Assembly (NCBI GenBank): GCA_964486045.1
Contig: CAZALK010000009.1
Span: forward strand, 1-64,000
Length of the DNA stretch: 64,000 nt
Direction: 5' to 3'
Source of the DNA: an uncultured archaeon
GTDB lineage: Archaea; Asgardarchaeota; Lokiarchaeia; Sigyniarchaeales; SOKP01
Shown here piece after piece: positions 1 to 64,000 of the stretch. The notes below the pieces were generated by a model. That model had not been told where the DNA came from and searched no databases. It saw nothing but the letters and a program-made list of their open reading frames with translations. Position numbers and translations under genes: made by a program. The stretch's first letter is position 1, and each line of letters opens with the position of its first letter.

Positions 1-3000
1 ATCACACTCCGGTTGAAAAAACAATTCAAATTGGGGTAGAAAAAGTATATTTTGCAAAGAAATTCGTTGGCTATGATTATAATTCACTACCCAAGTATGC
101 AGAATTAATGCTCGTAAATACAGATGACTCATTAAATTACTCAAGTTTTACCGATCCTTACTATTACAGTACTTCCATAGAGCTTACTCCATTCAGTACT
201 GACTATTTAGGTACTTATAGAGATATTTTAGTTGAAATAAACCTTACTACCCTAGACCAATTTGCAGTCGACGGCTTTATAGATTTTACCAACTTGCTCT
301 TCTCAGTTCCTAACCCCGCCTATGAACTTACTGTCCATGAATTTGCGATTGTCCAAGAATCTCATGATCTCACAAATGAATATGATAGTATGAATGCAAG
401 AGTATGGCAATTTACCCACCAAGTAAACTTTACTTCCAGTACCACCCCTGAGATTGACGGATATATTCCTATTTTCGAGGAAACTCCCCTCTTCTTTAAT
501 GATGCAGACGAAGAGAAATGGCTACAACATCTCAAGATTTATGATGAAAACTATAATTATTATTCAGCAGGAGTTCTTGGAAGTTCTAATGAAGATGACT
601 ATCAGCTCTTATACGACTCAACCACCGGAAATATCACATGGAACCAAGGATTTGACAAATTCCAAGAATACTGGGGAATGGAAATTGAACTTCCTGCCTT
701 AATAGAGCCTAATACCACAATTTATTTTGAATATACTTTCAATAACTCATGGAACGAACGCCTCGAATTACGATATGAGAACATTGATGCCTACTCTCTA
801 GATGTTATCTATAAGTCAGATTACTTGCTAACACCTCGATACGAGCTATGGTATGACGAGCTTGTTGTTAACGATGATGATTATGATTATGAAACTGTTC
901 AATACTACGCTGAATCATTTACCGTATATGAAAATAAAGCATCTCACTCCTATACATTTGAAACCGAGTACAATTTCACCCAAGATTTCTTAAATCTCAC
1001 TTTATTTAAGGTTATTGCTTCCTATCCGAATTTCACTAAGGCAACCATTGAGGATGATAATATATCTTATAGTATTGATTTTAATATCACAAATAACGAA
1101 ATAACAATTAATGATCTAGATTCTGGAGATGGAGTTCTTAACCAATTTGATCTCATAACAGTAATTTTAAATTTTACAGCAGGTCCCGTTTCCCAAAGAA
1201 CGTTTCTAAATTTCTCAACTAATTTCAACCAAACTTATTTGACCGATCCTGAAGCCACTTTTTATGACTATCATACCATTTCATTTGCGTATTTAGAAGT
1301 ATCGCCTGAATATCTTCTATCAGAGGATGCTCAGACCATAGTTTCCAGTTATACAAGTTTTGAGTCCATCGATTATATACGCAACACTGAATTAGCTATT
1401 GACCAACACTTAAAAGGATTTAATTCCAGCTCCCGCTTTATTAATTTTGAGGTTATCGAAGATCCTTATAACGTAATTTATGAAGCTGACCTTGATCAAG
1501 ACGGGGAGGTTGATTACAAACAACAGATTGATATTGACAAAGATGGACGGATAGACATAACGAAATTTGGTGTTATGAACAGTAGTGGAAGCGAGATTAT
1601 ATGGTATCGTGTTATTCAAGACTTTGAATCGGTTGAGACCACAATTGATGAAAAAACACCCGCCGAAAAAAGAACCAAATGGTTTAGTTTAGATTATAAA
1701 TCGACAGATAACTTCTATGGCTATGCGATGCGCTCCTCACAAGAAAGGGTAATTACAACACAGACTACACGTACCGTGTTTTATGCGGTATCAGTTGATC
1801 TTGACTTAGACGGGTTTACAGACTCTCATGTCACTTATCAGAAGAAAACTGATTCCATTGAAGTAGATAGCTATTTAGATGAATGGACCGCAATTTTCGG
1901 ATTTCGCGATAGTATCTTAACCCAAGGTCTTAGTAAATCTCCACGGAATTACTTAAGCGCAATCAACAAATATATCACTGTTGAAGGTATTGAAACCGGA
2001 AACTTTACAGACTTTTTCATTAAAGATGCTGCATCTACATCCACAGCAATAACATTCATACGTGATACTTATACAAAATACAATGAGCACAATAGAACTA
2101 CCTATTTCAATGATTTTATTACTCAAGAAAGTCTAACATATAGCGACTGGGAGGAAGGAGAATTAATAGAAGTTCGCGAATATTCCAATAAATTTGAGGA
2201 TGAATTTGATATGACGACTACCACCGATATCGAATCTACAGTCAAAACACTCTCAATAATAAATGAGGAAACCAACCAGCAAGTCGAAACGGATGCACTT
2301 CCATTCTTAATAACTGATCCTGCAGGTTTAAATTGGAATACTGAGACGTGGGGTGTTGATAATGTTCCTATGGAGTTTGAAACAGTCGCCACCAAAACGG
2401 GAGATAATGGCTACGTGGTGGAAAACAGACTAGAACGTAATATTATTATTAGACTTAATGATCGGTTTAGTTTATACCACGATTACTTAAAAACAGATCC
2501 AAAAGCAGATGATATTGTCGGATCTACCTTATTTAGAGTTAACGGAGTATTTGTAACACCTCCTGATGGAAAAGTGTACCATACTTCTGACAAGAATGCC
2601 TTTTCTACAGGAGAAGGAAAGATGAATGGTCATTATCTCTATTACGATTCAGATGGTAATGCATTTTATGAAACAGTATTTATTTTGACTCCCGATGAGG
2701 ATGGGGATGGAATTTACAATGTGATTTCAATTGGGTTTAATTATGACGGAAAGCATGATTTTGAGCCTTATCAAGTTTTAAACGAAGATAATCCAGTCGG
2801 GTTTAATTCTGTGTCTCAAACTTATAGGAGTGAATATGAATATGTTGATTCTATGAACGGTTATGCGACATATATGTTCCATGGAGACAGTAATGAAATG
2901 AAGAACTTCATGAAGGCTCATTTCCCCTTATCTGATTTTGATAAATATATTCCTAAAGACCAGATATTTGAGATTTCGAGACTTATGCCCTCTGCTGAAC

Positions 3001-6000
3001 TTAATCAATATGCTCCAGACCTCTTCCTTCAGGTATATACTCATTGGTATGGTGAAACGTGGAATGTATATAGGGGGTCTCTTAATAGTGATATATGGGA
3101 GCAGGTTTTAATGATCGCTACAGCGGGAATAGCTACGGCAGTTATAGGGGTTGGTCTTGCCGCTGTTGCAATCTCAACATTGGGAGCAAGCGGAATAGGG
3201 ACTATAGCAGGTATTCTTTTTGCCATAATCTACTTCGGTCTGTCCGTAGCATCACAAGAGGAGAAACGCCAAATTCAAGCTCAACAAGTTGCATCACGTA
3301 CTTATTATAATCTTAACGAAGACGGTACATACATTGAAGACACACGGAGTCCTAAAACTTTAAGTGATAAAAGGGCTGACGAAGTCTATAACTTATATGA
3401 ACACCATCAAGGGCACCCCAGTGCGAAATACCTGCCAGTAAGCGATTCTGAAGGGTTATATAATGGACAAGCAATTGTTACACCTCCGAAGACACTCCGA
3501 ATAGCAGGCTCGACTCTTGATTATTCGGACGCCACTCTTAATAATCTTATTAACACTCTTGATACTAGCAAACTAAGTCGTCTATCAAAAAGTGGTGAGA
3601 CAATCCTTTTAGATGGGGAGGAATTAACTGCTGAAACATTAAGAAATTATCCACGAGTATTACAATACTTATTTAATGGTAACAAGATGTATACGGCATT
3701 AGTCCATGGTTCAACATCATATTCTAACCTTGATTATTTCCTTGTTTCCAGCGAGCTTCCTGCTTACAACGAGTATGATAATTATCAATTTACACCTAAT
3801 AAAGACACCGCACGAACAAGAACTTATTCGAAATATCCACTTAACAGTATCGGGGCTTTAGAAAATGCTGTAAGTACAATGTCCCTTAATGAATTTAACA
3901 CCATTAGGCCATATAGCATAAATGGACGCCCTGCGTATGGGTTTATTGATGAATACAGTAATGCATATCACCTAACGCAGCCTCGTTCCGGCCTCTACAG
4001 ACCCATCATAGTGAGTCAACAAAGATACAATGAATTAGTAGACGAGGGAATAAATACGGGTGGTACTATTTCGATCGATCTTAGAACCGGAATATACGAT
4101 AAATATCCTTGGTTCGAAGGTAGTTCCATCCCTCGTGGGATTAATGAAAATCTTACTTATGCGGAAATAGAGAAAGGTTATAAGGTAAAAGTCCCGCTTC
4201 TTTCCAAGAGCTTTGGGTACAATATTACCATGATTACTTTAGATATTTTAGAGTTAGAGACAATAACTCATATTTTATCAAGCTGGGATGTACAATGGAT
4301 GAGCGAAAATAGAAAAGAGGAGTTAGGTGTCAGGTTTAACACAAAGACAAAAGTATGGTACTATACAACAATTGACATCCTAGAATTTGAAACCGATATC
4401 GAAATAGACGAAAATGATTACATAATCGAAGGAGGGAATTTATACTTCACAATTTCACTTGATGATTTTGTAATAGAGAAATATCCACAGCCAGGATTTT
4501 TAGTACTGCAAGAAGTTTGTTCTTATAAAATTCATATTCATATCGAAACCGTAATCCCAGATACAGAAGCGAGTAGAGAACTCTTTACTCCAGAGGAAGT
4601 GTATGCTTCGATCGACTTTTTCGGAGATAATAACGCAGGCTTCTATTTGAATCCAAGTTCATTAGTATTAGACACAACTACAAGTGACATTGCTAAAGAC
4701 GCTCTTGCCCAGACCGTCTCATATCTTATCTCTGACTATGTGAGCGTACACACTCTTGCTATTGAGCTTTCACAATCTCAAGTTGAAAAAGAATATACTT
4801 CACACATCACCCGTGTATCTACATTGCTTACTTCGATTATTCTACTTATCCCAACCGTTCTTTCTGCTGGTGCCATATCTGGTTTCAGCCAAGCAGCAGC
4901 CAATGCAGCTATACTCGCTGGAGGGGGGAAGATTACAATGTCGGTCACTAGAGCTATTCTTTTATCTCTGCTGAAAACTTCTATATCCTACATCGCATCC
5001 ATCCCCGTTCAAGTCATCGGGGAGGAATTAGAAGAGCTTTATTTAGATCCGTGGATTGAGAGTGAAATGATCAAGATGGCTGTCCGAACCGGTACTCCAC
5101 GCGAGGTCGGAGAGTTCTGGGCTATGTTTGTGTCCTCTTTCAGAGAAGCTTTCTTAGGTGCTGGTAGTGCTATTGTAGGAGGGATTAAGGGTTCCGGATC
5201 AAGTGATATGAAAGTAAATTTAGAGAATAATGTAGAGATCGCTATAGATGCCCAAAATAAAGCAGATTTCGAATCCGCACTTGAATTTGTAGATGTCATA
5301 TATGACGAAGTTTTTTATTCAGATTCAATTTCTCAGACTTCTACAAGAGCTGAATTTGATACATCCATAGCAAGTATAACTAATCAGAAGAGGAAGCATA
5401 ATTTCGCGAGCCTTATCAGTTCCGACAGGTTCTTTAGCATACTGGCTTCGGTCCCAAGCTTTTTTGTAGGCGCTGGAGGAATATCAACAATGACTCAACT
5501 CCTTGACTTAAGTACCGACCTAATATTTGAGCTTGAGCTAGGCAGGCTCATTGATAACAAGTTTATTCTTGATCCAATACTCGATGAGCTAAATGAGGGT
5601 AGAAAGATCCATGAATTAGTACTTAAGAATAAAGAAGCCTACAAGAAATATTCAAATGAGATAGAAGTAAAAACTATCTCTGCTGTTAAGGGTCTTTCTT
5701 CTGCTATTAACATAGCCTCCTTATTTGACCAAGCCTCAAGTAACGTCCCACAAGTCACAGCTCAATTAATGTTTAAGCAATTAGGAGAGAATCTCCAAAG
5801 TTTAAAGGTGATAGGTAAATCAAAGCAAATACAATATATTCTAGAGCAAAATCTACAAATTCAAGAAAGTGTGGTTCCAATTGTTTACGGTGCTGATGAA
5901 GCATATATCTTTGACGAAGAAGTTAGAGCTTTCTCCACTTTCTCTTATAAAAGAGCGACCAGCAAAGCTTCAGTCACGGAATCATTAGAAGGTGTAAAGG

Positions 6001-9000
6001 TTGTATATAAAAGAGGAGACCATCCAATAGACGTAAAGCGAGAAATAGGTTATCAATGGAGGAATTTTATCATTACAAAAGACCGAGTTGTAACTGATGA
6101 AGGACATGAAGTAATGCGTGACTTTTCTCAAGAATGGATATTATATGACGTGCTGCGTATTTTGGGCTATGAGTTTACCTCTGATTATATGACAAACCCC
6201 GACTCCCAACTTCAGATAGTCTACATCGAAGGTAGTCAGATTCAAGATACCGATTTTATCAAAGAGCAGTTCCCATATTATTATGAATTTATTATAGACT
6301 CGGATACAGATAATAAAGCTGTTTTCAGTACAATCTTTAAAGGAAGATTAGGTACATTGGCCTATACTTACAAAGAATTTGAGATTTTAGATAGGGTGTT
6401 TAAGTATGTTAAGAAAGAAGCTGATATATTTACCCATTCCAACTTCTATCAAAACAATGAATTTGATGCTAACAAATTCGAGAAATCATTTAGAAGTTAT
6501 TTCAATATGAAATGGAAAGGCGTTGAGAAAAATGCAAGAGATGTTTTCTATGATGTCGTATTCGAACCAGGTCTTACCCGAGCAAAAACTGATAAGTCAC
6601 TTAGCAAATATGCTACCAAACAAGCACAATATATCATTCTGGATACTGTTATGAGAAATCTTGCTGAAATTGATGTTGGAGAAAATCTTAAGTCTTCTGA
6701 AGTACTTGCTAAGATAGAAGAGGAGATGGGTAGTTTGCATAATACCGAGATAGACAAATTGAAGATATTCAAAGATTTAAGTAAATTCATGAAATCTCCA
6801 AAGACAGGAATGCCTGCATTTTTTGAAGTATTCATGGAGGGATTTTTTGATAGTACAAAAACGTATTTATCATTTTCATCTACAATTCAGAAAATAATAG
6901 CGAGATATATGGAATCCCATAATGCAATGGACGATCTCCCAAATAAACTTATTAAGATATTTCAAACAGAAGAGTTTGTCGCTTGGATAGATGGAATGAA
7001 TTATGGAGAGACGGGAAAAGATCTAGAATTGAATAAATATTTCGATTACATAGATGTAGGTATTGAGGAAATTGAATCAATTCTATTTAGTTCCAACATC
7101 AATAGGCTCAGAGCTGGTTTGAAATCAAATACTTTTAATCCAGATGTAGGTGCAAATCTTCTTACTTCCTTGGCTCTTTATGCGATAGAATCAAAAAACA
7201 CTAAAGACTCAGAAGTAAGACCTACGGCCTTGAAAGAAGTGGGAAGAGATTTGTTACGAAGTGCATTTATGCTGACGATAATCGAATTGAGCAAAATTGT
7301 GAAGAGTGGTCAAAATCTCAGGTTGAAGGACTTGCGAAGTCTAGGATTATCGGCTTCAGTCGTCTCTCTTAACGGATTTGTAGATTTAGCTAATATAATA
7401 ACCTATATGGGCGAGACAACACGGTTCAGTCAGTTTAAATCTGGTAAAGTGTATAAAATGCCAAGCTTATACACTTTATTATCTTTATCTGCCGGAAAGA
7501 TTAATCAAAGGGGTGTTGAGTCCTCTGGTAACATGTATGCTATAATAGATTATATTAACTCAAATGATTTTATCTCGGATGTAGAGGATTTGGTACCACA
7601 AGCATTCAACAAAGAACATGTCAAAGACTTTGATAAAAATTTTTATAAAGAGGTACAAAAATTCTTTAGCGATAATTTTGATAATTTTAGATCCCCAACT
7701 GCTGACAATACAGGTTGGGAAATCTCTTTTGGGGAAAGTTTCAACATATTATTCAAGAAGACAGACAGTAGTGGAGACTTAGTTAAAAGGAGAGTGAAAG
7801 ATCTTCCTTCAGACATCAAGATTTATGAGAATGGAGAGTGGGTGATATTGTCTGACAACCTAAAGCTTGAATATCCTACAATGAGCGCAACACAAATACA
7901 GGAAATGGAATTAGATGCAGCCTACATGATCGTACATGGTTTGGAAGGTAACAGTTTAATCAACGGTCTTTTCAAGGTGGAAGAAGTGAAGAATAAGCTC
8001 CCAACTGGTATTAAAGAAGGATATTATGATCAATCAACTAAAAAAGTACACCACAATATATTTATTAGTGATGCATTTGGTAATTTCCTCTATAGCAAGA
8101 TTGAGTTCGAGTCTCGTAGAACCATGAGCGAAGTAAGAATTCGTCCAGAAAATTGGCATCTTACCTTTGTGGGCAAGAATACGGAACAAGACTTATTTGT
8201 GGCCTTTAGTATGACGTCCGGGAGTCAGTTCTCGTGCTTTTTATTTGATACAAAGGTTGATATTTTGGTAAAAAGCCCATATAATGATTATTTTAAAGGA
8301 GAAACATTTGAGCAAAAGCGTAAGAGAATTACCATATCGGGTGATACTCGTTCTCCTGATTTTTCTCAAGAGGGGATTACTATGACGAAAGAAGTGTTTT
8401 TACGTGATTATTTCCACTATGCATACTCAGGATATTATGCAGGGTTTAGCGCTCTTCCTGTATCAATAAATCCCTATGCGTCCAGCACTTTTGATGAGTT
8501 AAACGTACAATTTAAGATCGATGAAGAGAAGATCGATTATAATACTCAACGGAAGAAAGTAGTAGTCGAGGCAATAATCAATGAAATCTTTGATTCCAAT
8601 AATGATATGGAGACATTTTTATTATCCGATGGGAGAGATAGCAATGGAATCTTAATGCCTAGAACGACAAGTAGTACAACTCAAGTTGTTACTAAGAAAC
8701 AGTGGATCAAGTGGATGTTTGATGTATTAACAGATCCTACTTTAACGTCAAAACTACTCCCAGAAGGTATGAATCCTACCCACGATTTAATAAGGAGAGC
8801 AATCGGGAAATTAGATGAGTTAAAGAAATCAGGACCTGATTCAAATCCCGTTGATATCACTACGGACATAATCAATTATGCTACTGATTTAGAAGCTCAG
8901 AAAGCCAAAAGCATTTTTAACATCATTAAAGATTTACTTGGACATAAGACTATCCGAAGCATCTTTATGCATACAATTGATTACTATGAGGAAGGTGGTT

Positions 9001-10280
9001 ATGTTTTGGAGACAACAACACTCAGGAGTTTCGAATTAATGGAGAAGGTTTTTGAGTTGTATGGGTTTGTTTACCCTACATATAATCCAAATTTGGACTC
9101 GTCAGTGTCTAAGACAAGAACTCCGGATAGTAACGGTATCCATAAAAATATTTTCCATTACTTGTATGGGAATGCCTATTTCAGTTTTACTGTTGTTGAC
9201 GGTAAAGAATATAAAGCAGATTTAGGATATTCTCCAATGCCTTTCTTACCTCCAGGTACTATCTTGTCACGCGCAAGTGTAGATACTGAGCTAATTGGAT
9301 TATTTGAGTCACATTATAAACAAGCATATGCTCCTAGTAAGCAAAATGATATTTATGTTAAAACAGAGGCATTTTTCGAGAATGGTCTTGAATTATTTAA
9401 GGCTATGGAACAGAGGATTAGGGACACTTTGGTAGCTTTATCGTTAGTGGATAACTCTTTTGTATATGATGAGAATCTAGTACAAAATACATTGTTTAAG
9501 GTTATGGCCAATTTACAACAGATCGGACGCTCAGGTCCTTTGTCACCTAGACTTCAAATCGATGATTTGATGACTGATAGGAGCTTTTCTAGAATAATAA
9601 CTTTTGATAAAATACTAGTTGGAACCCAACCTTTAAAGATAAGATTAACAAAACAAGATTTGGATGGAAAAGATATATTTACTCTACGCAGAAAGGGCTT
9701 CTTTAAGGTTAGTGATATCGATTTCGACAAAATAAACATGGTCGCAATAAATAATAAGCTAGCAGGATTATGGACACTTTTAAGTGATTATACAGGAAAA
9801 ACTATCGAGTTTTATTTCTTGGAAAATGTCGGTGAGGAAGGTTGGCAATATATAGGTCTTACCCCTGGCGCTCCAGCTTATGACTTCGTTGCTGCGAGTG
9901 AGAGACACACACGTAATGCTCCATCTTATGTGGAGATTAATGTCGATCAGCTGTTTAATGGTGATATCAGTGAAATGCAGAAATTATTAAGAGTAATCAA
10001 AGTATCGATGGGATTTAAGAAAACTCTTACTGGAGGAACTCGAATGGGATTTCTGATGTCAGATGGGACTGATATTATTACCGCTTTTGATGGCCAAGCG
10101 TTTTATTCGTCTAATGATTTTATTTCTAATAGGTATACTGGGGGTGGTGGAACAACGAGATATTACCTCGAGGTGGGACTAGTAGACTTTGAGGGTGATC
10201 AAAATCTAATCGATTATGCAAACATATTGTGGACATCTCAACTATTCTATTACAAGAATTTAGCGAATTTTATTCTATGA
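1..10280 (+). CDS. Giant (>3,400 aa) putative surface/secreted protein, 5'-partial; acidic Ca-binding N-terminal region, hydrophobic helical segments, long unassigned C-terminal region
   Basis: The ORF track starts at ATG 108, but the same frame is open from position 3 (HTPVEKTIQIGVEKVYFAKKFVGYDYNSLPKYAEL-M), so the gene begins upstream of the window. DxDxDG-type motifs occur at ~1488, 1530, 1797, 2646 and 2694. Hydrophobic Gly/Ala-rich segments lie at ~3100-3255, 4815-5020, 5110-5200 and 5430-5490. Confidence 0.85.
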   Translation, partial: HTPVEKTIQIGVEKVYFAKKFVGYDYNSLPKYAELMLVNTDDSLNYSSFTDPYYYSTSIELTPFSTDYLGTYRDILVEINLTTLDQFAVDGFIDFTNLLFSVPNPAYELTVHEFAIVQESHDLTNEYDSMNARVWQFTHQVNFTSSTTPEIDGYIPIFEETPLFFNDADEEKWLQHLKIYDENYNYYSAGVLGSSNEDDYQLLYDSTTGNITWNQGFDKFQEYWGMEIELPALIEPNTTIYFEYTFNNSWNERLELRYENIDAYSLDVIYKSDYLLTPRYELWYDELVVNDDDYDYETVQYYAESFTVYENKASHSYTFETEYNFTQDFLNLTLFKVIASYPNFTKATIEDDNISYSIDFNITNNEITINDLDSGDGVLNQFDLITVILNFTAGPVSQRTFLNFSTNFNQTYLTDPEATFYDYHTISFAYLEVSPEYLLSEDAQTIVSSYTSFESIDYIRNTELAIDQHLKGFNSSSRFINFEVIEDPYNVIYEADLDQDGEVDYKQQIDIDKDGRIDITKFGVMNSSGSEIIWYRVIQDFESVETTIDEKTPAEKRTKWFSLDYKSTDNFYGYAMRSSQERVITTQTTRTVFYAVSVDLDLDGFTDSHVTYQKKTDSIEVDSYLDEWTAIFGFRDSILTQGLSKSPRNYLSAINKYITVEGIETGNFTDFFIKDAASTSTAITFIRDTYTKYNEHNRTTYFNDFITQESLTYSDWEEGELIEVREYSNKFEDEFDMTTTTDIESTVKTLSIINEETNQQVETDALPFLITDPAGLNWNTETWGVDNVPMEFETVATKTGDNGYVVENRLERNIIIRLNDRFSLYHDYLKTDPKADDIVGSTLFRVNGVFVTPPDGKVYHTSDKNAFSTGEGKMNGHYLYYDSDGNAFYETVFILTPDEDGDGIYNVISIGFNYDGKHDFEPYQVLNEDNPVGFNSVSQTYRSEYEYVDSMNGYATYMFHGDSNEMKNFMKAHFPLSDFDKYIPKDQIFEISRLMPSAELNQYAPDLFLQVYTHWYGETWNVYRGSLNSDIWEQVLMIATAGIATAVIGVGLAAVAISTLGASGIGTIAGILFAIIYFGLSVASQEEKRQIQAQQVASRTYYNLNEDGTYIEDTRSPKTLSDKRADEVYNLYEHHQGHPSAKYLPVSDSEGLYNGQAIVTPPKTLRIAGSTLDYSDATLNNLINTLDTSKLSRLSKSGETILLDGEELTAETLRNYPRVLQYLFNGNKMYTALVHGSTSYSNLDYFLVSSELPAYNEYDNYQFTPNKDTARTRTYSKYPLNSIGALENAVSTMSLNEFNTIRPYSINGRPAYGFIDEYSNAYHLTQPRSGLYRPIIVSQQRYNELVDEGINTGGTISIDLRTGIYDKYPWFEGSSIPRGINENLTYAEIEKGYKVKVPLLSKSFGYNITMITLDILELETITHILSSWDVQWMSENRKEELGVRFNTKTKVWYYTTIDILEFETDIEIDENDYIIEGGNLYFTISLDDFVIEKYPQPGFLVLQEVCSYKIHIHIETVIPDTEASRELFTPEEVYASIDFFGDNNAGFYLNPSSLVLDTTTSDIAKDALAQTVSYLISDYVSVHTLAIELSQSQVEKEYTSHITRVSTLLTSIILLIPTVLSAGAISGFSQAAANAAILAGGGKITMSVTRAILLSLLKTSISYIASIPVQVIGEELEELYLDPWIESEMIKMAVRTGTPREVGEFWAMFVSSFREAFLGAGSAIVGGIKGSGSSDMKVNLENNVEIAIDAQNKADFESALEFVDVIYDEVFYSDSISQTSTRAEFDTSIASITNQKRKHNFASLISSDRFFSILASVPSFFVGAGGISTMTQLLDLSTDLIFELELGRLIDNKFILDPILDELNEGRKIHELVLKNKEAYKKYSNEIEVKTISAVKGLSSAINIASLFDQASSNVPQVTAQLMFKQLGENLQSLKVIGKSKQIQYILEQNLQIQESVVPIVYGADEAYIFDEEVRAFSTFSYKRATSKASVTESLEGVKVVYKRGDHPIDVKREIGYQWRNFIITKDRVVTDEGHEVMRDFSQEWILYDVLRILGYEFTSDYMTNPDSQLQIVYIEGSQIQDTDFIKEQFPYYYEFIIDSDTDNKAVFSTIFKGRLGTLAYTYKEFEILDRVFKYVKKEADIFTHSNFYQNNEFDANKFEKSFRSYFNMKWKGVEKNARDVFYDVVFEPGLTRAKTDKSLSKYATKQAQYIILDTVMRNLAEIDVGENLKSSEVLAKIEEEMGSLHNTEIDKLKIFKDLSKFMKSPKTGMPAFFEVFMEGFFDSTKTYLSFSSTIQKIIARYMESHNAMDDLPNKLIKIFQTEEFVAWIDGMNYGETGKDLELNKYFDYIDVGIEEIESILFSSNINRLRAGLKSNTFNPDVGANLLTSLALYAIESKNTKDSEVRPTALKEVGRDLLRSAFMLTIIELSKIVKSGQNLRLKDLRSLGLSASVVSLNGFVDLANIITYMGETTRFSQFKSGKVYKMPSLYTLLSLSAGKINQRGVESSGNMYAIIDYINSNDFISDVEDLVPQAFNKEHVKDFDKNFYKEVQKFFSDNFDNFRSPTADNTGWEISFGESFNILFKKTDSSGDLVKRRVKDLPSDIKIYENGEWVILSDNLKLEYPTMSATQIQEMELDAAYMIVHGLEGNSLINGLFKVEEVKNKLPTGIKEGYYDQSTKKVHHNIFISDAFGNFLYSKIEFESRRTMSEVRIRPENWHLTFVGKNTEQDLFVAFSMTSGSQFSCFLFDTKVDILVKSPYNDYFKGETFEQKRKRITISGDTRSPDFSQEGITMTKEVFLRDYFHYAYSGYYAGFSALPVSINPYASSTFDELNVQFKIDEEKIDYNTQRKKVVVEAIINEIFDSNNDMETFLLSDGRDSNGILMPRTTSSTTQVVTKKQWIKWMFDVLTDPTLTSKLLPEGMNPTHDLIRRAIGKLDELKKSGPDSNPVDITTDIINYATDLEAQKAKSIFNIIKDLLGHKTIRSIFMHTIDYYEEGGYVLETTTLRSFELMEKVFELYGFVYPTYNPNLDSSVSKTRTPDSNGIHKNIFHYLYGNAYFSFTVVDGKEYKADLGYSPMPFLPPGTILSRASVDTELIGLFESHYKQAYAPSKQNDIYVKTEAFFENGLELFKAMEQRIRDTLVALSLVDNSFVYDENLVQNTLFKVMANLQQIGRSGPLSPRLQIDDLMTDRSFSRIITFDKILVGTQPLKIRLTKQDLDGKDIFTLRRKGFFKVSDIDFDKINMVAINNKLAGLWTLLSDYTGKTIEFYFLENVGEEGWQYIGLTPGAPAYDFVAASERHTRNAPSYVEINVDQLFNGDISEMQKLLRVIKVSMGFKKTLTGGTRMGFLMSDGTDIITAFDGQAFYSSNDFISNRYTGGGGTTRYYLEVGLVDFEGDQNLIDYANILWTSQLFYYKNLANFIL

Positions 10281-10312
10281 TTTAAAAAATTTAAGATTTA
10301 AGCTAACTTTTA

Positions 10313-10321
10313 TTTTTTTTT
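10313..10321 (+). terminator. Oligo-T tract, putative archaeal-type terminator after the giant gene
   Basis: T9 run ~30 nt after the stop codon at 10280. Similar T-runs follow several other genes, e.g. ~26219-26238 and ~40277-40284. Confidence 0.35.
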
Positions 10322-10405
10322 AATTTTATGATTTTAAATAGTTAATATCAAAAATTCAATTTCGAGAATTCATTATATTTATATTTCAATACTATTTGTA
10401 TTTTA

Positions 10406-11227
10406 ATGAGGATGGCAATCAAAGAGTTTGTTGTTAGTAAACATATTTCAATCAGATTAGAGGGTACAGAGATTTATATCTATATCGACGGGAATCGTTT
10501 CAAGCAATGTGCCAGCTTAGTATTAAATATTCCCATCGACAAGATTGAGGATTTTGATGATATTAAATCTATCGAGGAGGCTGTAGAGAGGCTAGAATCG
10601 ACAGAAGGGTGGGATCAACTCAGTTTGGAATATCATATATCCCCTGAAGAGGAGTTCTTCGGTCATTGCTCAAATATTCAAGCATGGTACGAAAGTGGTT
10701 ATAATTCAAATATCTTACATTATACTTTGTCATTTAGTTTGCTTCAAGAATTGGCTAAATATGATTCGGTAGCAAAAGCTGTTTTAAGGGAAGAAGTTGC
10801 TAAAAGATTAGCAACCGGCTACGAAAACGTGACTAATTACATTTATGAGTCTCGTCTTATTTTATTATTATCCCATGATGAAATTTTAGATATACTATTG
10901 CATCCAGAGGATGCTGAGATTTTCCATGAGCTTGAATCTGTGTTGCAAGCTAAGGTTTATATATCAAATGAGGATAAATTCCCCAGATATTCCTACTCCG
11001 GTCGTGACTATTTAGCTACTGTTGAGGATAGACGAATCGTGAGTTTACGTTTAGGGTCTTCAAAGCTGGATATAATTCCTGATGTAATATGCAAATTTAA
11101 AAATATTACAGACCTGTTTTTCAAAGACCTTAATAATTTAAATTATCTGCCAGATCTATTAAAACATCTCTTTATTTGGCAAGACAGCGATTTTATTTGG
11201 CACCCTTATGAGCGTCTTGATACATAG
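10406..11227 (+). CDS. Lokiarchaeal LRR-associated family protein (conserved N-terminal domain plus 1-2 degenerate leucine-rich repeats)
   Basis: N-terminal motifs EFVVSKHISIRLE..IYIYIDG.RF.QC..LVLNIP and ISPEEEFFGHCSNIQAWYE..Y.S.ILH..LSFSLLQEL, recognised from an expanded Lokiarchaeia family. The C-terminus is LRR-like: IVSLRLGSSKLDIIPDVICKFKNITDL. Confidence 0.7.
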   Translation: MRMAIKEFVVSKHISIRLEGTEIYIYIDGNRFKQCASLVLNIPIDKIEDFDDIKSIEEAVERLESTEGWDQLSLEYHISPEEEFFGHCSNIQAWYESGYNSNILHYTLSFSLLQELAKYDSVAKAVLREEVAKRLATGYENVTNYIYESRLILLLSHDEILDILLHPEDAEIFHELESVLQAKVYISNEDKFPRYSYSGRDYLATVEDRRIVSLRLGSSKLDIIPDVICKFKNITDLFFKDLNNLNYLPDLLKHLFIWQDSDFIWHPYERLDT

Positions 11228-11278
11228 TTTGCAATAAAACAAGTTCATCAGTCAATGCACTCCACGACCTCCTATGTT

Positions 11279-11623
11279 TTAATTAAAAATCCCGATATGC
11301 ATCCCTGAGCCTGCTGAGCCGCATTGTCTATCTAAAGAGAAGGATGGAACTGTTACTGGAAATCCCGCTAAAAAGAGTGGAATTCTTCCCCCATATGACC
11401 AATTTTCTAAAACCCCCGCAGCAACACCTACCGAAACTTCATTGATATCTCCTTTTTGTATGCCCTTATCAGCTAATTTCTCGTCAAAAAATTTCATGAG
11501 TAATTCAGCTAACAACTCATCTCCTCTAATTTCACCGAATACGTCTCTTTCAGGTTGTTTAGCTCTTGAGCGAGAGAAAGCCGTTCGAGCATAATCGATC
11601 AACCACACTTCTTTAAGATCCAT
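11279..11623 (-). pseudogene. 3'-truncated acetyl-CoA acyltransferase (thiolase), N-terminal 114 aa only
   Basis: Typical thiolase N-terminus (VWLIDYARTAFSR...DINEVSVG...VPSFSLDRQCGSAGSGMHIG) including the nucleophilic Cys, then IFN-stop. The C-terminal His/Cys catalytic half is absent. Confidence 0.85.
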
Positions 11624-11787
11624 TTTGTTTTCACTTTTTTATTTTTTATTTTTTTAGATTGAAACTATCAATTAAAATTAAGGATATTATTTTAACAATT
11701 TTAAATTGAGAATTTGATTTACTTAGGTATAGGAAAAAAGTATTTATAGTACAAAGACAAATATACGTATTTAATGGTGAAAATTGA

Positions 11788-12591
11788 ATGAATAACAGGG
11801 AAAAAGAAAAAAAGGGAAAAATCGACAAAGCTAAAACCTTACATCTTGTAAAACCTCGTGTTTCTCCCATAAATGAAGTAGATTTTATTAAAGAGTTATA
11901 CGATTTTAATAAGGCTATGGATCACTTACAATTTGGGAAACAAGAAAGTTTCGATTCAGAATGGGAGAGTGAAATGCATTCTCTTGTGCAGTGGTTAAAA
12001 AACTATAATGAAAGTATGCTTAATGATTTATCATCCTTTCTTAAACTAAATGAAAAGGGATTAAATATAGATTCAATTAATTTTGATGACTATGAGGACT
12101 CCATTAAATCATTTATTTACGAAAAAGGCTCTATATATAATATTAGGGCTACAATGACCATGCATAGGAGATTGCGGTTGAAATGGATATTAATGGCAAG
12201 TCACGTGACGTACGACTCCTCACTTCCTCCACGCGAGAAGGAAATATTGATTTTACGTAATGCGTGGCTTTGTAGGTGTGAGTATGAATGGGATCATCAT
12301 GTACTTGTTGGAAAACGAACTGGTCTTTCGAATGAAGAGATTGATCAAATAAAAAAAGGTCCTGATGCTCAAGGATGGAGTCCTTTTGATATGACGTTAT
12401 TATGTGCCGTTGATGAACTCCATAAAAACAAGATAATATCAAATGAAACGTGGAAATCCTTATCTGAACGATACAACACACAGAATCTTATGGATTTGAT
12501 ATTTGTTGTTGGAGCATACAACATGCTAGCTATGTTTATGAACTCTTTTGGGCTTCAAACAGAAGATTGTGTAAAAAAAATGCTTGCTTGA
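11788..12591 (+). CDS. Carboxymuconolactone decarboxylase/AhpD-like family protein, paralog 1
   Basis: SSLPPREKEILILRNAWLCRCEYEWDHH...GLSNEEIDQI...LLCAVDELH...MDLIFVVGAYNMLAMFMNSFG. Confidence 0.85.
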   Translation: MNNREKEKKGKIDKAKTLHLVKPRVSPINEVDFIKELYDFNKAMDHLQFGKQESFDSEWESEMHSLVQWLKNYNESMLNDLSSFLKLNEKGLNIDSINFDDYEDSIKSFIYEKGSIYNIRATMTMHRRLRLKWILMASHVTYDSSLPPREKEILILRNAWLCRCEYEWDHHVLVGKRTGLSNEEIDQIKKGPDAQGWSPFDMTLLCAVDELHKNKIISNETWKSLSERYNTQNLMDLIFVVGAYNMLAMFMNSFGLQTEDCVKKMLA

Positions 12592-12667
12592 TTAGAAGTA
12601 AAAAGAAAGAAAATTTAATTAAATCAGAGTATTCATATTTCAAAATAGAAATTTTGTGAACTTGAAA

Positions 12668-13477
12668 ATGAATGAGGAAAAAAAAGACGATCTAAAAAGG
12701 AATCTTAATAGGGATGGACTCTTGAAGTTTAATTCCTCCCGGGTTTCTCCTCTAAATGAACTAGAATATGTACAAGGGTTAATATCTTCCCGCCAGGCGG
12801 TTGATAACATAAAGTTTGATGAAAAAAGTGGTGAAAAGTCCGAGTGGGATAGTGCAGTTTTGAGTATAATAAGAGAATTGAAGGGGGGTCCAAATTTCTA
12901 CATGAATCCTATAGCTCAACATTTAAAACTCGCTGACAAAGGGTTAGATTTAAATTCAATTAAACTTGAAGATTTTGAAGAACCTATTAAAGATTTTATA
13001 AAACAAAAAGCTACCATTTTTCACCTTAGAGCTACCTTGATGAGACATAAGGATCTTTTCTTAAGGTGGGGTTTATTCGCAAGTCAGGTATTTGTTCATT
13101 CAGACATCCCCCCTCGAGAAAAAGAAATTATTATCTTACGAATTGCTTGGCTTAGTCAATCGGAATATGAATGGGAACATCATGTAGCTGGCAGTAAACG
13201 GGGAAAACTTTTTTCTGATGATGAAATCAATAGGATTAAACAAGGTCCAAATGCAGAAGGGTGGGATGATTTTGAGTCTACACTAGTTCTAGCCGTAGAT
13301 GAGCTTTATTCCAAAAATTGCATGTCAGACTCAACATGGAAAATTCTCTCTGAACGATTTAACACAAATCAACTCATTGAAATTCTTTTCATTGTAGGAT
13401 ACTATAACCTGTTGGCATTAACAATGAACACTCTTGGTGCTCAAGTAGAAAGTATGTATAAAAACATTCCAAAATAA
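12668..13477 (+). CDS. Carboxymuconolactone decarboxylase/AhpD-like family protein, paralog 2
   Basis: IPPREKEIIILRIAWLSQSEYEWEHH; aligns end to end with paralog 1. The start is probably ATG 12668 (the track uses GTG 12656). Confidence 0.85.
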   Translation: MNEEKKDDLKRNLNRDGLLKFNSSRVSPLNELEYVQGLISSRQAVDNIKFDEKSGEKSEWDSAVLSIIRELKGGPNFYMNPIAQHLKLADKGLDLNSIKLEDFEEPIKDFIKQKATIFHLRATLMRHKDLFLRWGLFASQVFVHSDIPPREKEIIILRIAWLSQSEYEWEHHVAGSKRGKLFSDDEINRIKQGPNAEGWDDFESTLVLAVDELYSKNCMSDSTWKILSERFNTNQLIEILFIVGYYNLLALTMNTLGAQVESMYKNIPK

Positions 13478-13601
13478 AAACTGGAGATCCTCGCACTATG
13501 AAGATTCGGGAAGCTATATTAAAAACATATTAATTAAAATCTAATTGACTTTTTATGATCTTTTTCTAAAACATATAAAAAAAAATAAGAAGTTATTGAA
13601 A

Positions 13602-14435
13602 TTATTTGCCTTCAAATTTTGGGAGTCTCTTTTCATTAAAAGCTCTGACTCCTTCCATTGAATCTTTGGAGGTAGCATTCAGGGCATAGCCCCAATATTC
13701 AAACTGGAGACCAACATTTAGTGGTACCTGAGTTCCAAATAATGTACATTTCTTTATGATGTACAACGAATTTGTCGCTGCATTCCCTAACCATGATGCT
13801 TTTTCATGGACAAAATCTTCAAATTTGTCATCATCAACCAAGAAACTGATAAATCCCCATTCATCCATTTGTTCTGCAGTGAGATGTTCGCCAAAATAGG
13901 TCATTCTATTGGCTCTCATCTTACCTATATGTCTGACCATTCTTTGAGTTCCGCCATTACCAGGAAAAATTCCTCGTTTGATTTCAGGAAAACCGAATTG
14001 TGACCTTTTCGAAGCGATAACAATATCACAAACTAATACTAGTTCTAATCCTCCACCTAATGCAAAACCATCAACAGCAGCTATTATCGGTTTTGGAAAT
14101 TCTTCAATCATATTATAATACTTATGTCTGTAGTGTTGTGCTTGACCTCGGTGTCGTATATTACTGTAGTCCAGAGTTGGGCCTCTGTCTCCCCGAGATG
14201 AGAGATCCGCCCCTGCAGAAAACGATGGTTTTTTAGTATATTCTTTTGTCCCTCGGATGACAACGCATCTAACGTTCTGATCTGTTTCCACAGATTCTAA
14301 AGCCTTAGCAATTTCATAAAGTGTTCGGTTTTGAAGAGCATTTAATTTATCTGGTCGAATTATTGAGATTACTGCATAATTATCTTCTTCTACTTTTTCA
14401 ATTTTTACATGCTCAAACTTTATAGATTCAGCCAT
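13602..14435 (-). CDS. Enoyl-CoA hydratase/isomerase (crotonase family)
   Basis: RPDKLNAL, FSAGADL, KPIIAAVDGFALGGGLEL, FGFPEIKRGIFPGNGGTQR, EGVRAFNEKRLPKFEGK. Both catalytic Glu are present. Confidence 0.93.
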   Translation of the reverse strand: MAESIKFEHVKIEKVEEDNYAVISIIRPDKLNALQNRTLYEIAKALESVETDQNVRCVVIRGTKEYTKKPSFSAGADLSSRGDRGPTLDYSNIRHRGQAQHYRHKYYNMIEEFPKPIIAAVDGFALGGGLELVLVCDIVIASKRSQFGFPEIKRGIFPGNGGTQRMVRHIGKMRANRMTYFGEHLTAEQMDEWGFISFLVDDDKFEDFVHEKASWLGNAATNSLYIIKKCTLFGTQVPLNVGLQFEYWGYALNATSKDSMEGVRAFNEKRLPKFEGK

Positions 14436-14561
14436 CTTTTCTAACCTTTTTTTATCTAGAATTCTTAATTGTTAAGTGCATTAACTAAAGAACTATAATG
14501 AAAAAAAGTTACTAAAAAAAGAATAAAAAAAGAAGAATTTGATCTCAAATATTTGAGAAAA

Positions 14562-16061
14562 TTAAAGAATACCATCCCACGCTTTTCTTTCACTTCCATA
14601 TGGATCTTCTTCGACAGTAACTTCCTTGCCGAAAAGGATTGTAGATCTTTTTCCTTTATCGTAAGCAGAAAGTTCTGGAATATTCTCATGATTTGGGTTA
14701 CCAGAATGAGCAAACGCAATCCATGCATCCATCATTTGTTCTGATAACTTCTGTGTTTCTGCATTTCTGCCTGGAAAAATTCCAATGTCTCTATCCCCAA
14801 GAAGACCGAATACAAAAGGAAGTTCTAGAGCATGCATGGCTCCATATTTCCCTCCATCTATAGGGCTTTTCCAAGTAAAAAGATACATATATATGTTTTT
14901 TTGATGTTTAGATTGTTCTTCTGCAAGACGAACTGAAGGGATACGAAACATATAATCTGTCAATATTGCATCCATGATGTCTCTAGGAGTTTTTCTTAAT
15001 TCTCTGTATGTATCTATGAGCTCTTTAGATTTGCTTTCTTTCTGCTTTGTAAATCGCATAAGTGTATTTACAGTGTTTAATAATCTTTCCTCTTTAAAGT
15101 CAAAAGCTTTAGGTGTCCACATTAAAAATAATTTGTTTTCATCCAAGTTTGACCCTATGAATACATCTATATCCTTGGCAGATCCCTTAGTTATTGCTTC
15201 TAGTGGGTGATCTGGTAAAGTGTTTTTATCTACAACCGGACCCACCCTCAAACCACCTGCTCGTAATTCTGTTGCATTCATTTGGGGTACTATAAATTGT
15301 TCAGCTGGAAGGGTCCGTAATGCATCTATATCTCCTTTTTCAACTCCTAATTTTTGGATTAAATTTTCATAGACTTTAATCCCGGAGACCGGATTATAAC
15401 CGAATTTATTTGCAGCTCCAGAATGAGGGATAGCTTTATGAAACAATCCCTTTGCTGAAGGCACAGCAAGTAGGCTAGAAACTGCCATACCACCCGCAGA
15501 TTCCCCAAAAATAGTGACATTATTAGGATCTCCCCCAAATTTTGAGATATTTTCTTTAACCCATTCAAGTGCTGCAACCATATCTAGTAATCCCGCATTA
15601 GCAGTCGTATCAGGCATATCTGGCATATAAAAAAAACCAAGATATCCAAGACGATAATTAATACTAACTACAACCACGTCCCCCCTAAGAACTAACCGTG
15701 AACCATCTAAAGATGCTCCATTTCCCGTTATAAATCCTCCACCATGTATCCAAAACATAACAGGCCGCTTTTTACCGTTTAAACTTTGGGTCCAGATATT
15801 CAAAGTTAGACAATCAGACTCACTTTGAGGCAATGGTTCACCAAATAATGCTTCAAGGTTTGAGGACGGTTGAATTGAAACTGAGCTATATTTTAATGCA
15901 TCTCGCACTTCGCTCCAAGGTTCAACAGGAGCAGGAGGTTTAAATCGGAATTCTCCCACAGGTGGGGCTGCATAGGGTATTCCTTTAAATTTTATAACCC
16001 CTTTTTTACTATATCCACGGATTTTACCATTTGTCGTTTCTACAATAATATCATTTTCCAT
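14562..16061 (-). CDS. Type-B carboxylesterase/lipase (PnbA-like)
   Basis: FKGIPYAAPPVGEFRF, DCLTLNIW, WIHGGGF, GESAG nucleophile, GAMHALELPFVFG. Start is ATG 16061 or GTG 16070. Confidence 0.93.
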   Translation of the reverse strand: MENDIIVETTNGKIRGYSKKGVIKFKGIPYAAPPVGEFRFKPPAPVEPWSEVRDALKYSSVSIQPSSNLEALFGEPLPQSESDCLTLNIWTQSLNGKKRPVMFWIHGGGFITGNGASLDGSRLVLRGDVVVVSINYRLGYLGFFYMPDMPDTTANAGLLDMVAALEWVKENISKFGGDPNNVTIFGESAGGMAVSSLLAVPSAKGLFHKAIPHSGAANKFGYNPVSGIKVYENLIQKLGVEKGDIDALRTLPAEQFIVPQMNATELRAGGLRVGPVVDKNTLPDHPLEAITKGSAKDIDVFIGSNLDENKLFLMWTPKAFDFKEERLLNTVNTLMRFTKQKESKSKELIDTYRELRKTPRDIMDAILTDYMFRIPSVRLAEEQSKHQKNIYMYLFTWKSPIDGGKYGAMHALELPFVFGLLGDRDIGIFPGRNAETQKLSEQMMDAWIAFAHSGNPNHENIPELSAYDKGKRSTILFGKEVTVEEDPYGSERKAWDGIL

Positions 16062-16082
16062 TATATTCACTTTTTGTTTATT

Positions 16083-16640
16083 TTATAATTTTGATTTAAA
16101 AATTATTGAAGGTTTTATTTTATTATTATTTTTGAAACCTATTGCGTTAGGATTGGTTCCATATTTTTGTTGTAATTGCTCGATTGGTCCAACATCTAAA
16201 GCATACATAGGACAAGCTTCAACACAAATTGTTTGCTTTCCTTGCTCTAACCTTTCTAAACATAGGTCACATTTTCTCATTTTAGCGTTACTTGTTGCAT
16301 TAAATTGTGGTGAATCCCAGGAGCACACTTTCAAACATTTAGCCCCACATTCATTTTTTCCTAGACAAGTTTCTTGATTTACTATTACAATTCCATCGGA
16401 TTCTCTTTTTATGATAGCATTAGTGGGACAAGCCTTAATACAGGGAGGATCAGTACAATGGTTACACGCGATAGCAAGATATGCTAGAAATAAATTTGGA
16501 AACTTCCCTTCTTCTATGCTAATTATTCGCATCCAGTTTTCAGGTCCTGAATCGATATCATTCCAGTCTTTGCAAGCAACTGAACAGGTATAGCAACCAG
16601 TACATCTAGTTTGGTCAAAGTAAAATCCCATTTGTTTCAT
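16083..16640 (-). CDS. dmsB: DmsB-like 4Fe-4S electron-transfer subunit
   Basis: FYFDQTRCTGCYTCSVACKDWN, CNHCTDPPCIKACP, KCDLC..R..QG.Q.ICVEACP. It overlaps the dmsA-like stop codon (ATGA coupling). Confidence 0.85.
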   Translation of the reverse strand: MKQMGFYFDQTRCTGCYTCSVACKDWNDIDSGPENWMRIISIEEGKFPNLFLAYLAIACNHCTDPPCIKACPTNAIIKRESDGIVIVNQETCLGKNECGAKCLKVCSWDSPQFNATSNAKMRKCDLCLERLEQGKQTICVEACPMYALDVGPIEQLQQKYGTNPNAIGFKNNNKIKPSIIFKSKL

Positions 16641-18934
16641 GATACTCCCTCTGTTTCCTTTTTAGAGAATAACTCTACTTGAACCAGTGCACTATTCATA
16701 GGAAAAGCACCTCCAGGTGAGTGTGAATCTTTTGTTAAAACATTTCCACATCCTCCAAGGTCAACCCCCTCTTTATCTGGGTTATACCATGCTCCTTGAA
16801 ACACAACAACTACTCCAGGCATAATTCGTTCTGTCACATTGGCAGGGATCCGAATGCGTCCTCTATCATTAAAAACATCAATTAAATCACCGTTCTTAAC
16901 ATTTCTTGATTCTGCATCAACAGGGTTGATCCAAACTGCATGAGGTTCAACTTCTTCCAACCATGGAATCATACTCAAACTCGAATGGGTCCTCCTTTTA
17001 TTGTGAGGCGTAAGAAGTTGCAAAGGATATTGTTTTGCTTGAGGAGCATCATAATGTTCTTCATGGCTCAAATATTTAGGTATTGGCGGCATGTTAGGGA
17101 CATTTAATTCTGCTATGTGTTCACAATATATCTCAATTTTTCCTGATAGTGTAGGAAATGGATTATTTTCTAGATCTTCCATTTGATCTTTAAACGCAAC
17201 AAAAGGTTCCTCTACTTTTACTTTATAAAACCCATCTTTTTTCATTTGATCATAACTCTTAATATCCTTACGAGGGGATGTAAAAATTCGTAGGATTTGA
17301 TCTTCTGATAGAATTAAAAGACCGGGATCAATACCTAACTTCAAAGCCAGCTCCTTACAAATCTCCAGATCTGATTTTGATTCATATAGTGAATCAATAG
17401 CTTTGTTCAAATAAATGTAATAAGGTGATCCGAGCCAGGGAACTGCTATATCATTACGTTCCATAAAAGTGTTAACTGGTAATAAGATATCTGCAAATTT
17501 AGCAGTAGGTGTCATAAATTGTTCATGAACTACGATAAACTCAAGAGATTTCAAAGCCCTAACCCCTTTATTCACATTACTATATTGATTTAAACGATTT
17601 TCTGCTGCAATATAGGCCATTTTTAAATCCGCTGGATATCCACCTTTTCGACCTTGTAATATAGCATCATAGTATTCATTAAAATGGATGCGTGAGCTCG
17701 CTGGATTTGTCCCTCCTCTCAATTTATAAAGGCTATCTTTACGGGGAGGAGCTCCCCAATCAACAGGATTACCTCGAGGAGTCTTTTTCTTTATAATTTC
17801 TTTTCTTTCTTCTTGATTAATCGGACCTGTTTTCTTTTTCCGGCCTGATGATACTGTCTCACGGCTGTAATACGCTCGCATAAATCCAGAAGCATATCCC
17901 CCTTTAACTCCAATATTTCCAGTGATAGTACATAATATGTTAGCCGCTCTTGAATATTGTTCTCCTCTTGCAGTCCGAGCAGGTCCCCATCCAGCCATGA
18001 GTGCTGCTGGTTTATTGGATGCATACTCCCGTGCTAAGTTTATGATTATTTCTGCGGGTACAGTAGTAATTTCTTCCGCCCATTGTGATGTTTTTGGAAT
18101 ACCATCCTTTCCTCCCATTAAATACGTTTTATATTTATCGAAACCGACTGTGTATTTCTCAATGAAAGTTTGATCGTGAAGGTTTTCAGTAATAATTACG
18201 TATGCCATTGCATTGAGCATTGCAGTATCAGTACCAGGTCGAATAGGGATCCACTGCTCTGCTAGAATCGCCGCTGAATCGGTAAAAATTGGATCTATAA
18301 CAACTATTTTAATTCCTTTTTCTCGTGCCTTCGCGAGCATTAATGAAGTTCCTGGATCCCATACAGTGTTGGCAGGATTCCAACCCCACATTATTATTAA
18401 TTTAGAATTTAGCAAGTCTTCTCGGGCATTGCCCGTCATCATTGTACCATAAGTTGCCATTGAAGCAAAAAGCGGTCCTTCATATGAAGGTATTCCCCAC
18501 ATACGTGTATAACCACCAAATTGGTTAAGCATCAAACCCACCGGGGTTACTCCATGGAGCATGCCCTGATTTCCGCCACCAGGGACAAATAAAATGGAAG
18601 AGTTTCCATAATTTTCCTTAATTTCTTTCATTTTATTTGCGACTATTTCTAATGCCTCATTCCAAGAGATCTTCTCAAATTTACCCTCACCTCGTTCTCC
18701 AATACGACGCATGGGATATTTTAACCTGTCTGGAGAATATACTTTTTGTCTATACACTCTTCCGCGTAAACAAGCTCGTAACTGCGGATCATCGCCATTA
18801 TCTGTTTCAAAACGTATAATCTTACCATCTTTAACATGTGCTTTAAGTGTACAGCGACCCCCGCAATCATGGCAACAACCAGTATTAACTATTTTAATAC
18901 CGTCTTGATCATTTTCGATATTATTATAACTCAT
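16637..18934 (-). CDS. dmsA: DMSO-reductase-family molybdopterin oxidoreductase catalytic subunit (DmsA/YnfE-like), no Tat signal
   Basis: N-terminal CCHDCGGRC...LRACLRG Fe-S motif, RLKYPMRRIGERGEGKFEKISW, WIPIRPGTDTA, FMTPTAKFADILLP, PTLSGKIEIY, and a C-terminal bis-MGD domain (RTHS, INPVDAESR, DRGRI). The substrate is not established. Confidence 0.85.
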   Translation of the reverse strand: MSYNNIENDQDGIKIVNTGCCHDCGGRCTLKAHVKDGKIIRFETDNGDDPQLRACLRGRVYRQKVYSPDRLKYPMRRIGERGEGKFEKISWNEALEIVANKMKEIKENYGNSSILFVPGGGNQGMLHGVTPVGLMLNQFGGYTRMWGIPSYEGPLFASMATYGTMMTGNAREDLLNSKLIIMWGWNPANTVWDPGTSLMLAKAREKGIKIVVIDPIFTDSAAILAEQWIPIRPGTDTAMLNAMAYVIITENLHDQTFIEKYTVGFDKYKTYLMGGKDGIPKTSQWAEEITTVPAEIIINLAREYASNKPAALMAGWGPARTARGEQYSRAANILCTITGNIGVKGGYASGFMRAYYSRETVSSGRKKKTGPINQEERKEIIKKKTPRGNPVDWGAPPRKDSLYKLRGGTNPASSRIHFNEYYDAILQGRKGGYPADLKMAYIAAENRLNQYSNVNKGVRALKSLEFIVVHEQFMTPTAKFADILLPVNTFMERNDIAVPWLGSPYYIYLNKAIDSLYESKSDLEICKELALKLGIDPGLLILSEDQILRIFTSPRKDIKSYDQMKKDGFYKVKVEEPFVAFKDQMEDLENNPFPTLSGKIEIYCEHIAELNVPNMPPIPKYLSHEEHYDAPQAKQYPLQLLTPHNKRRTHSSLSMIPWLEEVEPHAVWINPVDAESRNVKNGDLIDVFNDRGRIRIPANVTERIMPGVVVVFQGAWYNPDKEGVDLGGCGNVLTKDSHSPGGAFPMNSALVQVELFSKKETEGVS

Positions 18935-19051
18935 AAATTTAAATCATTCTCTTGAAATATATAATTACACAAAAATTTTGTTCTATTTTAACCTTTATTT
19001 GAGGATTCTTAAATTAAAAATAATAAAGTTCTTAATAATAAATAGAATAGA

Positions 19052-19909
19052 TTGTTAATAGGTGCATCTGGTTTGGATATAAATAAAAAAGAATTAATTT
19101 TTCTTGGAAGTAGTGGAGGAATACAAGTTCCTTCATTTCATTGTTCTTGCCGAACATGTGAGGACGCAAGGAATGACCCTAAATTACAGCGAACGAGAGC
19201 CTCAGTTTTAATATCCGGGAAAGAAAACATATTGTTTGATGCTGGGCCGGATATTGAATTTCAACTCGAGCGGGAAAAAATTAAATTCATTGATCGAATA
19301 TTCTTAACACATTGGCATTATGACCATTGTTTTGGATTAGGTGCGTTTCCAGAATTAGGTTCTCACGGAACTTGGGAGAAGAAAATAATTGATTTATATT
19401 TACCTAAACAAGATGTGAATTATTTTGAAAATATAGGTTTTTCATGGACTAAATTTCGATATAATATCCACCCGATAAAACCAGGAGATACTATCGAATT
19501 ACCCGATGCTACTTTTGAAGTTGTGAAGACTAATCATTCAGTTGATAGTGTCGGTTATATCATTACTACTCCCAATAAATCAATTGCATATTTAGTGGAT
19601 GGGGTAATTCCACCAGAGGAAACTTTAATTCGATTAGATAGAACCAAATTAGAGTTATTAATTTTAGAGGGTACAATGGATGAATTGATCCTCTCTGAGG
19701 GAGTACTATGGTATAATTTTTCTATTGGTGATGCTGTTGATTTTTGGAAAACATTACAAGTACCAGAATGTATCCTAACACACGCATCCTTTCACAGTTG
19801 GAAAAACAATCAATTAATTGCTGGAATAACCCAAAAAGAGCGTAATATTTTTGTTAAAAAAAATCCAGGATTATCATTTGCTTATGATGGATTAAGAATA
19901 GAGATATGA
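19052..19909 (+). CDS. Metallo-beta-lactamase-fold hydrolase (PhnP-like phosphodiesterase)
   Basis: LGSSGG..VPSFHCSCRTCEDAR (Zn site), LFDAGPD, THWHYDH. The start may be TTG 19073, downstream of AGGTG. Confidence 0.85.
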   Translation: MLIGASGLDINKKELIFLGSSGGIQVPSFHCSCRTCEDARNDPKLQRTRASVLISGKENILFDAGPDIEFQLEREKIKFIDRIFLTHWHYDHCFGLGAFPELGSHGTWEKKIIDLYLPKQDVNYFENIGFSWTKFRYNIHPIKPGDTIELPDATFEVVKTNHSVDSVGYIITTPNKSIAYLVDGVIPPEETLIRLDRTKLELLILEGTMDELILSEGVLWYNFSIGDAVDFWKTLQVPECILTHASFHSWKNNQLIAGITQKERNIFVKKNPGLSFAYDGLRIEI

Positions 19910-20132
19910 ATTAAATTCATTAATCGAATATTCCAAATGGAATAAGATTCGAAATATAAAATCTCTCAATCAAGCTTTCATTATTTTCATCTTGCTTCAA
20001 TATTTTTTTACTCGATTCACTAGATAAGATTTTTTTTAGATCTTCTATATTTAGAACATATTTTCCTTTTCAGTAGAATTTGAATGATGTTAAAGCCAGA
20101 GAAAAGGGTTAAAATCTTTTAAAATAATCATA

Positions 20133-20543
20133 CTAAACTTTGATTTTAGGCCCAGCTAAAAGATAGCCAACAACGATAGGAATTATTACAACTTTGAAAT
20201 TTAATAAAATTGATGGGAACCATAACTCTAATTCCAAGCGAAGAAGTCCGAATAAAACAATCAAGTCCATCAACAATAAAATTACATACCATGCTATTCC
20301 AGCTTCCCAAGCCGTACGTTTGTAGTTTTGTCCTTTATCTCTATAAACTAAAAATAATGCCAAGGCTAAACCAATCGCCACGAAAAATGTCTCGATACCA
20401 TTGATCCACAATAACCCATAAGGGTTGAGTAAAACTTCTTCCCCCGCGATAGCAAAAATGAAACCGCCTACTATAAATTTTATTACCCATATCATCAATC
20501 CAAACAATACAATTTTCACTCTTTGGTTCATAAAAATGATCAA
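20133..20543 (-). CDS. Small four-TM hypothetical membrane protein
   Basis: Four hydrophobic segments separated by short charged loops; no family recognised. Confidence 0.7.
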   Translation of the reverse strand: MIIFMNQRVKIVLFGLMIWVIKFIVGGFIFAIAGEEVLLNPYGLLWINGIETFFVAIGLALALFLVYRDKGQNYKRTAWEAGIAWYVILLLMDLIVLFGLLRLELELWFPSILLNFKVVIIPIVVGYLLAGPKIKV

Positions 20544-20900
20544 AGAATTAATACCTTTAAAATATTCTAATTTACTATATGTTAACTCGAATCGAAAGCG
20601 AAATTAATAAACTTAATGTTCCTATTATAGCCAAAAAAAACCAGTATATTGATTCTATTAAATTTTCAGCTCAGAATTACTATTTAATTTCGGGATTTCT
20701 TGCAAACAGCAAGTATGATAGTCAAATTTATCATCCGGCAAAATTTATTTGTATTTTTTTTATTATTATACTAAACCCAAAGAGTTTATACTTGATTTAT
20801 TTTGTGGTAGTAAAATAGGTATAGATGCGGGAAATGATTTTAATCGTAATGTTCTTGGTTTAGATTTTATAACTAGAAGAATTAGCAATAGATGCCGAAT

Positions 20901-22223
20901 TTAATTTTTAGTTAAGCCTATTAAATAAATCAACCCATCAGGAAGTTGTGCTTGCCAGGCAATATATTCGTGTCCACCTCTATATTCCTCGAAATAAAAT
21001 GTATATCCTTTTACCTGGAGCATTTTAAGAAAGCTCAAGACTTGAAACTTGGTGCGAGTTTCAAGGGTTCCGACGTTTATATAAAATTGTAATGGTAACG
21101 TTTCACTTTTTAAATACTGTTTGATAAGCCACTGGTCCTCTTTTTCATCTTCGTCTGTCCACCAACGCTCAAAATATTTTCCATAAAATTGTTGAATTCT
21201 TTTAAACCATATATTACCAGGAGTCCATCCAAAAAATCCAGATTGGGCTAAAATCTTACCAAAGACCTCTGGATACTTGTATCCAATGAACCCCGAGCCT
21301 AATCCTCCAGAGCTGCTCCCAATTAACATTGACTGTCTTGAATCAGATGTAATATAGTATTCTTTTTGAGCCCATGGTACTAGTTCCTTAGCAACAAAAT
21401 CTGCAAAAAATGGGGAACAATTTAAGTCCTTTCCCCTTTGAAACCCGCTATAGTTGTGGATAAATATAGCTACTACTTTTGGGATTTTATTCTTAGCTAT
21501 TAAATTGTCAAAAATTATCTGTGGCTTAGTAAACTCGAGAAATGCCTTTCCATCAAAAATAACCAGAAAATGATATCTTTCACCATCTTTATTGAAATCA
21601 TGTGGGGTATATACCCAAATTTTTCGATTCATTTTTAAAATATTACTATAAAAGTCTATTTCTTCTACTTTTCCAGACGGAATTGCTTCATTGTATTCTG
21701 ACCATTTCCGAGGTTTAGCATTAGGCATTTCAAGGACTGAATAATCGATTGTAAAACGCCTTCCCTCCCTACGATATCTTTGTACAAATCGTTTGGGATT
21801 AAAAGGATCAGGAGATAGAGTCTTTGCATTAACCATAACATTATCATAAAATCTGTTAAATCTGAGGGAGTTATTTTTACTTATAGAATAAATAGTAAGA
21901 GTTCCGTTTAGAACTTTAAAGGTTTTATAAAATACATTTGAATTTTCAATCTTCTCACAAACATTATTGGATATAACATCATCTTGATTTGCCAATGCTG
22001 TTATAATTACAACATTTCTTGTGTCTTCATCTCCTTTGACTATAAATGTCACTAATTTATAATTCTCATTACTTTCAATCGGTTCAATCAAAGGTGTTCC
22101 ATTTTCCTCAATTTTACGCCAAAAATCTTTTAGCACGGAAGTGATTCCAGATTTAATATCATTTCTTAATTTGGTTATTGTAGGGCTTATCAATTCTTTT
22201 CTCATGTTTAAATGATATTCCAA
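20901..22223 (-). CDS. Enterochelin esterase (Fes)-like alpha/beta hydrolase with N-terminal DUF3327-like domain
   Basis: FWRKIEENGTPLIEP..VTF, DPFNP, RKIWVYTPH, LVIFDG, IGSSSGGL nucleophile, AQSG, GGHEYIAW. Confidence 0.85.
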   Translation of the reverse strand: MEYHLNMRKELISPTITKLRNDIKSGITSVLKDFWRKIEENGTPLIEPIESNENYKLVTFIVKGDEDTRNVVIITALANQDDVISNNVCEKIENSNVFYKTFKVLNGTLTIYSISKNNSLRFNRFYDNVMVNAKTLSPDPFNPKRFVQRYRREGRRFTIDYSVLEMPNAKPRKWSEYNEAIPSGKVEEIDFYSNILKMNRKIWVYTPHDFNKDGERYHFLVIFDGKAFLEFTKPQIIFDNLIAKNKIPKVVAIFIHNYSGFQRGKDLNCSPFFADFVAKELVPWAQKEYYITSDSRQSMLIGSSSGGLGSGFIGYKYPEVFGKILAQSGFFGWTPGNIWFKRIQQFYGKYFERWWTDEDEKEDQWLIKQYLKSETLPLQFYINVGTLETRTKFQVLSFLKMLQVKGYTFYFEEYRGGHEYIAWQAQLPDGLIYLIGLTKN

Positions 22224-22315
22224 TAATGTTTTTAAAAAACACTCACTTTAGTTAACTAGTTACTTTATTCTAATGTAATAACGATGATAAACTTTTCTAA
22301 TTATGAGTAGGATGA

Positions 22316-24577
22316 TTGGTGTTGATCCAAGAAGATTTGATTAGTAAAATAGACAACCGAACATTATCCACATCAGATTTAACTGAATATTATGGAATTT
22401 ATACAAAAATTGCAAATGATTCAGAAAATGTCCAAGATTTTTGCAAAGATTGGAATGTTACTATCTTTTTTAACACAAAGAACAAAGCAGATCATTGGAT
22501 TAAAATAGAAAACAGCCAATTTTCCTTTGGAATGGGTAAAACTAACAATCCCGATGTAATATATAAAAGTACTATCAATGAATTTTTAAATATTTTGTTA
22601 TGGACTAACGATTACATTGTCTCACTTTTTTTTGGTAGATTGACAATCGAGGGAACCATTTCAGATTCTGATAAATTTATCTGGATTGATTCAAAAATTC
22701 GGGGCAAGATGTTAAGTACCATTAATAAACTTAAAACAAATCTTGAGGTAAAGGACAAATATACCTTAGTTTATAACGATTATCTTTTATTACAGCAAAG
22801 GCTTCGTGAAAAGTTGAAGAAATTTAGTGAATTTAGAGAAGTACCATGGTTTTTATCTAGCCAAGAAAGTAAGGATTCTATCGGACTCCGTATTGAACAA
22901 CGAGCAAGAGATTTCCCTGAAAGGATGATAATGTATTATGAAGAGGAGAAATATACAAATTTTAAGTTCAATTCATTTGTTAATCAATATGCTAACTATT
23001 TTTTAGATAAAGTAGGATTAAAAAAAGGGGATATTGCAGTTGTTTTCCTTGAAAATCGTTCAGAGATAATGTTTACGATTATAGCAATGGCAAAAATCGG
23101 TGTAATATCCTCATTGATAAATACTAGACAACAAGATCAATCTTTAATTCATTCCATAACTCATGCTCCTGGAAATGTTTTTATTATCGGAGAGGAGTTA
23201 ATCGATCCATTCTTAAGCATACAATCAAGATTAAATTTAACCGAGAATCAAGTACAAAACCTGTTTTTTGTGCCAGATAAAGGAATAATAAACACACCAG
23301 AAGGCTTTATTAATTTAAAGGAAGAAATTAAAGACTCTCCTATAGCTAACCCTCCAACAACTCCAGAGATACAGCTAAAAGTTCCTTACTGTTATATTTT
23401 TACATCAGGTACAACGGGATTACCAAAAGCTGCGGTTATCACTAATGGTCATACAATTGGTTCTGCTTTCTTTTGGGCATTTATTGTTATGGACATGACG
23501 CCTGAAGATGTTACTTACATTACAACGCCAATATTTCATTCTAATGCCATCAACATAGGGTTTGCATCAGTTTTAGGTGGTGGTGGTGCAATGGCTATTA
23601 GACGCAAATTTTCTGCAAGTAATTTCTTAAAAGATGCTAGAAAATATGGTTGCACTGCATTTAATTACGTTGGGGAGATCTGTCGTTATTTATATAACCA
23701 ACCTCCAAGAGATGATGATAAAGACCATCCTATAGTAAAATGCGCTGGAAATGGAATTAAACCAGAATTTTGGATGGATTTTAAGAACAGGTTTGGGATT
23801 GAGAGAATTCACGAACAGTATGGTGCGACTGAAAGATTTATCCCTAACTTTGCCAATATATTTAATCTTGATAAAACTGTTGGGTATTCCTCAGTTCAAT
23901 ATGCAATGGTTAAATATGATATCGGGAATGACGAACCTATGCGGGATAAGAATAATCATATGATACGTGTAGAACCCGGAGAGATTGGGTTATTAATCGG
24001 ACCAGTCGATCCAAAATCTTTCTACATGTATAGAGATAAGAAAGCAACTGAGAAGAAAGTTTTTCGAGATGTATTTATCGATGGGGATATGTGGGTAAAT
24101 ACTGGAGATCTTTTGCGAGATATAGGATTTAGACATGCCTTGTTCGCGGATCGCTTAGGAGATACTTATAGATGGAAGGGAGAAAACGTTTCATCTGAAG
24201 AAATGGAGATCTTAGTTAATTCATTTGATCAAATTGAGTATTCATGCGCATACGGTGTATTAATCCCTGGCACTGAAGGTCGTGCAGGGATGATTTCTTT
24301 TATTAAGAAAGGTGATGAAGAATTTGATTTCGATTCATTTTCGGAGTTTGTTAATGATAAAATACCAGCTTATGCTATTCCTATTTTCATACGTGTTAAA
24401 AAAGAATTTGCTACCACAGCAACGGATAAAATTCAGAAAGTTAAATTGAAACAGGAAGGGTATAACATCAAAAAAATTGAAGATCCAATATATGTCCTCC
24501 TCCCAAGATCTTCTAAATATATCCCATTGACAAAAAAAATCTATGAAGGAATTAAAGCTGGTGAGTATAGATATTGA
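22316..24577 (+). CDS. SCP2-like domain fused to FATP/very-long-chain acyl-CoA synthetase
   Basis: YIFTSGTTGLPKAA, FSASNF, YVGEICRYL, YGATE, TGDLL, FADRLGDTYRWKGENVS (FATP signature). The first ~130 aa are SCP2-like (HWIKIENSQFSFGMG..NPDVIY.....F.....GRLTIEG). Confidence 0.88.
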   Translation: MVLIQEDLISKIDNRTLSTSDLTEYYGIYTKIANDSENVQDFCKDWNVTIFFNTKNKADHWIKIENSQFSFGMGKTNNPDVIYKSTINEFLNILLWTNDYIVSLFFGRLTIEGTISDSDKFIWIDSKIRGKMLSTINKLKTNLEVKDKYTLVYNDYLLLQQRLREKLKKFSEFREVPWFLSSQESKDSIGLRIEQRARDFPERMIMYYEEEKYTNFKFNSFVNQYANYFLDKVGLKKGDIAVVFLENRSEIMFTIIAMAKIGVISSLINTRQQDQSLIHSITHAPGNVFIIGEELIDPFLSIQSRLNLTENQVQNLFFVPDKGIINTPEGFINLKEEIKDSPIANPPTTPEIQLKVPYCYIFTSGTTGLPKAAVITNGHTIGSAFFWAFIVMDMTPEDVTYITTPIFHSNAINIGFASVLGGGGAMAIRRKFSASNFLKDARKYGCTAFNYVGEICRYLYNQPPRDDDKDHPIVKCAGNGIKPEFWMDFKNRFGIERIHEQYGATERFIPNFANIFNLDKTVGYSSVQYAMVKYDIGNDEPMRDKNNHMIRVEPGEIGLLIGPVDPKSFYMYRDKKATEKKVFRDVFIDGDMWVNTGDLLRDIGFRHALFADRLGDTYRWKGENVSSEEMEILVNSFDQIEYSCAYGVLIPGTEGRAGMISFIKKGDEEFDFDSFSEFVNDKIPAYAIPIFIRVKKEFATTATDKIQKVKLKQEGYNIKKIEDPIYVLLPRSSKYIPLTKKIYEGIKAGEYRY

Positions 24578-24725
24578 TCTCTCTTGAAATGTGTTTTTAT
24601 GTGGTGTAATCTCTAATCCACAGATTTTTAGTTCAAGATTATAATTACCGAATAGTATCATTATAATTCATTATTTTAAAATAAATAACATTTTTTTTTT
24701 AAAACAACACAAAACCTTACCGATT

Positions 24726-24980
24726 ATGATAAACACCATACCAGATAAAATTCCTAAGGCGATTTTGGAAAATTTACCCAAATATGCAATTCCCCTTTTC
24801 ATACGTTTTCTATCCGAATTATCTACAACTAGTACTTTTAAAATTCAAAAGTCAAATATGAAAAAAGTTGGTTTTGATATTACTAAAACTAAGGATCCCA
24901 TATATGTTCTATTACCAAAAAGTTCAGAGTTTACACTTCTAAATGTTTCAGATATTATCAAAGAGGAATATAGATTTTAA
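24726..24980 (+). pseudogene. C-terminal relic of a second FATP-type acyl-CoA synthetase
   Basis: ENLPKYAIPLFIRFLSELSTTSTFKIQK...KDPIYVLLPKSS...EEYRF aligns with the tail of the upstream gene (DKIPAYAIPIFIRVKKEFATTATDKIQK...EDPIYVLLPRSS...GEYRY). It has no AMP-binding core. Confidence 0.8.
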
Positions 24981-25076
24981 AAAAGCTTATTTTACTTTAA
25001 CGAGAAATTTTAAAATGCCGTTAGATTTTATAAATTAATAAATTTTAAAGAGAATTAAATTGGTAATTGATGAAAA

Positions 25077-26210
25077 ATGTCAGATGCAGTAAATGAAAAG
25101 TATAAGCAAGCTGTTCAAGTAATCAATAGTGCTGGTGGTACTCCTGTTGCCATTAATGACATTACTGTTGCAATATTGAAACATATTATTTCAGAGGAGT
25201 ATTTAGACTTTATAATGGCATTTAAGAAGAAAAGATCACAGACTATTGAACAGGTAAAAGAAAGCAGTGGGTTGTCTGAGGAAGAAATTAATCGAAATGT
25301 AGAGGAATTAGCCAAAAAGGGTTTAATCTTAAATCAACCAAGTCGTTCAGGTTTAATGATACTTAGGTTAATGCCATTTGTAAATGTAGGTGTATTTGAA
25401 TACACATTTATGAAAAAACTCGAATATAATGACTGGGAGAAAGAATTAGCTCGATTATTTGCAAAATTAAATAAAGGATCAAGAGATCGAATGATGGCTA
25501 ATTACGATTATGTAGTTAATAATTTCCTTCCAACAATGCCACCAATAGACAGAACGGTGCCTTTTACAGAGAATTTAGAGACTGGAAGCGAGATAAATAT
25601 CCTCATTGATAAAGAATTAGATGTACCAGAAGAAAAGATATTACCTGCTCAAAAAGTTGAAGAGATAATAGCTAAATTTGATGATATTGCAGTAGGCCAT
25701 TGTTATTGCCGTCATCACGAGGATTTATTAGGAAATTCTTGTAAACAAACTGAATTACGAGAAAATTGTTTTACGTTTGGAAAATCCGCTCGTTATACCA
25801 GTGAACAAGGTTTTGCTAGAATGATTTCTAGGGATGAAGCTCTGGAAATTTTAAAAAAATCTGAAGAAGATGGTTTAGTACATAAAGCTTATCATCCAAA
25901 CTTTGATTTCAAGCGAGATGAAGATAGTATTTGCAATTGTTGTACAGATTGTTGTGGTCAAGCAAAAGGTATAACAGCTAATCTTTCAAATTATCTGGCA
26001 CGAGTTGATAATGAGCTATGCACGGGATGTGGGATATGCGTTGATAAATGCTATTCCGGTGCTATGGAATTAAACGATGCAGGAAAAGCAGAACCTACAG
26101 ATGATATTTGTATCGGTTGCGGAATATGTGCGTCTGTTTGTCCTGAAGATGCTGTCTCCTTATTCGAGAAAAATAGAATAGTAAGACTTGCTCCTCCCCG
26201 TCAAACTTAG
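25077..26210 (+). CDS. 4Fe-4S binding protein with N-terminal winged-helix-like region
   Basis: IAVGHCYCRH, CFTFG, EEDGLVH, ICNCCTDCC and two CxxCxxCxxxC ferredoxin motifs (CTGCGICVDKC, CIGCGICASVCP). Confidence 0.85.
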   Translation: MSDAVNEKYKQAVQVINSAGGTPVAINDITVAILKHIISEEYLDFIMAFKKKRSQTIEQVKESSGLSEEEINRNVEELAKKGLILNQPSRSGLMILRLMPFVNVGVFEYTFMKKLEYNDWEKELARLFAKLNKGSRDRMMANYDYVVNNFLPTMPPIDRTVPFTENLETGSEINILIDKELDVPEEKILPAQKVEEIIAKFDDIAVGHCYCRHHEDLLGNSCKQTELRENCFTFGKSARYTSEQGFARMISRDEALEILKKSEEDGLVHKAYHPNFDFKRDEDSICNCCTDCCGQAKGITANLSNYLARVDNELCTGCGICVDKCYSGAMELNDAGKAEPTDDICIGCGICASVCPEDAVSLFEKNRIVRLAPPRQT

Positions 26211-26327
26211 AATAATCATTTTTTTATTTTTTATTTTTAATGTGAAAGTTATTTAATTTTATAATTGTAATGATGCAATAATAGAGATTCTGGGCTATCT
26301 CATAAAAGGTACAAAAGGTGAAGAGGA

Positions 26328-28166
26328 ATAAGAGAATCTAACCAAAATTCAAATATAATTTCCACATTATACTCAGAACCAAAAATAAAATCACCTTTAA
26401 TAAAACTTCTTATATATTTACGACCACATTTGGTAAAGGTTATCTTGATTTTCATTTTACTTACGATGTCATCTCTAATTATTTTAATTCCACCTTTTTT
26501 AATGGGGCTAGCAGTGGATGAATTTATAGCAACAAATAATCTTATAAAAATTGGATTAATTTGTTTAGAACTAATAGGGATAAGTATTATAGGTGCATTA
26601 GTTTCTTACTTTCTTAAATATAAAACAGGCTTTGTAGGAAGATATGTAGTAAAAGATATTAGATTAGATCTATTTTCACATGTAAACAAATTTTCCTTTG
26701 CTTATTTTGATGAAACTAGTACAGGAGATATTATTTCTCGAATTATGTCTGATTCACAAGAAGTTATACAATTTTTGACTAATAGCCTTATCGATTTATT
26801 AATAAACATAGTTGTATTATTTGGGATTTTATATATAATGTCTATTTGGAATATTTACTTCTTTTTTATTGTCTTATTTTTATTTCCTTTAATTATTTTT
26901 AGCCAATACATATATGTAAAAAAGGTAACTCCCGCCAAAAAACGAATTATGGTAGCAAACTCTACATTAACTTCTGCTACTCACAATATCGTTGGTGGAT
27001 TACAAGAGGTAAAATTATATGCTCGAGAAGAATATATGGGGGGAATTTTTAATAAATGGAATAAAGAATATTACGATGCAGTTATGGAATCAACAAAATA
27101 TAACGCACTTTGGATACCTTTCATTCCTTTAATAGTTTCATTATCAACAGCATTAATTTTATTACTCGGAGGTTTAACAATAATAAATGGGACATTCACA
27201 ATAGGCTCTTTACTCGCTTCTCTTGGTTATATGGCAATACTTTCTATACCAATAAACTCAATTGCATCATTTGTAAGTAATGCTAATTCTGCAGGAATCG
27301 CAGCAGAACGTATATTTATGATTCTAGATATTAATCCTAAAATTTCAGACAGTCTAGATGCAATCGAGTTAAATAATTTAGATGGCAAAATTGAATTTAA
27401 AAATGTTAACTTCCATTATAAAGAAAGCAATATAGTTCTTTCAAATATAAACTTAAAAATTAATCCTGGAGAAGTTATTGCATTTGTAGGACCATCAGGT
27501 GTTGGGAAGACTACTTTGTTACATTTATTACCTCGATTTTATGATGTAGTTGATGGGGAAGTATGTATTGATAATATTAATATAAAAAATATTAAACTTG
27601 AATTTTTAAGGAAAATAGTAGGTATTTCAATGCAAAATATATTTCTTTTTGATGGAACTATAATGGAAAATATTATATTTGGTAAAGATGATGCCACAAT
27701 TGAAGAGATCAAAAATGCCGTTCGTATCGCTCAATTAGACAAATTTATTTCATCTTTACCAATGGGGTATGACACAAATATTGGTGAACGAGGTATAAAG
27801 TTATCTGGAGGTCAATCCCAACTGTTAAATTTAGCGCGTGTTCTTGTTACTGATCCAAAGATCCTGATCTTAGATGAACCAACTGGCCATATGGACGCAC
27901 TTACTGATGAGAGATTAATCAACTCAGTGAAAAGAGCAATGAAAGGAAGAACTACTTTAATTATTGCACATAGACTTTGGACAATACATAGTGCAGATAA
28001 AATTGTAGTTCTACGAGATGATAAAATAGAAGCAATAGGTTCTCATAATGATCTTATTCAAAATAACTCATTTTATCAAGAATTCTTTGCAACACAATTT
28101 AATACAAAAACCATGAATAAACAAGAAAATTTGGGTGGGGATTTGCGACGAAAAAGAACATCATAA
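26328..28166 (+). CDS. ABC exporter half-transporter (TMD+NBD), subunit A
   Basis: Six-TM domain, GPSGVGKTT, LSGGQ, ILILDEPT, IAHRL. The track starts at TTG 26430, but the frame is open from 26322 and an ATA at 26328 lies 6 nt after AGGTGA. Confidence 0.88.
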   Translation: MRESNQNSNIISTLYSEPKIKSPLIKLLIYLRPHLVKVILIFILLTMSSLIILIPPFLMGLAVDEFIATNNLIKIGLICLELIGISIIGALVSYFLKYKTGFVGRYVVKDIRLDLFSHVNKFSFAYFDETSTGDIISRIMSDSQEVIQFLTNSLIDLLINIVVLFGILYIMSIWNIYFFFIVLFLFPLIIFSQYIYVKKVTPAKKRIMVANSTLTSATHNIVGGLQEVKLYAREEYMGGIFNKWNKEYYDAVMESTKYNALWIPFIPLIVSLSTALILLLGGLTIINGTFTIGSLLASLGYMAILSIPINSIASFVSNANSAGIAAERIFMILDINPKISDSLDAIELNNLDGKIEFKNVNFHYKESNIVLSNINLKINPGEVIAFVGPSGVGKTTLLHLLPRFYDVVDGEVCIDNINIKNIKLEFLRKIVGISMQNIFLFDGTIMENIIFGKDDATIEEIKNAVRIAQLDKFISSLPMGYDTNIGERGIKLSGGQSQLLNLARVLVTDPKILILDEPTGHMDALTDERLINSVKRAMKGRTTLIIAHRLWTIHSADKIVVLRDDKIEAIGSHNDLIQNNSFYQEFFATQFNTKTMNKQENLGGDLRRKRTS

Positions 28167-28208
28167 GAGGGCTCTTTGTTTTCGATAAATAGGTTAAGGT
28201 GATAATAA

Positions 28209-30023
28209 ATGTATAAATCTGGCAAAAAAGCGTACAAAGTAATGTTTATTAAAGAAATGAGACAAGAAAATATAAAATTCACTAAAAAAGATTTCCAGAT
28301 CTTAATTCCTCTAATTACACAAAGTAAAAAAATTATAATAATCGCACTAATAATTGCTGTAATTTCATCAACTTTCAATCTTGTACCTATAATTGTTCAA
28401 AAAACAATAATTGATGATCTTATTCTTAGGGGTAATGAAATGGGATTAATTATATTCTCAATTTTATTAATAATTGTATTTATTTTGCAATGGTTAATTA
28501 CATATATAAAAACTCGTTCTATTCGAAATGTCTCTCAAAAAATTGTTTTTAACCTTAGATCTGTTGTATTTAATCGAATTTTATCTCTTTCATTAAAACA
28601 AACAAACGAAACTAAGAAAGGAGAATTACTTTCAGTAGTTATGAATGATGTTAATGTCTTATCTTCTTCTGTTGCATCAGGAATAATTGTCTTTTTTACT
28701 GATATCATTACACTAATTGGACTTACTCTTGTAATGATATTTTTAGACGTAATTTTGACTTTAATTGCATTATCAATTTCATTTATAATAGTTTTTAGTA
28801 GTAGACGATATAGAAAGAAAGTACGTGGAACGTGGTTGAAAGAACGTGAAAGTGTTGCTCAAATTAACTCAAATATTGAGGAAGCTTTATCTGGTATACG
28901 TGTTGTAAAAGCACTGGCAGTAGAATCAAAAAAAGAAAATGAGTTTCTACAATTAAATAAAAAGAATTTTGATATTACTATGAAGGGAACCCAGTTATCT
29001 GCTTCATTCTCTGCACTAATTTCAATATTTACTACATTACTGATTGTTTTTGTTATATTCATTGGTGGAATCCTTTTTTATTTTGGAAATATATCTTTAG
29101 GTGACTTTATAATATTCTATCTCTATACAACGCTCTTTATTCAACCTATTAAAGGTCTTTCTGGAATCTATACTACTTTTCAAATAGCTGTAATTGCCGT
29201 TAAGCATATTACAAAATATTTAGAGAAACCAAATGATATTCCAGAACCCAAAAATCCAATACCACTACCTATTCCATTTAATGGAAGAGTTGAATATAAA
29301 GATGTATCATTTAGCTATACAAATGAACCTTTCATTGAGAATTTAAATTTTATTATTAACTCTGGAGAACAAATTGGAATTGTAGGAGAAATGGGCGCTG
29401 GAAAAACTACTCTTATAAAATTAATTAACCGTTTATATGATGTAACAGCAGGATCCATTTTATTAGATGGTATTGATGTTCGCGATTTAAGTAAAAAAGA
29501 ACTTAGAGAAACAATTGCTGTAGTTTCTCAAGATACTACTATTTTTGCTGATACAGTTAAGAATAATTTACTTTTTGGGAACCCTGAAGCGACTGATGAA
29601 CAAATTATCGAAGCAGCAAAATTGTCTCATGCACATAAATTCATTCAAACATTACCAAAAGGTTATGATACTGTATTAGGTGATATGGGAACTGGACTTT
29701 CAGGAGGACAAAAACAATTATTAGCATATACAAGATTAATTCTTGCAAAACCAAAAATAGCTATTTTAGATGAAGCCACTTCTAATCTTGATTCTTACAC
29801 AGAAAACCTTATTCAAGAAAACATGAAGAAAGTTTTAATCGGTTGCACTACAATAATAATTGCTCACAGATTCGCTACTATACAAGATGTAGAACGTTTA
29901 ATTTTAATTGACAATGGCAGCATTAAAGCTGTAGGATCTCATGAAGAAATTTATAAAAATAACAAATTTTATAGGGATTTATATGATATCCAAAGCAGTA
30001 AGTTCTCATCGAGAAATTTATGA
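28209..30023 (+). CDS. ABC exporter half-transporter (TMD+NBD), subunit B of a probable heterodimer
   Basis: Six-TM domain, GEMGAGKTT, LSGGQKQ, ILDEATSNLD, IAHRF. RBS AGGTGA at 28197-28202. Confidence 0.92.
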   Translation: MYKSGKKAYKVMFIKEMRQENIKFTKKDFQILIPLITQSKKIIIIALIIAVISSTFNLVPIIVQKTIIDDLILRGNEMGLIIFSILLIIVFILQWLITYIKTRSIRNVSQKIVFNLRSVVFNRILSLSLKQTNETKKGELLSVVMNDVNVLSSSVASGIIVFFTDIITLIGLTLVMIFLDVILTLIALSISFIIVFSSRRYRKKVRGTWLKERESVAQINSNIEEALSGIRVVKALAVESKKENEFLQLNKKNFDITMKGTQLSASFSALISIFTTLLIVFVIFIGGILFYFGNISLGDFIIFYLYTTLFIQPIKGLSGIYTTFQIAVIAVKHITKYLEKPNDIPEPKNPIPLPIPFNGRVEYKDVSFSYTNEPFIENLNFIINSGEQIGIVGEMGAGKTTLIKLINRLYDVTAGSILLDGIDVRDLSKKELRETIAVVSQDTTIFADTVKNNLLFGNPEATDEQIIEAAKLSHAHKFIQTLPKGYDTVLGDMGTGLSGGQKQLLAYTRLILAKPKIAILDEATSNLDSYTENLIQENMKKVLIGCTTIIIAHRFATIQDVERLILIDNGSIKAVGSHEEIYKNNKFYRDLYDIQSSKFSSRNL

Positions 30024-30061
30024 AAACAAATTAGATGCAAAAAATTATTTTTCAGAAAATT

Positions 30062-30100
30062 TTGCTCCTCCTCGTTCTATCTATGAATAATTACTTTTTA
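30062..30100 (+). repeat. Degenerate copy of the 3' end of the 25077-26210 Fe-S gene (APPR tail plus downstream T-rich sequence)
   Basis: ttgctcctcctcgt...gaataattacttttta at 30062 versus ttgctcctccccgt...gaataatcatttttt at 26188. It translates as FAPPRSIYE* versus LAPPRQT*. Confidence 0.5.
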
Positions 30101-30220
30101 TTTGTTATTTTCCTTTTATACAATCGAGATTATTTAAAAAAAAAATAGAGAAATTCAATATAAAACTTTATCACTAGTAATAAGGTAGAGTGAAAAAGAT
30201 CATAAAAAATATTTAAATCT

Positions 30221-31297
30221 TTAATCATCGGATATTTGATTCCCTTCAGGGATAATATAATCTAACAACAGTTTGTTATAACCCTCTTTGGGTAGTTTCC
30301 CACCCGCCGTAAAGCCAACCGTAATATTGTAATCTGGTAAAATATAGATACACTGTCCTCCAGATCCAGCCATATAATATCCTTCAAGAGGACTATCCGT
30401 CATAAAAAATAAATAACCATAATCCATCGAAGTTTCTCCCTTGACAAGACTAATCTTGACTGTTGTTGCGTCTTTTATATAATCTTTATCTACAATTTGT
30501 CTTACATCCCAAATTCCATTGTTCAGACATAATATTCCTAATTTCGCTTGTACTTTAGGTGAGCAATGAAATGCATATGCGCCATAATTAATGTTTTTAG
30601 AATCACGGGGCCAATAGTATTCATTTTCTAAAATTCCCAAAGGTGTAAATAGATATTCTTTTGCAAATTCTGCAGTGCTTTTACCAGTTACTTTGGTTAT
30701 TATACCTGATAAGAGATTAGGTCCCTCATTGCTATATTCCCATTTTCCCGCTTCCCCAGGAGTATACCCTAATGGTACTTCATCAAGCGCTAATTTAATG
30801 CAATCAACAGGAGGATAATCAGTTGGAGGATAATTAGGATCCCAACTGCCAATTAGTCCGGCATTCATTGTTAATAATTGTTCTATTGTTATATTCTTCT
30901 TTAATTCGCTATCGCTAAAACTAGGATCCCAAATATCAGCAAAGAATTCATATAATGTCTGATTTAGGTTGTCTAAGAAACCTTCTTGGAGAGCTATTCC
31001 AATCAAAATACTCATTAAGCTCTTGGTCGCAGAAGCTTGATCATGGAATATGGGTCCAGTGTACGCTTTAGGAGGAAGAAGATCAGAATACGCTTTAGTA
31101 TCAAGGAGTTGGGAATTATATAGATATTCCTCGGTAATTAGATACCCATTGCGTACTATGATAAGACTATGTATATTATGTGAATTTTTTTCAATAGATT
31201 TAAACATATCTGCAATCTTTTCAGAATTTAATCCCTGTTCTTCAGGAGCTACTTCTGTCCATTCACTTGAATTTGATGGCCAAAATTTATTTTTCAT
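30221..31297 (-). CDS. Serine hydrolase, class C beta-lactamase/AmpC-like family
   Basis: PEEQGL, HSLIIVRNGYL, SATK (SxxK), ITIEQLLTMNAG, WEYSN, YLFTPLGI, AGSGGQCIYILP. Confidence 0.9.
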   Translation of the reverse strand: MKNKFWPSNSSEWTEVAPEEQGLNSEKIADMFKSIEKNSHNIHSLIIVRNGYLITEEYLYNSQLLDTKAYSDLLPPKAYTGPIFHDQASATKSLMSILIGIALQEGFLDNLNQTLYEFFADIWDPSFSDSELKKNITIEQLLTMNAGLIGSWDPNYPPTDYPPVDCIKLALDEVPLGYTPGEAGKWEYSNEGPNLLSGIITKVTGKSTAEFAKEYLFTPLGILENEYYWPRDSKNINYGAYAFHCSPKVQAKLGILCLNNGIWDVRQIVDKDYIKDATTVKISLVKGETSMDYGYLFFMTDSPLEGYYMAGSGGQCIYILPDYNITVGFTAGGKLPKEGYNKLLLDYIIPEGNQISDD

Positions 31298-31457
31298 TAT
31301 TGAATCAGTTTTTCAAGAAATAAAAATTTTTTCTCATTTTTCTGTGAAATTGGAATCGAAAGGTCAATCCAGCTCCTCATTTCAATGAAAATTTTCTTAA
31401 ATGGGAAAAATAGGAGAAAAAATAATAATTTCGATATACAATCATATAAAAATCAGA

Positions 31458-32825
31458 CTATTTTCGGAATTCCTCGAAGCGAAGCGCTTGGTCAAATGTT
31501 CTTTGACTTAAGTTGAGTATCGATTTATCAGACCATTCTTTAAGACCTGGAATTATTTCTCCTCTAATAAACCGTTTCGCATATGATGGAATCAAATTCT
31601 GACCAAGATAGGCTCCAACAATAGCTCCAGCGTTCCCTGCATTGCAATCTGTATCAGCTCCACATTCAGTACTAATACGCACCGTCTGTATAAAATCCCC
31701 GTCTCCATATAATAAACCCATAACAATTGCACCGTTATTGAATAATGTATGAACACCTTTACTTTTACCAAAGCTCTTTATTCGCCTTTCAAAAATACTC
31801 GGAAAATCTTTAAATCTGGAAACTGCATCAGTTACCATACTTTGTTCAAATTTCCACCACAATCCATCTAATTTTGTTTCCCAATCTTTTTTATTTTTAG
31901 CTCCAATAAAATTTGTTTCCCAATCTCTTGAATCTGGATTATTAATGTAGTTATCAATTATAGGATCAATAAAGCGAAAATATAATTCTACATCATTCGT
32001 AGATATCCAATCTATCAAAGAAGCATATTCTAACATGACAGTCTTAATACGCTTAATATCGCCTATAATAGTTTCAGCACAAATCCCTGCCTGGTCAATT
32101 TGCTGTGTAAATGCATCAAAATACTCGTTTTCTGCCTTATCCCATCGATGTACTGCAGACTTTGGGAAGTTTATCTCTTCCTTATATTCATATGGGTTGT
32201 GTACTATTGCTACTGAAATCAATGCTGAGATAAATAATTCACCTACAATTCCTACTTCTCTATGTGCTATCAACGCATCTTGAAGTGATAAATCCAAGCA
32301 TGGTTGTAATAATTCTAGATCACTTTTGGATTTTTTATACCAGCCCCATGCAGGGAGTAACATTCCATATAATTCTCCCTTCATTTGTGCTCCAATCCAA
32401 TCAGCATACTCATTCCCAAATACTTTACCATCATGTTCATATACATAATCACCCGCATGTTCCCATGGAACACCATTTTTCGCGTTATCATAAGCAGCTT
32501 TTTCTGCTGTAAATACATACTGAGGGAGTAAATACTTCAACCAAAATGATCCAAGATAATCTGGTTCCAAAATTGTTCCAGCTTTAAACCTCTTCGCAAA
32601 TTCTTCATCATCTAAAGCTTCTAATGCTAATATAGATATCAATTCATATTGTTCATCATCATTTATACCTTGTCTATGATGTATGCTCCATCCACTTAAA
32701 GGAGGGTGCATATTAATAATAATTCTGCGATCTCTTCCCTCAACAGGCATTCCAAAAGTCCCACCTGCTACTTTGCCAGTCCAACTCCCCCAAATTTTTT
32801 GGAGTAAAAAGTCTTTATCTACCAT
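31458..32825 (-). CDS. ADP-ribosylglycohydrolase (DraG/ARH) family protein
   Basis: KIWGSWTGKVAGGTFGMPVEG, INDDEQYE, WIGAQMKG, GADTDCNAGNAGAIVGA (metal-binding DTD). Confidence 0.82.
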   Translation of the reverse strand: MVDKDFLLQKIWGSWTGKVAGGTFGMPVEGRDRRIIINMHPPLSGWSIHHRQGINDDEQYELISILALEALDDEEFAKRFKAGTILEPDYLGSFWLKYLLPQYVFTAEKAAYDNAKNGVPWEHAGDYVYEHDGKVFGNEYADWIGAQMKGELYGMLLPAWGWYKKSKSDLELLQPCLDLSLQDALIAHREVGIVGELFISALISVAIVHNPYEYKEEINFPKSAVHRWDKAENEYFDAFTQQIDQAGICAETIIGDIKRIKTVMLEYASLIDWISTNDVELYFRFIDPIIDNYINNPDSRDWETNFIGAKNKKDWETKLDGLWWKFEQSMVTDAVSRFKDFPSIFERRIKSFGKSKGVHTLFNNGAIVMGLLYGDGDFIQTVRISTECGADTDCNAGNAGAIVGAYLGQNLIPSYAKRFIRGEIIPGLKEWSDKSILNLSQRTFDQALRFEEFRK

Positions 32826-32997
32826 AAGTAAATCTCATTTTTCTTTTTATTTTAATTTTATTTTAATTATATATGATTCAAATTAGAAGAAGTAATATAA
32901 TACTGAGAGAGATTAGAACTAAGCATTACGAGTTTTACCACCTAAAATATTTTTATAGGGATTCCAAGCATCTTGAATCAATTTTGGATCATTTTTT

Positions 32998-34524
32998 CTA
33001 CATAATTCCATTCCAAGCAATTCTTTCTTTTCCATACGGATCATCAACTACTTTTATCTCCTTGCCCAAAATCATTGTACTACGTTTTTCTGTGTTATAT
33101 TTAGGCCATTCTGGTATACCGCTGTGAGAAGGATTTCCTGTTCGAGCAAACGCTATCCATGAATCCATAATTTTTTCACTGTGTTTCTTCGCTTCTTCAC
33201 TCGTATCCGAAAATTTGTTCCAATCTGGATTATCAAACATACCAAATACGAAAGGTATTTCACAAGTATGGAAGGCTCCGAATTTTCCGTCCATAAATGT
33301 AGAGGGCCATGTAAACAAATACATATAAGTATTAGGATTTTGTGTAGATTGAGCCTCTGCCGTTCGTATGGCAGCAATGCGAAACTCAAAGTCGGTTAAA
33401 AATGCATCTATTACTACTTGGGGGGATAAAGAGCTTTCATCTTTCCTTGTTTCTCTGTATGCATTTATTAAACTTACTACTTTATCCTCATTTTGACCGA
33501 GAGATTTCATAACAAGTTTTATCCAGTTATGCATCCCATTTTCACTTACTTCCTTGAAATCGGAATCATCGTTAGGATCAGGTTTCATCGATGTAGATTC
33601 ATTCAAATTTGTACCAACTAGCAGATCAACCTCTGCTGCAGCACCCTTACGGATCAAGTCTAGAGGGTGTTCGAGAATATACTCCCCATCAATGTAGGGG
33701 GGACTTACTAAAGGCCATGGTTTTAATTCTTTCTCTACTTTTTCTATCCAAGCTTTTGATTCAGCATTAACGAGTTCGTATGCAGAAATTTTACGTAGTG
33801 CTTCTAGATCACCATCTTGAATCCCTACTTCTGAAAGTACACGCTCGCTTAAATCTTTACCTTCAGAAACTCTGAAACCCGCAGGATTGCAGGCTCCGCT
33901 CTGGGCTATCGCTCTATGGAACAGACCCTTAGCTTCGGGTATTGTTAATAATGTTGACACAGACCAACCGCCCGCACTTTCTCCAAAAATCGTTACCCGC
34001 GCAGGATCCCCTCCGAAATTCTCGATATTATCACGAACCCATTTCAAGGCTGTAATTTGATCAAGTAATCCTACATTTGAAGTGATACCCGGTATAAAAG
34101 AAAACCCTAGAGCGTTTAATCTATAGTTTAATGTAACTACTACCACATTTCCCCTTTTTGCTAGGAATGTACCATCGTATGAACGTTGGCTATGGCTTCT
34201 TAATCCTCCACCATGGATCCAGACCATTACTGGACGTTTATCCCGATCGGTGGAAGGTGTCCAAATATTCAAGTTAAGACAATCGGGTTCACTTTGCGGA
34301 TTCGGTTGACTTAGTAATTTTGGAGAGATAACTTGAGGACAGATAGGGCCAAATTCAGTTGCTAAAAATACTCCCGGAAATCGCTTCGCGGGAACAGGGG
34401 GGTTAAAACGTAAATCTCCTACCACCCTTTCGGCATAAGGTATTCCTTTAAATATCTCTATATCCTCATCTTTAATACCCTGAATTTTACCTGCTTTTGT
34501 ATCAACGATTTTGGTTCTTTCCAT
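32998..34524 (-). CDS. Type-B carboxylesterase/lipase, second paralog
   Basis: FKGIPYA, DCLNLNIW, WIHGGG, GESAG, GAFHTCEIPFVFG, DDPYGKERIAWNGIM. Confidence 0.93.
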   Translation of the reverse strand: MERTKIVDTKAGKIQGIKDEDIEIFKGIPYAERVVGDLRFNPPVPAKRFPGVFLATEFGPICPQVISPKLLSQPNPQSEPDCLNLNIWTPSTDRDKRPVMVWIHGGGLRSHSQRSYDGTFLAKRGNVVVVTLNYRLNALGFSFIPGITSNVGLLDQITALKWVRDNIENFGGDPARVTIFGESAGGWSVSTLLTIPEAKGLFHRAIAQSGACNPAGFRVSEGKDLSERVLSEVGIQDGDLEALRKISAYELVNAESKAWIEKVEKELKPWPLVSPPYIDGEYILEHPLDLIRKGAAAEVDLLVGTNLNESTSMKPDPNDDSDFKEVSENGMHNWIKLVMKSLGQNEDKVVSLINAYRETRKDESSLSPQVVIDAFLTDFEFRIAAIRTAEAQSTQNPNTYMYLFTWPSTFMDGKFGAFHTCEIPFVFGMFDNPDWNKFSDTSEEAKKHSEKIMDSWIAFARTGNPSHSGIPEWPKYNTEKRSTMILGKEIKVVDDPYGKERIAWNGIM

Positions 34525-34684
34525 ATTTTTTTCATCTTTTTTACAATGTGCTCTAAAAGTGGATTATTTTACAATGATTATCTAATTTATAGTTTTTTTT
34601 TTTTAAAATTGCTTAAAAAATATATTAAAGTAATGTAAATAATAGTTTAAATATAGCGTTTAATAAGTAGGAGAGAATGGTTAG

Positions 34685-35716
34685 ATGAGGTTTAGTAGTT
34701 TATCAATGATAGGCACAACACATTTAAGGTGTACGGATTGCATTATAGCTGCTTTACTTGTTCATCCAAACTATCAAATAAATAAAAATCTTATCTATGA
34801 AGCACAAAAAATTATGTTAGGTCATAGAGGAAAATGGGCTTATGCATTTCATTTACCAAAAAAAGAGGTAAAAGAAGAATTTACGAAATGCTTACCTGAC
34901 ATAATTAAGAAGCAACAATCATCTGGATTGTGGAAAAGAAAGTATGCTAAAGTTTATACTTACGGGCTATTACGAGCATTGAAGCATGCAGAGCTTCTCG
35001 AACAAGATATTTTTCGTTATGATTTATACAAAAGTTTTCGACAGAATACAGACCTTATCAGCATCCTTGTAAGGAAAAATATCATGAACGAAAATAATGT
35101 TAACATAGAAAAGGTTGTGGCAAAATTATTCTCTAATCAACAACAGAATGGTTCTTGGTTTAATAGTCTCTCCGCAACATGTTTTCAACTACTAATTTTG
35201 AACGAATTAGGTATTAGTGCTAACCATGAATTAGTTTCCTTGGCTATCAAATGGATTTTTGATCAGTTTTATAAAACATTTGAGGGAAAAGCAAAGACTT
35301 GGACATTTGATTTTGAGAATATTTTTCTGACAGATAATTATGCTGTTGAACAAAATGGTTTTCAACAAGTTGCTCCAGAACATGGTAGAAACCCTTGCAT
35401 CGGTTCTTTACTGTCTGGTGTTGATAGTTTTATCAGGCAAAATCCTCTAATAACTACTGCTATAGCACTATATACCTTGACTAGGTTAGGATATGGAAAT
35501 GATAAAAGAATAGTAGATGCATATGACAGTCTCTATAACCTTAGAGGTATTCACCTAATTAATGGGGAGATCACAGATAACATTGGTTGGTGTACTGGTT
35601 TATATCGTCCAAAATCATTACATTATGATATAGAAAGATCAGGTGTCAGTTTTGACGATTATTTACAAGTTGTAAAGGAAAGAAAAATCAAGCAAAGAAA
35701 AAATACAATTTACTAA
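34685..35716 (+). CDS. Hypothetical protein with prenyltransferase/terpene-cyclase-like (alpha/alpha) QxxxGxW repeats
   Basis: QQSSGLW and QQQNGSWF motifs followed by AT...L.IL.ELGI...LAIKWI. Confidence 0.6.
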   Translation: MRFSSLSMIGTTHLRCTDCIIAALLVHPNYQINKNLIYEAQKIMLGHRGKWAYAFHLPKKEVKEEFTKCLPDIIKKQQSSGLWKRKYAKVYTYGLLRALKHAELLEQDIFRYDLYKSFRQNTDLISILVRKNIMNENNVNIEKVVAKLFSNQQQNGSWFNSLSATCFQLLILNELGISANHELVSLAIKWIFDQFYKTFEGKAKTWTFDFENIFLTDNYAVEQNGFQQVAPEHGRNPCIGSLLSGVDSFIRQNPLITTAIALYTLTRLGYGNDKRIVDAYDSLYNLRGIHLINGEITDNIGWCTGLYRPKSLHYDIERSGVSFDDYLQVVKERKIKQRKNTIY

Positions 35717-35759
35717 AAATCGTAGCTCAAATCGATGTGAAATAAATTTTTTTTTTTAA

Positions 35760-35802
35760 CATAATTCCATCCCAAAACTTTCTTTCTTTTCCATATGGAT
35801 CA
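35760..35802 (-). pseudogene. 3'-terminal relic of a third type-B carboxylesterase
   Basis: The reverse strand reads DPYGKERKFWDGIM, versus DPYGKERIAWNGIM (32998 gene) and DPYGSERKAWDGIL (14562 gene). It matches 33001-33043 at the nucleotide level. Confidence 0.7.
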
Positions 35803-35919
35803 CAATTAAATGATGAAAATATTCTTTTCGTGAGGAAAATTATTTTCACCTTTACATATGCTAATTTGAGTGATAATGAAATAGAAAATTTTCAAAAATA
35901 AAGAATTATATTCATAATA

Positions 35920-36633
35920 ATGGATACTGATAAAATATGGAAAGAAGGTGAATGGACAAGTGAAGCACGTCAGATAATTGATGGGCTTAAAAAGTTTCCT
36001 GACAATTCAAAAATAATCCTAATTTTAAGACATTCTCATCGAAATGAAGCAAAAGCATTTGAGAAAGCTCAGAAAGAAAGATTAACACCCCAAGGTCATG
36101 CAATTGCTAAGAAATTCGGCGAAAATTTACCCCGAAGCAGACCTATTAAAAACTTCTATAGCATTATATGGCGATGCGAAGAAACAGCTAAAAATATACA
36201 TGAGGGGTTTAAAAGTATTGGCGGAGCAAGTGAATTAAAGGGAGAACTTAAACCTCTCCAAGATGTTGGAATTGCTGATAGACAATTTTTTTTGAATGAA
36301 TTTACTAATGTTCCTTTTTTTGACATCTTTTATCGATGGGCAGTAGGTTTTTATAATCCTAATGTTTGGACACCGTTCATAGAATATTGTCAATCAACGG
36401 CTCATATTATTCTAGACCAAGTTAAAAGCTCTCCTGAAAATGGGTTAAACATATTTGTTTCTCATGATATGAATGTAATGGCTCTTAGATTTGGATGGTT
36501 TGCGCTTCTACCAACAAAATGGGTGAAATTCCTTGGGGGATTTGCATTCTCGATAGAAGAAGATCAAATCTTACTATTAGATAATAACGAGCTAAAACCA
36601 GTAGCAATTCCACATTGGTGGAAAAAATCATGA
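35920..36633 (+). CDS. Histidine phosphatase superfamily protein
   Basis: ILILRHSHR, LTPQGH..A..FG, RCEETA, IFVSHD. Confidence 0.85.
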   Translation: MDTDKIWKEGEWTSEARQIIDGLKKFPDNSKIILILRHSHRNEAKAFEKAQKERLTPQGHAIAKKFGENLPRSRPIKNFYSIIWRCEETAKNIHEGFKSIGGASELKGELKPLQDVGIADRQFFLNEFTNVPFFDIFYRWAVGFYNPNVWTPFIEYCQSTAHIILDQVKSSPENGLNIFVSHDMNVMALRFGWFALLPTKWVKFLGGFAFSIEEDQILLLDNNELKPVAIPHWWKKS

Positions 36634-36657
36634 AAACTCCAAATTGACATTACTCAA

Positions 36658-37257
36658 TTATCGCCCTAACAATTTATAAAATCGGCTTTTTTGTTCTTCT
36701 GTCATCTCAGTAAGGAGTGGTACACCGTATTCTGTATGTGGAAAATCCTTAACTTCTGGTGAATGAATAAGTCGTCTCGCGGTAATATTATGAAGTCCCT
36801 CACCATCAATCCCCATGAGTGCTTCTCCAATACCAGGTGGCCATACTGGTTTACTTTTAAACGAATTTGTTTTTCTCCCTTTTCCAACCTTAGTCAAACC
36901 ATTGTTTAATATTTCTTCCTCTATAAACCGCTTATTTTGACCTTTAAGGTCGTAGATAAAGGATGAGGCATGTGCTATTAGCGCCCACTCTACACGAGCA
37001 TGAAATCCAGGAAGTTCTAGGCATTCGTCCGGTAATGATGCTCCTCCGCTGACCTTTCCCTTGTGGATCATAAAATGCCAACCTGCTATATCACGCCCAG
37101 CCAAGAGACGTTTCGGTATGAGTGTATATTCTTCGCTAAAACCCCATTCATATTTATTGAGATCTAAATTAGCTTGTTTAATGAGTTTTACACCTGTTTC
37201 AGCAGCAAACTTGCACCACTCTAAAGACCCGAACTCCCATTTTTCAATATCATTCAT
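36658..37257 (-). CDS. Hypothetical protein (possibly SCP2-like N-terminal region)
   Basis: Intact 199-aa ORF with upstream GAAGAG. EFGSLEWC...FSEEYT...WHFMIHKGKVS; no confident family. Confidence 0.65.
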   Translation of the reverse strand: MNDIEKWEFGSLEWCKFAAETGVKLIKQANLDLNKYEWGFSEEYTLIPKRLLAGRDIAGWHFMIHKGKVSGGASLPDECLELPGFHARVEWALIAHASSFIYDLKGQNKRFIEEEILNNGLTKVGKGRKTNSFKSKPVWPPGIGEALMGIDGEGLHNITARRLIHSPEVKDFPHTEYGVPLLTEMTEEQKSRFYKLLGR

Positions 37258-37438
37258 ATTTTTTCTCTTCTAAGATTAAATTTGATCTTAAAATACGATA
37301 GTACTGCAAAATTCATTAAATATTTTAAATTTGCTTAAAAAATTATTTAGATATGTAGCCCTCATCCAATTCATCCAATTAAAAAAATTGAAATTGAATG
37401 TATTACTTTCCTAATTATAATTCGAATAGAGGATTAAT

Positions 37439-40267
37439 ATGACTTATAACTATATAATGCCAATTGATACGAAAACATTATCCTTAGAAATGATCGGTGG
37501 TAAAGGAAAGTCTCTAGCAAAGATGGCATCTACAGGAATGTCGGTGCCTTCAGGCTTTTATCTGACGACGTCTGCATACAAGGATTTTATAGAAAAGAAT
37601 AACCTACAAGAAGCTATCATCAATCTAGCAAAGCCTGAAATCATCGGTAGGACAATATCATTCGAATCAGCATCGAAGAATATTCAAAAGCTGATAAAAG
37701 GAGTGGAACTACCTGATGAGATTACTAATGAAATCCGGCAGGCTTACGCTGCATTGAATGGACAGAATCCCGCTGTGGCCGTGCGTTCCTCAGCCAATGC
37801 TGAAGACCTCCCAGATTTATCTTTTGCCGGGCAACAGGATACCTATTTGAACATTAGTGGTGATGAGCCACTGATAACAGCTATACGTGATTGTTGGGCG
37901 TCTCTTTGGACACCACGAGCTATCAGTTACCGGCATCAAATGGGGATTAAACAAGAAGTGGTCGCTATGGCTGTGGTGGTCCAAATCATGGTACCATCGG
38001 ACGTCTCGGGGATACTTTTTACTGCTAATCCAGTTAACGGTGAAAGATCAGAAATCATTATCAATTCAAGTTTTGGTCTAGGTGAGGCGGTAGTTGGTGG
38101 ACAAGTAACACCGGACACCTATGTGGTAGATCGGAAAACACTTACTGTAAAAGAGACTATAATTGGTCCAAAGGCGCAGAAGATTATTTCCAGTGATAAA
38201 CAAGGAACAATATTGCAAGATGTCTCTGAACATGAGCGTAGCCAGTCGTCGTTGTCAGATAATTTACTCAAGGAACTGACATCAGTTGCACTTAATGTAG
38301 AACAGATTTTCGAAGGTGTCCCTCAAGATATCGAATGGGCCATATCTAACGGTAAACTTTGGATGCTACAATCCCGCCCTATAACGAATCTTCCTCCACA
38401 GCCCATAAAGGTTATTTGGGAACCTACTCCACCAGCAAAGATTCTCGCCCGGCGTCAAATCGTAGAAAATATTCCTGACCCTTGTAGTCCGTTATTTGAT
38501 GAGCTGTATCTAACTGAAGGTTTGGAATCTCCTGCAAAAGGACAGAAGCGGAAAAGTTTCTTTGTAGGGGGTGGTCCTATGTTTGTAACAGTAAATGGTT
38601 ATGCCTATCAACGTTTTGATTTTCCACAAGTTGTAGACATACAGAAAGAAATAGACAAGGCTGAAACAGAAGAAGAAAAGGAGGACGTAATTGCAAGGAT
38701 TTGGCAACAATGGGATGATACATACGCACAAATGAGAAATAAAAGCGATTCCACGATGGAACAGCATGACTTGAACTTGTTCTTGGCAGAGATTTCATCC
38801 GAAGATTTAGAGGCATTTAATGAATGGGCCAAAAACGCAGATATCAAAGATATTGCTCATGAGGTGACCATGCCTGAAAGTAAAAATCCAACTTATACCG
38901 CCTTCAATAAGACCCAGATCAATGAGAACCAAATTAAAGGATGGAGTGAAAAAGCGATGCCCGAACTTCTAGCTACGGTGGAGGAATGGCGAAATATTGA
39001 TTATAGAACAGCATCGGATGATGATTTATTGAGAGGAATTAGTGAATTGGCTATTGCTGGGGGAAGGTACTGGGCATCGAATGCGTCGCATACTTTTGGT
39101 GTTGCAAAATCAACAGATGACCAGTTACAAGCATTTCTACGAGAAAACCTACCAGATCATCATTTCATCAGTGGTCACTTCCTGAGTGGTTTTAAATCGA
39201 AAACTTTAGAAGCCAATGAGCACATGTATAAGATTGCCAAGCAGATCCAAGCAGACGATGCGCTCTATGAATTGATGGTTACAACACCGCCTAAACAAAT
39301 GATGAATGCTCTACAAAATCACCCAAACAGTGGTTCAGTGATTAAAGCTATTGAAGATTATCTCAGGATCTATGGACACTTAGGCTACAGCTTGGATTTT
39401 GTTGAATCACTTCCAATTGAAGATCCTTCCGGGCTTCTTAGCACCTTAAAAACCATGATAACTGTCAAGGATTACAACCCAAATAAACATCAAATCGATG
39501 CTGCAGGGAAGCGTGAACAAGCGATGCAGAAGATCGAGCAGCTTCTTGATGGATTGCAGTATTGGCAGTTTCGTTATAGAAATTGGTTCACCCATCGTTT
39601 TTATTTCATCCGCGAGGAAGTTATGTTTTATCTAACTAGTGGTTGGCCAACTCTTCGAATTTTAGCTCTGGAGCTCGGACAGCGTCTTGTAGATGTTGGT
39701 ACAATTAACGCTCCTGATGATGTTTTTTATCTTGTTACCGAAGAACTGACCGAAGCCATAAACGCTCGTAAAGAGAATAAAGCGATACCAGAATATCAAC
39801 AATTAACTGCAAAACGTCGAGAGTTGAGAGAAGCACGCAAACGACTACATCCCCCAGGAACTATTCCAGAAGTAGCAAGCAATAATCCCGGTGTGGCATT
39901 CAAAGAGACACAAGCACGCAATGATCCCAACAGTGATATATTGAAAGGGATTCCGGTTAGTCCCGGCACTGTCACCAGTCCAGTTAGTTTGATTAAATCA
40001 CCAGCAGAATTTGATCAAATGCAACCAGATTCAATTTTAGTCTGTCCGATGACCAACCCCGCATGGACGCCACTATTTGCCCATGCAACCGGATTAGTAA
40101 CTGATATGGGTGGTATTCTGGGGCATGGATCCATCGTTGCGAGGGAATATGGCATCCCGGCCGTTGTGGGAACCGGCACTATTACGCAACGCGTTAAACA
40201 TGGCCAGAAGATCACAGTGGACGGTGATGCTGGTACTGTTAGTCTTATTCAAGATGAAACAATATAA
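37439..40267 (+). CDS. PEP-utilising dikinase with rifampicin-phosphotransferase-like architecture (ATP-grasp PPDK_N, central domain, C-terminal phospho-His swivel)
   Basis: IGGKGKSL, VAVRSSANAEDLPDLSFAGQQDTYLN, GLGEAVVGGQVTPD, PQDIEWA...LQSRPIT, and C-terminal TNPAWTPLF...GGILGHGSIVAREYGIPAVVG. No pyruvate-binding barrel. Confidence 0.85.
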   Translation: MTYNYIMPIDTKTLSLEMIGGKGKSLAKMASTGMSVPSGFYLTTSAYKDFIEKNNLQEAIINLAKPEIIGRTISFESASKNIQKLIKGVELPDEITNEIRQAYAALNGQNPAVAVRSSANAEDLPDLSFAGQQDTYLNISGDEPLITAIRDCWASLWTPRAISYRHQMGIKQEVVAMAVVVQIMVPSDVSGILFTANPVNGERSEIIINSSFGLGEAVVGGQVTPDTYVVDRKTLTVKETIIGPKAQKIISSDKQGTILQDVSEHERSQSSLSDNLLKELTSVALNVEQIFEGVPQDIEWAISNGKLWMLQSRPITNLPPQPIKVIWEPTPPAKILARRQIVENIPDPCSPLFDELYLTEGLESPAKGQKRKSFFVGGGPMFVTVNGYAYQRFDFPQVVDIQKEIDKAETEEEKEDVIARIWQQWDDTYAQMRNKSDSTMEQHDLNLFLAEISSEDLEAFNEWAKNADIKDIAHEVTMPESKNPTYTAFNKTQINENQIKGWSEKAMPELLATVEEWRNIDYRTASDDDLLRGISELAIAGGRYWASNASHTFGVAKSTDDQLQAFLRENLPDHHFISGHFLSGFKSKTLEANEHMYKIAKQIQADDALYELMVTTPPKQMMNALQNHPNSGSVIKAIEDYLRIYGHLGYSLDFVESLPIEDPSGLLSTLKTMITVKDYNPNKHQIDAAGKREQAMQKIEQLLDGLQYWQFRYRNWFTHRFYFIREEVMFYLTSGWPTLRILALELGQRLVDVGTINAPDDVFYLVTEELTEAINARKENKAIPEYQQLTAKRRELREARKRLHPPGTIPEVASNNPGVAFKETQARNDPNSDILKGIPVSPGTVTSPVSLIKSPAEFDQMQPDSILVCPMTNPAWTPLFAHATGLVTDMGGILGHGSIVAREYGIPAVVGTGTITQRVKHGQKITVDGDAGTVSLIQDETI

Positions 40268-40477
40268 CTTCAATGATTTTTTTTCTTTTCTTACCTTTTT
40301 CTTTAAGAATTATAAGAACAACTTAATCTTAAATGTTTGATATAAATATTTGAGAATTGTGAGTTAGTAGAACTTTAAGATTGATTTTTTCACTAAAAAG
40401 ACTAAAGAATGACAAAAAATTTTTATTTTAAGTTTTGTTATAACCTTTATTTCAAATTTAAGAAGAACTGACAGAAA

Positions 40478-42211
40478 ATGAATCGAGAGTTTAAGATTGA
40501 AAAACAGTATTTGAATTTTCCAGTTAAACAGGGAAATGAAGGGAGTTTGATACACCTAATTATTGATGGTAATGTTGTACATGAATTTGAAATTTCGCTG
40601 GCGATAACCGAACCTGATTTCTGGATTTTTCTTGATGTTTCTGAATTTAAAGGTAAAAAAGTAACTTTACAAATCATTGAGGAAAACGAAGCATTTAATA
40701 AGATTTACTTGGATGATACATTTCCGGGGGAAGAAAATCTCTACAAAGAAAAACTGCGACCTCAATTTCATTTCTCTACCCGTCGTGGATGGATCAATGA
40801 TCCCAATGGTCTGGTTTATTATGATGGTGAATATCACCTATTTTACCAGCATAATCCCTATGATTGGCATCCTGGTACTAATGAGGTTAATATAACCTGG
40901 GGCCATGCAATAAGCAAAGATCTGATACACTGGAAAGAATTGCGTGATGCCATCCATCCGGATAACCTTGGTGTAGTCTATTCTGGTTCAGCAGTTATTG
41001 ATAAGCTGAATACTACAGGCTTTCAAAGTGGTGATGAAAAACCATTAATATGTATATATACTTCCGCAGGAGGTGGAAGCCCGTTGTCAAAAGGCAAACA
41101 TTTTACACTATCAATCGCATATAGTAATGACAGGGGTAGAACTTTCACTAAATATAGTGGAAATCCTGTTCAAGAAGAAATTGAACCATATAACCGTGAT
41201 CCAAAAGTTATTTGGCATGAGCCATCAAATCAATGGGTAATCGTGTTGTACTTAGATGGAAATGTTGTGGGTTTTTTCACTTCTAAAGACCTTAAATCTT
41301 GGGAACTTCAAAGTAAATATGGAAGAAAAACTCTTTATGAATGCCCAGAACTATTCCAAATGGCCATTGATGGAAATCAACAGAACAAGAAATGGATTCT
41401 GTATGCTGCTAATGGTCGTTATGATATAGGCCAATTTAATGGGAAAAACTTTATTCCTGATACCAAAGGGATTACTTTTAACTACGGGAATTGTTTCTAT
41501 GCATCACAGACTTTCAACAATATCCCTGAAGAAGATGGTAGACGTATTCAAATAGCATGGGGAGTAAATCCCATGCCAGGTATGCCTTTTAATCAACAGA
41601 TGCTTTTTCCTGTTGAACTTACACTAAGAACTACAGAAGATGGACCTCGACTATTTGTTCAACCTATAGATGAAATTAAGAAACTTTACGGTAAGGACTG
41701 GAAATTTCAAGATAAAGTTGTTGAAGAAGGTCACCATTCAATTTTGGAAGAAAAATATGATGAGGGTCTTTATAATATCTCAGCTGAGTTTGAAATCGGG
41801 AGTGCTGAAAGATTTGGAATTTTTATCAATGATATCCAAATTACGTATGAAATCAAGGAGCAAAAGCTCTATTGTCAAGAGCGTTATGCGGAATTAAAAC
41901 CGACGGAAGGCAAAATAAAATTCAGAATACTTGTTGATCGCACAACATTGGAACTTTTCGCCAACGATGGCCAAATCTATATGCCAATCCGTACACATAT
42001 TAACATCGCAGAGATTTCTGAGCTCTATTCAAAATTCGGTACAGATTTTAATATCACAGAACTTGTTGAGCACTTTCCATATAAATTTAATTATGCAGTG
42101 TCGTACACTAAACCTGTCATCATAGGGAAAGGTGATATTATAGTTTTTAGTGAAGGAGGAATAACTAAACTTGTTAAAATGGAAGTTCACGAGCTAAATT
42201 CAATTTGGTAG
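40478..42211 (+). CDS. Glycoside hydrolase family 32 (levanase/beta-fructofuranosidase)
   Basis: RPQFHFS..GWINDPNG, WGHAISKDLIHW, YSGSAV, RDPKV, YECPEL, FYASQTF. No signal peptide. Confidence 0.93.
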   Translation: MNREFKIEKQYLNFPVKQGNEGSLIHLIIDGNVVHEFEISLAITEPDFWIFLDVSEFKGKKVTLQIIEENEAFNKIYLDDTFPGEENLYKEKLRPQFHFSTRRGWINDPNGLVYYDGEYHLFYQHNPYDWHPGTNEVNITWGHAISKDLIHWKELRDAIHPDNLGVVYSGSAVIDKLNTTGFQSGDEKPLICIYTSAGGGSPLSKGKHFTLSIAYSNDRGRTFTKYSGNPVQEEIEPYNRDPKVIWHEPSNQWVIVLYLDGNVVGFFTSKDLKSWELQSKYGRKTLYECPELFQMAIDGNQQNKKWILYAANGRYDIGQFNGKNFIPDTKGITFNYGNCFYASQTFNNIPEEDGRRIQIAWGVNPMPGMPFNQQMLFPVELTLRTTEDGPRLFVQPIDEIKKLYGKDWKFQDKVVEEGHHSILEEKYDEGLYNISAEFEIGSAERFGIFINDIQITYEIKEQKLYCQERYAELKPTEGKIKFRILVDRTTLELFANDGQIYMPIRTHINIAEISELYSKFGTDFNITELVEHFPYKFNYAVSYTKPVIIGKGDIIVFSEGGITKLVKMEVHELNSIW

Positions 42212-42295
42212 TAAATGATTAAACATATTTAGAAGTAAAGGTATTTTTTAACAAAAATTAAAAAAAAAGTGTTAATTATAAATTTTATATTTTTT

Positions 42296-44623
42296 TTACT
42301 TTTGAGCACGTTTTCTCTTTCTATTTAGCGACAAACCGATTCCTGTAAAAGTTACTATAGTAATGGATAAAACTGCTGCCATTTCATACCCTGGGATTTG
42401 GACACCAGCACCACCACCAACCGTTCCTATATATTTAACGAATCCATATCCCAATCTTGGTAATTGCCATTCAAAATCTTTATTTATTGCAAATCCCGTC
42501 AGGCTAGAAGCTATCATGATTTCCGTATAATGCCAGGTTTGAAAGTGTTTGGTCATGTTATTCCAAACTTCTTGAGCTGTAATTTTATCTACAAACCAAG
42601 TCATATCTATCCATCGATCAACAGTCGCATTATAATGAAATCCTGTGTTAGTCAGCCCTTCGAATGGAAAGATGGCATAATCAAATGCATAATCAGCAGA
42701 TCCGGGACTCCTATAGAAATATTCAGCGACTGGGCCATATTTATAGTTTAAGCTTCCCCACTCACTGGGGAGTCCGTGAGATGTGAACCATGGAACTGAT
42801 CCTATATCTTCCCCAAACAATACAGTGTAAACATCTGGTTGTATTAATAAGTTACCATCAGGTGCTCCATTTAGACCGCCCAATACCATCCCTATATCTT
42901 TAATGGAATTTCCAAATACGCTCGCCTTGTCAAAATTGCTTATATCCCAAAGGAGCTTAAATTCAAAGATTGGATTAGAATTTGCGACACTAACCCAATC
43001 TGCAGTTGCATTATTGATATCTAAACCCCTAGCAGCTATAGTTGCATTCAAGAAAGGATCATCAATGAGAGTTTGTCGTGCTATAGTGAGATCTCTGGTT
43101 GCAAGAGGTATACTTGGGTTATAGTATTCATTTGTACTCGGAAGAAAACCATCAGATCGTACCGCACGTCCTCCTTTAATAACATTAATATATGTATCAT
43201 AATCAAACGCGTAACTAAGCGCTTTCCTCATAGCTCTATTAATTCCATCAGTATAAACCCGTCCATCAACATCATCAACATCTGCCAAGTATCTCATATC
43301 CCCAAGCCAGGGAAATTGCGAGTAGGTAGCATCTGTTAAATTAACAACAGATGGACCCCAATCTGCCCAGTCTTTCCAATACGTTTCATTGATAGAATTC
43401 AATGTAATAAAATCGCGATCTAGACCAACACCCGTTTCAACGTAATTAATATCGGGATGTGCAACCATGTCAGCATAGACCAGTTGACCGTCATCAGCGG
43501 TGTAATCTATGTCTCCTGTGACCATGGCTAAATTCCTTACCTGAAATCCTGTTGTAGTTGTTATAAAGGTAGCGACAGAAATTTTTGGTACCTTGTGTAA
43601 ATCCAAAGCTTGCATGGCAGTAGAATTCCACCAGTCATCAAATCTTTCCATAGTACCTTGTCCTAGTACATCATCGTGCTCGATAAATCTGTAAGGTCCC
43701 GTACCAATCAAATGCCCAGGAAATCCTGTAGAAGGATAACCTCCGGAAACATCTGGTTGTCCAAATCCAGAGACATCTCCCAAACCCTTTATTGGTATAT
43801 CGAAATAGTCTTTATACGCGTCCATTGAAATCATAGTATGGTCATCAACGTATAGAAATACAGCACTCCAATCATTAAAGTAAACCTTAATTTTTCCTCC
43901 AGATTGTTTATCTTCTGTTATAGTCACATTTTTAATTCTGGAATATGCACCATCATAAGCCCAATCATAAAGCCAACCCCAGACTGGGTGGGCTGAGCTA
44001 GACTTAGTAGCTCCATACTCTGCATATGATGCAGGTTGTCCAATAAATTGTGATACATTCCAAGTGTCAGTTTCAAATTGTGACCAGTGTGCGGCGGGTA
44101 ACCAATAACTAAATATCGCTTTATACATCTCATCTGTCATCAAATCAGGTGTTAATTCACCAGTTAAATTTCCAGAGATTACTATATCACGATCAATATT
44201 CCATTTCGCAACCGTTGCGTTAAAATCTGATCCATCATGAAATTTAACGCCCTCTCGCAGAGTGAATTCTATTGCCCGAACACCACCTTTGTTCATAAAT
44301 GGTCCGTCTGGGTGGTAATTCATTTCATCTGGCCACGGAGTTATGGTCCAACTTGTTGCTAGCACTGGGATCATAGTGTTAAATTCACCGTCCCAATCCG
44401 TAGGCCATTGAGCTAACGGCTCAACAGTTTCAGCGCTATAAACAGCACCAGCAAATCCTGCTGAGGCGATAGCACCATCCCAACTTCCTATTGCACCGCC
44501 AGTTACTCCTATTTTGAATGCTGGTACTTGTGCAGTTGTAGGTTGAGCTATTACAGGGAAGAAAGGTAATACAAGAGAACTAAGTAAAAGTAGTAAAATT
44601 ATTTTAGTTGAAAATTTTCGAAT
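42296..44623 (-). CDS. ABC transporter substrate-binding protein family 5 (DppA/OppA-like), with signal peptide and IPGY-TM-basic C-terminal anchor
   Basis: FTLREGVKFHDGSDFNATVAKWNIDR, IGTGPY, MRKALSYAFDY; C-terminus QIPGYEMAAVLSITIVTFTGIGLSLNRKRKRAQK. The frame extends 83 codons upstream of ATG 44374 to ATT 44623, giving the signal peptide (M)RKFSTKIILLLLLSSLVLPFFPVIAQ. Confidence 0.88.
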   Translation of the reverse strand: MRKFSTKIILLLLLSSLVLPFFPVIAQPTTAQVPAFKIGVTGGAIGSWDGAIASAGFAGAVYSAETVEPLAQWPTDWDGEFNTMIPVLATSWTITPWPDEMNYHPDGPFMNKGGVRAIEFTLREGVKFHDGSDFNATVAKWNIDRDIVISGNLTGELTPDLMTDEMYKAIFSYWLPAAHWSQFETDTWNVSQFIGQPASYAEYGATKSSSAHPVWGWLYDWAYDGAYSRIKNVTITEDKQSGGKIKVYFNDWSAVFLYVDDHTMISMDAYKDYFDIPIKGLGDVSGFGQPDVSGGYPSTGFPGHLIGTGPYRFIEHDDVLGQGTMERFDDWWNSTAMQALDLHKVPKISVATFITTTTGFQVRNLAMVTGDIDYTADDGQLVYADMVAHPDINYVETGVGLDRDFITLNSINETYWKDWADWGPSVVNLTDATYSQFPWLGDMRYLADVDDVDGRVYTDGINRAMRKALSYAFDYDTYINVIKGGRAVRSDGFLPSTNEYYNPSIPLATRDLTIARQTLIDDPFLNATIAARGLDINNATADWVSVANSNPIFEFKLLWDISNFDKASVFGNSIKDIGMVLGGLNGAPDGNLLIQPDVYTVLFGEDIGSVPWFTSHGLPSEWGSLNYKYGPVAEYFYRSPGSADYAFDYAIFPFEGLTNTGFHYNATVDRWIDMTWFVDKITAQEVWNNMTKHFQTWHYTEIMIASSLTGFAINKDFEWQLPRLGYGFVKYIGTVGGGAGVQIPGYEMAAVLSITIVTFTGIGLSLNRKRKRAQK

Positions 44624-44630
44624 TGTTTTT

Positions 44631-44636
44631 TCACCT
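44631..44636 (-). promoter_or_regulatory. Ribosome-binding site AGGTGA of the substrate-binding protein gene
   Basis: AGGTGA lies 7 nt upstream of ATT 44623; the same motif lies 6 nt upstream of ATG 28209. Confidence 0.55.
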
Positions 44637-44812
44637 TATTTTTAAAATAGAGTTTTGTTATTAAATGTTTATGATGTGAAAATATATAAATGTTTCACAT
44701 GTTCAATTGATTTTACATAATTTAGACCACAAATAGTCGCATTAACAATAAAAAGGTATAAATAGAAATTTCAATTTTTATAAGTATTAAAGTCAGAATC
44801 TACAATTAAAAT

Positions 44813-45346
44813 ATGAGAAAAAGAAGCTCTAAAATAAAAGAAAAACCCTTAATGGAAAATAGCTCAGAATTAAAGGGACATTTTCACATGGATTGGGGAA
44901 GACAAGGAACGGTTATCATTGCATACATTGCTGTTTTATTAGGCTACTTTGGAATTGTCGCAAATATAATTTTGGTAGATGATATTGGCAATTGGATCCC
45001 ATATCCTGAAATGGATCCTACGATTTTGATCTGGACCTATAAAGTATATCCGGATACGTTCTACTTACCGATTTTATTACTATTTTTAATAAGCTTTTTA
45101 TTAACTTATAAGGAAGATATTCCCCATTATGGGATAAAAGCTTCATTATGGCTAGTACCCCCATTAATAGCTGAAGGTTTTTTGTTTTATTGGATAATGT
45201 TTGGACTCTCTGCTGAGCCTTTCATTTTACAATTTGCTCATGGGGAGGGTTATTTAAATATTTTAATACTATATGGGTGTACGTTTACTGGGGGCTTAAG
45301 TGGGATGAAATTTAAACAGTTTATTAAAAAGAGAAGAAAATTTTAA
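44813..45346 (+). CDS. Four-TM hypothetical membrane protein heading the Dpp/Opp-like operon
   Basis: Four hydrophobic segments and a basic C-terminus; co-oriented, 39 nt before the permease gene. Confidence 0.75.
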   Translation: MRKRSSKIKEKPLMENSSELKGHFHMDWGRQGTVIIAYIAVLLGYFGIVANIILVDDIGNWIPYPEMDPTILIWTYKVYPDTFYLPILLLFLISFLLTYKEDIPHYGIKASLWLVPPLIAEGFLFYWIMFGLSAEPFILQFAHGEGYLNILILYGCTFTGGLSGMKFKQFIKKRRKF

Positions 45347-45385
45347 GCAAAAAGAAGTAATTATAAAAGAGAGAGGGGTAATAAA

Positions 45386-46450
45386 TTGGCTCGGAAAGCA
45401 AAAAATATGGTAAAATATATCATTAAGCGAATTCTTATCATGTTTCCGCTGTTAATACTTGCTTTAATAAGTACATGGGTTTTATCAAACCTGATGACAG
45501 TAGATCCTACACTGAATAGAGTAGGTCTTACAGATCCAGTAGTTCTTGAACTGGAGAGAAGAAGAGTTGGATATTATGACCCTTGGCTTGTTAAACTTGG
45601 TAAGTATTTAGTAAACTTTTTCACGGGAGATTGGGGTGAATCTTATATACTCAAGCCAGGAAAACCTGTCCTTACACTTATTAGGGAGATCTTTCCTAAG
45701 ACTATTGAATTGATGATAATTCCAACGATTATAGCCCCAATTATTGCTGTCAAACTTGGGACTAGTGCAGCAAGTAACAAGTATAAAAAGAAAGATACTA
45801 TTATTCGTTTTATTGCGATAATCGGAGCGGGTTTCCCAGTTTTTTGGTTTGCTACCATTATTCAAATTGGTTTTGGTGTTTATATAACCGATTTAACCAA
45901 TGGTCAAATTGATATTCCCGTTATGTTCACAAATACACTAGGATATTCCTACCCAGGCCCCATAGATGGATTTAGAACAAACTTCCGAATAATTGATGCC
46001 ATTATATACAATGATCAAGCTTTTCTATGGGACTCAATCTCACATTTGATTCTTCCGACGGTATGTATGGTTTTTGTTTCAATATCGGGGTTAACGGCAC
46101 TAACGCGCTCAAGCATGTTAGAAGTGTTAGATCAAGATTATATTAGAACTGCTCGTGCAAAAGGAGTTGAAGAAAACGATGTTATTGATAAACATGCACT
46201 TCGCAATGCCCTACTCCCATCAAGTGACAAAATCATTGGGGGTTTATTGGGAGCATTTCTAGGATCACTTTTTATTGAGACAGTTTTTGCTTACGAAGGG
46301 TTTGGGTATTATCTTGTCCAATCAATTCTTCAAGGCGATTATTTGGTCATTAATGGTTTAACGGTATTCACCGTAATATTTACTCTTATTGGAACCTTAC
46401 TCTCTGATGTAATGTATACAATTATCGATCCGAGGATAACTTATAAATAA
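45386..46450 (+). CDS. dppB: Peptide/nickel ABC transporter permease (DppB/OppB-like)
   Basis: YIIKRIL, GDWGES, HLILP, EAA loop TRSSMLEVLDQDYIRTARAKG, KHALRNALLP, IETVF, IIDPRI. Confidence 0.9.
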   Translation: MARKAKNMVKYIIKRILIMFPLLILALISTWVLSNLMTVDPTLNRVGLTDPVVLELERRRVGYYDPWLVKLGKYLVNFFTGDWGESYILKPGKPVLTLIREIFPKTIELMIIPTIIAPIIAVKLGTSAASNKYKKKDTIIRFIAIIGAGFPVFWFATIIQIGFGVYITDLTNGQIDIPVMFTNTLGYSYPGPIDGFRTNFRIIDAIIYNDQAFLWDSISHLILPTVCMVFVSISGLTALTRSSMLEVLDQDYIRTARAKGVEENDVIDKHALRNALLPSSDKIIGGLLGAFLGSLFIETVFAYEGFGYYLVQSILQGDYLVINGLTVFTVIFTLIGTLLSDVMYTIIDPRITYK

Positions 46451-46477
46451 AAATTAATTAAAATAATAATTTAAAAT

Positions 46478-47479
46478 ATGACTGAACAAGATATAACAAT
46501 AGAAGAAGTAGATTATACGGATTTTTCCGTAGGTGGTAAGAAGAAATGGGTAAACCTAATGAAATTTTATTTACTTCCTACTTGGCGTAATCCAGAATTC
46601 ACTGCTTATGAAAATGAAATTGAAAAAATAAAATCAAAAAGGCGGGTATTCCGTCGTCTTCTTACACCTTTAACAATTACTGGGTTATTGTTGATTTTAT
46701 TTATTGTAGTATTAGCAGTATATGGTCCTTGGTTTACCGAGATTCCGTTACAAGAATTAACATTGCCATTTGTACCTTCTGACGGAATCCCTTTCGATGA
46801 ACCGAGTCCAGAACATCCACTAGGAACAACATTGTACGGATATGATATTTATGCTCGGATAATTTGGGGTGCTAGAACTACAGTAGGAATGGCGTTTATT
46901 CCTGTAATTATAGGAACGGGAGGTGGGCTTATTTTAGGAACAATTTCAGCTTATTTTGGTGGCCCAGTTGATTATGCTATGATGCGTTTTGTTGATTTAA
47001 TGTATATATTACCAATGGGAATTTTAGGTTTTATTCTTATTCCCACGGTTGGTGAAGATTTAATGGCTATGCTTGTAATTTTTGGGATACTCGGAATTCC
47101 TGCTAACATAAGGTTTATGCGAACAATGGTTTTGCTAGTAAAAGAAATGGTTTTTGTAAAGGCAGCAAAAACAGGTGGTGCTCTTAAATTCAAAATCATG
47201 TTTAAACATATTGTACCAAACGCGATATCTCCTATAATAATTAGTGTCTTTTGGGGAGCTGCGGGTACAGTTTTAGGTTTAGCGGGGCTTGGTTTTCTTG
47301 GTTTAGGACCCCAAACAGTTGCGACTTGGGGAACTGATGTTAATTGGGGTGCCGGTCGCTTATTAACTGGTAGAGGGGCAGCAATCTGGCCAGGTATTTT
47401 TCTCGGAATAATATCTGCAGGGTTTATGTTAGTAGGAGATGGATTGAGGGACGCTTTAGATCCACGATTTCACAAATAA
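46478..47479 (+). CDS. dppC: Peptide/nickel ABC transporter permease (DppC/OppC-like)
   Basis: PSPEHPLGT..YGYDIYARIIWGAR, FVKAAKTGGA, KHIVPNAISPI, GFLGLG, GDGLRDALDPR. Confidence 0.9.
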   Translation: MTEQDITIEEVDYTDFSVGGKKKWVNLMKFYLLPTWRNPEFTAYENEIEKIKSKRRVFRRLLTPLTITGLLLILFIVVLAVYGPWFTEIPLQELTLPFVPSDGIPFDEPSPEHPLGTTLYGYDIYARIIWGARTTVGMAFIPVIIGTGGGLILGTISAYFGGPVDYAMMRFVDLMYILPMGILGFILIPTVGEDLMAMLVIFGILGIPANIRFMRTMVLLVKEMVFVKAAKTGGALKFKIMFKHIVPNAISPIIISVFWGAAGTVLGLAGLGFLGLGPQTVATWGTDVNWGAGRLLTGRGAAIWPGIFLGIISAGFMLVGDGLRDALDPRFHK

Positions 47480-47497
47480 AAAAAGGTAGACAATAAA

Positions 47498-49495
47498 ATG
47501 AAGAATACCAAAAGGCAATTTTGGATCCCTTCAACTATTATTCTAAACATAACGTTTTTTGGGAGTTTATTAGTAATTATTTATGTGTTTCAGCTTGGAA
47601 TGTCATTAATTGAAGCTTTGATAGCAGCTATTGTCTTATATTTAAGTGCTGGCATTCTAAATAATAATCTCCGAGAGGAAGTTCGGATTTCTAAAATTGT
47701 TCACAGGTTTAGTTCGGGTGTAAGCACCTTTATAATTTTTGGGATAATACTCATTATTCGCCTTCTTTTTGAAGCTCTCGGAAATTTTTATATTTTTGAG
47801 GATTTCTATTTATTCAGATTTTTGAATACAGATGCATTTTTATTTGCCATAATGGTTACAATATTTCTACCCTTACACGCCATTTTTTTAAAGCGATTTG
47901 CAAAATACAAATTGCATGATGATGAGAATATTATCCAGAGCGAACAATTCAGAAGAGTTTATATAAAATTTATAATACTAGCATGGATCGTTGGAGCCAT
48001 CTTTTTATCAATTCCGCTCCTCAAAATTCCTATGGGAAATCCTGATATATTTAATCTTGGTTTTGTTTGGGCTATTTTTACAATCGGTTTTGCTATTATT
48101 ATAACAATCATAGTTAATAGAACTCGTTCAACTGAAACACGTATTCCAAATTTTGTGCTTAAACAAGCTATGTATACTGGTGGATTTATCTCATTTGGAA
48201 TTTGGTCTATTCAGCTTGTTATTGTTGAACTGTATTTACGGAGATTATTCAGTATCACTCTATATATTCAGGATATTCGTATTTTAATTCTAGTTGTTAA
48301 TTCTGTATATATTGCCGTTTTTTTTATTACTTTAAAGAAAATATTTAAACCTCTATCTGCTGAAAGGAGTGAGTTAAAACTTCAGAAAGCATTTGAGATA
48401 TATGAGAAAAAACAAGGTGAAGAAATAAAGGTAGTTGGAAATCAAATTCTTTTGGATGTTCAAGATCTCACGACTTATTTTTACACAGAAGAAGGAATTG
48501 TAAAAGCTGTTGAAGGTGTTTCTTTTAAAATTCATGAGGGTGAAACTCTTGGTCTTGTTGGAGAAACTGGTTGTGGAAAATCCGTAACAGCATTATCAAT
48601 TCTACAATTAGTACGCCCACCAGGAAAGATAGAAGAAGGAAAAGTCATATTTAGGGGAGAAGATTTATTTCAAAAATCGATATCTAAAGTATTGAAATAT
48701 CGTGGAAAAGATATTACCATGATTTTTCAAGATCCCCTTAATTCTCTTAATCCTGTTTTTAAAATCGGGTCTCAAATCACTGAAGTTTATCTCTTGCATA
48801 TGGAAAATGAGTTACTCGTGGAATCGTCTAAACAGAATACAAGCATTTTTGCTGTTGCCCGAGAATGGGGTGAGAAACTTTTACGAGATTTAAATATCCC
48901 CTTCCCCAATTTAGTCTTTGATCTATACCCTCATGAACTGAGTGGGGGAATGCGACAAAGGGTTCAGATCGCTATGGGTCTTGCGTGCAAACCGAAACTT
49001 TTAATCGCGGATGAGCCTACAACAGCATTGGACGTAACCATTCAAAATCAAATTCTGAAGTTAATGAAGGATCTTAAGAGTAAATTTAATACCTCAATTT
49101 TGTTTATAACACATGATCTAGGAATAATTTCTAAAATGTGTGATAGGGTTGCTGTGATGTATTCCGGTTTTATTGTCGAAAATGGGAATATTCAAAAATT
49201 ATTTATAAAACCATATCACCCTTATACTAGAAGTCTTATAGGCTCTGTTCCTGTTGTTGGGAAGAAGAAACGCCGTCTTGAAGTTATAGGAGGAACGGTT
49301 CCAAACCTGATTTATCCACCCTCTGGATGCAGATTTCATCCTCGATGCAAATACTGCTTCGAGCCTTGCGATTCAAAAATCGTAAAAAGTATAGAGGTTG
49401 AACCAGATTATTTTGTCGCATGTCATCTTTATGATCCAGAATATAAAGAATTATCAGAAATTTCTATAAAAAAAGCGGAAGAAAAAAATCATTAA
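47498..49495 (+). CDS. DppD/OppD-like ATPase with a fused N-terminal multipass membrane domain (~280 aa)
   Basis: About 8 hydrophobic segments, then LLDVQDL, GETGCGKS, YPHELSGGMRQRV, LLIADEPTTALDV, ITHDLG and the Cys-rich oligo-HPY tail (HPYT..PPSGCRFHPRC). Confidence 0.88.
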   Translation: MKNTKRQFWIPSTIILNITFFGSLLVIIYVFQLGMSLIEALIAAIVLYLSAGILNNNLREEVRISKIVHRFSSGVSTFIIFGIILIIRLLFEALGNFYIFEDFYLFRFLNTDAFLFAIMVTIFLPLHAIFLKRFAKYKLHDDENIIQSEQFRRVYIKFIILAWIVGAIFLSIPLLKIPMGNPDIFNLGFVWAIFTIGFAIIITIIVNRTRSTETRIPNFVLKQAMYTGGFISFGIWSIQLVIVELYLRRLFSITLYIQDIRILILVVNSVYIAVFFITLKKIFKPLSAERSELKLQKAFEIYEKKQGEEIKVVGNQILLDVQDLTTYFYTEEGIVKAVEGVSFKIHEGETLGLVGETGCGKSVTALSILQLVRPPGKIEEGKVIFRGEDLFQKSISKVLKYRGKDITMIFQDPLNSLNPVFKIGSQITEVYLLHMENELLVESSKQNTSIFAVAREWGEKLLRDLNIPFPNLVFDLYPHELSGGMRQRVQIAMGLACKPKLLIADEPTTALDVTIQNQILKLMKDLKSKFNTSILFITHDLGIISKMCDRVAVMYSGFIVENGNIQKLFIKPYHPYTRSLIGSVPVVGKKKRRLEVIGGTVPNLIYPPSGCRFHPRCKYCFEPCDSKIVKSIEVEPDYFVACHLYDPEYKELSEISIKKAEEKNH

Positions 49496-49595
49496 AACTT
49501 ATTATGATAATTAATAGAACAGAAAAACTCAAAAAATTGCAGTAAAAAACGGAATTCAATCTTAAAGTGTAAAAAAAAATGGAGGATAAATCGAA

Positions 49596-51332
49596 ATGGC
49601 AGTTAATCTGACAATACTAGTTATTACCCAACTATTACTATTCTCAGTGGGATTGTTCTATATAAAATGGCATATCAACTTGAATAGATGGGATAAACCA
49701 TTTTTTTCAGCATTAATTGTAAATGGAACTTGGTTTGTTATAGGTATGGTTGTGGGATTAACCATTTATTCATTGATTGGTCAAAATCTTTTCACCGACA
49801 TTCTCATAATAATTATCAATGCTTTTATTGGATTAGGTATCTTGATAAGTATTTACAAAAATAAATGGTTAAGATCTTTAGAAATTATAGGACTAGCTCA
49901 AATCTCTTTATTCATTACTACCATTTTTATAAATTTTCTTTTTGATATTATTGATATTTTTCTAATTGAAGGTAATGATAATTTGAATTATGCAAAATTT
50001 ACTTTTGTTCTATTTTTTCTGACTTTTCTCGGTATAACGGTATTTATATTAAGTTGGGGAGACAAAATTCAATTAGTAAAGTTAAGAAGAGTAGTCGTTA
50101 TTGTCAGTGTAATACCAGGGCTTCTCTATCTCATAGCAATGTTTATATCTCAGCAGGAAAGGTTTTTTGATAATTTTATTCCAAATTTAGTAATAAGTTT
50201 TACATTTTCAATTATAACAATGGTTGGAGCTAGAATAATCGCTTATAAAACAATACCAATTCAGGAACTCAGAGAACTCCATATTTTAGAAAAAGGAGAG
50301 TCTTTGTTAAAAGTTACAAACCTTAAAGTATATTATCCTCTACTTAAAGGGGTGCTTAAAAGGCAAATTGGAGCAGTAAAAGCGGTTGATGGTGTAACAT
50401 TTGAAATTAAAACAGGTGAAACATTAGGATTAGTTGGAGAAAGCGGATGCGGGAAAACGACTGTCGCTAACGCAATTTTAGGATTAATAGAAAAAGAAGA
50501 TGGAGAAATATTATATCATGAGGAATCCGTCCCGAACGAACTTACAAGTTATTTAAGGCAAAAAATTCAAATGGTTTTCCAAGATCCTGATGCATCTTTA
50601 AATCCACGTTTAAAAGTTACTGATATTATAGCAGAACCCCTCAAGAATTTACTTGGTATTACCAATAAACTGTCAATCAGAAGATATGTATTGAGATTGT
50701 TGAAACAGGTTTCATTAAAACGAGAACACATGGATCGTTACCCTCACGAGTTTTCAGGTGGACAAAAGCAAAGAATTATTATCGCAAGAGCACTTGCTTG
50801 TAATCCAGAATTAATCGTTCTTGATGAGCCGACATCAGCTCTAGATGTGTCTGTACAAGCACAAATTTTAAACCTAATTTTAGATTTACAGGAGGAATAT
50901 GGATACGGTTTTTTGTTTATAACACATAATTTATCCGTTGTGAATCATATTGCGGATAGAGTTGCTGTAATGTATCTCGGTAAGTTTGTTGAGATTGGGG
51001 AAACTGATCAAATTTTTTCAAATCCAGCTCATCCTTATACTCAAGCACTCCTAAAAAGTCGCTCTGAAATTGATCCTTTTGATCAAGATATTAAATATGT
51101 TATAGATGGCGAAGTTCCGAGCCCGATTGCTCCCCCACCAGGATGTACTTTTAATCCTCGATGTGTATCAGATAATCGAACACCAGAATGTGAAATTGAG
51201 ACTCCCCATCAAATAAAAATCGAGGAAGGTCATTATATCTGGTGCGTCAATCCACCAAAGGGAGTAGAGGACATAGAAGAAACTGAGTTATTTACTAGTA
51301 AAATTGAAGAAGAAGCTTATAGAAATCCATAA
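49596..51332 (+). CDS. DppF/OppF-like ATPase with a fused N-terminal multipass membrane domain (~215 aa)
   Basis: About 7 hydrophobic segments, then VKAVDGV, GESGCGKTT, YPHEFSGGQKQRI, LDEPTSALDVSVQAQ, HPYTQALL, PPPGCTFNPRC. Confidence 0.88.
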   Translation: MAVNLTILVITQLLLFSVGLFYIKWHINLNRWDKPFFSALIVNGTWFVIGMVVGLTIYSLIGQNLFTDILIIIINAFIGLGILISIYKNKWLRSLEIIGLAQISLFITTIFINFLFDIIDIFLIEGNDNLNYAKFTFVLFFLTFLGITVFILSWGDKIQLVKLRRVVVIVSVIPGLLYLIAMFISQQERFFDNFIPNLVISFTFSIITMVGARIIAYKTIPIQELRELHILEKGESLLKVTNLKVYYPLLKGVLKRQIGAVKAVDGVTFEIKTGETLGLVGESGCGKTTVANAILGLIEKEDGEILYHEESVPNELTSYLRQKIQMVFQDPDASLNPRLKVTDIIAEPLKNLLGITNKLSIRRYVLRLLKQVSLKREHMDRYPHEFSGGQKQRIIIARALACNPELIVLDEPTSALDVSVQAQILNLILDLQEEYGYGFLFITHNLSVVNHIADRVAVMYLGKFVEIGETDQIFSNPAHPYTQALLKSRSEIDPFDQDIKYVIDGEVPSPIAPPPGCTFNPRCVSDNRTPECEIETPHQIKIEEGHYIWCVNPPKGVEDIEETELFTSKIEEEAYRNP

Positions 51333-51503
51333 ATGCAATATTGTTTCCTTAGGTTATTCATTCAATCTCAATTAATTTATATGATTGCGTGGATGAGTTC
51401 CACAGATAAATATCTAAAGTCAAATTAAAAAATTTATTAATCAACTTAATATTTAAATCTATAATTTCAATAAAAACCAATTAGATAATAAAGAGGAATT
51501 TGT

Positions 51504-52418
51504 ATGCAATTTGGAACGCAGTTACTAAATTATTTTACTACATGGGAAGAGACTCTTTCAGCTATTAAGGTTATAGAGGCTGGACCGTGGCATAGTCTCT
51601 GGTTTTCAGATCATTTCCTCCCACCTTATCCAGGGAGAGGTCTGGAATCTGAGTCTGCTTTGGAGAGTTGGTCTATGGTGACCGCTACTGCTGCTGTCAC
51701 CAATCAATTACGATTAGGTATACTTGTAACAGGCAATACATATCGTAACCCGGCACTACTTGCTAAAATGGCTGCCACAGTGGACCAAATCTCGAATGGT
51801 CGGCTTATCCTCGGTGTTGGTGCTGGTTGGTTTCAACAAGAGCATGAAGCCTTCGGCTGGGAGTTTCCTGGTGTTAAGGAGAGATGTGATCGTCTAGAAG
51901 AGGCAGTAGAGTTGATCAAGATGCTGTTTACAGCTGATGGGCCAATCAATTATGATGGACAATATTATAAGCTTAAGAATGCATATTTTTCACCCTCTTG
52001 TACCCAGAAACCGCATCTTCCAATCATGGTTGGAGGAAATGGGGAGAAAAGGACCTTACGTACACTCGCTCGATTCGGTGATATTGCGAATATAGATATT
52101 AATCTCCCTGGATCTCCAGAACTATTTAGACATAAACTGGAAGTGATTGAGCGTCATTGTGAAGAATTTGGCAGGGATTCATCAGAAATCAAAAAAACAA
52201 TGGTGATTCCTTTACGAATTGAGAAAGATGAAAAAGAGGCTGAACAACTTCGCAAACGTCGTGGAAAATGGTTCTTATATGGTACAGTACCATTTATAAA
52301 TGACCGTATTCAACAATATATCGATGCTGGCGCCGAGGAGATCATATTTAGTGGTGTAGTATCTAAACCAGAGCTGTTCGAACAAATTAAAGAAGAAATT
52401 TTATCTGTCTTCAGCTGA
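51504..52418 (+). CDS. LLM-class (luciferase-like) probable F420-dependent oxidoreductase, copy 1
   Basis: SLWFSDHF, LRLGILVTGNTYRNPALLAKMAATVDQISNGRLILGVGAGW, PIMVGGNGEKRTLR. Confidence 0.9.
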   Translation: MQFGTQLLNYFTTWEETLSAIKVIEAGPWHSLWFSDHFLPPYPGRGLESESALESWSMVTATAAVTNQLRLGILVTGNTYRNPALLAKMAATVDQISNGRLILGVGAGWFQQEHEAFGWEFPGVKERCDRLEEAVELIKMLFTADGPINYDGQYYKLKNAYFSPSCTQKPHLPIMVGGNGEKRTLRTLARFGDIANIDINLPGSPELFRHKLEVIERHCEEFGRDSSEIKKTMVIPLRIEKDEKEAEQLRKRRGKWFLYGTVPFINDRIQQYIDAGAEEIIFSGVVSKPELFEQIKEEILSVFS

Positions 52419-52575
52419 CCTTCTTGACTAACAGACGTAATCTTAATTAGATCTGTTAAAAGAAAAAGCAAGATTTGCATTAAAATAAGTCTTTTACATT
52501 TTTTCGATCCGACACAGAAGGGCTATTGTCGAAACTGAAGCTGTTATTGGATCCTTAGGACCATTGTCGGTGATT
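52419..52575 (+). other. Conserved, potentially structured non-coding element, copy 1
   Basis: About 12 mismatches in 157 nt versus 53716-53872. Inverted repeats TAACAGA/TCTGTTA and CCGACA/TGTCGG. Confidence 0.5.
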
Positions 52576-52800
52576 TGATTAAAACTGGAATAATCTTATA
52601 ATATAGATTTATAAATTTCTAATCCTTATACTTTTAATAATATTGTGAACCAAAATTCAAATCATTTTATCCATCACTTTTAATGGAAAATTCTCTCAGC
52701 AAGATACGCTATCTGAGTCTTATGATAAATTTAATAATCAGCTTAACATTTCATTTTATAATTGTTATAAAAACCAATTAGATATTAAAGAGGAATATGT

Positions 52801-53715
52801 ATGCAATTTGGAGCACAGTTAGTTAATTATTTTACCACATGGGAAGAATCGCTTCCAACGATTAAGTTTATAGAAGCAGGTCCTTGGTACAGTCTCTGGT
52901 TCTCAGATCATTTCCTACCACCAGTTCCAGGGGCAGGTCTGGAATCTGGAGCCTCTTTGGAAAGCTGGTCTATGATCACCGCTACCGCTGCTGTCACAGA
53001 GCGATTACGATTGGGTGTACTTGTCACAGGCAATACTTATCGTAATCCGGCACTACTTGCTAAAATGGCTTCCACTGTAGACCAAATCTCTAATGGTCGA
53101 TTTATTCTTGGTATTGGTGCGGCTTGGTTTCAACAGGAACATGAAGCTTTTGGTTGGGAGTTTCCGAGCATCAAGGAAAGATGTGATCGTCTAGAGGAGG
53201 CAGTTGAGTTGATCAAGATATTATTTACAGCAGAAGGACCTATTGACTACAACGGGCTTTATTACAAGCTTGATAAAGCTTATTTTTCCCCAGCCTGCAC
53301 ACAGAAACCGCACCTTCCAATTATGGTTGGTGGAAATGGGGAGAAAAGGACATTACGCACTCTCGTCAGATTCGGTGACATTGCGAATATTGATTTTGGT
53401 CACCCTGGATCTCCCGAAATATTTAAGCATAAAATGGAAGTGATTGAGCGTCATTGTGAAGAGTTTGGTCGCGATCCTTCTGAAATCAAAAAAACAATGG
53501 TGATTCCTTTACGAATTGAAAACGATGAGAAGAAAGCCGCCCAACTCCGTAAAAGTCGAGGTGAATGGGTATTATATGGTACGATACCATTTATAATTGA
53601 CCGAGTTCAGCAATATATCGATGCTGGTGCTGAGGAAATCATATTTGGTGGCGTACCATCCAAACCAAAACTGTTCGAGCAAATTCAAGAAGAGATTCTA
53701 TCTGCTTTCAGCTGA
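52801..53715 (+). CDS. LLM-class probable F420-dependent oxidoreductase, copy 2
   Basis: Same motifs as copy 1; ~83% aa identity over the first 128 residues by manual count. Confidence 0.9.
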   Translation: MQFGAQLVNYFTTWEESLPTIKFIEAGPWYSLWFSDHFLPPVPGAGLESGASLESWSMITATAAVTERLRLGVLVTGNTYRNPALLAKMASTVDQISNGRFILGIGAAWFQQEHEAFGWEFPSIKERCDRLEEAVELIKILFTAEGPIDYNGLYYKLDKAYFSPACTQKPHLPIMVGGNGEKRTLRTLVRFGDIANIDFGHPGSPEIFKHKMEVIERHCEEFGRDPSEIKKTMVIPLRIENDEKKAAQLRKSRGEWVLYGTIPFIIDRVQQYIDAGAEEIIFGGVPSKPKLFEQIQEEILSAFS

Positions 53716-53872
53716 CCTTCTTAACCAACAGACGTAATCTCAATTATATCTGTTAAAAGAAAAAGTAAGATTTACATTAAAATAAGCCTTTTACATTTTT
53801 TTGATCCGACACAGAAGAGCTTTTGTCGAGACTGAAGCTGTTATTTGATCCTTAGGACCATTGTCGGTGATT
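53716..53872 (+). other. Conserved, potentially structured non-coding element, copy 2
   Basis: Near-identical to 52419-52575, with the stems retained. It lies between LLM copy 2 and the glycyl-radical enzyme gene. Confidence 0.5.
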
Positions 53873-53977
53873 AGTTTAATATTCTTATAATATAAATTTA
53901 AAAATTTCAAATCCTTATAGTATATAATAGAAAATTTTTATACCATATCAAAGAATCTAGAAAATAGGTTTCATAAA

Positions 53978-56434
53978 ATGGTGCAGATTGTAGAGAAAAC
54001 AGAAACTCTGTTAGAAAGGGTGTTAACTGTCCAACCAACTCAGAGAGTTGAGAGGCAGAGGCAACGCTATTTAGACCGGAAGCTTGTGTACTCAATTGAT
54101 AGAGATCGTATTGAAGCAAGGGTTATGAAGGAAACAGAAGGCGAACCCATGGTAACCCGCAAAGCGAAGCTCTTTGCAGCCGTAGTAAGGGAGTTGCCGA
54201 TCGACATCTATCCGGATGAACTTATAGTAGGTTGGTATGATCCTGTGCCTAACAACTGCCCGCTTCCTGTGAAGTGCGACCCCATGCTAGAGGCTAATCT
54301 TGATATTATTAGCAGCAGGGACCGCAATCCAATTTTCATTACTGAAGAACAGAAGCGAGAGTTAAGAGAGGAAATTATTCCGTACTGGAGGGGGGAAGGT
54401 AATTGGGAAAAAACACGACGTAGCCCTACTCATTACGACCCAGTTCCTGTTGGTTTTCCTCCTGAATTATGGTATTCTATCCAATCAGGGATGGGATCCT
54501 TCCATGTTGGCCACATTATTACTAATCATGAAAAAGTGCTGAAAAAGGGATTTTTGGGAATAAAGAAGGATGCTGAAGAGAGATTGAGTAGGATCGATCA
54601 AGCCAATCCTGAGGAGGTGAAAAAGATTCCCTTCCTTGAGGGTGTAATTATGGCTATGGAGACAGCAGCCGAGATAGGGAAAAGGTTTGCTGCTAGGGCA
54701 AATGAATTAGCCGAGGAAGAAGTTGATGGCACAAGGAGAGCGGAATTACTCAAAATAGCTGAAATGTGCAATTGGGTGCCAGCAAATCCGGCGAGAACAT
54801 TCTACGAAGCAATACAATCAATCTGGTTTACCCATATTCTCCATTGGTGGGAAACCCGTGATACCGCTTCCATAAGTCCAGGGAGAATTGACCAGCTTCT
54901 GTATCCTTATTTCGAAGCTGATATAAGAGAAGAGAGAATAACCAAAGGAAAGGCTCAGGAACTCATTGATTGCTTCCTTCTAAGGCCTTCATGGTTTCTT
55001 TATAGTGTAAACTCCCTAAATGGATATCTTCTTGTGAATACTGCCGGAATTGCTCAGCATGTTGATGTAGGTGGTCTTAGAGCAGATGGAACTGATGCTA
55101 CTAATGAGCTGTCATACATGATTCTCGAGGGTATGATGCATACCAGGTTAGTAGAGCCTGACCTAGGTGTCTTGGTCCATAGTAGAACGCCTGAAGACCT
55201 CCTAATTAAAGCCTGCCAGCTCTGTGCGCTAGGAACTGGTCATCCAATATTTCTCAATAATGATAATCTCGTGGTTAACCTCCTTGGTCGAGGGAATTTA
55301 GGCGGCGGGCCACCGATAACGCTGGAGATTGCCAGAAAGGCTAGTGCAATGGGGTGCAACGAGCCATCGTTGGTCGGTATGGATTCTGGGTATACAACCT
55401 CAGTCCATTTCCAAAATCTCCCGGGAATCGTAGAAGCGGTGCTGTCTAATGGCCGGAAGGGATTTCCCGGAGGATTATTAGGAGCGCAAACAGGGGATCC
55501 CCGGAAATTCAAATCCTTTGAAGAACTGCAGGAGGCATATAGAAAGCAACTAGCATGGGCGTTTGAAAGGGAGACAATTGGCTCTAACATTGGTGAGAGA
55601 CTAATGGCCGAGTTCGACCCAACTGTTTTCCAATCAGCACTTATAGAGGACTGCATTGAAAAAGGGATATGTAGGGAAGCAGGTGGAGCTCGTTATAATT
55701 TCGGTCCGTTTGTCGGGGGAAATGGGGCTCCTGATGCTGGCGATTCCTTGACCGCCATTAAGAAGCTTGTTTTTGAGGAAAAAAAGATTACTATGGATCA
55801 GCTGTGCGACGCTTTGGAGAAGAATTTTGAAGGTTATGACGACCTACGCCAAATGTTGTTAAATGTACCCAAGTTTGGAAACGACGATGACTATACTGAT
55901 GAACAAACAGTGTGGGTAATGCACACCTTCTGTCAGGAGGCGATAAAGCTTAAAAATACACGTGGTGGTCACAAGATCCCGGTACTCATCCCCCTCAGTA
56001 GCTATGTCAGGGCTGGTCAGGTAGTGGGAGCACTTCCTTCTGGAAGATTAGCCGGAGAACCACTATCAGATTCAATCGCACCCACTCAAGGTAGCGATGT
56101 TAGTGGTCTCACATCGGTTCTCAAGTCCGTAGGTAAGGTCGACCACGCTGAGGTTTTCGCTGGAATAACATTCAACACGAGGCTGGATCCGCTGATTTTC
56201 AAGGATGAATATGGTTTCAAAATGATGTCAGATCTAATAAGAACCTTTGTCGACCAGAAGATACATCAAATCCAGTTTAATATAATTTCCTCAGATACGT
56301 TGAAGGCGGCCCAGAAAGAGCCCGATAAATATAAAGACTTAATGGTGAGGGTAGCTGGGTATGTCGCTCGCTTTGTTGAGCTACCTAAGTCAGTTCAAGA
56401 TACTATCATTGCTCGAACGGTATACGGATTATAG
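53978..56434 (+). CDS. Glycyl-radical enzyme (PFL2/eliminase-like GRE), substrate unknown
   Basis: IYPDELIVG, PARTFYEAIQ..WF, SPGRIDQLLYP, DATNELSY, GCNEP (thiyl Cys loop), PKFGNDD, LPSGRLAGEPLSD, and the glycyl loop LMVRVAGY. Confidence 0.93.
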   Translation: MVQIVEKTETLLERVLTVQPTQRVERQRQRYLDRKLVYSIDRDRIEARVMKETEGEPMVTRKAKLFAAVVRELPIDIYPDELIVGWYDPVPNNCPLPVKCDPMLEANLDIISSRDRNPIFITEEQKRELREEIIPYWRGEGNWEKTRRSPTHYDPVPVGFPPELWYSIQSGMGSFHVGHIITNHEKVLKKGFLGIKKDAEERLSRIDQANPEEVKKIPFLEGVIMAMETAAEIGKRFAARANELAEEEVDGTRRAELLKIAEMCNWVPANPARTFYEAIQSIWFTHILHWWETRDTASISPGRIDQLLYPYFEADIREERITKGKAQELIDCFLLRPSWFLYSVNSLNGYLLVNTAGIAQHVDVGGLRADGTDATNELSYMILEGMMHTRLVEPDLGVLVHSRTPEDLLIKACQLCALGTGHPIFLNNDNLVVNLLGRGNLGGGPPITLEIARKASAMGCNEPSLVGMDSGYTTSVHFQNLPGIVEAVLSNGRKGFPGGLLGAQTGDPRKFKSFEELQEAYRKQLAWAFERETIGSNIGERLMAEFDPTVFQSALIEDCIEKGICREAGGARYNFGPFVGGNGAPDAGDSLTAIKKLVFEEKKITMDQLCDALEKNFEGYDDLRQMLLNVPKFGNDDDYTDEQTVWVMHTFCQEAIKLKNTRGGHKIPVLIPLSSYVRAGQVVGALPSGRLAGEPLSDSIAPTQGSDVSGLTSVLKSVGKVDHAEVFAGITFNTRLDPLIFKDEYGFKMMSDLIRTFVDQKIHQIQFNIISSDTLKAAQKEPDKYKDLMVRVAGYVARFVELPKSVQDTIIARTVYGL

Positions 56435-56560
56435 ACAACCAAGTGCCATGGATATATTACAAGTTGATTATATTCAACTCTAAAGTAGCACTGTACAACT
56501 CTAATATCTAATCCTTTACTTAACAAATAAATCTAAATTGGGTAGTTTTAAATAATGCAG

Positions 56561-57571
56561 CTAGTCCCTTTGAATTAATTTTATCAAGGTGTTACCGTTA
56601 TTTTCACGAGCATCAAAGCAAGCAAAGGCAGGGTCGTTCTCGAGTTTACCACTAAGTACTACGGGCATGCCTCGATATATCATGGTTGCAGCTTCTTTCT
56701 CCAGATCAGTTACTGTAAAGGTCATTTCAGCGACACCTTCGCCCCTACTATCTAGAGATTCCTGATATATTGAAATTCCTTCAAGGGGTTGAATGAATTC
56801 AAAAGCCACTGGACCTACATGACCAATCCTTGCTCTCGTCTTGAAATTTAATTCCATAGTTTCACTAGGCACGTTGATTGGGTCAAGAAGGTTGCTATCA
56901 AGTTCGCTTTCGTTTTGAAAATCGATTATATCTAGGCTCTCGTAGTACTCAACCGCTTTATCAAGATTCCTTACACCAATACCAATTCCTTGGAATTTCC
57001 AATCTTTTAGATTTGGATGCGAACGATTGTGATCTATCCATGCTTTTTCATGCTTGCGTAGAGGAGGTCTGAATGATATGTCCACGTTACCATACTTGCG
57101 AGTGTCAAGGTGATTTTCCATAATAAGATCACCTTGGGTGAAACTCGACATTTCCTCGCAACCTTTTTCCAGCAGTTTGTCTGTCTCTGCGTTGATATCT
57201 GGGACGTTGAAACAAAGGTGGGTAATACCTTCAAATGGGATATCCCTAGATTGCCCAATCTCAAGTAGTAGATCCCCAACTTGGCAATCTTTATCTATAA
57301 ATTTGTATAACTCTTTTCTTTTTCGTTCGGATTCCACCTTAATAGGTTTTCCCGGCCCGGAGCCACCATTTGTCCTTAGAACTTCTTTATTAACGTAGAA
57401 CTTGGGGATTTCATTCTCTTCCCAATATGGGGGGTTCACTTGGTAATCCAAACCCATTACTTGAGGGCCAACGCTCACCCCCATTCTTGTATTTTGATAA
57501 TAATGCAAGCCGTCATTCCAGTCTCTAAAAACGAGACAAACATGATGCAATTCCCAGTCATTTTTCAACAT
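56561..57571 (-). CDS. Tandem VOC/glyoxalase-domain protein (methylmalonyl-CoA epimerase-like fold)
   Basis: LHHVCLV...GITHLCFNVPDI and FQGIGIGVRNLDKAVEYYE...FEFIQPLEG.SIY...LDSRGEGV. Confidence 0.8.
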   Translation of the reverse strand: MLKNDWELHHVCLVFRDWNDGLHYYQNTRMGVSVGPQVMGLDYQVNPPYWEENEIPKFYVNKEVLRTNGGSGPGKPIKVESERKRKELYKFIDKDCQVGDLLLEIGQSRDIPFEGITHLCFNVPDINAETDKLLEKGCEEMSSFTQGDLIMENHLDTRKYGNVDISFRPPLRKHEKAWIDHNRSHPNLKDWKFQGIGIGVRNLDKAVEYYESLDIIDFQNESELDSNLLDPINVPSETMELNFKTRARIGHVGPVAFEFIQPLEGISIYQESLDSRGEGVAEMTFTVTDLEKEAATMIYRGMPVVLSGKLENDPAFACFDARENNGNTLIKLIQRD

Positions 57572-57891
57572 TTTATTCTACACCTTTTTTGATCAAATAT
57601 TAATTGTTTAAGCTTTCCTAAAGAATCAAATGAAGAAATTTAAAAAAGGTTTTACTTATGCTTCCAGCTAAATTAATAAAAAAATTGATAAAAAAAACAG
57701 TAAAAAACTTACACAAACATGGATAGCTGGTGAATATTGCTTAGACTAAAATAAAAGCTTTCTTAAAAAAGAAAGAATCGTAAACCAGAAGGATAACTAT
57801 TCATATCGATATTCGAAGTTGTTAAATACAATAAAACTTAATTACATTTAATTTCTAAAAAAACAATTTTTTTGAATATAGAAACTCAAAA

Positions 57892-58659
57892 GTGAAACAA
57901 ATGGGAGTATTAGATGGGAAAGTGACTTTAATAACTGGTGGCTCCAGTGGTATTGGTAAATGTATCGCTCTAACATACGCCGAAGCAGGGGCTAATGTTG
58001 TAATTGCTAGTCGTAAACAAGAAAATCTAGATAAAGTTGCTACAAAAATCAAAGCACTTGGTAGAGAATCTCTTGCTATCGCCACTGATGTTCGGAAACC
58101 GGAACAAGTAGATAATATGGTCAAGCAAACAGTAGATCATTTTGGACAGCTTGATATAATGGTCAACAACGCAGGCCGTGGGATACCGACTCAACCACTA
58201 GAAATTTCGATTGAAGAATGGAATCATGTCATTGCTCTCAATCTTACTGGCGTTTTTCTTGGCTGTATCGCTGCTGGTAAGGTAATGATTGAACAGAAAC
58301 AGGGAAAGATTATCAATATTGCTTCAACAGCTGGAGTTAAAGGTGATCCAGGAATGATTCATTATTCAGTAGCAAAAGCAGGTGTTATCATGGTAACCAA
58401 TACTTTAGCTGCTTCATGGGCTGAACATAACATTAATGTGAATTGTATTGCTCCTGGTTTGACGGCTACCGAAGGAGTAATAAAGTGGGGAATTTTACCT
58501 CCTGATAAAAATGAAGATGGTACACCAATACCTCGATTATTACGTCCTCCGGTTCCCAAAAATATCGCAGATTTGGCTTTATTTCTTGCTTCATCAGCAT
58601 CAGATCAAATAACCGGTGAACTACTAATTATAAGAGGTCATTTTCCTTGGGACCGTTAA
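57892..58659 (+). CDS. Short-chain dehydrogenase/reductase (FabG-like)
   Basis: TGGSSGIG, NNAG, IINIAS, YSVAK (YxxxK), VNCIAPG. The start may be ATG 57901. Confidence 0.92.
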   Translation: MKQMGVLDGKVTLITGGSSGIGKCIALTYAEAGANVVIASRKQENLDKVATKIKALGRESLAIATDVRKPEQVDNMVKQTVDHFGQLDIMVNNAGRGIPTQPLEISIEEWNHVIALNLTGVFLGCIAAGKVMIEQKQGKIINIASTAGVKGDPGMIHYSVAKAGVIMVTNTLAASWAEHNINVNCIAPGLTATEGVIKWGILPPDKNEDGTPIPRLLRPPVPKNIADLALFLASSASDQITGELLIIRGHFPWDR

Positions 58660-58746
58660 CCTCAATGTATTTTCATTCCCATTCGTTTTTGTTTAGTTTT
58701 TTCATGAAATTTTTATGAAATTACAAAAATAAAGGATGTGTAAAAA

Positions 58747-59544
58747 ATGGATTATAAATATATAATTGTTGAAAAAAAAGACCATATTACAATTGTTCGC
58801 CTGAATAGGCCAGAAGTAAGGAATGCAATTAACCCATATGTAAGCATCGAGTTAGAAGATGCTTTTGATGAGTTTGAAAATGATTCAAATGCGTGGGTTG
58901 CCATCGTAACAGGAGTAGGTGATAAAGCCTTTTCTGCAGGATTTGATTTAAAATGGGGTGCTACTGCGAGTCTCGAAGAACAGAGAGAAGCTTTTGGTAA
59001 ACTTAAATTCAAAGCTGTTACTGGAGGTTTAACCTTTAATCCAAATATTACAAAACCAGTTATCGCTGCTGTAAATGGTTTTGCCTTTGGTGGAGGATTC
59101 GAACTTGCATTAGGCTGTGATCTTATCATTGCCGCTGAACATGCTACTTTTTCATTGCCTGAACCACTAGTAGGGCGTGTTCCTACTGAAGGAGGTGTTC
59201 ATAGATTATCAAGACAAATTCCTTATCACCTGGCAATGGAAATTCTCTTTACGTATAAACGTATTTCGGCTCAAGAAGGAGTAAAATATGGTTTTGTAAA
59301 TAAAGTTGTTCCATTAGACCAATTAATGGCTGAAGCAGAGAAAATGGCACATGTTATCATGGGAGGCTCACCATTAGCTATTCGAGCAATAAAACAAATG
59401 GCAAATGATGGACTGGAAATGACATTGAGAAAAGCTTATTCTACTACCTTCCCTATATACCGAGAATTTACTCGGTCTCAAGATTTCATTGAAGGTCCAA
59501 GAGCTTTTTCAGAAAAAAGAAAACCTGTTTGGAAAGGTGGTTAA
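58747..59544 (+). CDS. Enoyl-CoA hydratase family (CaiD-like), copy 1
   Basis: LNRPEVRNA, AFSAGFDLK, KPVIAAVNGFAFGGGFELAL, LPEP.VG, EGPRAFSEKRKPVWKG. Confidence 0.92.
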   Translation: MDYKYIIVEKKDHITIVRLNRPEVRNAINPYVSIELEDAFDEFENDSNAWVAIVTGVGDKAFSAGFDLKWGATASLEEQREAFGKLKFKAVTGGLTFNPNITKPVIAAVNGFAFGGGFELALGCDLIIAAEHATFSLPEPLVGRVPTEGGVHRLSRQIPYHLAMEILFTYKRISAQEGVKYGFVNKVVPLDQLMAEAEKMAHVIMGGSPLAIRAIKQMANDGLEMTLRKAYSTTFPIYREFTRSQDFIEGPRAFSEKRKPVWKGG

Positions 59545-59580
59545 ATTAAATAGAAATTAATAATATGGAATTGAAATATT

Positions 59581-60372
59581 ATGGAGTATAAACATATATT
59601 TGTAGAAAAAAAAGAACATATTACAATTATTACCCTGAATCGACCCGAAGTATTGAACGCGCTTCATCCTTATATACAATTAGAACTTGGTCATGCATTA
59701 AACGAGTTTGAGGATGAACCTAATGCGTGGGTTGCTATTTTAACAGGAGTCGGGGAAAAAGCATTTTCTGCTGGTGCCGACTTAAAATGGGCTGCTTCAA
59801 CTAGCGCTGAAGAACAGAGAGAAGCTTATGAAAAAGTCAGAAGTCAATCAGCTTATCTAATAAGAAATTTCAGAATCACCAAACCATTAATCGCTGCAAT
59901 AAACGGTCTTGCATTTGGGGGAGGTTTTGAACTTGCTTTAAGCTGTGATCTTATGATTGCTGCTGAACATGCTACTTTTTGCCTACCCGAACCTGTAGTG
60001 GGGAGAATTCCTTCAGGAGGGGGAATTCATCGACTAGTGAGATATCTCCCATACCACTTAGCTATGGATATTCTCCTTACACGTAAACGTATGACTGCTC
60101 AAGAAGGAGTTGAATATGGCTTTGTGAAAAAAGTAGTTCCATTCGATCATTTATTGGAAGAAACAGAAAAAGTAGCTAATCTGATAATGGAAGGATCACC
60201 TCTAGCTATTCGAACAATTAAACAAATGGCAATTGATGGGCTTCAAATGACGTTAAAAGACGCACTTTTTGCGAATTTTCCCCTATTCACAAAATTTCTC
60301 CAATCTCATGATTTTAGAGAAGGTCCAAAAGCGTTTAGTGAAAAAAGAAAACCGGTTTGGAAAGGTATTTAA
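59581..60372 (+). CDS. Enoyl-CoA hydratase family (CaiD-like), copy 2
   Basis: Tandem paralog with the same motifs. Confidence 0.92.
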   Translation: MEYKHIFVEKKEHITIITLNRPEVLNALHPYIQLELGHALNEFEDEPNAWVAILTGVGEKAFSAGADLKWAASTSAEEQREAYEKVRSQSAYLIRNFRITKPLIAAINGLAFGGGFELALSCDLMIAAEHATFCLPEPVVGRIPSGGGIHRLVRYLPYHLAMDILLTRKRMTAQEGVEYGFVKKVVPFDHLLEETEKVANLIMEGSPLAIRTIKQMAIDGLQMTLKDALFANFPLFTKFLQSHDFREGPKAFSEKRKPVWKGI

Positions 60373-60399
60373 ACTTAAAAATATAAGAGTGAAATTATT

Positions 60400-61581
60400 A
60401 TGACTATATCAAAACGAGAACGAGTTATCCGGTTTTTAGAGCTGGATGATGAACCTGACAAATGCCCAATCTTTACTTTTGGCTTTGAAACATCAGGTTG
60501 GGGGATGGCCCAGTACTATGCCTCCGAAGAATATAAAAAAGTCTTAGTGGAACAAGAAGATATAAATTTTGGTCCAGAAAGATTTCGGAGAAGAATTGCA
60601 TGGTTAATTACTCAGATGAAATTTTGGCACGCTGATTTAGTTTTGAGTGACCCCTTTAAAAAGTTTAAAAGGAATATTTATCCTATGCCCGATGACTACC
60701 CTAACGCAGAAAATCATAATTGGAATTGCATTAGTGGAAGAATTATGAGTGTTGGAAAAAATCCCAAAACGGGAAGATCTCATGAATGGTATGTAGATGG
60801 GTTTTTTAAAACTAAAGAGAAACTTCATGAGGTTTGGGATGAATATGGGAAACCAATTGATCGTATTACTGAAGGAGGATTTTCTCCAAAATTATGGCAA
60901 GAGTACGTTGATGGTCTAAGCCCATATGTGTACCCTATGGCAAATCTTAGTATGACTATGTCAGAATATTTATGTGAAGGCCACACTCACGGTTATGCAA
61001 TGAAATTAATGCGTAAAGATCCCCAACATATGCATTATGTCATGAATGAATACACTAAAGCTATGGAAGAAACTATAAAGAAGTTAGCTGAAGCGGGAGT
61101 TGATATAGTTTTTTTCCTAGATGATTTAGGTTATAAAGGTCGAGGTATTTTTTCACCGAAAAATTTTAAGGAATTTGTTCTTCCTTATTACAAACGTCTT
61201 TATCAAGCCGCTCGAAAGAGGGGGATGTTTATGATTCAACATAGTTGCGGATACTTGCATGATTATCTTCCTCTTATGGCAGATGCGGGTTTGAATTGTA
61301 TTCAAGCAGTACAACCAACCGCAGAAAATGATTTAGCTTATTTAGTTGAGACTTTAGGTGACAAACTTGCGTTTATGGGCTGTCTTGATGATACCCGTGT
61401 TTTAAAATTCGGCACGCCAAAGGATGTTGAAGAAGATGTTAAAAAGTTTATTCGGATTGCTGGACCAACTGGAAATTTCTGCCCTGGACCAACAAATACG
61501 GTATTAGATCCTCCCTGGGAGAATGTACTTGCTACAATTACCGCTTTAGAGAAGTATCGGAGCTATCCTTTAAAGGTTTAA
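60400..61581 (+). CDS. Uroporphyrinogen decarboxylase / MtaA-CmuA methyltransferase superfamily protein
   Basis: KRERV, FFLDDLG, FSPKNFKEFVLPYYKRL, HSCG (HxC Zn motif), GTPKDVEEDVKK, PPWENVLA. Confidence 0.8.
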   Translation: MTISKRERVIRFLELDDEPDKCPIFTFGFETSGWGMAQYYASEEYKKVLVEQEDINFGPERFRRRIAWLITQMKFWHADLVLSDPFKKFKRNIYPMPDDYPNAENHNWNCISGRIMSVGKNPKTGRSHEWYVDGFFKTKEKLHEVWDEYGKPIDRITEGGFSPKLWQEYVDGLSPYVYPMANLSMTMSEYLCEGHTHGYAMKLMRKDPQHMHYVMNEYTKAMEETIKKLAEAGVDIVFFLDDLGYKGRGIFSPKNFKEFVLPYYKRLYQAARKRGMFMIQHSCGYLHDYLPLMADAGLNCIQAVQPTAENDLAYLVETLGDKLAFMGCLDDTRVLKFGTPKDVEEDVKKFIRIAGPTGNFCPGPTNTVLDPPWENVLATITALEKYRSYPLKV

Positions 61582-61671
61582 ATTTTCATGTCTTTTTTAT
61601 TTCTTCATATTTTCTCACTTGATCAATCTTCTTAATGAATTTATTTCAAATAGAAAAACAAAAGAAAAAGA

Positions 61672-61802
61672 AATATCATCCTAATTGCCTCTTCTTCATC
61701 GATTACTTCATTCCCATCATCGATTTTAGTTGGCAATCACATGCATCCCATCCCTAAAGCAGAAACTTCCCAATCCAATGATCCCATCTTTCTATATTTC
61801 AT
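61672..61802 (-). pseudogene. N-terminal relic of an aldo/keto reductase with an internal nonsense codon
   Basis: The reverse strand reads MKYRKMGSLDWEVSALGMGCM*LPTKIDDGNEVIDEEEAIRMI. TGA (61739-61737) replaces the Arg of the conserved GCMRLP, and similarity ends after AIRMI. Confidence 0.8.
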
Positions 61803-61883
61803 TTGAACTCACTTCTTGAAATTATTTTAATCAGTTAATAATAATAGAGACTAATAATAAAAAAAGGATATAAAAAATTAAAT

Positions 61884-62429
61884 TTACTTTTTTTGAGCTA
61901 AAAAGGTACACATTTTATCGCTTGGGATTTCTTGAGTTTGACTAACCTCAACATCGTCCATCTTAAGAATATCAAAAATTGTTTTCCAGGCGGTTAAACA
62001 TCCTTCTTTACATGGTAATGAGTTTAATTCTTCGTCGGATAGCGTTTCTTTTAGCTTATTGTGGACAGTGCAAGTTCCCTCTACAATCGAAAAGCTCAAT
62101 TCTTTATTGTATGCAGTTTGGATTAACACAACACTCATTAAATGTATTGATAGGCACGCAATTTCTATAAATCTTTGAGCTTCATGTGGGAATTTTACCT
62201 CGCCTGTTTTTTCAGCAACCATTTGAACCATTTCATAAAGATGATCCATATTTTCTGGTTTAACACCAAGTTCAAAAGTTTTTTCCATTAGCCCCTTTCC
62301 CCATTCCTTAAAAACCGAATCATCTTTAGATTCGAGATATTTCTCAGCAATCTTTGCACCCCCAAATTGATCTTCAATTGATTTAAATAGCTCTTCAGAG
62401 ATGTTATAATTAAATTTTGGTTGCATCAT
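61884..62429 (-). CDS. Hypothetical protein, Cys pattern suggestive of a V4R/ATC-hydrolase-like fold
   Basis: GTCTVH...LPCKEGC...DKMCTF; translationally coupled to the upstream ferredoxin. Confidence 0.65.
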   Translation of the reverse strand: MMQPKFNYNISEELFKSIEDQFGGAKIAEKYLESKDDSVFKEWGKGLMEKTFELGVKPENMDHLYEMVQMVAEKTGEVKFPHEAQRFIEIACLSIHLMSVVLIQTAYNKELSFSIVEGTCTVHNKLKETLSDEELNSLPCKEGCLTAWKTIFDILKMDDVEVSQTQEIPSDKMCTFLAQKK

Positions 62430-62833
62430 ATTTTTTTCAACCCCTTAAATGTTGAATCCAATTTTTCAATTATTTTTTGATTTTCCATTGCAACTTCCAT
62501 TGATTCGAATGGGTGTTTATGTGGATGTTCTCCCTCCTTTATTTCAGGAGTTTTAATTTCTATAGTTATGGCGTCCTCAGGGCAATTCTCTGTGCATTCC
62601 ATACAACCAGTGCATTTTGGGGCGGCGGATCCTGCTACTAGATAATGTTTAGGACTATTAGGATCTGGTTTCATATAAGCACCTGAAACATTCGGGTATG
62701 AATGGACATGAAAAACTCCTTGAGGACATTTTGTGAAGCATTTGTGGCTGCATATCATAGGTAGTTGACATTTTTCTCTATCTATTCTAACTCTAATACT
62801 GGGAATATCTAAATTTTTTATTTGTATTGCCAT
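62426..62833 (-). CDS. Ferredoxin-like 4Fe-4S protein
   Basis: CQLPMICSHKCFTKCP (atypical spacing) and CTGCMECTENCP. The start is likely ATG 62833 (MAIQIK). Confidence 0.82.
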   Translation of the reverse strand: MAIQIKNLDIPSIRVRIDREKCQLPMICSHKCFTKCPQGVFHVHSYPNVSGAYMKPDPNSPKHYLVAGSAAPKCTGCMECTENCPEDAITIEIKTPEIKEGEHPHKHPFESMEVAMENQKIIEKLDSTFKGLKKI

Positions 62834-62844
62834 ATAATTACCCC

Positions 62845-63711
62845 CTACCAATCATATCTTAGAATCGGGAAATCTCGCCTATTTTTCAGTTCAATAGCAT
62901 CATCATTACAAACGCTTTCACAAAGTCCGCATCCAAAACACATTTGAGCATCTATTTGTACCTTGTTTTGTCGTATATCTGCAGCTATAGCCCCAAATTG
63001 ACATCTTTTAACACAATTAAAGCATCCTGTGCAATTTTCTTTATTATGGATTGCAACTCGTTCACCCTTAATTAGTTGTTTTTCACCATAACGTAATCTA
63101 TTTTCAATCGAAGAACAATCTGGTCGCGAACAATTACATAGACCACCAATGTAAGGCCCTCCATTTCTCATTCCAAAATTCATTAAGTTTTGTACCAAGC
63201 CTTTCTTATTCCATTTTATTACCCATTCTCGAGCCTCATCGTGGTCAACCCATTCCGCTCCAGCAACATATCGTGCTGGGGTTCGTTCCCATCTAAACAT
63301 TCCAATACCGAGACCTAGGCAAGTCATTTTAGAGCGATCTCTTTCAACATACCCAAATTTGGCTTTGCGACATTCACAATGAATAAAACAAATCGGTGAA
63401 CTTATATCTATTAGATCTAATGAATCTTGAAGAGTAAGTGTTTGAGCTCCTTGAACTTGAGTATGTAACCTATTAGCAGCTCGCATGAGATCAGGAAATC
63501 TCTCATCTTTAAGATTATAGGCGTCTATAGCTTGAGCAATCATAGGCCCCGCAGCGGCTTCAATAGCAGCAGTTCCACCTTTTATACGCTTAGTATTTTT
63601 TTTCGTTTGCTCTACACGAGTTCGATGATACATAAATCGAGAATACCTTTTTGCATCTTTAAACCAGAGCTTTCCAGCCCCTTTGCTGTGAGTAAAACAG
63701 TTATTACACAC
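62845..63711 (-). CDS. 4Fe-4S binding protein (MCxxCxxH N-terminus, CxCR and CNC motifs, C-terminal 2x[4Fe-4S])
   Basis: MCNNCFTH..G.GKLWF, IHCECRK, YIGGLCNC..PDC, CTGCFNCVKRCQFGAI, CFGCGLCESVC. Confidence 0.85.
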   Translation of the reverse strand: MCNNCFTHSKGAGKLWFKDAKRYSRFMYHRTRVEQTKKNTKRIKGGTAAIEAAAGPMIAQAIDAYNLKDERFPDLMRAANRLHTQVQGAQTLTLQDSLDLIDISSPICFIHCECRKAKFGYVERDRSKMTCLGLGIGMFRWERTPARYVAGAEWVDHDEAREWVIKWNKKGLVQNLMNFGMRNGGPYIGGLCNCSRPDCSSIENRLRYGEKQLIKGERVAIHNKENCTGCFNCVKRCQFGAIAADIRQNKVQIDAQMCFGCGLCESVCNDDAIELKNRRDFPILRYDW

Positions 63712-63930
63712 GTTTAATATTACCTTTCTTATAGTATTTCATTTTTGTATTATATCATATTTAATCTCAATAAAATATAATCCTTATGATTAAAATAAAT
63801 AATTGAAAGGAAAATAAACTGTAATAAGAGAGACCAATGGAATCTATGATTAAAAAAGATTAATTTAAAATCTAAAAAGAAAATATTACACCTATAACGG
63901 TTCTGTTATAAAGCTTATAATAAAAAAAAT

Positions 63931-64000
63931 TTAATCTGAATTTCTTAAGTCGTGGTAAATTTCTTCCATTGCGTATTTACGCGTAACCTGGTGTCGTATG
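63931..64000 (-). CDS. Probable 3' end of a gene entering from beyond the window
   Basis: A reverse frame reads IRHQVTRKYAMEEIYHDLRNSD* and is more GC-rich than the adjacent intergenic DNA. It is too short to assign. Confidence 0.35.
   Translation of the reverse strand, partial: IRHQVTRKYAMEEIYHDLRNSD

Follow-up and report, generated by a model that had tools for sequence, protein, structure and literature searches.

Contact-dependent inhibition of type Vb (CdiA/CdiI) combines a giant stalk tethered to the cell, a membrane-inserting region near the end of that stalk, a C-terminal toxin and an immunity gene, and orphan tip/immunity pairs belong to the same picture. For polymorphic toxin systems more generally, LRR proteins are listed as an immunity class, Imm-LRR (Zhang et al. 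2012, PMC3482391). Among archaea, Asgard archaea encode the most proteins of more than 10,000 aa (bioRxiv 10.1101/2023.11.21.568195), and in the literature that we searched no function was assigned to Asgard proteins of this size. Asgard giants also include Otus and Ephialtes, the aloposon giants of Heimdallarchaeum, which are encoded by tandem 3,000-6,000-aa genes integrated at tRNAs (PMC8813620). We found no paper that describes the giant system of Lokiarchaeia considered here; a 2019 survey of archaeal polymorphic toxins lies outside the literature covered.

Our analysis concerns a window of 64,000 nucleotides, which starts with a giant ORF followed by a co-oriented gene for a 273-aa protein (Table 1). 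Both had been reported in the initial annotation, the former as an ORF of more than 3,400 aa that is open past the window edge. Base 1 of the window is also base 1 of contig C9, part of a 5.2-Mb assembly, so the open 5' end, cut by the contig edge, is an assembly break. A chance ORF or an assembly artefact is ruled out by independent paralogues and relatives. Pfam and NCBIfam gave no significant match to either the giant ORF or the 273-aa protein. Comparing these sequences with their relatives, we think it likely that the locus encodes a contact-dependent polymorphic toxin of Lokiarchaeia, with the C-terminal tip of the C9 giant as the toxin and the 273-aa protein as the protective partner. 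A toxin delivered by contact, paired with an immunity gene, is also what the initial annotation had proposed. Its genomic predictions (swapped tips, nuclease tips and a linked partner) held up, and the toxin and the immunity protein are candidates for these roles.

The spacer between the two genes is AT-rich and has a T-tract, and a separate promoter may serve the partner gene. On the other side of the partner gene, 52 bp away, ends an N-terminal thiolase fragment of 114 aa (11279-11623, minus strand, Pfam E 1e-6). Its end is possibly the insertion junction of the putative toxin locus, or else a deletion point. The two tandem genes of the carboxymuconolactone-decarboxylase family at 11788-13477 are ordinary and unrelated to that locus.

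Table 1. Features of the giant ORF and its neighbouring gene (nucleotide positions in the window; residues of the 3,425-aa ORF)
Feature	Position	Strand	Basis
3' part (3,425 aa) of giant membrane-anchored protein	3..10280	+	complete relatives of ~11,000-20,600 aa
Distal extracellular stalk, acidic, sequon-rich	3..3092	+	94% identical to C10 paralogue
Two DxDxDG loops (residues 496, 510), putative calcium-binding	1488..1547	+	motif; weak EF-hand matches, E 0.08-0.7
DxDxDG loop (residue 599)	1797..1814	+	motif
Variant loop (residue 882) and DxDxDG loop (residue 898)	2646..2711	+	motif
Gly/Ala-rich hydrophobic hairpin 1 (residues 1031-1086)	3093..3260	+	sequons scarce beyond hairpin
Family-defining hydrophobic block (residues 1556-1860), putative translocation module	4668..5582	+	profile
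Ubiquitin-like beta-grasp domain (residues 1975-2078), single Gly end; candidate release handle	5925..6236	+	AlphaFold2
Candidate PD-(D/E)xK-type nuclease domain	6810..7502	+	motif only: E2304, P2380-D2381, E2396-x-K2398, D2416, K2485
Remainder of class-A tip, folded domains without match (residues 2500-3425)	7503..10277	+	structure model and fold search
AT-rich spacer, 125 bp, with T-tract	10281..10405		between giant ORF and 273-aa gene
273-aa GHCSN-domain protein, ~2 degenerate LRRs; candidate immunity or partner protein	10406..11227	+	family comparison

Relatives of the giant are found in genomes of Promethearchaeota. With a profile of the hydrophobic block as the query, we detected the family in 52 of the 134 genomes of the host's Lokiarchaeia family and in 3 of the 265 other genomes searched in the phylum, with open frames of up to 11,000-20,600 aa. 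Residues 1-1900 of the C9 giant align to residues 9373-11229 of a complete relative of 12,778 aa at 50% identity. If the C9 gene is of similar length, then roughly the final quarter of it lies in the window; a search of the assembly did not recover what precedes it. At its N-terminus the relative has a basic soluble region, after which come about 8 strong transmembrane helices and then some 9,700 residues that are acidic, rich in sequons and include a laminin-G domain. Complete relatives combine a multipass anchor with a stalk of about 10,000 aa. The regions upstream of the complete giants at two loci (L036 and L047) have genes in common: a PadR-like regulator, a caspase-like secreted protein, a divergent membrane protein, and genes with NERD and ParB domains. 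Together these may form an accessory or mobile module.

The part of the stalk preserved in C9 carries 18 sequons compared with 11.5 expected. It also contains four strict DxDxDG loops, whereas shuffled sequences average 0.11 and never reached four in 2,000 shuffles. At least five such loops had been claimed; four of these are strict and the fifth (DSDGNA) is a variant. Judging from the motif, the loops would bind calcium.

Hydrophobic clusters lie at nt 3093-3260, 4803-5009 and 5430-5486, where they had been placed before. With Kyte-Doolittle peaks of 1.6-2.2 they are weaker, and more Gly/Ala-rich, than the helices of the N-terminal anchor, which peak at up to 3.0. The family-defining block contains five invariant residues, E1674, E1678, D1682 (followed by P), R1714 and E1715 (window 5022-5147), which could form a pH sensor, a metal site or an autocleavage site. 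A sequence search for a relative of the block with a solved structure found none.

It is around this block that the tips are exchanged. The C9 giant and its C10 paralogue are 94% identical over residues 1-1000, identity drops across the hydrophobic block, and the tips are 24% identical, compared with a shuffled baseline of 23%. A near-identical stalk that carries a tip at background identity means that the tips have been swapped, which is the conserved stalk and hydrophobic region with a swapped C-terminus that had been predicted. The swap boundary lies in, or just past, the block (the DNA similarity between C9 and C10 stops at nt 5594). The C10 tip in turn shares 38% identity with a tip from a different species, the stalk of which is only 58% identical, and anchors that are 83-96% identical bear differing tips or partners.

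What is swapped in is often a nuclease-type domain. Among the 75 tips, some contain GIY-YIG, LAGLIDADG or ubiquitin domains according to Pfam, and tips with HNH and PD-(D/E)xK domains, as well as one C39-like peptidase, were assigned by motif. Four more distant paralogues in the same genome end in HNH-, GIY-YIG-, PD-(D/E)xK- and HNH-like domains (motif reading). Some tips contain helix-turn-helix-like arrays, for example after GIY-YIG. Headless orphan tips are scattered across the genome, and orphan tip/partner cassettes, a feature of polymorphic toxin systems, lie at C8:79139-85003, C8:148443-151331 and C3:72463-76512 and on C11, C5 and C23. A relative of 20,619 aa ends with a partly class-A-like region and a C39-like peptidase motif (L043:8062-13302). 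In another genome, a giant of 12,291 aa has a second tip behind it, an orphan that comes with an LRR partner of its own, which makes a tandem cassette array (L082, G272:C185:34500-54000).

One could also argue that the giant serves a mobile or selfish element as its means of delivery by contact. In that case the tip would be a site-specific endonuclease whose cuts in recipient DNA serve transfer, homing or self/non-self sorting instead of killing, and the partner would restrain it in the donor. Many tips do resemble homing endonucleases (GIY-YIG with helix-turn-helix-like arrays, HNH, LAGLIDADG), the giants are patchily distributed and multicopy, and two complete giants share upstream genes with PadR-like, NERD and ParB matches. 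However, integrase, relaxase and transfer ATPase are absent among the ten upstream proteins scanned, most 3' flanks of the giants are without tRNA, and one query run against viral contigs brought up no relative. The peptidase-like tip and the many headless orphans are also better suited to toxin cassettes. We regard a mobile-element device of this kind as unlikely.

If the giant is a toxin, then its tip has to leave the cell that makes it. The N-X-S/T sequons suggest that it does, and they provide the strongest of our new evidence. The 75 tips contain 2 sequons compared with 455 expected, a purge of about 200-fold, with control motifs at expectation. There are 0 in the C9 tip (11.8 expected) and 5 in 150 further class-A relatives (777 expected). 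The controls behave differently: soluble proteins of the genome have 0.91 of the expected number, the partner proteins 137 versus 155 and K/R-rich tails of membrane proteins 84 versus 90. Nor is there any depletion in the N-terminal tails of the giants, and free-standing PD-(D/E)xK relatives of one nuclease tip are sequon-neutral. N-X-S/T glycosylation has been shown in the Asgard archaeon P. syntrophicum (PMC11284389), and AglB/STT3 is encoded in the genome studied here. Because sequons are purged from tips while cytoplasmic controls are neutral, it appears that the tip meets the glycosylation machinery on the outer side of the maker's membrane and yet has to remain free of sugars. This would be expected of a domain that is threaded through a membrane later on. 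Export of the tip, which is one of the marks of a polymorphic toxin, is thus indicated indirectly, through the anchor in complete relatives, the sequon-rich stalk and the purged tip.

The same observation bears on the main alternative of the initial annotation, a giant multipass receptor or adhesin. In such a protein the C-terminal part would never leave the cytoplasm of the maker, where its output would be signalling or DNA binding, regulated by the LRR protein. This would explain why the composition of the tips is cytoplasm-like, why some of them carry helix-turn-helix-like arrays and why there are several hydrophobic helices. A cytoplasmic tail, however, should be sequon-neutral like other tails, and the purge strongly contradicts this. 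Moreover, the distal helices differ from those of the anchor as described above, and the tips have been exchanged for unrelated nucleases. A receptor is therefore very unlikely.

That the tip appears to be exported would also suit a stalk with exoenzymes on display. In Lokiarchaeia, peptides are fermented together with partners, and nucleases and peptidases on a stalk could harvest extracellular DNA or protein, or condition the syntrophic partner. Yet the stalk itself tolerates or even favours sequons, so an enzyme that stays outside needs no purging, and a cytoplasmic partner gene matched to the tip class would be needless. We consider this explanation to be very unlikely.

The C9 tip itself is not a unique domain. 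At about 1,560 aa, a size far above that of typical toxin tips, it is one member of class A, a divergent family of homologous tips of about 1,400-1,850 aa. Of 1.84 billion proteins, about 160 are related to the second half of the class-A tip, and a search of the ESM Atlas with the C9 tip returned no usable match. The tip had been described as Lys-rich, which turned out to be true only relative to the stalk: lysine makes up 7.8% of the tip and 3.8% of the stalk, compared with 8.3% genome-wide.

It had also been described as lacking any recognisable domain. This remains correct for residues 2500-3425, which match nothing, but not for the first part of the tip, where an AlphaFold2 model (pLDDT 70) contains a beta-grasp domain whose best structural matches are nearly all ubiquitin-like. 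A Gly-Gly end is absent from this domain, which has a single Gly2077 instead. In several relatives the ubiquitin-like domain is similar to a free ubiquitin-like protein encoded in this genome, and its end is Gly/Ala-rich. A free ubiquitin-like protein with a Gly-Gly end (G000:C10:126155-126445) shares 42-51% identity with the corresponding domains in two further tips.

Further along, in residues 2270-2500, E2304, D2381, K2398, D2416 and K2485 are conserved and spaced as in PD-(D/E)xK nucleases; the E...(P)D...(D/E)xK catalytic constellation of this superfamily is present. The D and the K are invariant in 46/46 aligned rows, E2304 is found in 40/42 and D2416 in 41/46, where some rows are near-duplicates. 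The glutamate of the ExK is E in only 21/46 rows. Pfam, PADLOC, PDB sequences and the PD-(D/E)xK profile of another tip did not match this region. At the motif the model has a pLDDT of 40-48 and places D2381 at a helix start. Fold searches with both tip models matched only the ubiquitin-like domain, and whole-model searches were dominated by other domains; with models of 816 and 906 residues, single domains may be missed in such searches. With the model unreliable at the motif, and profile and fold searches negative, we call the domain a candidate nuclease on the basis of its motif.

The 273-aa protein belongs to an LRR-associated family, as its N-terminal GHCSNxQxW domain indicates. Its best Atlas match (0.92) is an Asgard LRR cluster and its two or so degenerate repeats align with the repeats of relatives. 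It matches neither a Pfam LRR nor the LRR pattern, and the earlier assignment holds for the LRR-associated family, by way of the domain. The GHCSN family has 47 copies among the approximately 4,100 genes of the genome (a base rate of about 1%) and far outnumbers the giants. A member adjoins 16/18 class-A tips compared with 6/56 other tips, as well as the tip in all three hold-outs (independently fetched metagenomic loci with downstream DNA). In this genome one lies within 200 bp of 9/11 class-A tips or remnants. The partner is convergent with the giant in 12/18 class-A loci.

Overall, LRR or GHCSN proteins make up 42 of the 74 partners, and other tip classes have partner classes of their own. 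The adjusted mutual information between tip class and partner class is 0.45, compared with a maximum of 0.17 in 5,000 shuffles, although permutation and Fisher figures overstate the significance because the loci are related and not independent. The linked and co-varying downstream gene that had been predicted is thus found, and the protein beside the C9 giant probably protects its maker. A second expanded family of small proteins (motif LRKIRNNLR), a candidate second immunity family, follows another tip class (L046, L063, L064, L085, L086, L089, L090, L108; G000:C13:8102-8701) and also occurs in tandem arrays (L058).

It is conceivable that the giant is a polymorphic toxin and the 273-aa protein is not its cognate partner, being a general chaperone or adaptor, or a hitch-hiker from the expanded family. 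The number of family copies, their mixed orientation and the roughly two degenerate LRRs would be in line with this. So would a mirror-tree test within class A, in which partner similarity did not significantly follow tip similarity (best rho 0.22, p 0.05), and the closest paralogue of the gene (61%), which is found unlinked, beside a ribosomal operon without a toxin. In a poorly resolved partner tree (quick method) class-A partners do not cluster, and the family is abundant even in genomes without a detected giant. Against this, the linkage survives inversions and is seen even where tips share no more than 10-25% identity, and almost every decayed class-A remnant in this genome keeps a GHCSN-family gene at its 3' end. 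A non-cognate partner is improbable.

Returning to the toxin and its cognate partner, we infer how delivery, release, catalysis and immunity might proceed. Stalk and tip would be exported past the oligosaccharyltransferase AglB, and the stalk would be glycosylated, with calcium making it stiffer. When two cells touch, the Gly/Ala-rich hairpins would enter the membrane of the neighbour and thread the sugar-free tip inside. A deubiquitinase-like protease would then free the tip at the end of the ubiquitin-like domain, which would point to another Asgard cell as the target. Once free, the C9 tip would act as a PD-(D/E)xK-type nuclease. The size of this tip, the absence of a Gly-Gly end and the variable ExK glutamate speak against parts of the scheme. 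The cytoplasmic GHCSN/LRR protein would protect the maker and its kin, and would persist when the toxin gene decays.

The full scenario is a tentative one, somewhat less likely than not: a contact weapon of the Lokiarchaeia's own, whose N-glycosylated stalk (10,000-20,000 aa) would pass a sugar-free nuclease into another Asgard cell, to be released there by ubiquitin-processing proteases, while the expanded GHCSN/LRR family would partly be an immunity library that has accumulated. If true, recognition by LRRs and the cleavage of ubiquitin fusions would be linked to conflict between cells in relatives of the ancestor of eukaryotes. It also suggests that ubiquitin-like domains may be used as release handles. 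One family of Asgard giants and the expanded LRR-associated family would gain a testable role in such conflict. The sequon purge also offers a simple genomic test for archaeal domains that are exported and then re-enter a cell.

How does this system compare with those already described? Like the aloposons, the Loki giants are Asgard giants of unassigned function in variable regions (PMC8813620). Unlike aloposons, they are single 11,000-20,000-aa genes, mostly without a flanking tRNA and nearly confined to one Lokiarchaeia family. There is no tRNA in the window and there are 2 in 43 giant loci, one of them several kb from the 3' end of the giant. With no tandem giants integrated at a tRNA, membership among the aloposons is ruled out. 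Homing endonucleases (GIY-YIG, HNH, LAGLIDADG) and PD-(D/E)xK nucleases are the likely source of many tips. In contrast to the free enzymes, the tips are fused in frame to an exported carrier and are sequon-purged.

With CdiA/CdiI the Loki giants share the layout of tethered stalk, insertion region, C-terminal toxin and immunity gene, as well as the orphan pairs, toxin and immunity being candidate roles in Lokiarchaeia, and they would work in a similar way. Pfam and NCBIfam scans that covered the C9 ORF together with residues 1-9446 from the complete relative found no haemagglutinin-repeat, pre-toxin or two-partner-secretion domains. The Loki giants also differ from CdiA in that there is no outer membrane, in being anchored by at least 8 helices, and in being two to five times longer.

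With polymorphic toxins (PMC3482391) the Loki system shares a conserved N-terminal carrier, variable C-terminal tips that are often nucleases, a tip-matched downstream partner and orphan cassettes. It departs from them in several ways. None of the toxin-delivery families in Pfam or NCBIfam matches the carrier, and the giants have a multipass anchor, a sequon-rich stalk and tips of 400-1,850 aa. A ubiquitin-like domain precedes many of these tips, and the partners are mostly of the LRR type (42/74) and often convergent. As far as gene content and arrangement can tell, the Loki system would fit the genomic definition of polymorphic toxins, with a carrier outside the described families.
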